A DNA stretch of 64,000 bases. It comes from Mobula birostris (lineage: Eukaryota). Positions 1-64,000 of this stretch are shown here, piece by piece (positions within the stretch are counted from its first letter, which is position 1; the number at the start of each line of letters is the position of its first letter). The position numbers and the translations under genes are program-made. Below the pieces are notes generated by a model. It worked only from the letters and a program-made list of their open reading frames with translations, made no database searches and had not been told where the DNA came from. The stretch is from the NCBI RefSeq assembly GCF_030028105.1, contig NC_092376.1, positions 75,626,935 through 75,690,934 of the forward strand, read 5' to 3'.

Positions 1-297
1 TCGTTTGGGCATATGGACCAGGTGTTGGGTGATGAGGTCAATACAAAAGGATGCCCACTGGTCAGGGTGGATGAGTTGGACCAAGTGGACTGTTTCATGT
101 TGCATGGTAAGAGCCCTTCTGAAATTCTCTGTGCAGGAATGGTTCTCCTCTCTCGGGGAAGATATACATACTGTGGAGGGAGAGTGATTAAGGTTTGCTA
201 GATCAACTCCTTGGTGGTGGGTTTGTCATCTGAGGAGGTAAGACTTTATATTCTTGGGTTTAGGAATGTGAGAGATGACCTTATTGAGATGTAGAAA
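1..297. mobile_element. Degraded CR1-like LINE fragments, mixed orientation
   Basis: Resembles CR1 RT 3' region motifs seen elsewhere in the window (e.g. agagatgaccttattgagatgtagaaaatcctg). Confidence 0.4.
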
Positions 298-317
298 ATC
301 CTGAACAGATGTAGAGC

Positions 318-1063
318 TGATTGTGAACTTCAGGAAGGGTAAGTCGAGTGAACATAAACCAATCCTTATAGAGGGATCAGAAGTGGAGAAAGTGAGAAAT
401 TTCAAGTTCCTGGGTGTCAAGATCTCTGAGGATCTCACCTGGTTCCAATATAGTGATGCAGCTATAAAGAAGGCAAGATGGCAGCTATATTTCACTAGGA
501 GTTTGAAGAGATTTGGCTTGTCAACTAAACCACTCAAAAACTTCTATAGATGCACCATGGAGAGAACTATGACGTGCTGCATCACTGTCTGGTACGCGGG
601 GGAAAGAAGCAACAAAATTAGTCAGTTCCATCTTGAGTACTAGCCTCCATAGTACCCAAGACGTCTTCAAGGAGCGACTCCTCAGAAAGGTGGCATCATT
701 ATTAAGGACCCCCATCACTCAGGGCATGCCTTCTTCTCATTGTTACTATCAGGAAGGAGGTATGGAAGTCTGAAGGCACACACTCATTGATTCAGGAACA
801 GCTTCTTCCCCTCTGCCATGCAATTCCTAAATGGACATTGAATCCATGAGCACTACCTCATTTAAAAAAAATATGTATTGTATATTATTTCTATTCTGGC
901 ACTATTTTAATCTGTTCAATATACCTATATGTACTTACTGTAATTTATTTATTTATTTTTCTTCTATCTACATTATCATGTACTGCACTGAACTGCTGCT
1001 GTTAAGTTAACAAATTTCACGACATATACCACTGATAATAAACGATTCTGATTCTGATTCTGA
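318..1063 (+). mobile_element. Rex1/Babar-type LINE 3' fragment
   Basis: ORF 323-643 VEKVRNFKFLGVKISEDLTW...KKARWQLYFTRSLKRF (Rex1-type RT C-terminus); ends in a (gattct)n tail at ~1044-1063. Confidence 0.8.
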
Positions 1064-1249
1064 TGTTACCCTTGGATAGGGCATCCAGAAATAGCCATCT
1101 CTGTCTCCAAGTAAAAAGTAAATCTTTGGAATTCTCTAGCCCAGAATGTAGAGAATTGCTGAGGAGCTCAGCACTTAAAACAGAATTGATTAATTTAGCG
1201 GCATCATGACATGCAGGATTAGTTCTGGAAAATCGTAAAAGGACAGATC

Positions 1250-1970
1250 AGCACCAAAGTTGCTGAAGGAACTCAACAGGTCAAGCAGCATCTTTGGAGG
1301 AAAACGGACAGTAGACGTTTTGGGTCGAGACCCTTCATGTATTCCGAAAGAAAGAGAGGTTATGGGCAGTATAAAGAGGTGTAGGGAAAGGGTGGAGCTA
1401 GAGCAGGCAGGTGAGAAGTAGATCCAGGTGAGGGGGGAAGATGATAGGCAGGTGAGGGAGGGGATAATATCAGAAGGTGGCAGGTGATTGGTGGAAGTGT
1501 AAAGGGCAGAAGGTGATGGAATCTGGTATGAAAGGATGGTTTCAATTCCACTTCCTTTTCCTACACTCCACACTTCTGTTCCAAGCCTCCTCCACCGCTA
1601 GGTCATGGCCAAATGAAAATTATAATAATAACACCTCCTATTCCACCAGGCCAGTGTCTAATCTGATGGCATGAGCATAAAATTCTCAAACTCCCCTTCC
1701 ATCCCTTTCCCAGCGCTTACTTCTTTCTCTCTCTCTTCCTGATCCACCTGATTTCCATCACCCTCCCCATCTGCGCATTACCCAAACACCCCTTCCCACC
1801 CCACCTCTGTTAGGGACCCCTGCCACCCAGGAGATGCTCTTCTTCTCACTGCTGCCAGAAGGAAGAAAGTACAAGAGTCCTGATGAAGGGTCTCAGCCTG
1901 AAACGTCGACTGTACTCTTTTCCATTGATGCTGCCTGGCTGCTGAGTTTCTCCAGCATTCTGTGTGTTTC
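1250..1970. mobile_element. Penelope-like element remnants in inverted arrangement
   Basis: Minus-strand terminal repeat ~1250-1500, plus-strand GIY-YIG tail remnant, and a terminal repeat with hammerhead motif at 1876-1911. Confidence 0.65.
1876..1911 (+). ncRNA. Minimal hammerhead ribozyme (Penelope type)
   Basis: AGTC-CTGATGA-agggtctcagcct-GAAAC-GTC-GACT: intact catalytic core, stem I AGTC/GACT, GUC cleavage triplet. Confidence 0.7.
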
Positions 1971-2583
1971 ACTTAGGAGATCTGTTTTGCAGTACACCTT
2001 AATACAATCTCCCAATGCAATCCTGTGATTCTCATGCCCGTCACTTGAATTTCTCCATCCATTCCATCTCTAACCCCATTGTAATCTTGAGATACAGCAC
2101 CACATCATTCAGTTAGTCATCTCTGCACTTTCTGGACAACATTGGATTCTATAATTATGGTTTAACATTGAATGCAGCAATTTCATTCCCTCATTTTTCC
2201 AGACAGGAGCTGGAGCTGTTAAAAAAGATGCCAATATACACCAAGAATGGGGCATAGTGGACAGTGAGGAAGACTGTCAAAGCTTGGAGCAAGATCTGGA
2301 CCAGCTGGAAAAATGGGTTTCATCCTCATTCCACGCCACCCCCCCACCCCCGTATTGCTCTCTGACCTCTCCTGCATACGATCCTATAATGGAACTTCCT
2401 TACTGTTCTTTCCTCCTCTTCCTCCTCCTCCTCTGATTTTTCATTTCTTACCTGTTTAAAATCTATTTTATCTTTAACAACAAATTTCATATCATATAAA
2501 TTTGTGATAATAAATCTGATTCTGATTCCAAATTTTTTCCTGTTCTGCTAAAACTCAGTGACTGAGGCACCATTAACTTTGTT

Positions 2584-3066
2584 TGTCACAACCACGGGCA
2601 CTGGCAGAGAGTCTGAGCACTCTTGCGGGCGGGTTGCTGAAAGAAGTCGGCAATCACGCATGTGAGAATGCACACATTCCAACAATTAAGGTTTCTTTGT
2701 AATTATAATGAACTCTTGTCCTTTTGCTTCAGTCTTGTAAAATCTTGATCGAAGCACAGATAAGTCAACACTCGCTGCTTATCTTAATCTAAGTTTCAGG
2801 AAAGAAGGTGAGTGATTTAGATAGAAGTGGTATTAATTTAGAAATAGTATTAATTTAGTTCTAGGTTGCTGCTTTCGAGCCACAGTGATGGTGTTAGATT
2901 TTATTTGATGTGAGAGTTTTTTAGTTAGTGCCCTGTTGGCCTAACGTTTATTAATTTTCTTTGCTCTGAACAGTTCTTATTAAAACCCAGTGAACTGTTC
3001 GTTCTATATCTGTGATGGCTATCAGCACTTGGGCCATCACTGAACCTCTGTCAGCAAGGCTTGACA
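2584..3066 (+). repeat. 5' LTR of sushi-like Gypsy element
   Basis: TG...CA ends; homologous to 7116-7590; followed directly by the gag N-terminus (DLAEKEQLR). Confidence 0.7.
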
Positions 3067-3955
3067 ATCAAAGTGGACTTAGCAGAGAAAGAACAGCTGA
3101 GATTGGCCCTGAATTGGGTTGATCAGGTGGGGGAGAGTTTAAACTCACTGAAGGCTGGGTTGACAGAAATGGTTCTTGCAGTGTAAAAATTATTTTCAGA
3201 TTGGCAAGCCCAGTCAAAGAGGAAGAACAGATGTCAGCACTCCCAATGACAGTTCGGCAATTCGTATAGACAGCCAGAATCAGGTAGCAGCCATTACTGC
3301 TTTCACTGCTGCTATTCAGCAGTTGTCTGCCAGGCCAGCCACACTTCTAGCACTGGCACCGCTCCCATCCTCCTCCATTTCAGTCTCATCTGTCTCAGCC
3401 ATTAATGCCCCAATTCCCATGGCTGCTTCTAGACCTGAATTGAGTATTCCTCCACCAGTCAGATACTCCGGTGATCCGGACCTCTGCAGAAACTTTATTA
3501 CCCAGTGCGAGCTGACTTTCCAAGCCCAGTCAGATTAGGTCAGTGAGGATGTAGGTGAACTGGCCTACATGTCGAATCTCTTAGATAGACCCACATTCAA
3601 CCTGTTCAATGCCCTACGAGAATGAGATTCTCCTGCAACCCAGTCTTTCCAGCAATTTGTAGTTGAGTTCAAGAGAGTGTTTGACCTTCCATTATGGGGT
3701 CAGGAGGTTGCCCACTGACTCCTGGACCTGCACCAAGGGAGAGGGTCAGTGAGAGACTACACAGTAAAGTCCCACACTCTTGTGGTTGAGGCGGGATGTA
3801 ACGAGATCTTTCATCCCTGCTTTCCAGCTGAGCACAGAGCTCTGGCCTGAGATAGCAGTTCGAGACGAACAGGACAGCCTGTATGTCTTGATAAAATCTA
3901 TTCATACTGACAACTGGGCAGCTGAATGGCACAGAGAGAGGATGCCTTGAGCATA

Positions 3956-4267
3956 AAAAAGTCATCCGTTAGTCTCATGAGACCATGGATTTGTGCCTTG
4001 GAAGGTTTCCAGGGTGCAGGCCTGGGCAAGGTTGTATGGAAGATCGGCAGTTGCCCATGCTGCAAGTCTCCCCTCTCTACGCCACCGATATTGTCCAAGG
4101 GAAGGGTACTAGGGCCGATACAGCTTGGCACCGGTATCATCGCAGAGCAATGTGTGGTTAAATGCCTTGCTCAAGGACACAACACGCTGCCTCAGCTGAG
4201 GCTCAAACTGGCGACCTTCAGATCACTAGACCAACGCCTTAACCACTTGGCCACGCGCCGACACTCC
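3956..4267 (-). mobile_element. tRNA-headed SINE with CORE-like middle and RTE-type tail, inserted in Gypsy gag
   Basis: Minus strand begins ggcgcgtggccaagtggttaaggcg (A box), continues gtgtccttgagcaaggcatttaacc; tail homologous to 35495-35680; TSD TGAGCATA at 3948-3955 and 4268-4275. Confidence 0.8.
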
Positions 4268-6599
4268 TGAGCATACTGCTCATCAGCTCACCTCCTGTCA
4301 TCAACCACCCCCCACCCTTCACTCATCACCCAGTACATAGTCTGCAAGAAGAGCCTATGCAGGTGGGAAGCCTGCATCTATCTCGGGAAGAACAAGATCA
4401 GCACATAAGAATATTTGCTGCTTCTACTGTGGCTGTGCAGGAGACTTCTGATATTAAGTCCCAAGTGCCCAGGAGACACGTCAGTAAGAAGGAGAGTTCT
4501 GATTGGCTGATTCTCTCTCTAAGCATTTTCCCCTAATCCTAATGCCTTCAGCTTCCCTGTTGTGGGAGTCCTACACACATGAGCTCCTAGCATTTATTGA
4601 CTCCTGGGCAGCCGGGAGCCCCATAGATATCTCTTAGGCTTAAAGGCGGGGAGCTTTCCCTCAACAATTGAGAGAGAATATTGATATCAGGATGGTTGGC
4701 CTCCGCACTTGAACATCTCCAAAGAGCAGCCATGTTCTCTGCATAATGCTCACAACCTGACTTGTATTTGAGCAGGGGATGAGTGGAGGAGAACATTCAA
4801 CACACCTCCACTGAACACCATGAGTACCTCATGATGCCATTTGGTCTGGCCAATGTCCCTGCTGGCTCTGGTCTCTGACGTGCTTTGGGGCATGTTGAAT
4901 CAGTTTGTTTTTGTCTGTTTGGATGACATTGTTGTCTATTCCCACTCTTGCCAGGAACATCCAGTATGTCTGGAGGGTTCTCAGAAGGATCCTCAAGAAC
5001 AACCTTTATACAAGTGTGAGTTTCACAAAGAGCAGCTGTCATTTTGGAATTACATCCTCATCCCTTCCAGTGTTCAAATGGACCCATGTAACATTCAGGC
5101 ATTTACAGAGTAGCCCAAGCCACCTACATTCAAACAGGTGAGGTGCTTCCTGGGGTTTGCAAGCTTTTATCACTGCTTCATCAGAAATTTCAGTTCTATT
5201 GCGGCTTCCATAAATACACTCACCAAGAAGACCTCTTCAGTATTCCGATGGACAAGTGAAGCAGACGCTTCACCTCTGCCCAGTGCTGTGACACCCAGGC
5301 CCTTCCCATTCATTCATCGTTGAGGTTGATGCATTTGATACATTAACAGGATCTGTGCTCTCCCAACTCTCTTCAGTGCATAATTGGCTGCACCCTTGAG
5401 CTTTTCTTTCCCACTCCTTGATTCTTGCAGAGTATAACTATGTTGTCAGGAGCCGAGAACTTTTGACTGTTCAGCACTGGAGGCATGGCAATACTGGCTG
5501 GAAAGTGCAGCTTATCCCTTTCTGGTATGGACAGATCATACAAACATCTCCTACATCTGTGATGACAAGAGGCTCAACTCCCGTTAAGCCCATTGGGCTC
5601 TCACTTCACACAGTTTAATTTCACCCTCACTTACTGTCCTGCCAGCAAGAATAACAAGGCTGATGCTCTATCCCACCAGTCTGACATCTCTGAGGACAAT
5701 GCCAATCCACAGCCCATTCTTCCCTGCACTTTCGTAATTGCTGTGGTGAGTTGAGGAATAGAAACAGAGGTGACGGTTGCCCAACTATCAGATTCAGGCT
5801 GAGGTGGAGGACCTCCTAACTGGATGGGTATCCCTGCCACAGTGCACCCCAGAGAGTTAGAGTGGGATCACTCTTCCCATGTCATTGGCCACTCGGGGAT
5901 TCAATGGACCCTAGAATTTATAAAGAAATTATTTTGGTGGATGACTATATCCCAAGGTATCCAAGTCTTCATCTCTGCCTATCCCACTTATGCCCAGAAC
6001 AAGACATCATGTCAGCGCTCTGCTCTGTCCATGACCTGTGCCTCAGCACTCCTTGTCCTGCTTCTTGGTGGATTTCTTCACGTGTCTACCTTCATCAGAT
6101 GGTAACACCACCACTCTGGTAGTTGTAGACTGGTTTTCTAAAGCAGCTCACTTCATTGCGCTCCCCAAGCTCCCATCACCTCATCAGACTGCCACCCTCA
6201 TGGTCCAGCACGTGTTCAGGCTGCACGACTTCCCTCAGGACATAGTGTCTGATCAACGGCAATAGTTCACATCCCATTTTTGGAAGGCTTTCCGTTCTCT
6301 TGTGGGAGCCACAGCCAGCCTCTCATTAGCTTTCCTCCCCCCCATCTAACGGCCAGACTAAGAGAGTGAATCAGGGGCTGGAGACAACCCTACGCTACCT
6401 TGTATCTTCCTACCCCACAACCTGGAACTCCCAAATGGTTTGAGCAGAGATTGCCCACAAAAGCCTCCAGCCTCCCTCCACCAGCATGTTCCCCTTTGAA
6501 TGCCAAAAGGGATTCCAGCCACCACTTCCCCCGGACCAAGAGAGTAATGTGGGAGTCCCTGCTGCTGAACAGTTGGTCCAATGCTACAAGTGCATGCAA

Positions 6600-6830
6600 A
6601 CACAAACAAAAGAAAACCTGCAGAATTCCAAACAGTACACATAAAATGCAGGAGAAAGTCAGTAAGCCAGGCAGCATCTATGGAAAAAAGTACGGTATGC
6701 GTTTCAGACCGTGCTGTTTTGTGCAGTTCCGCCAAAGGTTCTTGGCCCGAAACGTCGACTACACTTTTTTTCCATAGCTGCTGTCTGGCCTGCTGATCTC
6801 CTCCTACATTCTATGTGTGTTGCTTGAAGT
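6600..6830. mobile_element. Palindromic Penelope-terminal-repeat-derived short element
   Basis: acacataaaatgcaggag...ggcagcatctatggaaaaaag and its reverse complement ttttttccatagctgctgtctggcctgctg...tgtgtgttg flank a degenerate hammerhead. Confidence 0.6.
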
Positions 6831-7115
6831 GAAAGCAGAGACAGGCCAGGGCTTCTCTATTGTGCACACAGAAACAATATTCTTGGTAGGATGATCAGCT
6901 CTGTCACCAGGTAAAGTCTCTCAAGCTTGGGGAAAAAGAAACGTTGGCTGGCGTCTAGAGTTCTTCAATTCAGACTAGAGAGCCACAAGTTTGTCCCATG
7001 TTAGGTGGGACCATTCATAGTGGAGAAGGCTATTTGTGATAATAAATCTGATTCTGATTGCAAGCTTTTTCAAGTTCAGCTGTAAGATTGGTGACTGAAG
7101 CACGTTAGCTTTGCT

Positions 7116-7590
7116 TGTGACAATTCTGGACACTGCCAGAGTGTCTGGGCAGGCAGGGAGCTGAAAGAAGACAGCAATCATGTATCGGAAAACGCATACT
7201 TGCCAGCCAATTAGTGTTTCTTGGTAATTGTACTTAACTTTCTTCCTTTTGTTTCAATCTTGTCAAGTCTTGACCGAAGCACAATGCCAACAGCACCCCT
7301 TGCTTACTTTGCTCTATGCTTCAGGAAAGGTTCAAAGTTTAGATAGACAATGTTAAAAGAGTGGTATTAGTCTAGTTCTAGGTTACTACTTTTGAGCCAC
7401 AGTGATGGTGTTAGTTTTTAGTTAGTTTTAGAGTTTTCAATTAGTGGTCTTGTTGGCCTAGTGCTTATATTTTCCTTTGTTCTGAACAGTTTTGATTATA
7501 ATTTGGTGAACTGTTCTTTCTGGGTCTGCGTCTCTCCCTCTGCACTTTGGTCATCACTAAAATCCTTTTATCGCTTCCCTGTCCAACACA
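7116..7590 (+). repeat. 3' LTR (or duplicated 5' LTR) of sushi-like Gypsy element
   Basis: Diverged direct repeat of 2584-3066 (shared block ctaggtt.ct.ctttyGAGCCACAGTGATGGTGTTAG). Confidence 0.65.
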
Positions 7591-7729
7591 TATTTTGGAA
7601 ATCTCCAACCTGATGGCCTGATGGCGTCAACATAAGTTTCTCTAACTTCCAGTAACCTCTCCCCTCTGTAACCCGCTTGTTTTTATCTTACCCTGCTAGC
7701 TCTATTAGCCCTTCTGTTTCCCCTCTTCC

Positions 7730-8157
7730 AGTTTCATGACCTGTCAGTCCTGCACAGGCAAACAGCATACAGGAGTCATCTGTCACTCATTTCCAACTCG
7801 TCACCTGCAGTTTATTTAAACCCATCTCTTATCCACAGTCCTTTGTTCACCCTTTGAACCAGCCAAATTAAATGAGCTGCTTCTACCTTTCAGTTATAGT
7901 GTTGTCTTGTTGTGTTATGCTTATCTTTTCTCTCTTGTTTTGTGACCCCTCATGGCTTGTTATTGCATTCATATGCATTTTATTAGTATTGTTTACTACT
8001 AAAATGTCTATATTGCTCTGTTCTGGGTGAAGCCTCCTCCCTCTGGTTCTCACCTCCTTCTCTTTGTTCCATGATCCACTAACTGTTCCTATCTTTTTCA
8101 GTCCTTTGCCTGTTTCATCTATTACCTCCTTCCAGGGTAATGAAGGGTCATGGACCA
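7730..8157. repeat. Possible solo LTR
   Basis: Inverted termini catgacc...ggtcatg, with an internal tcacctg...tatttaaaccc block typical of fish Gypsy LTRs. Confidence 0.3.
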
Positions 8158-8164
8158 AAATGTC

Positions 8165-8830
8165 AAATTTTCATTTCAATGGTTTCAAAGGTACATTTAA
8201 TGTCAGAGAAAGTATACATTTTGAAATGTCTTTTCTTCGCAACCGTCCACGAAAACAAAGGAGTGCCCCCAAAAAATGAATGACAGTTAAATGTTAGAAC
8301 CCCAAAGTAGCCCCCCGCAGCTCCCTTCCATCCCGCACGTAAGCGGCAGCAAGCAACAATCCCGCAGCCTCCCACCGGCAAAGAACAGCATCAGCACCCA
8401 CCACCGAGCACTCAGGCATGAACTAGGCAACAGAAAAGACACAGACTTGCAGTTACTCCAAAGTCTACATTGTTCACCCGGCATTGGACATACCAAAGGC
8501 TCTCTCTCTCCCTAATAAGGGAGAAAGAGGTGTTCTGTTTCACAGCGAGAGGGGAGACATAACAAACAACTCACTGGTTTATGATGTTGAAAGTCCGATG
8601 CATCGTTTTTTCCAAACTCTGTGCCCAAAGATCTCGGGTATCTGGGCACACAGCCGTAGATCTTCCAACTCTCCAGATGACACACCAATCTCCTGCTGTG
8701 ACATCGACCTTCGATCCGTCCGTCTCCAGAGCCATGAGATCTCGGCCCTCCGAAGACAATCTGAGTTCTTAGGCCAAGCCCTTGGTGTGCCAAACAACAG
8801 CCAGTTGTGAAACCCCAAGAGTGAATCATG
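8165..8830 (-). mobile_element. Non-autonomous LINE-derived repeat
   Basis: tcaaaggtacatttaatgtcagagaa end, similar in layout to 20470-20810; no coding signal. Confidence 0.45.
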
Positions 8831-10519
8831 TCAATTTAAATGATAAAACAAACTAAAGTGTGTCAATACAAAAGAAGATTTAGATTATGAAGTGAGAAGT
8901 TTCAGATGAAACTATACTTGGCTGCAGTATTGAAGGCAGCACAGGCTGGAACTGTGCATATTGATGAGCAAGCTGACCTCTGGGCTTTGTGTTCCCACCA
9001 GTGAGCTCTTTGGAGCTACTTTCTACAGACATCTTCTCAATCTATTATCACTGCATAGACACAAACCATGGGTGCAACAAAAAATAATGAAAAAAGACAC
9101 AGTCCCCTTCAATAAATTGCAAGGATTTTAATTATCTACAAACCATGATAATTGTACAGGCAAAAAAAAAGCACTTTTCAGTGTACATAACTATGATCCA
9201 CCATTATCCCCCTCTGTAACCTTTTTGCCCAACCCAACAAGCTCAGAATAACTCTATCATCTTTTATCCCATTTTTCATCTGTTTGATTATATTCAAACA
9301 TCTTCAGAATTGGCTTCTCTTTCTATCCTCTTCACTTTACACTAGAGTTTTTTACTTCTCTCTTTTTCTGCCTAATCTATGTGGTTACATCTGCTGACAG
9401 TTTTTGGAGAAAACTAAAGCCGTAGAAATCCAATCTTATTGAAAGCTTGCTTTTGAAGTGTTATAATACTGAATTTTAAATAAAACTAATGTCAAATTAC
9501 AATTGATAGCTTATGATGCACCTCCCGTATTATAAGAATTTTCAATGCCCATTTCTTGCTGATGATAGAAGTATGAAGAACCTTTCGTCAATCGGCATAT
9601 ATTTGAAACCTCTACTCAAGCAAGCCACTGTATAAAACATAAAGTTTACCTCTCAGAGGCAACTGAGAATATCTGCAGATGTAATTTTGTACTCAGAATA
9701 GTAGAGCAGCACAAAACAGGAAGAGGTGATTCAGCTGATTGACTTTGATTTACACCCTTCAAATGACAAGTCATGTTAGGCACGGTCTTCAGCTCTTTGC
9801 CATATTGCTGCAAATATCTTTTCCATTGATTATTTATCTAATGCTCTTTTTGAAGCAGATACTGAATCTGTATCTGCCATTGGAAAAGGCAGCATATTCC
9901 AAATTTTAATAATTGCTTTACAAAGTTTCCCCCATGCTGTCTCACTTCCCAATCAGCTGAATCTTTGCCCTCTTGTTATCAACATTGGAAACAGTTCCTC
10001 TTTCTTATCTCAACCTACTTATTGCTTCAAACAAGTCCTAAATGTTGCATTTATTTGCTTCAAGGAATATCATCAATCACCTCATGTTGCACACACCAGT
10101 CAAACTCTCCATACGCTCTCTAAAAGCTGCCTGTTGTTTCTAAAGTGGTGTCTAAAACTGGATGCAAAATTCAATCTGTGTTCAAACTAATATTTGTGCT
10201 TGATTAACTTCCTGGCTGTTTTATTCTGCCTTTATTTATTAAGAATTCTATAGCGATTATTATGTGCTTTGTTAACTGGAATCATTCTCTGCTTAAACAT
10301 CTTCAGATCTCACTTTTCTAGCAATGTTTTAAAAATGATCCATGAGGGATTATATTGCCCCACTCATTTAACCTAGCAAGATGTTCACCAATTCCACCAA
10401 TCTTAATTTTTTTAAGTCATTTATCAATACTGCTCCTGACTACTGCATTTCTGAAATCGCAAAAGTTTGAAATTATTCCCTCAATTCTGTTTCCAGGTCA
10501 TTAGTGCATGTAAATGGAG

Positions 10520-11200
10520 TTAGATTAGAATAGATTTAGATTATGAGGACATGCGGTCCTCTTTTATTGTCATTTAGTAATGCATGCATTAAGAAATGAT
10601 ACAATGTTCCTCCAGTGTGATATCACAGAAACACAAGACAGACCAAGACTGAAAAACTGACAAAACCCACATAATTATAACATATGGTTACAACAGTGCA
10701 AGCAATACCGTAACTTGATGAAGAACAGGCCATGGGCACAGTAAAAAAAGTTCAAAGTCTCTCGAAAGTCCCGTCATCTCACGCAGACGGGAGAAGGAAG
10801 AAAATTCTTCCTGCCATGAACCTCCAGCGCCGCAAACTTGCCGATGCAGCATCCTGGAAGCACCCGACCACAGTCCGACTCTGAGTCATCCGAAAACTTC
10901 GAGCCTCCGACCAGCCCTCCGACACCGAGCACCGAGCACCATCCCTGTCGAGTGCTTCGACCCCAGCCCCAGCCGCCAGCAACAGGCAAAGCCGAGGATT
11001 TGGGGCCTTCCCTCCAGAGATTCTCGAGCACACAGTAGCAGCAGCAGCGAACCGGCCATATCAGGAGTTTCTCCAGATGTTCCTCCGTGCTTCTCATGGC
11101 TGTCTCCATCAAATCAGAATTGTGCACGGCCCCTATTTAACAAATAAGATATCATTTCACAGGAGAGGCTGCGCGCGCTGCGTCATGCCACTATCTTCTC
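10520..11200 (-). mobile_element. Non-autonomous short retroelement (bipartite LINE-derived); second copy at 48322-48936
   Basis: High-identity reverse-complement match to 48322-48936; aagatggcg-like 5' end near 11198 and (tctaa)n tail near 10520-10545. Confidence 0.7.
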
Positions 11201-11354
11201 TACCCATTAGTACTGAATACTGAATAAACCCTAGTATATGCACCCTCATACTCTTAAAAAACAACTATTAATCACAGGTTTGCTTCCTTACCTTTAGACT
11301 ATTGTCTCTTTTGCTTCATGAGCTCCAGATCTGCCTACAATCTCAATATATGGT

Positions 11355-13520
11355 ACATTATGCAGGTAGATTGAGAAAATCGGGAGAGTGCTAAATCCCA
11401 AGAAGGGGAACTTGTAGAATGCCTACAAGATGGCTTTTTAGTGCAGCTTGTGGTTGAGCCCATTGGGGGTCAACTATTCTGGATTGGGTGTTGTGTAATG
11501 AACTGGATTCAATTTGGGAGCTTAAGGTAATGGAACTCTTAGGAGACAGTGATCATATTATGATAGAATTCACCCTACAATTTGAGAGGGAGAAGATAAA
11601 GTCAGATGTATCAGTATTTAGAGTGGGGTAAATGAAATTCCAGAGGCATAAGAGAGGAGCTGGCCAAAGTTGATTGGAAGGGGACACTAGCAGAGATGAC
11701 GGCAGAGCAACAATGTCTAGGGTAAGTCGGAAGGGGTAGATAAATCCAATGAAGAAGAAGTATTTTTAAAATTAGGGTGCCACATAAGTGACTAACAAGG
11801 GAAGCTACATCAAACATAAAAGCAAAAGAGTTGGGATATAATAGACTAAAAATTAGTGGAAAGTTAGAGGATTGGGAAACTTCTAAACACCACCAGAAGG
11901 TAACTAAAAAGCCATAAGGGGGAAAAAGATGAATTATGAAGGTAAGCTAGACAATAATATCATTGAGGACAGCAAACTTTTTTCAGATATGTAAAGAGTA
12001 AAAGAGAGGCGGGAGTAGATATTGGACTGCTGGAAAATGATGTGGATATATTAGTATTGATCTTTCAAGAATCAATAGAATCTGGCATGGTTCCAGAGGA
12101 CTGGAAAATTACAAATGTCACTCTACTCTTCAAGAAGGAAGGTAGGCAGAAGAAAGAAAATTATAGACCAATTAGCCTGACTTCAGTGGTTTGGAAGATG
12201 TTGGAGTCAATTATTAAGGATTTTTTTTTGGAGTACTAGGAAGCACATGATAAAATAGGCCAAAGTCAGCATGGATTATTTAAGGGAAAATCTTGTCTGA
12301 TAAATCTGTTGGAATTATTTGAGGAAATAACAAGCAGGATAGACAAATGAGTATTGGTGGATTTTGTTTACTTGTATATTTAAAAGGCCTGTGACAAAAT
12401 GCCACACTTAAGGCTGTTTGACAAGATCTGAAGGTATTACAGGAAATATACTAGAATGGAGACAGCATTGGCTGATTTGCAGGAGGCAAAGAGTGGGAAT
12501 AAACAAAGCCTTTTCTGGTTGACCGCTGGTGACTAGTGGTGTTCCACAGGGGTCTGTGCTGGACCACTTCTTGTTACGTTGTATGTCAAAGATTTGGATG
12601 GTGGAATTACATCATGTGGCCAAGTTTGTAGATGATACAAAGATAGGTGGAGGGGCAGTTAGTTTTGAGGAAGCAGGGAGTCTGCAGAAAGACTTAGCTA
12701 GATTCAGAGAATTTACAAAGAAGAGATAGATGGAATACAATATTGGGAAGTGTATAGTCATGCACTTTGATAGAACGAATAAAAGCATAGACTATTTTCA
12801 AAATGGGAAGAAAATTCAAAAATCTGAGGTGTGAAGGGATTTGGGAGTTCTGATGCAGGATTCCCTAAAGGTTAACTTGGAGGTTGAGTTGGTGGTGAGG
12901 AAGGAAAATGCAATGTTAGCATTTATTTTGAGAGAACTAGAATATAAAAGCAAGGATGCCGGTGAGGCCTCATTTGGAGTACCGTGAGCAGTTTGGGGCC
13001 TCTTATTTAATAAAGGATGTGTTGACATTGGAGGGTTCAAAAGAGGTTCACAAGAGAATGGAAGGCTTATCATATGAGGAGCCTATGGGTTTGGGCCTAA
13101 ACTCATTGCAGTTTAGAAGAATGAGGCAGTGTGGGGGGGAGTTCTCACTGAAACCTCTCAAATGTTGAAAGGCCTAGAGTGGATGTGAGGAGGATGTTTC
13201 CTATAGTGGGGGGAGTCTAGGACCAAAGGGGACAGCCTCAGAATAGAGGGGTGTCAAGTTACAACAGAACTGAGGAGGAATGTCGTTAGCCAAAGGGTGG
13301 TGAATCTGTGGAATTCGTTGCCACATTTGGCTGTGGAGGCCAGGACATTGGGTGTGCTTAAGACGGCTGTTGATAGGTTCTTGATAGGTCAGGGCATGAA
13401 ATGTTATGGGGATAAGACAGGGGAATGAGGTTGAGAGGGAAATGGATTAGCCATGATGAAATGGCAAAGCAGACCTGATGGGTCAAATGGCCTAATTTTA
13501 CTCCAATGTCTTGTGGTCTT
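11355..13520 (+). mobile_element. CR1 LINE ORF2 (endonuclease end plus RT), decayed
   Basis: [53 protein letters not shown]; CR1 3' end. Confidence 0.9.
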
Positions 13521-13699
13521 GTTATCAAATACCTTTTTTATAGTCTCGGTTCACAACGTCATCAGCATTGCCTTCATCTATGCTCTTCATTAGTACATAA
13601 AAACATAATTTGCATTCTACAAATCCATGTTGGCTTTAAGTTTATGTATCAAGCTTGTCAAACAGCTGTTATTTTCTTCCAATTATTTTTTCTAAGAGA

Positions 13700-13866
13700 T
13701 AAGCACAAAAGATACTGTGGATACTGGAAATTCAGAGACATGCACACAAAATGCTGAAGGAACTCAGCAAGTCAGACAGTATCTATAGAAAGGAATAAAC
13801 AGAGGATGTTTTATGCCAAGATCTGTCTTTCCTGCTGAGTTCCTCCAACATTTTATGCGTGTTGTA
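13700..13866. mobile_element. Palindromic Penelope-derived short element
   Basis: cacacaaaatgctgaaggaactcagcaag ... cctgctgagttcctccaacattttatgcgtg inverted ends. Confidence 0.55.
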
Positions 13867-14200
13867 TAGTTTCTAAGAGCTTTCCTACTGTTAATGTAAA
13901 ACTAACTAGCCTGTAATTGTTAGGTTTATGCTTCGCTGTCTCTCTAAACAAGAATACAACCTATGCAATCCTCCTGTTCTTGAGCAAGGAATTCTGTCAC
14001 TTCTGCCATTATCTCATTCAGGAAACTAAAATGCATTCCATCTGGAATACCAGAATACCTTCAGAATTTTCTTTCTTCAACCAACACTTTTGCAAAACAC
14101 ATTTAGTATATTAAATTGCAGTCAAATGAACTGAAATTTGGAAATGGAGAACAAATTATTTAAGGTTACCAACTAAGAAAAAATATTTTTGCAGTTCACA

Positions 14201-14338
14201 TCTCTCTCTCTCCCTCTCTCTCTCTTCCCCTCTCTCTCTCCCCCTCTTTCTGTCCCTCTCTGTCTTCTTTATCTGTCTTTCTGTCTCTGTCTATCTGTCT
14301 CTCTCTTTCTCTTTCTCTCTCTTTCTCTCTCTCTCTCT
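14201..14338. repeat. (CT)n-rich microsatellite
   Basis: Directly visible. Confidence 0.9.
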
Positions 14339-14537
14339 TATCCACTTTTCCAGCATTCTAGACAATTATCAGTCACTCCCTTTCTCATTATTAGAAGGGC
14401 CTTCTGTCCCAGCTCTTATTTCACCTTCAACCACATGTATCTTTTCCTTTAATGGCTTCATACAACACACTAACAGCTGTCTCTTCTCAGCTGGTTACAA
14501 TTGTAGAACCACTAAACAGTCATACAATTTCCTGACT

Positions 14538-14687
14538 TCATGTTGCAGCATTTGGCTTTCCATTCATCACCAATCCATCCTGTTTCTCAGTTGTCTCTCC
14601 TCCAGAACTCAGTCTGTATATCGAGGGCAGAGATGCTTCTGACCCCTCATTTTCTTTTTCAGCAGCCACTCTTTTTACAAAACAAAT
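14538..14687 (-). CDS. Possible terminal coding exon of an unidentified host gene
   Basis: Acceptor cttctcttttcag at 14700-14688, then an open frame ICFVKRVAAEKENEGSEASLPSIYRLSSGGETTEKQDGLVMNGKPNAAT*; non-repeat sequence; protein not recognised. Confidence 0.2.
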   Translation of the reverse strand: MCFVKRVAAEKENEGSEASLPSIYRLSSGGETTEKQDGLVMNGKPNAAT

Positions 14688-16762
14688 CTGAAAAGAGAAG
14701 GAGCTCTTCTTAATATTCCAACTGGTTATTGCAACTATACTCATCATTATCAAAAAGTTATCCCTAGAGTTTAGTTCCTTCAGTTGACACCCAATTATAG
14801 GAGAAGGTGACCAACATACTGTAAGTGTGACTGTTTATCAAATAATTTCATGCATGATCTTAAAACAGCTAACTTTCCTCTTCCCCCTCATTCCTTCTCA
14901 ACTCCAGGAACATACAAGTGAACAAATCCGCAGATAAGGTTGCCAATATTTATTTCCTCCATCTCAATCATTAATACAAAGAATGTTGGCAGACTCTGCT
15001 TGAATGAGCCAGAACCAATAGTCCTGTCAGGTCAGCTTCTCTTTGAACTCTGGAAGGAAAAATAAGTGGGGGGTGGGGGAGGGGAATCTGAATCTTTGAA
15101 GGCATTGGAATTCCAATCATACAGAACCATGCTGAAAGATGGAGTCTGATTCCAGGTTGTATACTGTTACTTCCTATGTCATTGTCATTCTGGAGTCTAC
15201 CATGGAGTGAGTGACCTCGCACAAGCACACAGGAAACTGTTTCTTCTGGTGAAAATTATTATTGCAAGTCTTTGCAGTTTAGTCAAAAATTGCACTGTCA
15301 TTCAACTCTTAAACTTAGTGAATTACATTAGTCAGATCTTTCTAGGTTCTATATGCTCTGGACTTGAGAAAAACTAACCAATGGTGCATGCCCATGGTTT
15401 TTACACTGTGAACTATTGAGAAAATGATGTTGGCTATGACAGAAATATTGGTGACTGCTTAATGCCACTTTATACATACGTATTCAGAGATATATAAAAT
15501 ATGTTGCCTGCAGTGAACCAGTGACTAAAAGTTAAAGAGTTGTACTGACTTTACTGAGAGTCAGACAACCTGACCCACAATTCAGACAACCCTCTGTTGG
15601 AAAAGCAGGGGTTGTGACATCCTGTATGGAGAAACACAATCATCTGTTGACTGCTCCTCACGTTCACTTAAAAATTAACTCTTGCCTTTCACAGCTGGTA
15701 GAACTCATCCCACTCAACACCTGCACCCACTTCCTTGTGATATGCTCAGCTGCTATAGATGTTTTCTGCTGAGAATGCTGTTCCTGTAACAGTTTTCATC
15801 AAGATCAAAGTTACAGTAACAGCATAGAATGAGCAGTAGAGATTAGTGAGAATAAAAGCAAGTCTGAATTTTTTAAAAATCTGGAAGCTGGAAAGTAGAA
15901 TTCAAATAATTCCAGTGCTCTAATTACCAGAAGATGAATATTTCTTTGAAGAGTGCTTTTCATGGACCTTAAAGAACAATCCTAATGTGCAGAAACGATT
16001 GCAATTTCACATTAAAATCAGATTTAAATTCTTTATATGCACAACTTGCAGATGTTATAAGTCCCCTCCTGCTTTGGTAATTCATTGATAGAATAAAACA
16101 CCAGGCAGTTGAAATAAATGCTAAGAGAATGCAGAGAGAAGCAGTGAACACTGTGGTGACTTACATTGCCTCCCTACTAGCTAGTGGTTAAAATTGCCTC
16201 TATGACACTACCTTACACAACTTATAAATGATGGAGGAATTAATTCTGATCTCCTTGTTTATGCAACTAGTACTGACTCCCAGTAAGAACAGCTACCAAT
16301 AAGAACTGCATAATGTAGCTTTGTATATTATATATTCTGTAATGTGCAATATATGCTGCCTGAGATAAACCTGTGACGAAGGTAGTTAAGACACCAAAAC
16401 TGATTCAATCATATAGTGTGACAGTGACATGAGTTCTAATACAGTAGAACAAATCATGATTGTTGTCTTTGAATATTAAGCAGTTGAAATAACTCCTGTA
16501 TTTTAAATCAACAGGCCAACCAACTCATTCATATTGGCACCTAATTAAAAAAGAACCATTTTTAAAATTTCTTGTAGAATACCTGTTGAGTTAACTTATT
16601 AAATTGTGACTTTACATGAAATTCAAAAAATTGTCATCTATTCTGTGTGTCAAACTTATGATTAAGCAATGCTTGTTCCATGAAATTTTGTTCCACTGTG
16701 ACAAAAGTGCTGAAGGGCAACTTGCAAGATGCCCTCTTAACAGCATGGCTGAAATAGTACAC

Positions 16763-17012
16763 TGAATCAGAATCGGAATCAGATTTAATGTCACCTGTAT
16801 ATGGTGTGAAATTTGTTAACTTTACAGCAGCAGCACAATGAAAAACATGATAAATAAATACAGAGAAAAGACTGAGATGCATTAAGTATATAAATGTCTA
16901 TTAAATAGTTCAGTTAAAGTATGTCGCGTAAAAAAAGAAAATAAGAAAGTAGTGAGGTTGCCTTCAAAGATTCAATGTCCATTTAGAAATCGGATGGTAG
17001 AGGAGAAGAAGC
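16763..17012 (-). mobile_element. Rex1/Babar LINE 3' tail
   Basis: gaatcagaatcggaatcagatttaat...gaaatttgttaactt is the reverse complement of the 1000-1063 tail. Confidence 0.7.
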
Positions 17013-17404
17013 TACAGTCACTTTAGTCAAAACTAACAACTTAAAGTTAAAAATACAAAGCCTATGAATACTTCCTCAGTCAATATTAATTGAGATTCTT
17101 CTTCAGAACTGTCTAAAATACTACACAGTCTTCTTCAATACACAAAATTAACTCAATTCTAAGAAAAGTGTAGAAATTTTGTAACAGCAATTTTTGTCTT
17201 TTGAAATAGTTATTGATTTTTGACCATTTCGACAGAAAGAACATGTATGTGTAAAGTTTAAATTTACTTGAATATAATCACATTTACTGGATCAGAGGAG
17301 TAGCAGACACCTTATTGATTTTCACAGAAGATATCGGAAACAAGTACTGTAATTTAATGTTCTGATTACTGTTCACATTCACAGTTATTGCAGGGACTAT
17401 ATTC

Positions 17405-18220
17405 ATCTGAATGTTGTTGTACATTACAATGGGACATTGACAGGATGCATTGTCGGGCTGAGAAGTGGCAGCTGAAGTTCAATCCAGAAGTGTGTGAAGT
17501 GATGCACTTTGGAAGGTAGAACTTGATGGAGAAGTAGAAAGTTAGTGGCGGGATTCTTAGCAGTGTGTAGAAACAGATGAATCTTTGCATTAAAATCCAC
17601 TGAACCCTTAAAATTGATCAAAGGTGATTAAAAAGGTATATGGCGTTTTAATCAAGGGATTGAGTTCACAGTCATGAGGTAATATTGCAGCTCTATAAAA
17701 CTCCAGTTAGACCACACTTGGAGTATTGTGTTCATTTCTAGTTGCCGCTTTATAGGAAGGATGTGGAAGCTTTAGAGGGAATGCAGTACAGTTTTCCCAA
17801 GCTTAGAGAGCATGTCTTATAAGGAAAGGTTAAGTGAACTAGGGCTTTTCTCTTTGGAACAAAGGAGGATAAAGTTTGATAGATGCGTATAAGATATTAA
17901 GAGGCACAGATCAAATGGGCAGCAAGTGCTTTTCCCAGGGTGGCAATAACTAATACAAGTGGGTACATAATTTTAAGGTGTTTAGAGGAAAGAATAAGGG
18001 GGATATCAGAAGTGTGTTATTTACAGGACATTGGTATGTCCATGGAAGGCACTGCCGGGGGTGGTGGTAGAGGAAGATATATTAGGGGCATTTAGATAGG
18101 CACATGGATGAATGTTAAATGGAGGGCTGAGTTAGATTGCTCCTAGAGTAGATTAAAAGGTTGGTACAACAGAGTTGGCTGAAGGGCCTGTATTGTGCTG
18201 TACTCTTGTATGTTCTATGT
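17405..18220 (+). mobile_element. CR1 LINE 3' fragment
   Basis: WAEKWQLKFNPEVCEVMHFG, VRPHLEYCVHF motifs; 3' end gggcctgtattgtgctgta...tgttctatgt. Confidence 0.85.
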
Positions 18221-18469
18221 TAGTAGCACAGTGATGAGACTGAACATAGTCCAGGGTGTCTCAAGCAGTTGTGGAAGTAAATATCTTCACATTGACTGCA
18301 TTGCTTCACCAGGAGTGACTGCAGTTTTGTTTGTCTGACTGACAGACTGCAACTGTGATGAATGAAGTCATCAGTGAGGGCAACAATTTCATACTCTACT
18401 GTTACTGTATCTGTACAGACACAAAGTAATGTTATCAATCTCTTTGTTTGCCCTCGTCTATCGTATGTG

Positions 18470-19390
18470 ACAAAATATACAGCAGATGTTGGAACCTGGA
18501 GTGAAAAACTGGTGGAAGAACTCAATCGGCCAAGTGGCATACAAGGCAGGAAAGATATTATTGGCATTTTGGGTTAACATTTTGGACTGGTACATGGTTT
18601 TTAACCCAAAGTGCCAACAACTTCTTTCTTCCCACGGTGATGCATGGGAGAGGAAGACCTGTTGAGTTCTTCCAGCAGATTGTTTGTTATTCCATCTGCC
18701 ATTCCCCCAAGTCCAGGCACACTCACCTCCCCTAAATGGTGCAAGTTACCTGTGATCATATACCCTTCAGCTGTCCACCAATCACCTTGGACTCCTGATT
18801 CACCACTTCCCTTCTGGCCATCTCGCCTCCAGACCCATTCCTGAAGGAGGTTTTTGACCCAAAATGTGAACAATTCCTCCCCCCCCCCCCGCCCACAGAT
18901 ATGCTCAGCACACCGACTTCCTCCAGCAGGTTGTTTGTAGCAGTCTCTTGTGACTTCCTTGAATTCAAATTCTGTGTAGGACTTGGTGCAATTAACCTCC
19001 AGGATACATTAATGCAGTATGTTTCCTTCCTGCCACTATTAACAATGTGGTAAGTTCTTTATCACATCTTCCCCTCTCCTACCCTTTCAGCATTTCTCAG
19101 GGCCATTGCTTCTTAATTCCTGGTCCATTCTTCAGTTCCCTTCAACTGCTTCCCCCCCTCCCGCCCCACCTTTTATGTTGTACTTTGCCTTGCAACACTT
19201 GTCCTTCTCACCTATTCTCTTCCCACCATCCAGGAGGCCAGACTATCTTTCCAGGTGAAGCAATGATTCACTTGCCCTCGTTCCAATCTGGCATACAACA
19301 CTGGTGTTCACAATGTGGTCTCCTCTGCTTTGGAGAAAACAATTTGCAGATCGGGTGACTGCTTTGTTGAATACTTATGTTCAGTCTGCT
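18470..19390. mobile_element. Cluster of Penelope-like terminal repeats and GIY-YIG remnant
   Basis: Inverted terminal-repeat copies; FQV..FTC..S.L...I.CSQCGLL.(I)GE-like remnant at ~19250-19340. Confidence 0.55.
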
Positions 19391-19399
19391 CAAGGAGAA

Positions 19400-19935
19400 C
19401 TTGGTAACCTGCCTCTATGATTACCATCCACTAGCACTTGCATTCACAGTGATTAAGTGTTTTGAGAAATTGGTAATGAAACCTCCTGCCTGAGGACTGA
19501 CTTAGAATTGTTCCAATTTGCCTACCTTCACAAAAGGTCAATAGCAGATGCCATTTCATTGGCTCTTCGCTCAACCCTGGAACATCTGGACAGTGGAGAT
19601 GCACATATCAGGATGCTTTTCATTGACTACAGCTTGACATTCAGTACTATCACTTCATCAAAACTAATCAATAAGTTCCAAGTCGTGGGCCACAATACCT
19701 CTTGTGCAATTGGATCCCTGATTTCCTCACTTGCTGACCTGCTGGCTCCTCTGCTCTATTGGCTTTAAGCTTATGACTACAACTCGCACTCAATGTCAGC
19801 AAAACCAAAGATCTGATTACAGGAGGAGGAAACTAGAAGTCCATGAGTCAGTCTTCATCAGGGGATCAGAGGTGGAGACAGTCAGCAACTTTAAATTCCT
19901 CATTGTTATAATTTCAAAGAATTTGTACTGGGTGT
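19400..19935 (+). mobile_element. Rex1/Babar RT fragment
   Basis: QFAY..KRSIADAISLAL...HIRMLFIDYS; VETVSNFKFL. Confidence 0.8.
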
Positions 19936-20469
19936 CCTGCTTTTTTTAATAACTTCCTGATTAAATTTATAACATCTGTCATCATCCCTGATTTCTGAAC
20001 CCTTCCAATATTTCTTTTTCACAGCAACTTCTTGGCCCTGAATTTTGACCAGATGACATTCAAATTACTTCCACATTTCAGATGAGACAAATCCAATAAA
20101 AGCTGTTCATTGTCTATTCTCCCCTGTTCCTACTTTATATTTTTAAAATTAACTTTCCTCAGTCTTTAAGATCCAGTCTTATTTTTAACCATAACTATAT
20201 GAAAACTTACAGGATTATGATCACTGTTCCCAAAATGCTCACCCATTGAAATCTTAGCTTACTTGGCCAGGCTCATTTCTAATACAATGTTCTTGATGGG
20301 ACTATCTACATGTTGTATCAAGAAACCCTCTTGGTTGCACCATAGCTGGATTATGATTATTTCCTCATTTTCTCTATCCCTCCTTTCTTAAATCATTGGG
20401 TTAGCTTTCTTACAGTCTGTGGAAACCCTTCTACAACCTATGGAATTTTGTAAGGTGACATCTACTGCA

Positions 20470-20810
20470 TCAAAGTTTCAAAGATTCAAAGTACATTTAT
20501 TTTCAAAATATGTATGCAGCATCCAATCCTGAAATTCATGTTCCCCACAGACAGTCACAAAACAAAGATGAACCTTGGAACCAACCCGTTCAAAGAAAAT
20601 CAACAAACGTCAAACCCCCTTTCCCTCAAGCTCAAAAAAAATCACACAAATAGCAACAAAAAACCCCCAGTGGAAACAGAGAATACAAAACACAAAATCA
20701 AAAAGCATATTTCAGTTCACTCAGTGTTTATTATCTGCAGGCTGTCCCAATTCAAAATTACCTAAAAGTAGTAAAAAAAAAGAATGAACAGAACTAGAAC
20801 AAGAAACTAG
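20470..20810 (-). mobile_element. Non-autonomous repeat, same family as the Tc1 host at 39850-45545
   Basis: cacagacagtcacaaaacaaag...gaatacaaaacacaaaatc...catatttcagttcactcagtg matches the joined flanks of the Tc1. Confidence 0.65.
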
Positions 20811-20964
20811 AAACGATTCTTTGTGCCATTGCTTTCTAAGCCTTGGGTTGTCAGTCACTGAATTCTGGGAAATTATTGGTTCCAATAATTTCCCCAATTA
20901 CACTTTTTTGCCAATGCTAACTTCTTTCAAATTCTCAAGGATGTCAAAATTGGTATCATGTTTT

Positions 20965-21610
20965 TTTTTTATCCTTGACATATGTCATGAAATTTGTAGT
21001 TTTGCAGCAGACATAGAAATTACTAAAAGTTATAAAAATAAATAAATAATGCAAAAATTTGAATTACAAGGCAGAGTTGATGATTCACGGCCCATTTAGA
21101 AATCTTATGGTAGAGGGGAATAAGCTATGCCTAAGAGGTTGAGTGTGGGTCTATAGGCTCCTGTACCTCCTCCCCAAAGTGATGAGGGCATATCCTGTAA
21201 TGTGAGGATCTTTAATGATGGGTATCACCTTCTTGAAGCACTGCCTTTTGAAGATGCACTTGATAGCAGGGAAGGTTATCCACTTGATGGAACAGATTGC
21301 ATCTACAACCTACCTCAACCTCTTGTGATCCTGTGCATTGGAGCCTCCATAACAGGCTGTGTTGCAACCAGTCAGCATGGTCTCCATTGTACATCTGTAG
21401 AAATTTGTAAGAATCTATGGTGAAACCAAATCTCCTGAGATTCCTAATGAAATAGAATTACTGGCATGTCTTCCTTGTGATTGCATCAATGTGTTGGACA
21501 AAGATAGTTTCTTCAAGATGTTGATATAGTGCTCATCACTCTTTCCACCACTAACCACTCAATGAAACTCATGTGCATTCTCCCGACTTCCCCTTCCTGA
21601 AGTCCGCAAC
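20965..21610 (-). mobile_element. Rex1/Babar LINE 3' fragment
   Basis: Reverse complement of the 318-1063 family. Confidence 0.7.
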
Positions 21611-23704
21611 TTCTTCACTCTAGATTATTTCTTCTCCAATATTTCTGGCAGGATTTCAGTGTTTTCCTCTAAAATAGCTACAAACATTTGCTTAATTTCT
21701 TTGATATTTCCCTATTCTCCAATGTATCTGCTGTTTATGTCTGTAATAAACCTGCAATACATAATCATAGGAGTTTATGTCATTCTTTTCATTGCTACCC
21801 TCAGGAAGGAGGTACAGAAGCCTGAAGGCACATACTCAGTGATTTAGGAAGGGGTTCTTCCCCTCTGCCATCTGATTTCTAAATGGGCTTTGAACCCATG
21901 AACACTACCTCACTACTTTCTTTTATTACTGTTTTTGTACTACTTATTTCAATTTAACTATTTAATATACTGCACGGATACACTTACTGCAATTCAGGGT
22001 TTTTTTTTGCTATATTTGTTGTGGATTGCCACTAAGTTAACAGACTTAGTGACACTATCATGGCCAACCCATAGATTTGTAGTTTGCTTTGTTTAGATTT
22101 TTTTAAAATCTTGTATTTTAATTGAATTACATGACCAACAATCTTTATATAAAATTCTTAAATATGGAGAACACTCTAATTGGAATACCAGATAATCAAT
22201 TAAACCTTTCTTGTTGCACAACACTGGATCTAAAACAACCTGTTCCTTCATTGGCTCTACTTCATACAGATACAGAAAACCAAATCTTTCACACTCTCTA
22301 ATTTTCCTGTATATTATTACTCTTAAGTTGGTTTGCCTAGCCTAAACATACAGTAGGTTAACCTCCCTCATGATTATTGCATTATCCTTATTCCATTGCC
22401 TCTAAATTCCTGATTTACACTGTTATCATCCACAATGCACTTCTGTTTGGAGCTTATTGTCAACTTCCAATAACAAAACTGCCTTTTATTCCTTTTTGAG
22501 GTTCACACAAACTAATTCTACTTCATAAACCTGTGCCAATTTGAACTTGGTCAGAGTAGATACCTTTGCCATTATATGATTTTAATTAGACCCATTCTTT
22601 CCAAATCTTCAAGTATATGATAAAAAGGAAGATGAAATTGAAATTTTGAATGAACACAAAATGAAAGTGTCATATATTGCCCATGAAAGACCCTGCATTG
22701 TTTTTCCTTTACTTTGAATTCAATGGATAGAGAAATTGATTTAAATTTGTAATAAGTAGTATTAGCAGTTTAGCATCTCTGCTATCATTGAATAATCTAG
22801 TCATTCGTGCAGGTAAATTAAAATATATATTTCTAAATTTTAATTGATTCTCTTGCCTCTGAAATGCTAGTTGATCATATAATCATTATGTGGTATATTG
22901 AACTACTGTATGACCACTGTAGAATACAGATGAAAAGTTATTTGACATTCTGCCTCAAGCTGTGCAGTTATTTAAAACTATTGCTTTTGTGAATAGAAAG
23001 GATGTTTGTGTTTCTTTCTATCTAAGCTTAAACTTGTCAATGCATAAAAATTGATGTAATGTACCTCTCAGAAAAATGAGCAGTGGAGGCTGAGTTGATG
23101 CATTATCTGCATGCAAATTATTCAAGAGCAATTTGAAATTGACTTGTGTGCTAACTTCCTTCAAGAATGTGGTTTGACAAGCCTTACCTTCAACTTATTT
23201 CACTGTGAAGGCAACTATGCAAAATCAAAAAAAATCTTCTCTACCCCCAAACTCTTGCATTCTTTTTGTAGAAGTGTGGAGGAGCAGAATATTGGAAAGT
23301 TGAAAAATATGAAGAAGCTGGCTCTATGAAAGTTCCTGGAATCAAATGATTTCCATGATTCTGGCAGGGCAAAATATATTTGAGCAAGTCAGAGCATAGT
23401 CTATTTACTTAAAGGATTGCACAGTTTTAATACTCTGCCATGGAGATCAGATAAAGAAGGGGAGAAATTGTTCAAACAGCTAAGTAGAAGCCATCAGATT
23501 CAACAGCACAACTTACGCTGAAATGGGTAACAATGTCTAATATCCAGGGAGGTCCTTGCATGTTTCAAATGTAATGACCTCAACAAATCATCAAAGGTTA
23601 GTTCATAGCCACCCGACTAATCGAGCATCTTACTGTAAAAACAAAGAGGAGTCTGTTCTCTTTCTCAATATTCATGCAATTTTACTCAGAGAATTACTTA
23701 TTTA

Positions 23705-23960
23705 TAGATATCATGTGGAAGAAGGCTTCTGGCCCAAAAAGCCACATTGCCTAGCACGGCAACCCAACTACTTAATACTAGCCCAATCATGGGAGAATTT
23801 GCAGTGACCAATTAGTTTACTAATTACTACACCTTTGGACTGTAGGAGGGAACTGGAGCACCCAGAAGAAACCCACATTTTCACGGGGAGAACATACAAA
23901 CTTCTTATACATGGCACCTCAAATGAACTCCTAGCTCCAACCGCTACGTGAACTGTAGCA
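23705..23960 (-). mobile_element. V-SINE/HE1-like SINE
   Basis: ctttggactgtaggagggaactggagcacccagaagaaacccac...cacggggagaacatacaaact (V-domain-like, minus strand). Confidence 0.6.
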
Positions 23961-26799
23961 CCACAAAATTTACAGGACACCTTGTTCTTTGTCTATGAAA
24001 GCAACAAGCAATGAAACATTGGCATTTATTTATCACCTATCAAAGTCTATGGCATGAGATAACACATCCTAGACCCCTGTTCCTTGATTAATTGCTACTG
24101 TAGATCTTCAGGATGGTGATGGACAATCTCCCACATTCACACCTATTACCCCCGTCAGACATGCTAAATATCCATTTCCCGTATTTTCACCCACTCTGCC
24201 GGTACACCCCTCCTCTCCTTTTCCCACACTTGCACCTAATTTCCCTTTAGCACATGCTCCCTTTGGCACAGCCACATTCAATTTCCTTTGATATAGCCAC
24301 TGTGTTCTGCTTTTGGCACAAACAAACCTACTTTTGGTTTAGAACACTCACACCCACTGTTCAAGAACAAAGGTGAATCACTGGAATTCTGTATCACTGA
24401 GGGTTGCTGATGCTGAATCACTGGGAGTGCTTAATGAGGAAGAAGGTACACTTCTGAATGATTGGGGAATTAAGGTCCATGAGGAACTGGCACAGAAGAG
24501 CAAATGAGGTCATGGTCATATTGGATAGATTGGCAAAATTGGAGGTTTGACTATCCTAATCCTGTTCCTACATTCCTCTGTTCTTCAATGTAAAACATTC
24601 TCTGGAAAATAGGTTTCTGACTTTCATGTTTCAAACCATCTGTTAGGTGCCTTTTATTTTTAAACATAAACTTGACATTTTGACTATTTATTTAAAGAAA
24701 TAAGAATACCAGTTCTGACACAGCCACAATTAGAAACAAAGGAAAGAACAATCTCAGAAGAGAAATGAAAAAATCGGTCTATTGTTCCCAGGTATAAAAT
24801 CTTACTAGTCTACTTTCATAAGGTACTCTGGCGGTTTGCAATATAAATAATGCCTTTAACATATTAAAATTTGCCAAGACTTTAATTTGCAAATTACAAG
24901 TTGAAATCTGCTCAGAAGCAATGATCAGATAACATTGAACAGAATGGTATTCAGTTTCATAAGTAAATACTCATCCAGATCAGGCAGCTTCCATGCAGAG
25001 AGAAACAGAGATTATATTTCACGTTATTGGCCTTTCATTGGAGTTAGGAAAAATGAGAGATAAGCATGTTCTAAGTTGCAGAGAAGGAACATGGCACAGT
25101 GAAGGTTGCACTGGCTGAAAGAAGCTTGTTATCCATTGTAGAGGAGATATAATCAGATGGAGATGAATATGATCTGACCAAAGAAAGAGGAAAAGAAAAC
25201 ACAAAAAAGGAATTGTGAGATGAGAAACACTGCAGTTACTGATATAAAAGAAAATGGGAGAAGTAGTCAGCAGCTCAGTCAGCATCCATAGATAAAGGAC
25301 ATTTAAGTTAATGTTGCAGGCTAATGATCTTTCAATAGAACCCACTAGTTCAGAGACAAATTGGAGAGCTGGCTATCCAAAATGCTTTTAGTTTTTCTCT
25401 TTTCTCTTTGCAGATTTTATATAAAATTAGCACCTGTTTATTGAATTAATTCAAACCATTTTAGAATAAAATTTAAACATCTCTGGAATATCAAACAATT
25501 GACAACCTTTGTGGGCTATCATAGGATTCACTCATTTGGAACAAAATATTAACCACATTCAAACAAATATGGCCAGAGTGATATTTTTGAGAGGAACAGG
25601 AATGCCTGTTGCATGATTAGCCCCAGTCTGCATTTATCTTCTGTGATAAAATCCTGACCGACTTTGAGCAACACAAATTAAAATTTTCACCATGATCCTG
25701 ATCTCTTAGATTAAAAATGTTGGGGAATGAAGTATTTTTGTAATCTTTAATCAATATCTGCACCCACTCCCAAGTAATGTATGAAACAGAGTAGATAAAA
25801 GAAAAGGTCCCTTTGCATTCCACAATAGCGTACTTTATTAAAGCCTTGTGGGAGTGTTCGGCAATGTTCCGTTGTGCATTTTCATTTTCTCTACAAGTCT
25901 CCCTTGTGGCGTTCGTAATATTTACAGACTACATGCTTAAGTGTGGCTTCTGTACAGAGATGACGAAATTTATTTTTGACACAGTGGGATTCAAAAGCTA
26001 ACTCAATGAAAGTGCATAGACCTTGACCTTGCTCTGGATTTTACAACTGGTGTTTATCCAATGCTAACATAGCACTAGTTGCATAATGTTTTCAGATAAC
26101 TGTTTCAGTGCCTAATTCTTTAGTACTTCAGATGAGTTTAGTGTTAATATTCTTAATACTTGTGAAATTGTGGTTTACTTCAAGCAATTTCACCTAAATG
26201 TATAACACACTGTATTCTCTGGCATTAAAAAAGAACACAAGGGTCAGGAAAATGTACAGGTTGTGTCCAACCACAATGGAAATGTTCTGCTTCTTCAGTG
26301 GATCAGATCTCACTGTAGCTACTGATGAAGGGTTTCCAACCTGAAACATTAACTCTGCTTCTGTTTCCACAAATGATGCTCAACTTGCTGAGAGTTTCCA
26401 TCATCCTCTGTCCAGAGGGAATATGAAATACTGTTGCTGTCGTTTACATTGCGTCTCACTGGAGTGGTACAGGAGACCAAATGCAGATCTCAAGAGGGGT
26501 GAAATATAGAATTGAAATGGAAGGCAACAGGAAGATTGGGGTCACCATTGTGACTGAATGCAGATGCTCCACAAAGCCGCTATTTACCTTTTGTTTTTCC
26601 AATGCAGTTAGGACCATATTTTGCCTATGAAATGAAGTACCGCAGATTAGAGGAAATCCAAAAGAATCACTGCTTCACCTGAAAGAACTGCTTAAGACAA
26701 TTGGCTGCGTGAAAGTGTTCTCTTACTGTGCACGGGGATGAGACATGAGAAGAGCAGTGGTTGGTGGTGATGAAACAGCCAACCAAGCAATCTTAGGGT

Positions 26800-28600
26800 C
26801 ATAGAGTCATAGATTAGTACAGCACAGAAACAGGCTCTTTGGCCCATCTAGTCCATGCCAAAACCATTTAATCTGCCTATTCCCATTGACCTGCACTGAG
26901 ACCATAGCCCTCCATACCTCTACCATCCATGTACCTATCCAAAATTAGCTTAAAAGCTGAAATTGGGCTCTCATACACCACTTGTTCTGGTAGCTCATTC
27001 CACACTCTCATGACCCTCCAAATGAAGAAGTTTCCCCTCATGTTCCCCTTTAACTTTTCACCTTACACCCTTAACCAATAATCTCAGATTGTAGTCCCAA
27101 CTAGCCTCAGTGGAAAAGCCTGCTTGCATTTACCCCATCTATACTCCTCAGAATTTTGCAACTTCTATCAAATCTCCTCTTAATCTTCTATGATCTAAGG
27201 AATAAAGCCCTAACCTATTCAATCTTTCCTTATAACTCAGGTATTCCAGATCCAAAGTCATCCTTTTAAATTTTCTCTGTACTCTTTCAACCTTATTTAT
27301 GTCTTTCCTGTAGGTAGGTGACCAAAACTGCACACAGTTCTTCAAGTTAGGCCTCACCAATGTCTTATGCAACTTCAACATAACATCCCATCTCCTGTAC
27401 TAGTGCTTTGATTTATGAAGGCTAATGTGCCAAACACTTTCTTTACAACCCTATCTCCCTGTGATGACACATTCAATGAATTATGGAACTGTATTCCCAT
27501 GTCCCTTTGCTCTACCACACTCTTCAGTGCCCTACCGTTCACTGTGTAAGACCTATCCTGGTTGGTACTACCAAAGTGCAACACATCACACTTGTCTGCA
27601 TTAAATTATTTCTGCCTTTTTCAACATATTTTTTGAGCAAATCTAAATCCCTCTGCAAGCCATGATAGCCTTCCTCACTGGCCACTACATCCCCCATCTT
27701 GGTGTCATCCACATATCTGCTGATCCAGTTAACCACATTATCATCCATTGTTGAAATAGATGACCAACGACAGCAGACCCAGCACTGATCTCTGCAGCTC
27801 TCCACTAGTCACAGGCTTCCAGTCAGAGAGTCAACCATCTACTACCACTCTCTGGCTTCTCCCACAAAGCAAATATCTAATCTAATTTACTACTTCATTT
27901 TGAACGCCAGGCGACTGAACTTTCTTGACCAACTCCCATGCGGGTCCTTGTCAAGTGTCTTGCTAAAGTCCATGTAGACAGCATCCACTGCCTTGCCTTC
28001 ATCCACCTTCCTGGTAACTTCCTTGAAAAACTTTACAAGATTGGTTAGACATGACCTACCATGCCTGAAGCCATGCTAACTATTCTTAATCAGTCCATGT
28101 CTATCCAATAATTTTCCCACTACTGATGTCAGACTCACCAGCCTATAATATGCTGATTTATCTTTAGTGCCTTTCTTAAACAATGGAACAACATTGGCTA
28201 TCCTCCAATCCTCCAGTACTGCTCCTGTTTCTGAGGATGATTTCAATGTCTCTTCTAGGGCCCCGACAATATTTGCACTTGCTTCCTGTAGGGTCCAAGA
28301 AAACACCTTGTCAGGACCTGGGGATTTACCCACCCTGATTTGCCTCACAGCAAACACTTACTTCTCTGTAATCTGTATAAGGTTCATGAAGTTGATGCTG
28401 CTTTGCCTCACTTCTATAGATTCTTAATATCTGTAGAATCCCTTAAGATTCTCCTTCACTTTGTCTGCTCAGGCAACCTCAAGCCTTCTTTTAGCCCTCC
28501 TGATTTCCCTCTTAAGTGTTCTCTCACATTTCTTATGTTCCAAAAGCACCTCATTTGCTCCTACCTACTTATACCTGTTACACATCTCCACTTTTTTCTT
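26800..28600 (-). mobile_element. CR1 LINE ORF2 fragment
   Basis: KSPGPD, EDWRIANVVPLFKKG, YVDDTKMG, LVRPNLKNCVQFWSP, RRLRGDLIEV; 3' tail near 26800. Confidence 0.9.
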
Positions 28601-30035
28601 CATGAAGGGAAGTGTTGCTTTAGAGGGCTGAAATGGGGGAAGATGAAAAGGATCACGGTGAAATCTCATTGAATATGACAATAATTGTAAAATATGATCT
28701 ATTGAATATAGAACTGCAGCTTTTTTTATTTCCAATAATGGTTAATTTCTGAGTCTTTTAACTTGTTTTTTTGTTGTTTTACAAGTGAACTTGGAGTTTC
28801 TCAACCATATCTGCAATATTCCTGAGCTACTTTTGTCTGTTTGAAAGAGTTTTACTCCACTCATGGGATACCTAGTCGAGAAGAAATGCTGCATTCTAGC
28901 AAATTGTGAAACTGGACAAGAAGATAATAAGTATTCTCACTCTGCTTTGAGCTAAAGGACTGTAATCACCTATGTTCAGGAAACCCACAGCCTGAAAATG
29001 CAGTCTGTCTGTCTGCAATTACCTGGCAATGGTTATGGTTCAGAATCAGAATCAGGTTTAATATCACTGACATATGTCATGAAATTTGTTGATTTGCTGC
29101 AGCCGTTCAATCCAATACCTAATAATAAAAACTATAAATTACACTAAGTATATATGAACAATAAGTGTAAAAAGAGAGGGTAAATACTTGCGTAGTGTTC
29201 ATGGGTTCATTGTCCATTCAGAAATCTGATGGTGGAGGGGAAGAAACTGAGTGTGTGTCTTCGGACTACTGTACCTCCTCCTTGATGGCAGCAATGAGGA
29301 GAGGGCATATTCTGGGTGATGGGGGTCCTTTGAGGCATCGCCCTTTGAAGGTGTCTTGGATGCTGGGGAGGCTAGTACCTATGATGGAGCTGGCAGAGTT
29401 TACAACTTTCTGCAGCTTTTCCCGATCCTGCGCAGTAGCCCTTCCATATTAAATTGTGATGCAATGAGTTGGAATGCTCTGCATGATACACGTGTAAAAA
29501 TTAGCAAGTGTCTTTGGTGACATAGAGATTCTCCTCAAAATCCTAATTAAATATAGCCACTATTGTGACTTCTTTGTAAATACATCAATATGTTGGGCTC
29601 GGGATAGATCCTCAGAGACATTGACACGCAGGAACTTGAAACTGCTCACCATATCCGCTTCTAATCCCTCAATAAGGATTCGTGTATGTTGCCTCAATTT
29701 CCCCTTCCCGAAGTCCACAATCAATTCCTTTGTCTTATTGATCTTGAGTGCAAGGTTATTACTGTGACATCCCTCAACCAGATGGTCTGTCTCACTCCGT
29801 TTGCCTCCTTGTCACAATCTCAAATTCTGCCAACAATGGTTGTGTCCTCAGCAAATTTATAGATGGCATTTGAGTCATGCCTTGCCACACAATTGTGGGT
29901 GTAGAGCGAGTAGTGCAGTAGGATAAGCAGGCATCCTTGAGGTGTCCCAGTGTTAATTGTCAGTGAGGAGGAGACGTTACCTCCACAACACACTGGAGGA
30001 ACTCAGCAGGTCAGGCAGCATCCGTGGAAACGATC

Positions 30036-30071
30036 AGTCGACGTTTCGGGCAGGAAATCTTCATCAGGACT
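30036..30071 (-). ncRNA. Minimal hammerhead ribozyme
   Basis: Minus strand AGTC-CTGATGA-agatttcctgccc-GAAAC-GTC-GACT. Confidence 0.6.
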
Positions 30072-31190
30072 ATAGAGGGAAGGGGCAGAGGCCCTATAAA
30101 GAAGATGGGGGGAGGGTGGGAAGGAGAAGGCTGGAAGGTTCCAGGTGAAAAACCAGTAAGGGGAAGGACAAAGGGGTGGGGGAGGGGCAGCAGGGAGGTG
30201 ATAGGCAGGAAAAGTGAAGAAAGAATACGGGAAAACACAATGGGTAGTAGAAAGAGGCGGAACCATGAGGGAGGTGATAGGCAGCTGGGGGAGGGGACAG
30301 AGTGACATAGGGATAGAGGAAGGGAGGGGGAGGGAGTTACCGGAAGTTGGAGAATTCTATGTTCATACCAAGGGACTGGAGACTACCTAGACGGTATATG
30401 AGGTGTTGCTGCTCCAACCTGAGGTTAGCCTCACCATGGCAGTAGAGGAGGCCATGTATGGACATATCTGAATGGGAGTGGGAAGCAGAGTTGAAGTGGG
30501 TGGCTACTGGGAGATCCTGTCTGTTGTGGCTGACGGAGTGGACTGTCCCTACACCTCCTCTCTTGCCACCATTCAGGGCCCCAAAAAGTCCTTCCAAGTG
30601 AGGCAACACTTCACTTGTGAGTCTGTTGGGGTCAACTATTGCATCCGGTGCTCCTGGTGCAGCCTCCTCTACATTGGTGAATCCCAACACAGATCGGGGG
30701 ACTGCTTTGTCGAGCACCTCCGCTCCGTCTGCCACAACAGACAGGATCTCCCAGTAGCCACCTACTTCAACTCTGCTTCCCACTCCCATTCAGATATGTC
30801 CATACATGGCCTCCTCTACTGCCATGGTGAAGCTAAACTCAGGTTGGAGGAGCAACACCTCATATACCCTCTAGGTAGTCTCCAGCCCTTTGGTACGAAC
30901 ATAGGATTCTCCAACTTCCGGTAATTCCCTCACCCTCCCTTTCTCTATCCCTATGTCACTCTGCCCCCTCCCCCAGATGCCTATCACCTCCCTCATGGTT
31001 CCGCCTCCTTCTACTACCCATTGTGTTTTTCCCCTTTTCCTTCTTCACCTTTCCTGCCTATCACCTCCCTGCTTCCCCTCCCCCACCCCTTTGTCCTTCC
31101 CCTTACTGGTTTTTCACCTGGAACCTTCCAGCCTTCTCCGTCCCACCCTCCCCCCACCTTCTTTATAGGGCCTCTGCCCCTTCCCTCTAC

Positions 31191-31226
31191 AGTCCTGACG
31201 AAGGGTTCCGTCCCGAAATGTGGACT
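31191..31226 (+). ncRNA. Minimal hammerhead ribozyme (mutated)
   Basis: AGTC-CTGACGA-agggttccgtccc-GAAAT-GTG-GACT; cleavage triplet altered. Confidence 0.5.
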
Positions 31227-33619
31227 GATCATTTCCACGGATGCTGCCCGACCTGCTAAGTTCCTCCAGCGTGTTGTGCGTGTTGTTTTGACCCCAGCAT
31301 CTGCAGATTATTTTGTGTTTACGAGATGTTACTTCCGATCTACACAGACTGTGCTCTCCTGGTGAGAAAGTCAAGGATTCAGTTGGAAAGGGAGGTACCA
31401 TCGTTCTCACAATCCTGATTGAGAAGCTGCAGATCCTGGGCCTCTGTACCTCCCTCTGCAATTGGATTCTCGACTTCCTAACCAGAAGACCACAATCTGT
31501 GTGGATTGGTGATAACATATCCTCCTCGCTGACGATCAACTCTGGCGCACCTCAGGGGTGTGTGCTTAGCCCACTGCTCTACTCCCTACATATACATGAC
31601 TGTGTGGGTAGGCATAGCTCAAATACCATCTATAAATTTGCTGACGATACGACAATTGTTGGTAGAATCTCAGGTAGTGCCAAGAGGCGTACTGGAGTGA
31701 GATATGCCACCTAGTGGAGTGGTGCCACAGCAACAACCTGGCACTCAATGTCCGTAAGATGAAAGAGCTGATTGTGGACTTCAGGAAGGGTAAGACGAAG
31801 GAACACATACCAATCCTCTTCGAGGGATCAGAAGTGGAGAGAGTGAGCAGCTTCAAGTTCCTGGGTGTCAAGATGTCTGAGGATCTAACTTGGTCCCAAC
31901 ATATCGATGTAATTATAAAGAAGGCAAGACAGTGGCTACACTTTATTAGGAGTTTGAAGAGATTCTCTATGTCAACAAATACACTCAAAACTTCTATAGT
32001 TGTACCATGGAGAGCATTCTGATAGGCTGCATCACTGTCTGGTATGGAGGGGCTACTGCACCAGACCAATTGATTGGCACAAGTTTCCAATGCCCTACCA
32101 GGTGCACCATCAGGGCCTGATGTCTTGTAACATCTTGAAAGATGTTCTGAAGTCTCTTCCAAGACAGAGCCCACAGGGCCACAGGAATTCGCACAAGTGT
32201 AGTTTTATTCTCCCTTTCCAAGCATACATAAAAGGTGTTGAGCTTGTCTGGGAGTGATGCATCACAGCCATTCATGATGTTAGATATCGCTTTGTAGGAA
32301 GTAATGGCCTGCAAATCCTGCCAGAGTTGACGTATATCTGATTCCATCTCTAATCTCAATCAAAATTGCTTTTCACCCTTAAAATGGCCTTCCATTGGTC
32401 ATACCTGGACTCCTTGTATAGTTCTGGATCAGCAGTCTTGTATGCCACGGAGCTAGCCCTCAGCAGACTTCGAATCTCCTAATTCATCTGTGGCTTTTGG
32501 TTTAGGTATGTGCTTGAAAGTGAGTCCATAGGTTATGGGAGCAGTTCAGTGATGGGGCAAGTGAAGTTGAGTGAAGTTATCCCCTCTGGTTCTGATGGTT
32601 GAGGAGTAATAACTGTTGTGGAATCTCGTGGTGCAGGTCCTGAGGCTCCTGTACCACCTTTCTGATGCAGTAATGAGAAGAGAGCATGGCCTGGATGGTG
32701 GGGTCCTTCATGACGGATGCCGCTTTCCTACAACAGTGCTCCGTGGGGAGGGCTATACCCATGATGGACTGGGCTGTATCCATTACTTTTTGTAGGCTTT
32801 TCCAGTCAAGGCATTGGTATACCAAGCCATGATGCAACCAGTCAATATATTGTCTACTGCTAATCTGTAGAAATTTGTTAAAATTTTAGATGACATGCCA
32901 AATCTTTGCAAACTTCAAAGAAAGTAGAGGAGCAGCTTTGCTTTCTCTGTAATGGCACTTATGTGCTGCAGTTTTTCTGCACCAGTATGAATACTTAGTA
33001 CAGATTTTTGTTAACCATTCAAATAATCTTCAAATGTTGTTGGCTCTTACATAGAGTTGCAATGACTATTTGTTTTGGTAGATGCCAATAGTGGCAAGCT
33101 GAGCCCTGCAGTTCCAGTTTCTAGGACTACAGCTGAGATGCTGCCTGGTTCTGTAGCTTTTGCATTATCCAGTGTTCTCAGCACTTTCTGTGGCATGTTT
33201 ATTCAGGAGGAAACTAAGACAACTCGCCTTCCCGGCACTTCTGGCTAAAGTGAACACTTCAACCATCTCTTTGCCACTCGCCTGCCGGATCCCATCATTG
33301 CTTAGGTTAGGGATGTCAATTGAAACTCTCCCCATTAGCTGTTCTAATGCCCACCATCATTCATGTGGGATGAGATGAGTCTGGATGGCTTTGAAATAAT
33401 CTACTTCTTGTGACTCTGAGCACCAGCTAATAGTTCTGTAAAAGGAATGCAGTCTCTGCTTGTAATTATGTGTTGCAGCTTCTCCAGCTCGGTAAGCAAA
33501 TCATTTTTAGTCTGTCAAGGGCTGTTTTCACTAACCATCCTACTCACTGCAGTTGCTGGATCCTTGTTTGATTATAATGACAGTGAGAGATATGTCAGAC
33601 CATGAAATTACAGGTGGAG

Positions 33620-33925
33620 GTGGCACGGAATCAGGCCCTATAGCTCACCATCTGCAGTGAATATCAAACACCCATTTTCACTAATCCTACATGAATAGTT
33701 TTTTTCTATTCTTCCTTTGTTTTTCTTAAGTCTCCCAAGATTTTACCAATAACCTGTCGATTTTTTATTAGCCCAATCAGCTCATATGTACTTGAGATGT
33801 GGGAGGCAACCAGACCCACGCAGACACTGTGAGAAAATGTAAACTCCATACAGACAGCGGCTAAAGTCAGAACTCAGCCTGGGCCTCTGGCACTCCAAAG
33901 CTGGCTACCACCATTGTGCTGCCCA
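33620..33925 (-). mobile_element. V-SINE/HE1-like SINE, degraded
   Basis: gagatgtgggaggcaaccagacccacgcag...aaactccatacagacagc, similar to 23705-23960. Confidence 0.5.
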
Positions 33926-35494
33926 TAAAATCATAATAGTTGCAGTGGCTAACTCTGCCTCATAGAAAGTTGCTTAGTGTAGAACTGCCAAATCTGTTCT
34001 GGCCTGGGAGTCCCCAGTTGATTTAAAAGACTTTAATCAGTTTGACGTATTTATTTTTGTCAGATTTCTATCTATTAAAAAATCAGGGATGTCAGGGATG
34101 GTGAGCTGGACATGCCACATACATTAATATGTGAGGACACAGAAACAGGAATATGTTATTAAGGTCCTTGAATCCTTTCTACTGTTCATTAAATCCTTAC
34201 TGATCTGTGATCCAATGTTTAATCAATAAATATTTATCAATATGAGATTTAAAATTAATAACTACCTGATTACTTGTGAAGGAAAGTTTCAAACATCTGC
34301 CACCACCTGTATGTTAGAATATTTTCTAACTTTGGGTTTGTATCCTATGTTTGGACTGTGTCTTTGAAATCTTGACTTCTTAGCCAACAAAAGCAGTTTC
34401 TCTTTATCAATATAATTGGTTTCTTCTATCTTTCATCCTTTAACTTCATAGATTTAATGGATTTCAGCTCCAGTTTTTGAACCTTTTCTCACATGTTAAA
34501 CTTGAAATGTAAATATCATTTTAAAAAATGAGCTCTGCACATCTTTCAGACCACTCTATCCTTCCTAAGATATGATGTCCGGAACTCATCTCAGCTTTCT
34601 TGTTGTGGCTAATCATGGCTTCGTAGAATTGTGGAACAATTCTTGCCACCTTGTTCCCCAACCTTTCAAAGCCTCTGTTCAATTATTCCTTTTGATTGTT
34701 TTCTATATCTGTTCCATGCTATTTTATTGATATATCTACTTAGTCCAAGTCCCTTTGGACCAATTTTATTTCAAACCTTTCAGTACTTATATGGTTCCTA
34801 ATCCATTTTTGGCTTGCAGTAATGTCACATTAGGCTGTATTGAGAGCTGTTTCCAACAGTTTTGCGCATTGACTTAATCTATTAACATATTATTGCAAGT
34901 TATTAATTCCTTTTCTGTCAATGGCAAACATGGGTGTCTAGCCTTCTATCCTATTAGCTAAATCATGTACAGGTAGAGTTATGCCCCCAATACAGATACT
35001 TGAAAAATACCACCTGTCAGTTCCTGCCAATTAGAGTACCAGCTATTCTTGTTCTCTGCCTCCTGCTACTCAACTCCCAATTATGCAAAACATTGCTTCA
35101 ATTCTTTACTTGGTGACTTTAATCAGTAATTTTAGAACATGTCTTGTGGAAGCCCATATAAACTTAAATCATAGACATTCACTTACCTACTTACCCCTTA
35201 TAGTTTTTTTTAGGTCTGGCAGGCATGATTTACTGATGTTGCTGGATGGCTGTAAACGTATATCATGTGCTTGGCCATTCTGTTCTTATTTGAAGATTCC
35301 AACAATCTTCTCACAACAATTGCTATTCAGACTGGCCTATGATTCCCACATTTATATCCCTCACATTTCTTGAAAACCAGAGAGGCATGCAAATACTTAC
35401 AGAATTATTACTAATGAAGTGTAATAGGAAACCTTGATAAAAACAGACAAGATGTTTTAGGAATGATACCTTACAACTATGTTGGAGAACTGGT

Positions 35495-36077
35495 GGTGGT
35501 GGCATCTGTTAGTCTCGCAAGACCATGGATCTGCACCTGGAAAGTTCCAAGGCACAGGCCTGGACAAGGTGGTATGGAAGACTGGCAGTTGCCCATGCAG
35601 CAAGTCTCCCCTCTCCACTACACCGATGTTGTCCAAGGGAAGGGCAAAGGCCGATACAGCTTGGCACCAGTGTCATCGCAGGAGTTGCCAGAACGAGGTT
35701 GAAGGCAATGTCGGACTGCCTGAGGGACTCCAGCTCTGGATTTGTCCTTAGGGTTTACTCCCGAAGCCTTTCCCGTGAGTGGGTATGGCTGCAAGGCAGC
35801 GGAGGTTTGAAATCAGAGCTTTTCCTCTCTTAGACAGACTGGCTTCCCAGGCTGATGAGCTCCATCTACCCAAAGCACTGGTTTTAAGGCGCCAGGACCC
35901 GCCTTCGCCCCTTCTCCTGTCCATAAAAACAGTTCTGCCGGGCTTAGAGGCTAAGCCACACGAGAAGGCCAGGAGTTGGACCTGGTTGGCAGAGGCTATT
36001 TGAGGTGCACGCCGTGAGGAGCACTTTTAGGTAGTGGGAGCTTGTCCCCACTACCACTCCTTGGCTTGACAACCTTG
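35495..36077 (-). mobile_element. RTE-derived non-autonomous short element
   Basis: RTE-type 3' end ccatggtcttgcgagactaacagatgcc plus (cca)n tail; TSD GAACTGGT at 35487-35494 and 36078-36085. Confidence 0.75.
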
Positions 36078-36160
36078 GAACTGGTAAGTTGGCTAAAATA
36101 TGGCACTGACACTCCCAAGAGGTTATCACCACCAATATTGCATCAAGCATATTCTTCACT

Positions 36161-36769
36161 GGTACCTAAGCTTGTCATAGCCAGGGTGGTAGTGGGGATA
36201 AGCTCCCACTACCAATAAAGTGCTCCAACAGGCATGTGTCTCTAACAGCCTCTGACAACCAAGTTCAACTCTTGGCCCTCACGTGTTGCTTAGCTACTAG
36301 GCCCAGTGGAACTGTTTCCACTGACAAAAGAAGGGGCAAAGGTGGACCACTGGCGTCTCAAAATCAGTTGCTTTGGGCAGGTGGGCCTCATCAGCCTTGG
36401 ACGACAACCCGCCTAGGAGAAAGAGAATTCTGATTTTAAACCTCCACTGCCTTGCAGCCATACCCACCCATGGCCAAGGCTTTGTGATTAAACCCCGAGG
36501 AAGAAATATGGCGCTGGGATCCTTACGGCAGTTTGATGTTGTTTATAACTTCACTCTGGCAACCTCGACGACGACACTTGTGCCAAGCTGCATCGGAGCT
36601 TGCCCTTCCCTTAGACTACATCAGTGACGCGGAGAGGGGAACCCACTGCATGGGCAACAGCCGATTCTTCAAATCTTCCCGCCCAGACTAACACCCTGGA
36701 GAGGACACAGTCCACCAGAGGTGCAAACTCATGGTCTCTTGCAATCGACAGCTGCCTATGATGATGATG
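36161..36769 (+). mobile_element. RTE-derived non-autonomous short element, full length
   Basis: 12-bp TSD ATATTCTTCACT (36149-36160, 36770-36781); (tga)n tail; colinear inverted homologue of 35495-36077. Confidence 0.8.
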
Positions 36770-37244
36770 ATATTCTTCACTATTTAATTAATGCACATTC
36801 TTTCTTGAGATTCCAATAATCAATCAGAAAAGCTATTGATCAAGTGGGCATTTGACTCATTCATCTACTTAGTGTCTTGTGTCAGTAACATCTATTAACT
36901 GGTAATTATTTATCGCAGACAACCTCAGAGTCCAACCTGTCATTACTTCCATGAATTCACATTGCCTGGTTTGTTCTCCTGCTACACAAGATTGAAGGCT
37001 GCTCTGTGACATTGTGTGCAAGCTGGGAGAAAGGAAGGTGCCAATGGCAATAGTAACAATTTCCACTTATATAACATAGCAGAGCCAAGGAACTTCCGGA
37101 GCTGCTGTACAGAAAGCATGGCTACCAAACCATGAAGGAGAATTCAAGGTTGCACTAAGAGCTTTCATAAAGGCATTTCCAAGAGCAGAGAAAGACTAAT
37201 ATGACAGGGCAAGATTTTAAAACAACTGCATGAAAGATTAGGGA

Positions 37245-37476
37245 GGATGTCAGAGGCAGGTTTTTTACATAGAGAGTGGCCGGTGCGTGAAACACTGTGC
37301 CATGGGCGGTGGTAGAGGCAGATATATTAGAGACATTTAAGAGAAGTTTAGGTAGAATAATGGAGGGCTATTTGGGAGGGAAGCATTAGATTGATCTTGG
37401 AGTAGTTTGAAAGGGTGACACAACATCATGGGCTGAAGGGCCTGTACTGTGTTGTACTTTCCTGTGTTCTATGTTC
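37245..37476 (+). mobile_element. CR1 3' end fragment
   Basis: atgtcagaggcaggttttttacatagagagtgg...gggcctgtactgtgttgta...tgttctatgttct. Confidence 0.75.
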
Positions 37477-38776
37477 TTAAAGAATTGATAGAGTTAAGCA
37501 AGGGCTACAGAGATGAAGGTCTATAAAATGAATTCAGCATTGCAAGATTAATCCTGCTCTGGGCCACCTATGAGTTTTGGATTTTACATCAAACAGTAAG
37601 TGCTTCCGATTCTACCAAAACCACCCTACCAACTCCTCAATATCTGTGCCTATCTCTGCTTCTCCAAGGCCCTACTCAAAGAGTGGATCATAACTTTCCC
37701 TTCCCAACAAACCCAAAACCCTGTCCCAGCTGAAGAGCCATTTATGAACTCCACAGTGCACGCAAGAGTATGTAACAGGCAAGCAGCAGTGGCAAAAACC
37801 TGCACCTTGACACCAAGTAAGCATTCTACAGCATGCCATTAAAGAGACAAATGAATTTTGCAACCAACTATTGATACAATTCTGGGCTATATGACATTGA
37901 TGTATGCTGCTGTCCATGTACTAGTACATGGTCAAGTACAGAAGCTTCTCTGGCTATTTCCTCTGACACTGAGGAGTATATATGACAGACACACAGCTGT
38001 AAGTGACCAGTTAAAAAATATGGTGCATATTTTTTCATTCCAGTGTCATTTCTTTTGACCTTAATTACAAACACTAGTTTTTACCTTGAAGAGAGCTGGG
38101 CGGGATGTCAAGAGAATCCATGGTCCTCAGAAATTATTCAAAATAAATTTTAGTTGTTTACTACAAAGACTTTAGGGAGGTAAAATCTACTTTTTATTGA
38201 CTTCAACCCGATTCTAGTTGCTGTGTTACTTAAACACAATGCAATTAACTTTTGTTTTTATTTATGAATAAACTGTAAAAGTGTAGTCAGTTTGCAGGAA
38301 TTATGTAGTCTATTGACTTTTAATTGGCACTTCTGGTAGCACTACACATCAGCAGACACCAGATCTTTGGTGCATAAGATATTTATGTGGGCTTTGAGCA
38401 CTGCCAGCTGAAAATGAGTCATATATTTCTCTTTTAGCAAGGAAATATTGTTTAATTGAACTCCGTTCACTGAGATGCGCTACTTAAAGGTCCTTTCATC
38501 AGTGCCGTACCCATCAGTCTCTCAGCAGTTCACTTTAGAGGGGTAAAGGCAAGAAGGGTTCGATATAGAATAAATCTCTTTCCATAGTTTACCTAATGTG
38601 GGCAGGAAAGATGAAACAGAAGACCACTCTATAGAGGCTGCAAAGTTCCACTGAGGGTGTAGACTGATACTTTCAAATTTATTTCTTTTTTGCTTCTGTG
38701 GTATCCTGATGGTGTAACTGTTTGCAATTAAAGGCAGCAAAATATCTTTGTGCTTTGCCAAGCTATTTACTTCAAC

Positions 38777-39797
38777 ATAGAACATCAAAATCTACAGCAT
38801 ATTACAGGACCTTCGGCACACAATGTTGTGCTGACCACGTAACCTACTCTAGAAACTGCCTAGAATTTCCCTACTGCATAACCCTCTGTTTTTCTAAGCT
38901 CCCTGCACCTATCTAAGAGTCTCTTAAAAGACCCTATTGTATCCACCTCTACCACCATCACTGACAGTGCATTCCATTCACTCACCATTCTCTGTGTGAA
39001 AAACTTACCTCTGACATCCCCCCGTACTTTCTTTCAAGCACCTTAAAACTATGTCCCCTTGTGTTAACTATCTCAGCCCTGGGCAATAGCCTCGGTCTAT
39101 CCACACGATCAATGCCTCTCGTCATCTTATACACCTCTATGAGGTCACCTCTCATCCTCTGTCTCTCCGAGGAGAAAAGACCAAGTTCACTCAACCTATT
39201 CTTATAAGGTACACTCTACAATTCAGGCAACATCCTTGTAAATCTCCTCTGTGCTCTGTCTATAGTATCCACATCCTTCCTGTAGTGAGGTGACTAGAAC
39301 TGAACACAGTACTTCAAGTGGGGACTAACGAAGGTCTTACATAGCTGTAACATTGCCTCACGGCTCTTGAATTCAATCCCATAGTTGATGAATGCCAACA
39401 CGCCGTACACCTTCTTAACAACACTGTCAACCTGTGCAGCAGCTTTGCGTGTCCTGTGGACATGGACCCTAAGGTCTCTCTGATCCTCCACATTGCCAAG
39501 AGTCTTACCATTTATATTACATTCTATCTTCAAATCGGAGCTACCAAAATAAACACCTTCACACTTATCTGGGCTGAACACGAGCTGCCTCTTCTCAGCC
39601 CAGTTCTGCATCCTATCAATGTCGCGCTGTAACCTCTGACAACCCTCTAGACTATCCACAACACCCCCAACTTTTGTGTCATCAGCAAATTTACTAACTC
39701 ACCCTTCTACTTCCTCATCCAGATCATTTGCAAAGAGAAGGAGTCCCAGAACATTTCCCTGCGGAACATCACTGCTCTCTGACCTCCATGCAGAGTA
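38777..39797 (-). mobile_element. CR1 LINE 3' fragment
   Basis: LQRDIDRMQNWAEKRQLVFSPDKC, PHLKYCVQF, RMRGDLIEVYK. Confidence 0.9.
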
Positions 39798-40338
39798 CAG
39801 GTCCTGGAAGAATCATATCTCAACTCTGTTTCAGAGGCTCTCTGAAGGCGCAGACAGCCACGAACCAAAGAAAACCATGGAGCACATTCAAAGAAAAACA
39901 TCAACACCCCCCCATGCAAAAAAAACTGAATACACAGTACCTATAAAAAGTATTCACCCCCCCAACCAGAAGTTTTCATGTTTTATTGTTTTACAGCATT
40001 GAATCACAGTGGATTTAATTTGGCTTTTTTGACACTGATCAACAGAAAAAGACTCTTTCATGTCAATATGAAAACAGATCTCTGCAAGGTGATCTAAATT
40101 AATTACAGATACAAAAAACAAAATAATTGATTACAGAAGTATTCACCAACCCCCCCCCCTTAATATGACTCATCAGATCATCACTGGTGCAGCCAGCTGG
40201 ATTTAGAAGTCACATAATTAGCTAAATGGAGATCTGTGTGCAGTCAAGGTATTCCAATTGACTGTAGTGAAAATACATCTGTATCTGGAAGGTCCAACTG
40301 CTGGTGAGTCAGTATCCTGGCAAAAACTACATCATGAA

Positions 40339-40561
40339 TGTTGTGTATGTGGCCTGGTGACACAACAATGCTATTAATAAAAACGCCGGAGATGGGAGCT
40401 AAGGTTCATAGTTCCTTATTGGCAGAAACCAAACTTGGCACACACATACAGATCAATAAGCACCTAATAACACATGATCAATATGTGCCTACTAGTGCAT
40501 GCAATGACGTGTTACTAAAACATAAAGTAGTCCCTTATTATAACGTAGGCTATATGATACA
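40339..40561 (-). repeat. 3' LTR (223 bp)
   Basis: Direct repeat of 43657-43854 with an extra 25-bp internal unit; adjacent to the PPT. Confidence 0.92.
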
Positions 40562-40574
40562 CTCCTCCCCTTTT
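40562..40574 (-). promoter_or_regulatory. Polypurine tract AAAAGGGGAGGAG
   Basis: Abuts the TG of the 3' LTR on the minus strand. Confidence 0.85.
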
Positions 40575-41132
40575 ATTTTAATAATGTATCAACTGTTTTT
40601 GTTATACTGGGGCACTATGCTAAACAAATATGTTTACCCTTAACATACAAACGTCTACCATTTGTTTACTTAGTAACTTAATAATATCAAATTAGAACAA
40701 AGTAACGTAATAATATCAAATTATAACAAGCCTTCTATTTTACTTTTGGTCTAAGACCCATTTATAACTCAAGTCTCGGGGGGGGGCTTCTGTAGATTGT
40801 CTAGCACTGAAGTAAATAGGTCTTCACTCTATTGTCTGGAATAAATTAAACAAACCACAAATTGGCAGGTTCAAGCCATGATGAGTAATCACCTCCATCT
40901 TGCAAAGATGACAAAAGCAAAGTGAAATCTGTGAAAAAGTGAATGTTATCCTTAAAAATATGTGCAATCATCAAAACTGAGATGGCATTGGAAAGTGTCT
41001 TCGAATAGGGTGCTCTTCATTCTGTCAATAAAGTTGTTTGTTTTAATACACATTTCCATATAAAAGTCATGAGAAGTTGACCTCTGAGCATAGGGAGTTA
41101 AGAAGATGTGTGCCTCCAACTTGTTAAGAGTT

Positions 41133-42065
41133 CTAGGCAGCAGATCGCCTCCGTATAATGAAGACTCCTCTGTGCAGCTGTCCTAGATATACATGCATCT
41201 TTGTGCTATCACTTGTCTTCCTTACCCATATCTCATTTGTTCCATCTGAGCTAATTACACAGCCAATCTTTGTATTCTCCTTAGATTCCAAATAGATAGC
41301 CTGACCTTTATGATACCATCTCTTATTGTAATATGACTTTTTATCTTCTATTCGTGCTTCATATCTTTGTGCTGGTGATTCAGCAGGAGTGCTGGGAAGA
41401 TGATCAGGAGAAGACGGAGATGCTGGTCTTTTCGGAGATTTAAGCTTATTGAACGTTCGCAGATCTTCCATTATCTGTTCATCTGTTAACAAGTAAGTTA
41501 ACCGCACAGGTGCAAGTTTTCGTCTTTTGTCTGTAATTGGAACAGGGTCATTAGATCTCTTCCTTAGTTTCCTAGTCATTATTGGCTTTCCCTCCATAGA
41601 ATCTCCTGTGAGTTCCATTGTTAGCCTCTCATTCTCAATCATCTTTTTCTTTTCTTCTAACTTAATATTTTTATCTTCAAATTCCTTCACTGCTGCCTTC
41701 TTCTCTTTAATATAATTCCTTCCACTTGTTCTGTCTCCAGTTGCAGAAAAAGCTCTGCATTTCATATTCTTTCCTTCTATTGTTGATCTAGTTTCTTCAT
41801 CCTTTTCTGATACTCGTGCAAGGTGCCTTCCTGTAACTGCTGTAGCAGTCTTTTGAGAGATGTCAATTTTTCCTGGTATATCTGCTCTTTTACTTCCAGG
41901 TAGTCTTCATCATCCTGCTTATTGGCAGTATCTGTCTCACTTGCAAACTCTGTATCTTCATCCTTCGCTTCCATGCATACTGCATTCGTCCTCATCGTCG
42001 ACACTGTCTAACTCCTCCTTGTCGTTGTAATAGTCGACAATGGGTGAAAGGAGAGCTGCAGACAT
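41133..42065 (-). pseudogene. SUDS3: Intronless retrocopy of SUDS3 (Sin3-HDAC corepressor subunit SDS3)
   Basis: Whole CDS from MSAALLSP..YY..EELDS to [28 protein letters not shown], matching vertebrate SDS3 ([49 protein letters not shown]); frameshifts ~41960 and ~41720, stops ~41777 and ~41762, ~9-codon deletion ~41660. Confidence 0.93.
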
Positions 42066-42084
42066 CTTCCCCACCAAGCTGACC

Positions 42085-43346
42085 TCCTTTGTTGACACAA
42101 TTAGTGCCTTGATGGTGTGCCAATCCATCTGGATTTTCCTGAGCCATCCACATCCCAGCAACAGTGGTCCTCCATTTTTCAGTACATAAAGGTTCAGCTG
42201 CTGTGTTTTGTCTCCGTAGGTCACTGTCACTTTAATTTTACCTTTGGGATGCACTTTCTGTCCTGTGTAAGTCTTTAGCAGCAGCTTAGTTCATTTCAAA
42301 GGTATGTGAGAAAATAATCATTTGTAGTCATGTACAGAGATCACCGTTAAAGCTGAGCCTGTGTCCAACTCCATTTTCAGTCTCACGCCTGCCACTTGTG
42401 GAGTGATCCTTACTACTCTTCAGTCATCTGTCTCTTTCACGCTGTGAAGTTGCAGACAAGACAATTCACTTTTGTCTGAGTCATTTTCATCAGAGCTGTT
42501 TTCTTCCACTTTGTGTACATTGTTGTATTTTCCTTTCTGTGGTTTCTTGTTCCTCTGTATTTTGTCCTTTTTCTGCTGTTTACTAGCTTTGCATACTCTG
42601 CCAGTGTGGCCCTGTTTGTCACAGTTTCTGCATTCTTTGTCTTTAAACCAACAGTCATCGGGGTCATGCGACATGTTCCCACAACGGTAACATTTCTTTC
42701 CTTCATTTATGTTCAGTAACATTTTATTTGTAGCATATTCCAGAGATTTTTGTTGTATCTCTGAAGCACCCCATGCTGCTGTTTTCGTTGATAATGCAAT
42801 GTTCAGCACCTTCTCTAATGTAAGGTCTTTTTCACCCAGGAGCTTCTTCTGTGTGGTTTCACAGTGCATGCCACACACTAACCTGTTCCTCAATGCATCC
42901 AATAGACCAGCTCCAAATTGACAATATTCTGATAATTTGCGCAATTCAGTACAATATTCAGAAATACTGTCATTTTTGCTCTGATTCCTTTTGTGAAATT
43001 TAAATCTTTCAACAATGACCAGTGATCTGGGGTTTAAATGCTTTTGGAGGGTGTCTACTATTTGCTTGAACATTTTGTCAGCTGGCTTTTCAGGGGTTAA
43101 CAAGCTCCGTAGCAGGCCATATGTTTTTGTTCCTATAATACTGAGTAAGACACTGGCTATCTTTGCATCCTTAACACTGTTAGCCTCACAATATAACTCC
43201 ACTTTTTCAATGTAAGTTGCCCAGTCTTCAATGCCACCATCAAATGCTGTAATGGTTCCAAACATCACCATCTTTGTTATGTTAATTAAGTCCCGATCTC
43301 CCCTTATTTTCCTTTTTGACTCATGTGTCCTTTTTGCTAGCACCAC
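42085..43346 (-). pseudogene. gag-protease of the Gypsy element
   Basis: Gag EDWATYIEKVELYCEAN...ERFKFHKRNQ, zinc knuckles CYRCGNMSHDPDDC and CRNCDKQGHTGRVC; the same frame continues through MELDTGSALTVIS (~42374-42336) and GPLLLGCGWLRKIQMDW; only three in-frame TGA stops (42420, ~42318, ~42291). Confidence 0.9.
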
Positions 43347-43642
43347 TAGCGCACTCCATCTAGATGCGTGTGTGTCGCTCCTTTCTATCTCCCTTCGGGG
43401 GCAGGCAGACCCTCAGCCCCTGGGGGTCAGCGCCGGCTGTGGTCTCGCCTGGACGTGCTGAGGCTCCGATTGTGTCGCTTGGTCTTCTGACATTCCCAAC
43501 CCCAGCTGTGCTCCCGCTTCCTTTCAGACTCACGGCTTCGCTCTGCCTCATTCTCCCACTCCTTGGCTCATTCCTTGCACTCTTCTTCTGAGTGCCGTTA
43601 TCAATTAAAACACTGCTTTCCGATACAATGTAGGTTCATTAA

Positions 43643-43653
43643 CCTCGTCGCCA
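43643..43653 (-). promoter_or_regulatory. Primer binding site TGGCGACGAGG (tRNA-Ser GCU 3' end complement)
   Basis: 3 nt from the 5' LTR; complementary to ...CCUCGUCGCCA. Confidence 0.85.
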
Positions 43654-43656
43654 ATT

Positions 43657-43854
43657 TGTTATGTATGTGGCCTGGATACACAGCAATACTATTAGTAAAA
43701 ACACTGGAGACAGGAGCTAAGGTTCATGGTTCTTTACTGGCAGAAACCGAACTCAGCACACACGTACAGATCAATCCGCGCCTAATAGTGCATGCAACGA
43801 CGTGTTACTAAAACATAAAGTAGTCCCTTATTATAAAGTAGGCTATACAGTGCA
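43657..43854 (-). repeat. 5' LTR (198 bp)
   Basis: Direct repeat of 40339-40561, adjacent to the PBS. Confidence 0.92.
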
Positions 43855-44844
43855 ATGAAGACAAAAGAATTCTCCAAGCAACTCCACAAAAAGTTTCATG
43901 GAAAGTGCAAGTCAAGAGATGGATACAAGAAAATTTCATGTCATTGAATGTCCCTTGGAGTACAGTTAAGTCAATCATCAGGAAATGGAAAGAATATCGC
44001 ACAGCTTAAATCTGCCTAGAGCAGGTCGTCTTCAAAAACTGAGTGACTGTGCAAGAAGGTAAGTAGTGAAGGAGGCCACTAAGAGACCTACGACAAATTT
44101 GGAGGAATTACAAGCTTCAGTGGCTGAGATGGGAGAGACTGCGCGTACAACAACTGTTGCCCAGGTTCTTCATCAGTCACAGCTTTATGGGAGAGTGGCA
44201 AAGAGGAAGCCACTGTTGAAAAAAAAACTCACATGAAATCTCAGGTAAAGTTTGACAGAAGGCATGTGGGAGACTCTGAAGTCAGCTGGAAGAAGGTTCT
44301 AAAGTCTGATGAAACCAAAATTAACTTTTTAAAACCAAACACCACACATAATGAAAAACACACCATCCCTACCGTGAAATACGGTGGTGGCCGCATCATG
44401 CGGTAGGGATGCTTCACTGCAGCAGGCCCTGAAAGACGTGTAAAGTTAGAGCGTAAAATGAACGCAGCAAAATATAGGGAAATCCTGGAGCAAAACCCAA
44501 TGCCATCTGAAAGAGAATTGCAACTTGGGAGAAGATTTGTTTTCCAGCAAAACAATGACCCCAAGCATAAAGCCCAAGCTACACAGGAATGGCTGAAAAA
44601 CAAGAAAGATAATGTCCTGGATTGGCCAAGTCAGAGTCCAGACCTCCATCCAATTGAGAATTTGTGGCTGAACTTGAAAAATGCTGTTCACTCTTGATCC
44701 CCATGCAATATGACAGAGCTTAAGCAATTTTGTAAAGAAAACTGAGGAAAGATTGCAGTGTCCAGATGTGCAAAGCTGATAGAGAACAATCCACACAGAC
44801 TCAAGGTTGTAATTGCTGCCAAAGGTGTATCTACTAAATACTGA
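43855..44844 (+). pseudogene. Tc1 transposase pseudogene
   Basis: MKTKE..KQL start; SDETK, FQQNNDPKH (catalytic D mutated to N) and WPSQSPDLHPIENLW with 34-residue spacing; ends KGVSTKY* at 44842-44844; stops, frameshifts and an internal deletion. Confidence 0.9.
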
Positions 44845-46469
44845 CTTGAAGAGGGTGAATGCTTATGCAAACAAATATTTTGTGTTTTATATTTGTAATT
44901 AATTTAGATCACTTTGTAGAGATCTGTTTTCACTTTGACATGAAACAGTCTTTTTCTGTTGATCAGTGTCAAAAACAAACAAATTAAATCCACTGTGATT
45001 CTATGTTGTCAAACAATAAAATATGAAAACTTCCAAGAGGGTGAATACTTTTTATAGGCACTGTAAAACACAAAATTGAAAGAGTCCAGGCATATTCAGT
45101 TCAGCTCAGTGTTCATTATCTGCTGTCCACCCCGGTCCAAAGTTGCCAAAAAAGAAGCCACAAGAAACCAGGAACACATCATAACGTGAACTAAAGTCCA
45201 ATCCACAAACCGCACAGACTAAACCATGCCCAAGACCCATGCTCTGACAATCTTCCTTGGCACTTTAATTGACGAGATCAGCAAGAAGTGGAATCAATCA
45301 TGAGCTCATGCCCCTTCCTCAGGCTTCTTGGCCTTGAAGCCACATGCCTCATGGAACACTCTCAGAGCCTGCAAAGTGCCAGGTCACAGAATCAGCCTGA
45401 CAAAGCACTACCAAAGTGTAGATCACAGGCTCCAGCAGTAGCAGAACCACATTTGAAAGAAAAAGGTGTAAAAGAAGTGAAAGTAGTTTCAAGAACCATC
45501 TGGAGGATGTCACCCTTGACTGTCTTATTTGCTGCCGCCATCTTCTTCAATCTTGGGGTTAGATCTGAAGAAGAGGGATGGAGTGACACTACCTCTCTTT
45601 CCCAACTTCCATGTGAATGAGGAGCCACACATATATCCTTCCTAGGAGTGCTGAGGCTTAGTGCAAATGCCCATTAAGCACAGGAGTCAAGTAGCCAGTA
45701 AGTTTAGGAATGAGTTAATTAGGAAAAGGATCTGTGCTCTAAGTATGTAGAAACATCACCGTAAGCTCAAATTCACTTAGACTTCTAACAAGACCTGTGA
45801 GTTAATCTTGAAACAGTATGAACAGACAAGGGTTAATCACCTAACAAATGTTTACCTCTATTCAGAATTGATCCAATTTCTGAGCACGTAATGCATAAAA
45901 ATGGATTTTAAAATCTGTTAGTTTGCAACAAGTTCCTGAATATGCATCCCATCCTCTGTGACTTGCGAGATTTACAATTGCCATGGTAATAATGCATTAA
46001 TGTGTTTCTGCACTGTATAGAAACTTTAGATACAGCTCTAGTCTGTGGCGTGACTTTGAGTGTTCATTTGCAGATTCTAGGGTAATTTCATTAAATCCGA
46101 TAAATTCCATTCCTATGATACTTTCTAGTGGATTTTATATTTTTTGCATACCTACTTGTCTCTTCTGTCCACTAAATTTACTATTTTTCATTTTTACAAT
46201 TTCACAACTTCATCCTCCAAAACCTTCATAGAAAACACCTCCATAATGGATGGGGCTATTTATTCCCCACTAATTATTAACATTTATTTTCCTATAACCA
46301 TCCATTCTTTTGGTTTTGCCACTGTTCTTACATCCGTCTCATGAATGGATACCAAAAGCAACAGTGATCTCTGTGAAGTTCTCCTTTCTAATGGTATTCA
46401 CCTTTTAATCTCACTTTTTGGCTCTCCTCTCTGGAAGCACCCCTTGCACTTTCATGCTTTTCTATCTTG

Positions 46470-46592
46470 TAGGGTCTCGGCCCAAAACGTCGACTGTACC
46501 TCTTCCTATAGATGCTGCCTGGCCTGCTGCATTCACCAGCATTTTTTGTGTGCGTTGCTTGAATTTCCAGCATCTGCAGATTTCCTTGTGCT
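46470..46592 (+). mobile_element. Penelope-like terminal repeat fragment
   Basis: agggtctcggcccaaaacgtcgactg...gatgctgcctggcctgctg...cagcatctgcagatttcc. Confidence 0.65.
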
Positions 46593-48175
46593 TGCGAAAA
46601 TAATTTTCTAATATTTTTGCAAGGTTGGAATCACAGCATAGAAATATCATGACATTTGATTTTGTTGTTAATCAGTTTGATGAAATCTATAATGAACTAA
46701 TTTGTTTCTCAAGAGCAATTTACCCCAGGAAAGCCTTCAAAAGAAAAAAAAAGCAGAAAACATTTGTATAAAAGTCTAGAGTTTGCATGTGGAAAGTGTG
46801 TGTTTGTTAAAACAGGGGTAAAATAAGTAGATTGGCCGATCAACATTTCCCTGTTGTGAGTGAGAAAGTCATCCTCTTGCTCATACGTCCAAAATCTTGT
46901 TTATAACAATTCATTGACTTGTTCCTCAACAGCAGTGTTCTCCCAAAAATTTATCTAAATATCTGTAGTTTCCATAAAATCTTAGTGAGCTGGTTTCACT
47001 CCTCTCTCATTACTGGTATGCACGTACCTACTGTATACTGTATAGAGACATGTTTATTAAACTCACTTTTTCTCTATTTTTAATTATATCATTAAATTTC
47101 TGGTCACTTAGACCAGCCAGTATCCACTGCAATCATAGGTTTATTAATAACCTTGGAAAAGCTTGTTCAAGTAACATAACTGTTTTTTTAACAATGTTTA
47201 TTACTAATGTGAAACTCGGTGTAGTTTTTCTCCATAATATCTTCCATGTTTTATTCTCTCCTCATTTATCATAAACTGATGAGTCATGCCTCATTTTTGT
47301 GACTTAGTTAAAAGAATGTTTCTTCAAAAAAGAATCTGAAACAGAATAGGTTACACAGTAGTAGATTTGTCCCAACTCATAAAAGGAAATACAGAAACAT
47401 GGATTAACCTCATTTGTTTAGCAATTTTCCCTCAGTATTTTGATTGCTTATGAAGCATGATAGGGACATAAGTTCACCTTGAGTGTAGTGCATATTGGGC
47501 AGACATTTCATAATTTTTAATTTGATACATCTTCCCTAGTTGTTTAAAATCTACATCCAGTGATTTCTAGAAGTGCAGACAGAAGCAATGATTTATCAGT
47601 ATAATGAGGTTTATTGACATGAAACTAAGAGGATCCATAACTTTGGTTAATATGTGGCTTTACTGTTAAAATGCTGCTCATTATATATTTCTTTTTAGCA
47701 AATTTTGAAATGATGCTCAAAATATCCAAGGTAAAGTGGGGATTTATTCAAATCCATTTATTACTACATTTCTGAAGTAGAAATAGAGAATGCTAGAAAT
47801 ACTCAGTAGATCAGCCAGTGTCTGTGGAGAGAGCCAGAGAATTTTCTTCTAATGCTGCCAGACCTGTTGAGTATTTCTAGCATCCTGTGTTTTTATTTCA
47901 GATTTTCAGCATCTGAATTATTTTGCATTTTATTTGCCGAAAATCAATTGTGTTGCCTCTCTTCAACGTAAGCAACTGACTTGCAGTCTTTCTGCGATGC
48001 AGAAAAGCCATGGGGATGCAAATTCTAGCTGGTTATAATAGAGTGGTGAGCTGAGTTATACTGATAATCAAGTTTCATTTCTTACTGTAGAAGATATAGA
48101 TCAGAACGTTGGACCAGCACTTTCTGTACTTGTTTGTTTGTACACTGAAGATCATAAAAGGTAGAGTGGTGATAA

Positions 48176-48223
48176 GGGAGAGAGAGAGGGAGAGAGAGGG
48201 GGGACAGGGAGAGGGAGAGGGAG
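48176..48223. repeat. (GA)n-rich microsatellite
   Basis: Directly visible. Confidence 0.8.
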
Positions 48224-48321
48224 ACTTACAGGTTAGTACATTAATTGAACACATAGGCATAATTGGGCAATGGGGCCTTATTGGGCTGGAAGGGTCTGTT
48301 ACCGTGCTGTATCTACGAAAA

Positions 48322-48936
48322 TAAATAGGCCATGCACAATCCTGATTTGATGGAGACAGACGTGAGAAGCACGGAAGAACATTTGGAGAAACTTCTGAAA
48401 TGTCTGCTTCGCTGCTGCTGCTACTGTGCGATGGAGAATCTCTGGAGGGGAAGGCCCCAAATCCTCGGCTTTCTCTATTGCCTGTTGCCGGGGCAGGGTC
48501 GAAGCGCTTGGCAGAGATGGTGGTCGGTGGTCGGTGCTCGATGTCGGAGGGCTGGTCGGAGGCTCGAAATTTTTGGACGGACTCGGAGTCGGACTGTGGT
48601 CAGGTGCTTCCAGGATGCTGCATCAGCAAGTTTGCGATGCTGGAAGCTCATGGCAGGGAGAGTTTCTCCCTTCAACTGTCTGTGTGAGATGATGGGACTT
48701 TGGAGAGACTTTGAGACTGTTTTTTAACCGTGCCTATGGTCTGTTCTTTATCAAATTACGGTATTGCTTTGCGCTGTTGTAACTATATGTTATAATTATG
48801 TGGTCTTTGTCAGTTTTTTTAGTGTTGGTTTGTCTTGTGTTTCTGTGATATCATTCTGGAGGAACAAATTGTATCATTTCTTAATGCATGCATTACTAAA
48901 TGACAATAAAAGAGGACTACGTGTCCCCATAATCTA
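48322..48936 (+). mobile_element. Non-autonomous short retroelement, same family as 10520-11200
   Basis: Reverse-complement match to 10535-11145. Confidence 0.7.
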
Positions 48937-49889
48937 AAAAAAATTCTCTTCACTCTGAACTTCTTTGGCAGATTTCACTCTCCCTGAGGTTATAGTCTAG
49001 ACTGATTCCTAATTCTGCAGAATCTATCTCAAAGGTTATTTGGTTTTAATGAAGATTCTTTTAATCCTTTCTACCTCTTTTGCAAAGTCACACATCACAA
49101 ATTATGCAGATTATCAGATAACTACTTTCAAGATGGATTAATGAATTAAAGTTAGCTCAGAGAACAGCACTATAAATACATTAGGTGCCTTGAAATACCT
49201 AGACACTAAAATGAATAAATCCTTATTACAGTTAAAGGGCAAGAACAAGTCATAATCTGGGTGTTTAATATACTATCTATGGATGCTATAGACTTGAGCA
49301 GTTTATTAAAGTGCCATGAAAGCAGAACTAGAGGAAATTAGCATGAAATTAACAAGTTCAAAGAATCAGACAATTTTCAGAATCCCACAGTCATCCAGCA
49401 AAAGTAATTAATGTTGGCTTTGTTGACTTCTAAAATACATCGAAGTGAATACTGAGAAATTCAGAAATAAAAGATAGAAATGATCATGTAATCTTAGGGG
49501 TACAAATCTGCAAATAATAGACATATCCCATGCTCCTGTGATAGATGATACTCTTCTACATGTAAATCTTGTGAGGAAAATTGCCCACCACGTGATGTAA
49601 TGGTCATGTGTATTAAACTTTGCATCTGAAATTGCCTTCAGTAATGCACTCATTCAGCAGCATGATGTATTTGGCATATGTAAAAGAGGATGAAATTCCA
49701 TCCCAAGGGTACTGGATGTCTCTGTTCTGATTGCTTTAAACTGTATGAAAATTTCCCACCCAACTTACATTGTAATTGATAACTGGAATGAAACCTTCCC
49801 CTGGAAATTTGTAAAAAGCAAAAGAAAACCTGCGGATGTTGGAAATCTAAAATAAAAACAGAAAGTCCTGGAACTACCCAACAGAGCAA

Positions 49890-52667
49890 AGTGGTTGAAC
49901 TTAGAGCATGGATCAGTACTTGGAGCTATGATGTTGTGGTCATTACAGAGACTTGGATGGCTCAGGGGGAAGAATGGCAACTTTGAGTGCCAGGGTTTAG
50001 ATGTTTCAGAAAGGACGGGGAGGGAGGCAAAAGAGGTGGGAGCGTGGCACTGCTGACTAGAGATAGTGTCACAGCTGCAGAAAAGGAGGAAGTCATGGAG
50101 GGATTGTCTACTGAGTCGCTGTTGGTGGAAGTTAGAAACAGGAAAGGGCCAATAACTGTACTAGGTGTTTTTTATATACTACCCAATAGTAACAGGGACA
50201 TCGAGGAGTAGATAGAGAGACAGATTCTGGAACGGTGCAAAAATAACAGAGTTGTCGTGATGGGAGATTTCAATTTCCCCATTATTGATTGGTATATCCA
50301 TAGAGCAAGGGGTTTAGATGGGGTAGAATTTGTTAGGTGTGTTCCTGACACAATATGTAGATAAGGTTTCAAGAGGAGCAGCTGAACTTGATCTGGTATT
50401 GGGAAATGAACCTGGTCAGGTGTCAGATCTCTCAGTGGGAGAGCATTTTGGAAATAGTGATCACAATTCTGTTTCTTTTACCATAGCATTGGAGAGGATT
50501 AGAAACAGGTAAGTTAGGAAAGTGTTTAATTGGAGTAAGGGGAAATATGAACCTATCAGACAGGAACTTGGAAGCATGAATTGGGAACAGATGTTCTCAG
50601 GGAAATGTACGGCAGAAATGCAGCAAACGTTCCGGGGATATTTGCGTGACATTCTGCACAGGTACGTTCCAATGAGACGGGAAGGATGGTAGGGTACAGG
50701 AACCATGGTGTACAAAGACTGTTGTAAATCTAGTCAAGAAGAAAAGAAGAGCTTATGAAAGGTTCAAAAAACTAGTTAGTGATAGAGATCTAGAAAATTA
50801 TAAGGCTAATAGGAAGGAGCTTAAGAATGAAATTAGGAGAGCCATAACGGGCCATGAGAAGGCCTTAGCAAGCAAGATTAAGAAAAACCCAAGGCATTCT
50901 GCAAGTATGTAAGAAGCAAGAGGATAGGATGTGAGAGAATAGGACCAATCAAGTGTGACAATGGAAAAGTGTGTATGGAACCAGAAGAGGTAGCAGAGGT
51001 ATTCACTATGGAAAAGGACCTTGGCGATTGTAGGGATGACTTACAGTGGACTGAAAAGCTTGAGCATGTAGATATCAAAAAAGAGGATGTGCTGGAGTTT
51101 TTGGAAAACATCAGGTTGGATAAGTCTCTGGACCGGATGAGATATACCCCACGGTACTGTGGTAGATGAGGGAGGAGATTGCTGAGCCTTTGGCAATGAT
51201 CTTTGCATCATCAGTGGCGACAGGAGAGGTTCTGGAGGATTGAAGGGTTGCAGATGTTGTTCCCTTATTCAAGAAAAGGAGTAGAGATAGCTCAGGAAAT
51301 TATAGACCAGTGAATCTTACTTCAGTGGTTGGTAAGTTGATGGAGAAGATCCTGAGAGGCAGGATTTACAAACATTTGGAGAGGCATAATATGATTAGGA
51401 ATAGTCAACATAGCTTTGTCAAAGACACGTCGTGCCTTATGAGCCTGATAGACTTTTTTTGAGGATGTGACTGAACACATTGGTGAAGGTAGAGCAGTAG
51501 ATGTAGTGTATATGGATTTTAACAAGGCATTTGATAAGGTACCCCATGCAAGGCTTATTGAGAAAGTAAGGAGGCATGCGATCCAAGTGGACCTTGCTTT
51601 GTGGATCCAGAACTGGCTTGCCCACAAAAGGCAAAGGGCGGTTGCAGGCGGGTCATATTCTGCATGGAGATCGGTGACCAGTGGTGTGCCTCGGGGATGT
51701 ATTCTGGGTCCCCTACTCTTCGTGCTTTTCATAAATAACCTGGATGTGGAAATGGAGGGATGGGTTAGTAAATTTGCTGATGACACAAAGGTTGGGGGTG
51801 TTGTGGATAGTGTGGAGGGCTGTTGGAGTTTACAGTGGGACATTGATAGGATACAAAACTGGGCTGAGAAGCGGCAGATGGAATTCAACCCAGATAAGTG
51901 TGAGGTAATTCATTTTGGTCCGTCAAATATGATGGCAGGATATAGTATTAATGGTAAGACTCTTGGCAGAGTGGAGGATCAGAGGGATCTCGGAGTCTGA
52001 GTCTATAGGACACTCAAAGTTGCTATGCAGGTTGACTCTGTGGTTAAGAAGGCATATGGTGTATTGGCCTTCATCAACCATGGGATTGAGTTCAAGAGCT
52101 GAGAGGTAATGTTACAGCTATATAGGACCCTGATCAGAACTGTACTCAGTTCTGGTCACCTCACTACATGAAGGAGGTGGAAACTATAGAAAGGGTGCAG
52201 AGGAGATTTAGAAGGATATTGCCTGGATTGGGGAGCATACCTATGGAGAATAGGTTGAGTGAACTTGGCCTTTTCTCTTTGGAGTGATAGTGGATGAGAG
52301 ATGACCTGATGGAGATGTATAGAATGATGAGAGGCATTGATTGTGTGGATAGTCGGAAGCTTTTTCCCAGGGCTGAAATGACTAACACGAGAGGGCACAA
52401 TTTTAAGGTGCTTGGACGTAGGTACAGAGGAGATGTCAGGGGTAAGTTTTTTGTGCAGAGAGTGGTGAGTACGTGGAATGGGCTGCCAGCGACATTGGTG
52501 GAGGCAGATACGATAGGGTCTTGTAAGAGACTCCTGGATATCTACGTGGAGCTCTGAAAAATAGAGGGATATGGGTAACCTTATGTAATTTCTAAAGTAA
52601 GGACATGTTCAGCACAGCATTGTGGGCCAAAGAGCCTGTATTGTGCTGTAGGTTTTCTATGTTTCTA
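49890..52667 (+). mobile_element. CR1 LINE, near-complete decayed ORF2
   Basis: APE motifs (VVAITETW, VMGDFNFP, GNSDHNS) and RT motifs ([32 protein letters not shown]); ttctatgtttcta tail; splits a Penelope-derived short repeat (49820-49885 / 52668-52790). Confidence 0.92.
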
Positions 52668-54789
52668 GGTCAGTCAGCATTGGTAAAGGAGAAATTATTG
52701 ATAGGTCATTGACATGAAAAGGTAATTTTTTTTTCTCTCTACAGCTAATGTCTGACCTGCTGAGGATCTCCAAAGTTTTCTTATTTATCTGAAATTTATG
52801 TCTGTCAAGCCAACTGTTCTTACTGAACTTTTGCTTAGTTTGGAAGTATAGTAATGACAGACAGATTGGCTAATTGTTTTCCAAAGAAACTGTGGAAATT
52901 CTTCATTTAGATCTAATCCAAATGCACATTTGTTTACAACTGCATCTGCAGACATTCTCGTGATTATGTTTACACCTCTGTTCCAATGCTATCCCAAAGT
53001 AAAAAGAAAATACTGACAGTGGAAATAAGGCAAAATTACAAAAATGTTGGTCAAATCAATAAAACTAATATATAGAGTCCAATTGCACAGATACTGCTAT
53101 TGATGCCTCCCTTTAATTTTGAGTACCTGAAGAATTTACCTGAGTAGATAATTGCAGAGGAGCACTTTTTCATTCATTTTATCTGGCCCTTGCACACAAT
53201 TTTAAAATTCAACATGATTACCAAAAGCACTTTGATGTGCATTATTTTAAATAAAACATTTCTCTTGAGATAGTTGTTGCTGAAAACTCTGGCAATTATT
53301 GCTCACAACTGTTTCACATAAGAAGCTTCAGGAGTCTGAATGGTAGGAATGAAGGAACAGGGTCCCATGATTCTCCCTAAGCAACAGTGAAAACTCATTG
53401 CATCTCCAAGTGAGATCTCTTTAGAACTAAGGGGAAGTGGTAGTTGTTTCATGCATTTCATTATGGTGGATGTTGGTGCTTATGTTTCTGCTATTACAGA
53501 AACCTTAGCAATTTGATTCACTGAAGGTGCAGTGGTAGTTCAGGAGATCTCAGTTTCAAAAGGGGTCAAGGAGGTGGAACTTCTACTCAGAAGTATTCCA
53601 GTTCTGCTGTATTTTGCCTGCTCTAACATTCATTAATGTCATGGCTGACATTTCACCTCAGTGACTATTTCTTGTACTAACTTTGCTTCATTTAATATTT
53701 AAAGATCTTCTAATCCCTATCATGAATATAGTCGGCAACTTATCCTCTACTACCACCTTGGAGAAAGAATTCAGCCTCCTCTGGTTAAAGAAATTTCTCT
53801 GCATCTTTGCCCTCATTATAAGACTTTGTTCCAGACATCCCAGCCAGGGCAATCATAGGCCTTGCATCTATGCTGTTAAGCTCCATAAGATCTACATTAT
53901 GTTTCATTGAGATCAGCCCTCGTTCTTCTCAGACTATAAATCTACTCTGCTTAATTTCAATTTACACGACCCCATCTCAGGAATCAATCTGGTAAATCTT
54001 TGTTTGCACTTCCTCTGTTCATTTAACAGGGAGGCCCAATCTATGTGCAATATTCTAGATGCAGCCTCCCTGGGGCCTTTTTTTAATTATAGAAAGACGT
54101 CTCACTTTAATGGGCTGAACAGTTAAGCTATGGGACAGAAAGGTTCAAAATATAGAGTAACAAACCAGCACCGAATCTCATCAGCAAAGGACTAGGAAAA
54201 GGTGCCCATATTTGTGAACTGATATTTTTTTTTGAAATCTCTTCTTGAAATAGTTGCACGAGACAAGTTTAAATGCTGAGGGTTTGGAAACACACTACAT
54301 TTTTGGTGTGTGTTGTACATATTCTTTTCCTTCACGTTGCTTATTTTCTGATATTCAAATAAAATTTTAATTAGTGGAGGTTTTTTTTCAGTTATTTGCC
54401 TAACACAATGTTATGCTGTTAATTCTGTTTACACAAGAAGTTATCCCAGATAGTTAAGGGCATTCTTCAGCCTAGATTTATTGACTCTTTCATGTTGTAC
54501 ATAAAGGGAGTTCATGGTGTTCCACTCAAAAATGTTGAGGTACTGGATTATTGGATTTGGCATTTTAAATCAAACTCTAGGTCTGGCATTTAATGAAGAG
54601 AATTTCATCTGAACATTCAGTCTAACAAGACAAAAGCCCTCTTCTTTTGGACTGTTTTTATGATTTAATTACACCAAGTGCACAGATGAAATTTTTTTTT
54701 ATGGTTAGGCATGTTGAGTATTGCCATGATTTTGTTGGTTCAACATGTAATTAGTGCTTACTATAAAATGGAGAAAAAAATTGATACGA

Positions 54790-55335
54790 ACATGAGAAAA
54801 TCTGCAGATGCTGGAAATCCAAGCAACACACACAAAATGTTGGAGGAACTCAGCAAATCAGACATCATCTATGGAAACGAGTAAGCAGTCGACATTTTGG
54901 GCCAAGACCCTTCATCAGGACTGGAGAAACAGATGAGAAGTCAGAGCAAGAAGATGGGGGAGGGGTAGAAGAAATACAAGGTGGTAGGTGATAGGTGAAA
55001 CTGGGAGGGGGAGGGGTGAGGAGCTGGGAAATTGGTGAAAGAAATAAAGGGCTGGAGGAGAGGAAATCCAGGGTAGAAGACCATGGAAGAAAGGGAAGGG
55101 AAGGACCACCAGAGGGAGGTGATGGGCAGGTGAGGAGATAAGGTGAGAGAGGGTAATTGGAATGGGGGAGTGGTGAAAGGGGGCAATTACCGGAAATTTG
55201 AGAAATTGATGTTCCCCCCCATTCATGTTTCCCTCTCTCACCTGGTGAAGGCTCTTGGCACAAAACATCAACTGTTTACTCTTTTCCATAGACACTGCCT
55301 GACCCATTGAGTTCTCCAGCATTTTGTTTGTGTTC
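54790..55335 (-). mobile_element. Penelope-like terminal repeat with inverted end
   Basis: Same terminal repeat as 29985-30360; degenerate hammerhead 54887-54922. Confidence 0.7.
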
Positions 55336-55347
55336 CCAAGAAATTGA

Positions 55348-56478
55348 GAAACATTGAAACACAGAAAACCTACAGCACAATACAGGTCCTTAGGCCCACA
55401 AAGCTGTGCTGGACATGTACTTACCTTAGAAATTACCTAGGGTTACCCATAGCCCTCTATTTTTCTAAGCTCCATGTACCTATCCAAAAGTCTCTTAAAA
55501 GTCCCTATCGTATCCGCCTCCACCATCGTTGCCAGCAGCCCATTCCACGCACTCACCACTCTCTGCGTAAAAAGCTTACCCCTGATATCTCCTCTGTACC
55601 TACTTCCAAGCATCTTAAAACTGTGCCCTCTCGTGCTAGCCATTTCAGCCCTGGGAAAAAGCCTCTGGCTATCAACACGATCAATGCCTCTCATCATCTT
55701 ATACACTTCTATCAGGTCACCTCTCATCCTCTGTCGCTCCAAGGAGAAAAGGCCAAGTTCACTCAAACTATTCTCAGAAGGCATGCTCCCCAATCCAGGC
55801 AACATCCTTGTAAATCTCCTCTGCACCCTTTCTATGGTTTCCACATCCTTCCTCTAGTGAGGCAACCAGAACTGAGCACAGTACTCCAAGTGGGGTCTGA
55901 CCAGGGTCCTATATAGCTGCAACATTACCTCTCAGCTCCTAAACTCAATCCCATGCTTGATGAAGGCCAATGCACCGTATGCTTTCTTAACTACAGAGTC
56001 AACCTGCGCAGAAGCTTTGAGGATCCTTTGGACTCAAACCCCAAGATCCCTCTGATCCTCCACACTGCCAAGAGTCTTATCATTAATACTATATTCTGCC
56101 ATCATATTTGACCTACCAAAATGAACTACCCCACACTTACCTGGATTGTATTCCACCTGACGCTTCTCAGCCCAGTTTTGCATCCTATCAATGTCCTGCT
56201 GTAAACTCTGACAGCCCTTTACACTATCCACGACACCCCCAACCTTTGTGTCACCAGCAAATTTACTAACTCATCTCTCCATTTCCTCATCCAGGTCATT
56301 TATAAAAATCACAAAGAGTAGGGGTCCCAGAACAGATCCCTGAGGCACACCACTGGTCACCGACCTCCATGCAGAATATGACCCACCTACAACCACTCTT
56401 TGACTTCTGTGGGCAAGCCGGTTCTGGATCCATAAAGAAACATCCCCTTGGATCCTATGCCTCCGTACTTACTCAATA
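55348..56478 (-). mobile_element. CR1 LINE 3' fragment
   Basis: IERVQRRFTRMLPGL...RMRGDLIEVYKMMRG; same family as 49890-52667. Confidence 0.9.
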
Positions 56479-57959
56479 TAAAAAAGTTTGATAAAATCTT
56501 TTCTGGGGAATAACCATATTACACACAATTGCCTATAAATTAGATTCCACCCATTCACCCATTTCACCCAAATTAGATTTCATCAGTGGTTTAAGAAAAA
56601 AAATTAGCTTTATCCCATTTTCAAAGCAATTGAAGCCAGCTGACAAGGAAGTGAGAGAGAAAGGGAAATGTGAGGAGGGAAGGGTCTGATCTTGAGGAGG
56701 GGAATCAAGGAGGAAGGGACTGAAAAGTGCAGATTTAATATGCATAGTGTGCTCAAATATACATATACCACTAGAAAACTCTTCAGAAGTATGTGGAATA
56801 CTTGACTGGGGCAATCTGAAGGTACGGCAGCTACCAAGTAACGTCTGCAGGGAGTTGTGTATGGGTTGTCCAAGTCCTACAGGTCATTGTGCCTGGAAGT
56901 CAACAACTGAGACCTGCTGATCATCTCCAGGTCACCTGTTATCAATGAGGCTTGAAAATTCAGGCTCCACATTCACCCCTCAGCATTGCCAAAAAGGCAT
57001 GAGGTAAGAACTCAGTTAGGTAGAAGTTGTCAGGATGGCAAGAGACATAATATGGGTTGAAATGAACTCGGAGACCCACTCTACTCTTAGACTTCTCTGT
57101 TCTGTATTTAGTTAAACTTTTCTGAAAAGTGTTTATGCAGCATAATTTGAGTTTAGGATAGCCTAGGTCAAAGCTGTCTGACCTGAGGATGCCATCACAA
57201 ATTTAAAAATGAACCATCTCCTATTCCAGGCTTGGGTCTTGGATCCCTGCTTTGTTACCCATCAGTGTTCTTCCTGTCAGGAAGCACTTGTTCTCTTTGC
57301 CAACTATGTAGTTAGATATTTGCTTAATACTTGAAAAGCTGGCACCTCAGCAGGAAATTTCTGAGTCTTTGACTCCCTATTCTTCCATCTATGCTGCATC
57401 AAGTCGCAAGTCCACTTACTAAAAAGTGGATGGAAGTGAAAGTGAGTTCTCGATTTCACCTGCATAAGGGATTGACAAATTGTAAGGCCAGGGATGAGGT
57501 GAGGAAAGACATTGTGCATTGTAATGCTGTTGAAATGTTCAACTTTTCTCAATTATTTTAAATAATACTATTTGCAGTCTACAAAATTGGATTGCATCTA
57601 GAATGCATAAAATGTGTAAGGGCGCTTTAAATTAAACTCAGTTTAACATGGATTGAGAAGAAGACTTTATCTCTTCCTGCAAAATTAATAAAACAAAACA
57701 CATTGAATAGAACAGTTACTCTGAAATTCAAGATTGCAAATCCCATAAATTATTCTTCATTCACATGATCTGAGGGATATCTTATCAATGGAAGGTTGAC
57801 TACCTATAAAAACTGATAATAAAGGAAAAGCTTTGCCAGATATGTCGATCCTTCACCAGAATTCCTGACAAAATTTCTTTACCAAATAAAGTCAGGATCA
57901 CAGATTTGTAAAATTCACCTTCTAAATTAGCTCTATTCACTACCTAATAGCATGCACTT

Positions 57960-58470
57960 GAGACTTCTGCTTCTTTCTGTTGAAGGCATGGAATATAAGA
58001 ACTGTGATTTCATTTTACAATTTTATATTTCATTGGTAAGGCCATACCTGATGTACTGTGTGCCTGACTGGAGAAAGGATATGAGTGAATTGCAGAAGGT
58101 GCAGAGGATAATCACTAGGATGTTGCCAGGATTGGGGGCACTACATTTTCAAGGAGAGATTTGGATAGGATGGGTTTGTTTCTCTGGGGTGGAGGGACCT
58201 GATGGAGGTATATAAAATTATGAGGGGAACAGATGGGGTAAATATTAAAAATCTCTTTCTTATAGTGGTCATAACGTAACCAAGTGAGCATAGATTTAAG
58301 ATGAGAGGTAAACAGTTTTGAGGGATTCTGAGTGAGAGGTTTTCACACACAATACAAGAATCGCCAAAGCATAGAAGTGAACCGACTTAATGTGGGTAAC
58401 TGGGTCAGTGTAGATAGGTACAATGGGTGGCATGGCCACAATAGACCAAGGACCTATTTCTGTGCTGTAT
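57960..58470 (+). mobile_element. Degraded CR1 3' fragment
   Basis: YISLVRPYLMYCV...LQKVQRIITRMLPGL. Confidence 0.7.
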
Positions 58471-59799
58471 GCCTTTAGAAATGGACTATAACTTCGTACA
58501 ATTTAAAAGCAGGTATTGTTGCTGCTGAGGTTACCTGATTCTTCCCAGAGCAATATCCTTCCGGCAGGTGCCAGAATTAGCAATGGGTATAATCCTTGGC
58601 ACTGTGGCAATGGGCCTTGGTCTCTCCCAATATTTGTAACACAAAAGCAATATCTCAGCACAGGTTTAAATTATAGATATGGACAAATGCCCATTTTCAC
58701 CTCCATGGTACATAAAGCAAACCGATAATGAGGGAGAAATATTGCAAGCCACATCAATTCTGCATCAGAACATCCTTCTGAACAATTTAAAAAATCCAAC
58801 AGCTCATAAAACTGAAGGTTTCTATCTTCTACTTTCCTATCTACCTAATTGTGATGAATGGCATGATTCATATGTGAGTTCATGACTGCATTTATCCTAT
58901 TTGAAGTTAGGCAGTTCAGCAGGTAGAATTTTATAACTTCTGCAAATACACTAATTTCAAATGGCCCTTTCAAACTTTGTGCTGCTCGCTATATCCTTTA
59001 CAAATGATACTTGATTTTCCTGAGCTTCAGCCTGTGTTGATTGTCCTCCATAAAAGTGGCTTGCTGATGTTCATACGTGGAATTGCAAATCTTGAGATAG
59101 TCTAACTGAGGGTAGGGTCTGAAAATACGTTTTAATATGATCACTCACAGAAGCATTCATAGGCAAGTGCAGTGGGAGATTTCCCCAGGAATCCAGTAAA
59201 ATGAATGTTTTTGAGGAAATTTGCATGCCAGGGATTTGGCCTGCTCAAACTCTCAAAAATCTCCGAAAATTTCAGCTTTGTTTCCTTAAATCTAACAGCA
59301 TAATCATAACTGTTAAATAAGAGTTACTTTACGGCTGGAAATCTATCGGATAGAAATTGTGCTTTTGGCATGAGCAAGTTAATGCTTTGTTTTAAACTGG
59401 AGTTTCATTCGCAGTAATCTTATAGTAAAATGTTGTTTTGGATTTTCAGGATATGGGTTGTGTACAGGATTCTTTGTCATTGAGGTAAAAGGTTAGTCGT
59501 GATCTTATGAAATGGTGAAATTGATGGATTGAAAGGCCTCATGCTGTGCGAAACTTGAAGCAGACATAGACTTTGACACTACCTATTGGTGGCATGCACT
59601 AATCAGCCACTCATTCCAACTCTGAAGGAGCCCCTGAGAGCTTAGATTGAATTTGGTCATTGAGTTTCACTTACCAAAGGTCCATGCTGTAGATATCTGT
59701 GGAAATGGAGATCAGGAGAGTTATCAATGATCAGCTAATCCATTTTCCAACATCTTCGATTATGATTTTTCTTGTTTCACCCTGTCTGCATATTTACTG

Positions 59800-62452
59800 C
59801 ATAATAGATAATAGACAATAGGTGCAGGAGTAGGCCATTTGGCCCTTCAAGCCAGCACCACCATTCACAGTGATCATGGCTGATCATCCACAATCAGTAT
59901 CCAGTTCCTGCCTTATCCCCATAACCTTTGATTCCACTATCTTTAAGAGCTCTATCCATCTCTTTCTTGAAAGCATCCAGAGACTTGGCCTCCACTGCCT
60001 TCTGGGGCAGAACATTCCACATATCCACCATTCTCTGGGTAAAAATGTTTTTCCTCAAATCCGTTCTAAGTGGCCTACCCCTTATTCTTAATCTGTGCCC
60101 TCTGGTTCTGGATTCACCCATCAGCGGGAACATGCTTCTTGCCTCCAGTGTGTCCAATCCCTTAATAATCTTACATGTTTCAATTAGATCCCCCCCATCC
60201 TTCTAAATTCCAGTGTATACAAGCCCAGACGCTCCAATCTTTCAACATATGACAGTCCCGCCATCCCAGGAATTATCCTTGTGAAACTACACTGCACTCC
60301 TTCAATAGCAAGAATGTCCTTCCTCAAATTTGGAGACCAAAACTGCACACAATACTCCAGGTGTGGTGTCACCAGGGCCTTGTACAGCTGCAGAAGGACC
60401 TCTTTGCTCCTATACTCAATTCCTCTTGTTATGAAGGCCAGCATGCCATTAGCTTTCTTCACTGCCTGCTGTATCTCTATGCTTGCTTTCAGTGACTGAT
60501 GTACAAGAACACCCAGATCTCATTGTACTTCCCCTTTTCCCAACTTGACTCCATTTAGATAATAATCTGTCTTTATGTTCTTACCACCAAAGTGGATAAC
60601 GTCACATTTATCCACGTTAAACTGCATCTGCCATGCATGCATGTCCTGACGAAGGGTCTCGGCCTGAAACGTCGACTGCACTTCTTCCTACAGATGCTGC
60701 TTGGCCTGCTGCATTCACCAGCAACTTTGATGGGTGTTGTCTGCCATGCATCTGCTCACTCACCCAGCCTGTCCAAGTCACCCTGCATTTTAATAACATT
60801 CTCCTCATAGTTCACACTGCCACCCAGTTTTGTGTCATCTGCAAATTTGCTAATGTTATTTTTAATCCCTTCATCTAAATCATTAATGTTTATTGTAAAC
60901 AGCTGCGGTCCCAGCACTGAACCCTGCGGTACCCCGCTGGTCACTGCCTGCCATTCCGAAAGGGACCCGTCAATCCCTACTCTTTGTTTCCTGTCAGCCA
61001 GCCAATTTTCAATCCATGTCAGTACTCTGCCCCCATTACCATGTGCCCTAATTTTGCCCACTAATCTCCTATGTGGGACTTTATCAAAGGCTTTCTGAAA
61101 GTCCAGGTACACTACATCCACAGGCTCTCCCTTGTCCATTTTCATAGTTACATCCTCAAAAAATTCCAGAAGATTCATCAAGCACGATTCCCCCTTGGTA
61201 AATTCATGCTGACTCGGACTGATCCTGTTACTGCTATCCAAATGTGTCGTAATTTCATCCTTTATAATTGACTCCAGCATCTTCCCCACCACTGATATCA
61301 GACTAACTGGTCTATAATTGCCTGCTTCTTCTCTCCCTCCTTTCTTGAAAAGTGGGATAGCATTAGCTACCCTCCAATCCACAGGAACTGATCCTGAATC
61401 TATAGAGCATTACAAAATGATTACCAATGCGTCTACGATTTCTAAAGCCACCTCCTTAAGTACCCTGGGATGCAGACCATCAGGTCCCAGGGACTTATCA
61501 GCCTTCAGACCCAACAGTCTATCCAACACCATTTCCTGTCTAATATAAATTTCCTTCAGTTCATCCATTACCCCATATCCTTTGGCCACTGTTATATCTG
61601 GGAGATAGTTTGTGTCTTCCCTAGTGAAGACAGATCCAAAGTACCTGTTCATCTCGTCTGCCATTTCCTTGTTCCCCATAATAAATTCACCCGTTTCTGT
61701 CTTCAAGGGCTCAATTTTGGTCTTAACTATTTTTTTCCTTTTCACATACCTAAAGAAGCTTTTACTATCCTCCTTTATATTCTTGATTAGTTTACCTTTG
61801 TACCTCATTTTTTCTCTGTGTACTGCCATTTTAGTTATCTTCTGTTGCTCTTTAAAAGTTTCCCAATCCTCTGGCTTCCCACTCATCTTTGCTATGTTAT
61901 ACTTCTCTTTTATTTTTATACCGTCCTTTACTTCCCTTGTCAGCCACGGCCTCCCCTTAATCCCCTTAGGATCTTTCTTTCTCTTTGGAATGAACTGATC
62001 CTGCACCTTCTGCATTATTCCAAAAAATACCTGCCACTGTCACCCCTGCTAGGGTATTGTTCCATTGAACTTTGGCCAGCTCCTCCCTCATAGCTCCATA
62101 GTTCCCCTTGTTCAACTGTAATACTGACACTTCCGATTTTCCCTTCTCCCTCTCAATCTGTAGATTAAAACTTATCATATAATGGTCACTACCTCTTAAT
62201 GGCTCCTTTACCTCGAGGTCCCTGATCAAATCCGGTTCATTGCACAACACTAAATCTAGAATTGCCTTCTCTCTGGTAGGCTCCAGTACAACTGTTCTAA
62301 GAATCCATCTTGGAGGGACTCCACAAACTCCCTTTCTTGGGGTCCAGTACTAACCTGATTCTTCCAGTCCCCCATAACAACTGTAGCATTACCTTTGCGA
62401 CATGCCAATTTTAACTCTTGATTCAACTTACACCCTACATCCAGACTACTGT
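59800..62452 (-). mobile_element. CR1 LINE ORF2 (APE plus RT), decayed
   Basis: EPLRGSDHYMISF, PGPDGLHPRVLKE-like, [47 protein letters not shown]. Confidence 0.92.
60639..60739 (+). mobile_element. ~100-bp Penelope-terminal-repeat insert containing a hammerhead ribozyme
   Basis: GTC-CTGACGA-agggtctcggcct-GAAAC-GTC-GAC at 60643-60676; TSD TCTGCCATGCAT (60627-60638, 60740-60751). Confidence 0.8.
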
Positions 62453-64000
62453 TATAATAATATTTTATATTTACTGCATTAATAATATTTACTGCATCAA
62501 CTAGTAACCTAAAGCCATTCATTCACTGAGGCCAATAAGAACCTCCTGATATCTACTACGAAAACAATACCCTTAAAGACACCACAGAATTAATGGCAAT
62601 GAAATTTGACTTAAGAAAACTTTTATGCGTCTGTCCGAACCCAGACAGCCCCTACTGGAAAACACTTCAAACCTTACAAACAAATAATAGCCCCACCTTT
62701 TAATGGTACATTTCTTGGATTACTGTATGTAACACTACACATCTGAGTCATAAAATCCTGAGCTTTAACCTTCCAAGGAAAGCCAGACATATAAGGACAG
62801 CTCAGAGAAGTTGTGGCCTTCTGCTCCCCATTTAGAATACATGGAGCTGCACAGGTGGTGGCTGTGGTCACCCAAGTGAGATACTGAACCCTTGCTGTCA
62901 ATGACCTGTGGAAGCATTACAGCCATACACCTTGTCACACCTGAAGCTGTTGAATGGATATCCAAGTGCGACGGCTTCCTCAGCCACATAAATACTTATT
63001 TATTGACCATAATGCAGTTAAGGGCAGCTGTAGACTTGGAAAAGTAAATGCTGGCTTCCGTCCTATTAGGTTGTACAGATAAACTCTAGATATAACTTAA
63101 CTGAATAGTGAAAATAATTTTCTAACATAGACAAAATATCGTATTTTTTATTAAGGAGCGCCTCTAGTGTCCTGGGGTCAAATCTGCATGTGCCTGCTGA
63201 AGCAAATGAGAGTGGGTTCCTTTTGAAGTGTTAGATTAAACAAAAGGCTGAATGTGTAATTTTTAACTTTAAAAATATTCCAGGTAGCCCATGGAACCTA
63301 ATTACTCTAACAGTTTTTACTCTTCAGCAACCTGTCTAGCTTGTTAAATGGTGAACAATATTTTACTTCGCAGTTTACCATTGTAATAAAGAACATTCCC
63401 ACGTAAAAGGGAGAAGGTCCAGGTTTTAGATTCAGTACTGAGTGTTTAATGACAGATTTAATCTTAAGTGCATTTGAAATGGAATATAACAAAATATCCA
63501 TCTTATTAACAATAATCAGCAAAAACTGCAAAATGGTTGATTTCTCCGAAGTCAGCAGTTTAGTTCCAATTGTTGATGTTCTTGTGAGAACTAAATATGA
63601 AGGATGGAAGCTTGACAGAAATGACAGGAGGGCTTAAGCGGAAGATAACGGGGTTAGGAGAATGGATTAAATGACATTTTGCAATCCTAAATGCATGTTT
63701 GGGTTGTGAAAAATGGTATTTGCATTGCAAAGGCAGGGCCTAGATGGAATTGGTCGAAGCTGAGGGAAACAGCGTACTGGTAGCCACCTCACCACCTCAA
63801 ATTATCTCCAATTCCACAGTTCACAACCCTCACCTCCATTACCAAGTCATGTGATGTCATGCTCAACTTGCATAGGACATATCGGATACAATGAAATATT
63901 ACAACAGTGTGTGACATCCATTGTGACGCACTTGTTTATTGGGTACTTGTTGTTCCTTTTTGTATCATTAATTGTAAATATTAGTTTTATTTTAACACAC

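Follow-up and report, generated by a model that had tools for sequence, protein, structure and literature searches.

The SUDS3 element in the window

The window, a 64,000-nucleotide stretch of Mobula birostris contig NC_092376.1, contains at 40339-43854 on the minus strand a mobulid ray element derived from a Ty3/gypsy retrotransposon. A sequence-only reading had placed LTRs, an ATGAA target site duplication (TSD), gag, protease, an intronless SUDS3 and a polypurine tract at this interval, and all were confirmed there. The 5' LTR (43657-43854, 198 nt) and 3' LTR (40339-40561, 223 nt), both on the minus strand, begin with TG and end with CA, with 173 of 198 aligned positions identical and a K2P distance of 0.14. 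The ATGAA repeats (plus strand) were at 43855-43859 on the 5' side of the element and at 40334-40338 on the 3' side. A primer binding site-like sequence, TGGCGACGAGG (43643-43653, minus strand), which presumably matches tRNA-Ser, was situated 3 nt inside the LTR. The insertion is hosted by an older Tc1/mariner copy (40026-44975, plus strand) with inverted arms at 40026-40147 and 44854-44975 and a DDE_3 domain at 44407-44694. No empty site in another Tc1 copy was present among the fetched loci.

The gag region (42440-43271, minus strand) has two zinc knuckles and reads without interruption from its ATG as far as a stop at 42422. The stop lies in the aspartic protease region (42085-42439, minus strand), which continues in the same frame, with the DTG motif at 42357-42365, and has further stops at 42320 and 42293, so that the gag-protease frame of the window copy has three in-frame stops. 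Pfam gave no matches for the window gag or protease alone, and the matches of gag from a sister copy, L007, to Retrotrans_gag, PNMA and zf-CCHC were all below the cut-off. Compared with single-ORF gag-pol proteins, the gag was 55-63% identical. The nearest named proteins to the element are 'K02A2.6-like', and its clade is presumably Mag-like.

The 5' switch point coincided with a 7-nt microhomology, GGGCAGC (42078-42084, minus strand), present both in pol-bearing siblings and in the 5' UTR of host SUDS3 and altered at one letter in the window copy. It was followed on the same strand by 12 nt of host SUDS3 5' UTR in frame (42066-42077), the spliced coding sequence with 94% identity to the host gene (41133-42065), and the first 339 nt of the host 3' UTR (40794-41132), which stops within the UTR without poly(A) and accounts for the approximately 340 nt previously presumed to be 3' UTR. 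The coding sequence had been described as complete; all 12 exons are present, but 24 nt are missing and there are two frameshifts and two stops, private to this copy. The junctions, formerly given as about 42085 and 40795, are corrected to 42078-42084 and 40794/40793. The element 3' region (40562-40793, minus strand) consists of the last integrase-frame codons, 3' UTR and the polypurine tract adjoining the LTR, and is 91% identical to that of a pol-bearing sibling, L048. Reverse transcriptase (RT), RNase H and the integrase core were absent from the window element, as had been thought, but about 30 nt of the integrase-frame end survive 3' of the cargo. With this end in place, the cargo has pol sequence to either side, though about 2.8 kb in between has been deleted. 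Relative to the siblings, about 2.8 kb of pol was replaced by about 1.3 kb of spliced SUDS3.

Origin of the cargo

The host SUDS3 gene is intact, encodes 319 amino acids and has 12 exons distributed over about 61 kb (G000:C36). None of its 11 introns, which include an AT-AC intron, was present in the copies, and element sequence was found at all 37 fetched non-host SUDS3 loci. The cargo replaces the internal ORF with loss of the introns, as in LTR-mediated retrocopies, and the poly(A) and TSD of a LINE processed pseudogene were not found around it. Of 38 copies, 35 had the same 5' junction spacing, with the frame preserved. The join falls a few codons past the end of the protease, in frame with gag-protease, a fusion that the sequence-only reading had missed; L007 has a natural 589-residue gag-protease-SUDS3 frame.

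Direct comparison identified 7-nt microhomologies at the 5' junction and at the short 3' junction. The long-UTR 3' junction, the type present in the window, had no clean microhomology, which counts against a template switch. One could suppose instead that SUDS3 entered the element as a processed pseudogene, through the action of a LINE, and that pol was lost afterwards. The persistence of pol sequence on both sides of the cargo, the 3' junction without microhomology and the abundance of LINE-driven retrocopies described in vertebrates (bioRxiv 10.64898/2026.06.26.734816) are compatible with this scheme, but it is very improbable: the cargo has no poly(A) or TSD and breaks off partway through a longer 3' UTR, the 5' join coincides with 7 nt that host UTR and element have in common, and a second event would have had to delete 2.8 kb abutting the cargo exactly. 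The proposal of capture by template switching was thus sustained by the intron-bearing host gene, by the 5' microhomology obtained when the switch points were mapped against host mRNA and sibling, and by the lack of poly(A) or TSD; pol was retained on both sides, but with the 2.8 kb deleted.

The missing 24 nt (eight codons, near 41664 in the window copy) were absent from all 36 copies that cover the region and from 149 of 149 non-host places scored. The deletion is in frame, lies within the SUDS3 dimerisation coiled coil (residues 80-163) and is flanked by 6-nt direct repeats, TGAGTT. Alternative splicing was rejected as its source, the gap being inside exon 6 between the direct repeats, and a candidate undeleted intermediate at C20:76313478 proved to have a different, 15-nt insert. 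Since the copies have a common junction and a common eight-codon deletion, they point to one capture followed by a burst in trans. Differences from the host common to all copies comprised nine synonymous (five non-CpG), two non-synonymous and ten UTR changes, against 7.1 non-CpG synonymous and 11 UTR differences expected for one neutral lineage. As the number is no more than one neutral lineage predicts, the capture probably shortly preceded the burst. Two of the 23 shared sites, both in the UTR, were among those listed, and both suggest a change on the host lineage.

Copies, siblings and further cargo

At least 243 SUDS3-element loci were found on 31 contigs, which disposes of a single genomic copy, and capture-recapture gave about 404; these counts are floors or estimates, with 39-150 candidates scored per genome search. 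In the 20 copies with both outer ends, the TSDs matched at 5/5 positions in 14, 4/5 in three and 3/5 in three, the best register within 2 nt being taken, and all were different. The insertion structure is not due to chance because 14 of the 20 have perfect and mutually different TSDs. Segmental duplication was rejected, given the different TSDs and flanks and the 31 contigs. The tree of the copies is a star; L010 and L013 formed one supported pair, yet their TSDs differ.

The autonomous domain order, protease-RT-RNase H-integrase, was identified by Pfam in a relative, P0265. The genomic siblings are colinear with P0265 and have gag, protease, LTR and tail in common with the window copy. These pol-bearing siblings, 85-92% identical (331 first-look candidates), are similar in count to the SUDS3-carrying loci, and L048 nests among the SUDS3 copies in the gag-protease tree. 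The siblings have no room for env, since the integrase frame leads into the 230-nt tail and then the LTR. The suggestion that the element was copied in trans agrees with the pol-bearing siblings and the hundreds of dispersed copies with distinct TSDs.

About one-quarter of the copies also bear an antisense piece of spliced RNF213, with microhomologies of 7-10 nt at three RNF213 joints; its antisense entry is a point against the explanation preferred below. The RNF213 variants retain SUDS3 residues 1 to about 225-232, including the Sin3-interaction region (195-219). An exon-scrambled TTC3-like piece was present in two copies, one of which has all three genes; a comparison of this third cargo with the ESM Atlas, at scores under 0.9, yielded no name that could be used. 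Short and long variants were unsupported as separate clades, the star trees needing 8 and 11 changes of label. Variants in which SUDS3 is interrupted or truncated also spread, and cargo without SUDS3 was found once.

The best explanation as a whole, considered likely, is template-switch capture, copying in trans, a passenger SUDS3 and neutral decay. During a burst of the Ty3/gypsy family in a mobulid ancestor, RT would have jumped from element RNA to co-packaged SUDS3 mRNA and back; the switch is deduced from the products and microhomology observed. The product would have retained LTRs, primer binding site, polypurine tract and gag-protease, and lost 24 nt between the two direct repeats. Pol-bearing siblings would have copied it in trans to about 400 sites, a role assigned to them because the SUDS3 copies have no pol. 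Since defective and helper RNAs would have shared particles, further switches could have produced the short-UTR, RNF213-antisense and TTC3-like variants. SUDS3 itself was most probably a passenger, which by chance let the gag frame run on to a normal stop, and the copies would have decayed neutrally once inserted.

Fate of the cargo and known systems

SUDS3 was broken in 37 of 37 sampled copies and the observed/expected ratios, 1.12 for synonymous, 0.95 for non-synonymous and 0.92 for stop changes, indicate neutral decay. These results, and the spread of interrupted and truncated forms, do not bear out the earlier emphasis on the silencing function of SUDS3. The selection test was confined to transitions; synonymous transitions made up 19/44 of the variants in at least three copies and 89/283 of the singletons (p=0.087), and gag-protease had a similar weak excess (p=0.064). 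Pooled transition and transversion tests (p<0.01) were discarded as confounded by transition enrichment at recurrent sites. Any indication from these sequences of selection on SUDS3 during the burst is therefore weak (p about 0.09). The passenger role is a default and not a result, because so short a source lineage gives a test too little power.

One possibility, regarded as unlikely, is that the origin was the same but the cargo was selected, a processed Gag-protease-SUDS3 polyprotein supplying shortened SUDS3 as a Sin3-HDAC decoy or a shield for the element that aided the burst. Several observations are in keeping with it, 1) the whole coding sequence was caught in frame just past the protease end, 2) the fixed deletion preserves the frame and falls in the dimerisation coiled coil, 3) the amplified variants seen retain the coiled coil and Sin3-interaction region, the RNF213 variants keeping residues 195-219, which counts against a passenger, 4) shared variants have the weak synonymous excess, like gag-protease, and 5) candidate counts are as high as those of the helper. 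However, an in-frame join has a one in three chance anyway, and non-autonomous LTR elements often outnumber their helpers, according to Tan et al. 2016 (PMC5131818). Moreover, the source lineage had no synonymous excess over host drift and fixed, besides the deletion, two non-synonymous changes, both at positions that other chondrichthyans conserve. It is unlikely that SUDS3, a core subunit of the Sin3-HDAC corepressor, was captured as a protease-releasable polyprotein domain whose shortened form may have served as a decoy against host silencing in the burst of about 400 insertions. If it was, a defective element would have carried a host-derived anti-silencing factor, a transposon-borne decoy of a host corepressor.

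RefSeq lists open 311-residue SDS3-like proteins in Mobula (P0018, P0029), and contigs bridging the junction occur in run X19, which, like X15 and X18, is RNA only by guess. Both would fit retention of some copies by the host as working SUDS3 retrogenes, but this is highly unlikely: the SDS3-like proteins are 9-11% divergent from the host protein, as are broken copies (median 10.3%, n=33), against 0.3-4% for true orthologues, and none of the 37 sampled copies was intact. Several of the RefSeq 'SDS3-like' genes look like chance-open copies of the SUDS3-element family.

Acutely transforming retroviruses carry in-frame gag-onc fusions with host genes and depend on helpers. The SUDS3 element likewise has an in-frame gag-host fusion and helper dependence; unlike these viruses, it has no env, is a germline retrotransposon and is known here from its sequence alone.

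The capture mechanism was already in print, LTR-mediated retroposition in metazoans having been published by Tan et al. 2016 (PMC5131818). The cases described there and the SUDS3 element have in common an internal ORF exchanged for spliced mRNA without poly(A), microsimilarity at the switch points (median 6 bp there, 7 nt here), multi-gene chimeras and secondary retroposition as non-autonomous elements, with switch points shared among the SUDS3 copies. Those cases are single- or few-copy and mostly partial, whereas the SUDS3 element, with a full coding sequence at about 400 loci, is about as numerous as its helper and has sub-variants with further cargo. The mouse circRFWD2 pseudogenes associated with MMERVK10C (PMC4897178) similarly derive from one captured RNA at many LTR-associated loci without poly(A), and their non-colinear exon order resembles the TTC3-like cargo. 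They comprise 42 copies, involve an ERV and have a mechanism that their authors leave open; the SUDS3 element is a gypsy derivative with roughly tenfold more copies, its switch points mapped against helper and host. A crocodilian ERV carrying KIT ligand and nectin3 (PMC4299795) is also a vertebrate LTR element with host mRNA, in several copies (9 and 6) and in several species, but its cargo is in the env position with purifying selection reported, whereas SUDS3 replaces pol and has at most weak signs of selection. Maize Bs1, as summarized in PMC5131818, combines several host genes in one LTR element with common switch points, in 1 to 5 copies in a plant. No description of a SUDS3-carrying LTR family was found in the literature covered, which lay outside Repbase, Dfam and supplementary tables 8-11 of the preprint cited above.

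In that 2026 preprint (bioRxiv 10.64898/2026.06.26.734816), SUDS3 is in the top five genes for retrocopies in cartilaginous fishes, and retrocopy repertoires are discussed in terms of non-LTR activity, germline expression and selective filtering. The SUDS3 retrocopies counted here come from a single capture that multiplied as a transposon, which would account for that ranking in another way, and the question of LTR capture extends to MIPOL1, SDF2L1, SLU7, ZNF276, PIWIL2 and DND1, which the preprint also lists. The mechanism is not new, but its scale here is unusual, about 400 loci as against 1 to 42 copies in the precedents compared, one host mRNA having been amplified about tenfold past the largest of them. 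With helper, host gene and recombinant intermediates together in one genome, the family documents, as a large and well-preserved natural record, how RNA was captured repeatedly in retrotransposon particles.

The window element and the host SUDS3 gene

The sequence-only reading had proposed that an LTR retrotransposon on the minus strand of 40339-43854 carries the host gene SUDS3 in place of pol. Re-reading this interval bore out the architecture: 5' LTR, PBS-like site, gag, protease, intronless SUDS3 with a partial 3' UTR, the element 3' region (the tail), polypurine tract and 3' LTR, bracketed by ATGAA duplications. The LTRs were 198 nt and 223 nt long, with identity at 173 of 198 positions (K2P 0.14), and the insertion site was an older Tc1 copy. 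The SUDS3 coding sequence, previously called complete, was indeed intronless but not intact, with 2 frameshifts and 2 stops. The gag-protease frame had 3 stops, and the window copy is dead. Elsewhere in the window, long inverted pairs of interspersed repeats (29456-31990, 35607-36640 and 51556-56478), 75-94% complementary, probably represent oppositely oriented LINEs or SINEs.

In the 4.01 Gb ray assembly, the host gene was located on the minus strand of contig C36; the splice-acceptor pattern matched once genome-wide, and in the genome searches with exon 6 and with exon 1 the host exon was in each case the top non-self match. The gene has 12 exons across ~61 kb and encodes an intact 319-aa protein, the same as the Mobula birostris RefSeq protein except for an 8-aa insert in the RefSeq model, which points to a mobulid ray as the host. 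The element SUDS3 lacked all 11 host introns. One of these, after exon 7 (locus L044, 5859 and 2773), was of the AT-AC, minor-spliceosome type and was removed in the copies. Three host loci were also tested for gag, protease, LTR and tail sequence, and none was found in them.

Pol-bearing siblings and the capture junctions

The nearest named relatives were single-ORF gag-pol proteins of the Ty3/gypsy type, with the order protease-RT-RNase H-integrase. Pol-bearing siblings were found in the same genome; the protease end was common to 6 of the 7 examined at 86-92% (69% in L057), and the sibling L048 had LTR, gag, protease and tail in common with the SUDS3 copies. Genome searches gave 331 candidates for the RT start versus 696 for the tail, so the SUDS3-bearing and pol-bearing forms are similarly numerous. 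Among the matches listed, every pol-bearing copy had stops or breaks in most of its matched stretches.

In the copies, ~1.3 kb of SUDS3 stands in for ~2.8 kb of pol. Mapping of the switch points against a sibling and host SUDS3, as the earlier reading had suggested, placed the 5' join at GGGCAGC, common to both: the element reads ...AAAGGA GGGCAGC followed by the RT linker, the host UTR reads ...GGGGC GGGCAGC TCGGCGGGGAAG ATG, and the copies fuse the two. The join lay ~6 codons beyond the conserved protease end. In 35 of 38 copies it had identical spacing that keeps SUDS3 in the gag-protease frame; of the other three, two had lost the SUDS3 start and one had a 2-nt deletion. One copy, L007, had a natural 589-aa frame spanning gag, protease and SUDS3, from which, at a guess, the protease might free SUDS3. 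At another locus (L036, 2758-2878) leader, gag and protease were all absent, and the 5' LTR was joined straight to SUDS3 at ~CDS nt 23. The long 3' form had 339 nt of UTR and no clear microhomology. The short form had ~112 nt of UTR, a 7-nt GACAGAC match and ~17 nt more element sequence, so that more than a plain deletion separates it from the long form.

Contigs from sequencing runs X11 and X19 extended across the 5' junction by at least 31 letters on each side, and X11, X15 and X18 yielded contigs spanning the short 3' junction; the four runs represent four organisms and four studies. In X19, guessed to be RNA, the summed contig depth at window 41800-41980 (the 5' third of SUDS3) far exceeded that of the host-like contig, a depth that does not measure expression.

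Copy number, single capture and neutral decay

The full 3.5 kb element matched many further loci at 87-91% (39 scored, 2877 candidates), and element sequence adjoined SUDS3 in all 37 distinct non-host loci examined. Both outer ends were present in 20 of 30 loci from the whole-element search. The multiple insertions that the sequence-only reading had proposed to count were recovered: the target site duplications of these 20 copies all differed (5/5 in 14, 4/5 in 3 and 3/5 in 3), and the median LTR-LTR K2P was 0.110 (range 0.064-0.155). The best 150 of 406 exon-6 candidates and the best 150 of 364 exon-1 candidates were scored; minus the host gene, each list held 149 loci, 55 in common, giving at least 243 distinct SUDS3-bearing loci on 31 contigs, ~50 of which were checked for LTR context. 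Capture-recapture gave 404, a rough estimate because both lists were similarity-ranked. Products, helper, host templates, microhomologies and independent insertions were all observed; the route between them would have involved co-packaging with helper RNA, template switching inside particles, and RT and integrase provided in trans.

SUDS3 was captured once and the copies then decayed neutrally. A 24-nt deletion between TGAGTT repeats of exon 6, within the dimerisation coiled coil as delimited in the available text of PMC8800102, was present in all 36 copies spanning the site. The same 8-aa gap recurred in 6 of 6 examined SDS3-like proteins annotated in M. birostris and M. hypostoma (site coverage was checked in all but P0243), and 4 of 4 SUDS3 orthologues retained the residues. 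The RefSeq protein-coding SDS3-like models of the two species (P0018, P0029, P0003, P0121, P0124, P0243) were as divergent as the broken copies, and P0124 contained the protease-SUDS3 junction. Sites at which at least 80% of copies differed from the host comprised 9 synonymous (4 at host CpG), 2 non-synonymous (P187T, S263G) and 10 UTR changes; one lineage of copy age is expected to accumulate 7.1 non-CpG synonymous and 11 UTR changes neutrally, so the shared silent differences are explicable by host drift, in agreement with the shared UTR sites visible in run contigs (n=2). The trees were star-shaped, with end branches of ~0.045 and a host branch of 0.014 (4 partial copies were omitted from the SUDS3 tree), and L048 nested among the SUDS3 copies in the gag-protease tree. 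Chondrichthyan substitution rates are slow; at such rates, used in place of one for these rays, a non-CpG divergence of 3.4% per copy would correspond to an age of tens of millions of years.

The constant in-frame junction could be read as a Gag-protease-SUDS3 fusion selected as a corepressor decoy, and shared transitions showed a weak synonymous excess (SUDS3, p=0.087; gag-protease, p=0.064). Private changes in the SUDS3 copies are neutral, with observed/expected ratios of 1.12 (synonymous), 0.95 (non-synonymous) and 0.92 (stop), and none of 37 SUDS3 copies was intact. A selected decoy is improbable, and SUDS3 was most likely a passenger.

Further cargo and comparison with known families

Of 15 newly classified tail-bearing loci, SUDS3 adjoined the tail in 11, pol in 1 and other cargo in 3. 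Two of the latter held a piece of RNF213 in antisense orientation, identified by a match to solved RNF213 at E 2e-26; a host intron flanked by AG/GT had been spliced out of it. The SUDS3 sequence gave way to this piece after nt 676 or 698, and the piece exited to SUDS3, the tail or a third cargo with microhomologies of 10, 7 and 8 nt. Genome searches gave 152-157 candidates; 122 matches, minus 4 host exons, 2 second pieces and 1 distant match, left 115 loci. The cargo was carried by 40/149 and 41/149 SUDS3 copies in the two exon lists, and 70 of the 115 loci adjoined a listed SUDS3 match, which fits expectation if all do. Spliced antisense RNF213, including the RING-coding part, occupied at least 115 loci (e.g. 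L028 3941-4915, L029 3972-4917, L079 1-640) and may give rise to antisense small RNAs. At least two neighbouring host RNF213 paralogues (L087-L090) lay on contig C28 at 51.80 Mb and 52.08 Mb.

The third locus (L078 (1-1283)/L062/L086; C7:102148450-102152200) had the order LTR-leader-cargo-tail-LTR and the duplication GAGGA. Its ~1.1 kb cargo, called TTC3-like from a single Pfam match below cut-off (E 0.0017), matched 11 host exon pieces (C7:35913785-35945307) in circularly permuted order; the joint lay on an exon splice acceptor, and the last exon was 18 nt short. Such an order would be expected if the template was a circular RNA or if reverse transcriptase switched twice. One element (L081, C5:16912800-16914300) combined a SUDS3 part, antisense RNF213 and a TTC3-like piece through microhomology joins.

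The process is the same as that described in the available text of PMC5131818, including multi-gene chimeras and secondary retroposition. In the portions available of the respective papers, Bs1 has 1-5 copies (PMC5131818), crocodilian ERVs carry KIT-ligand in 9 copies and nectin3 in 6 (PMC4299795), and mouse circRFWD2 has 42 copies (PMC4897178). The main-text passages of a preprint (10.64898/2026.06.26.734816) name SUDS3 as one of the five genes most often retrocopied in cartilaginous fishes, with no LTR explanation for SUDS3 and no mention of Mobula; we infer that these retrocopies are tied to the present family. The accessible part of a Greenland shark preprint reports retrogenes near LINEs or LTRs and no LTR family of the SUDS3 type, and no description of a SUDS3-carrying LTR family was found in the literature searched, as far as its text was available. 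The family is real, and stands out by its scale, its in-frame capture of a full coding sequence and its serial recombination.
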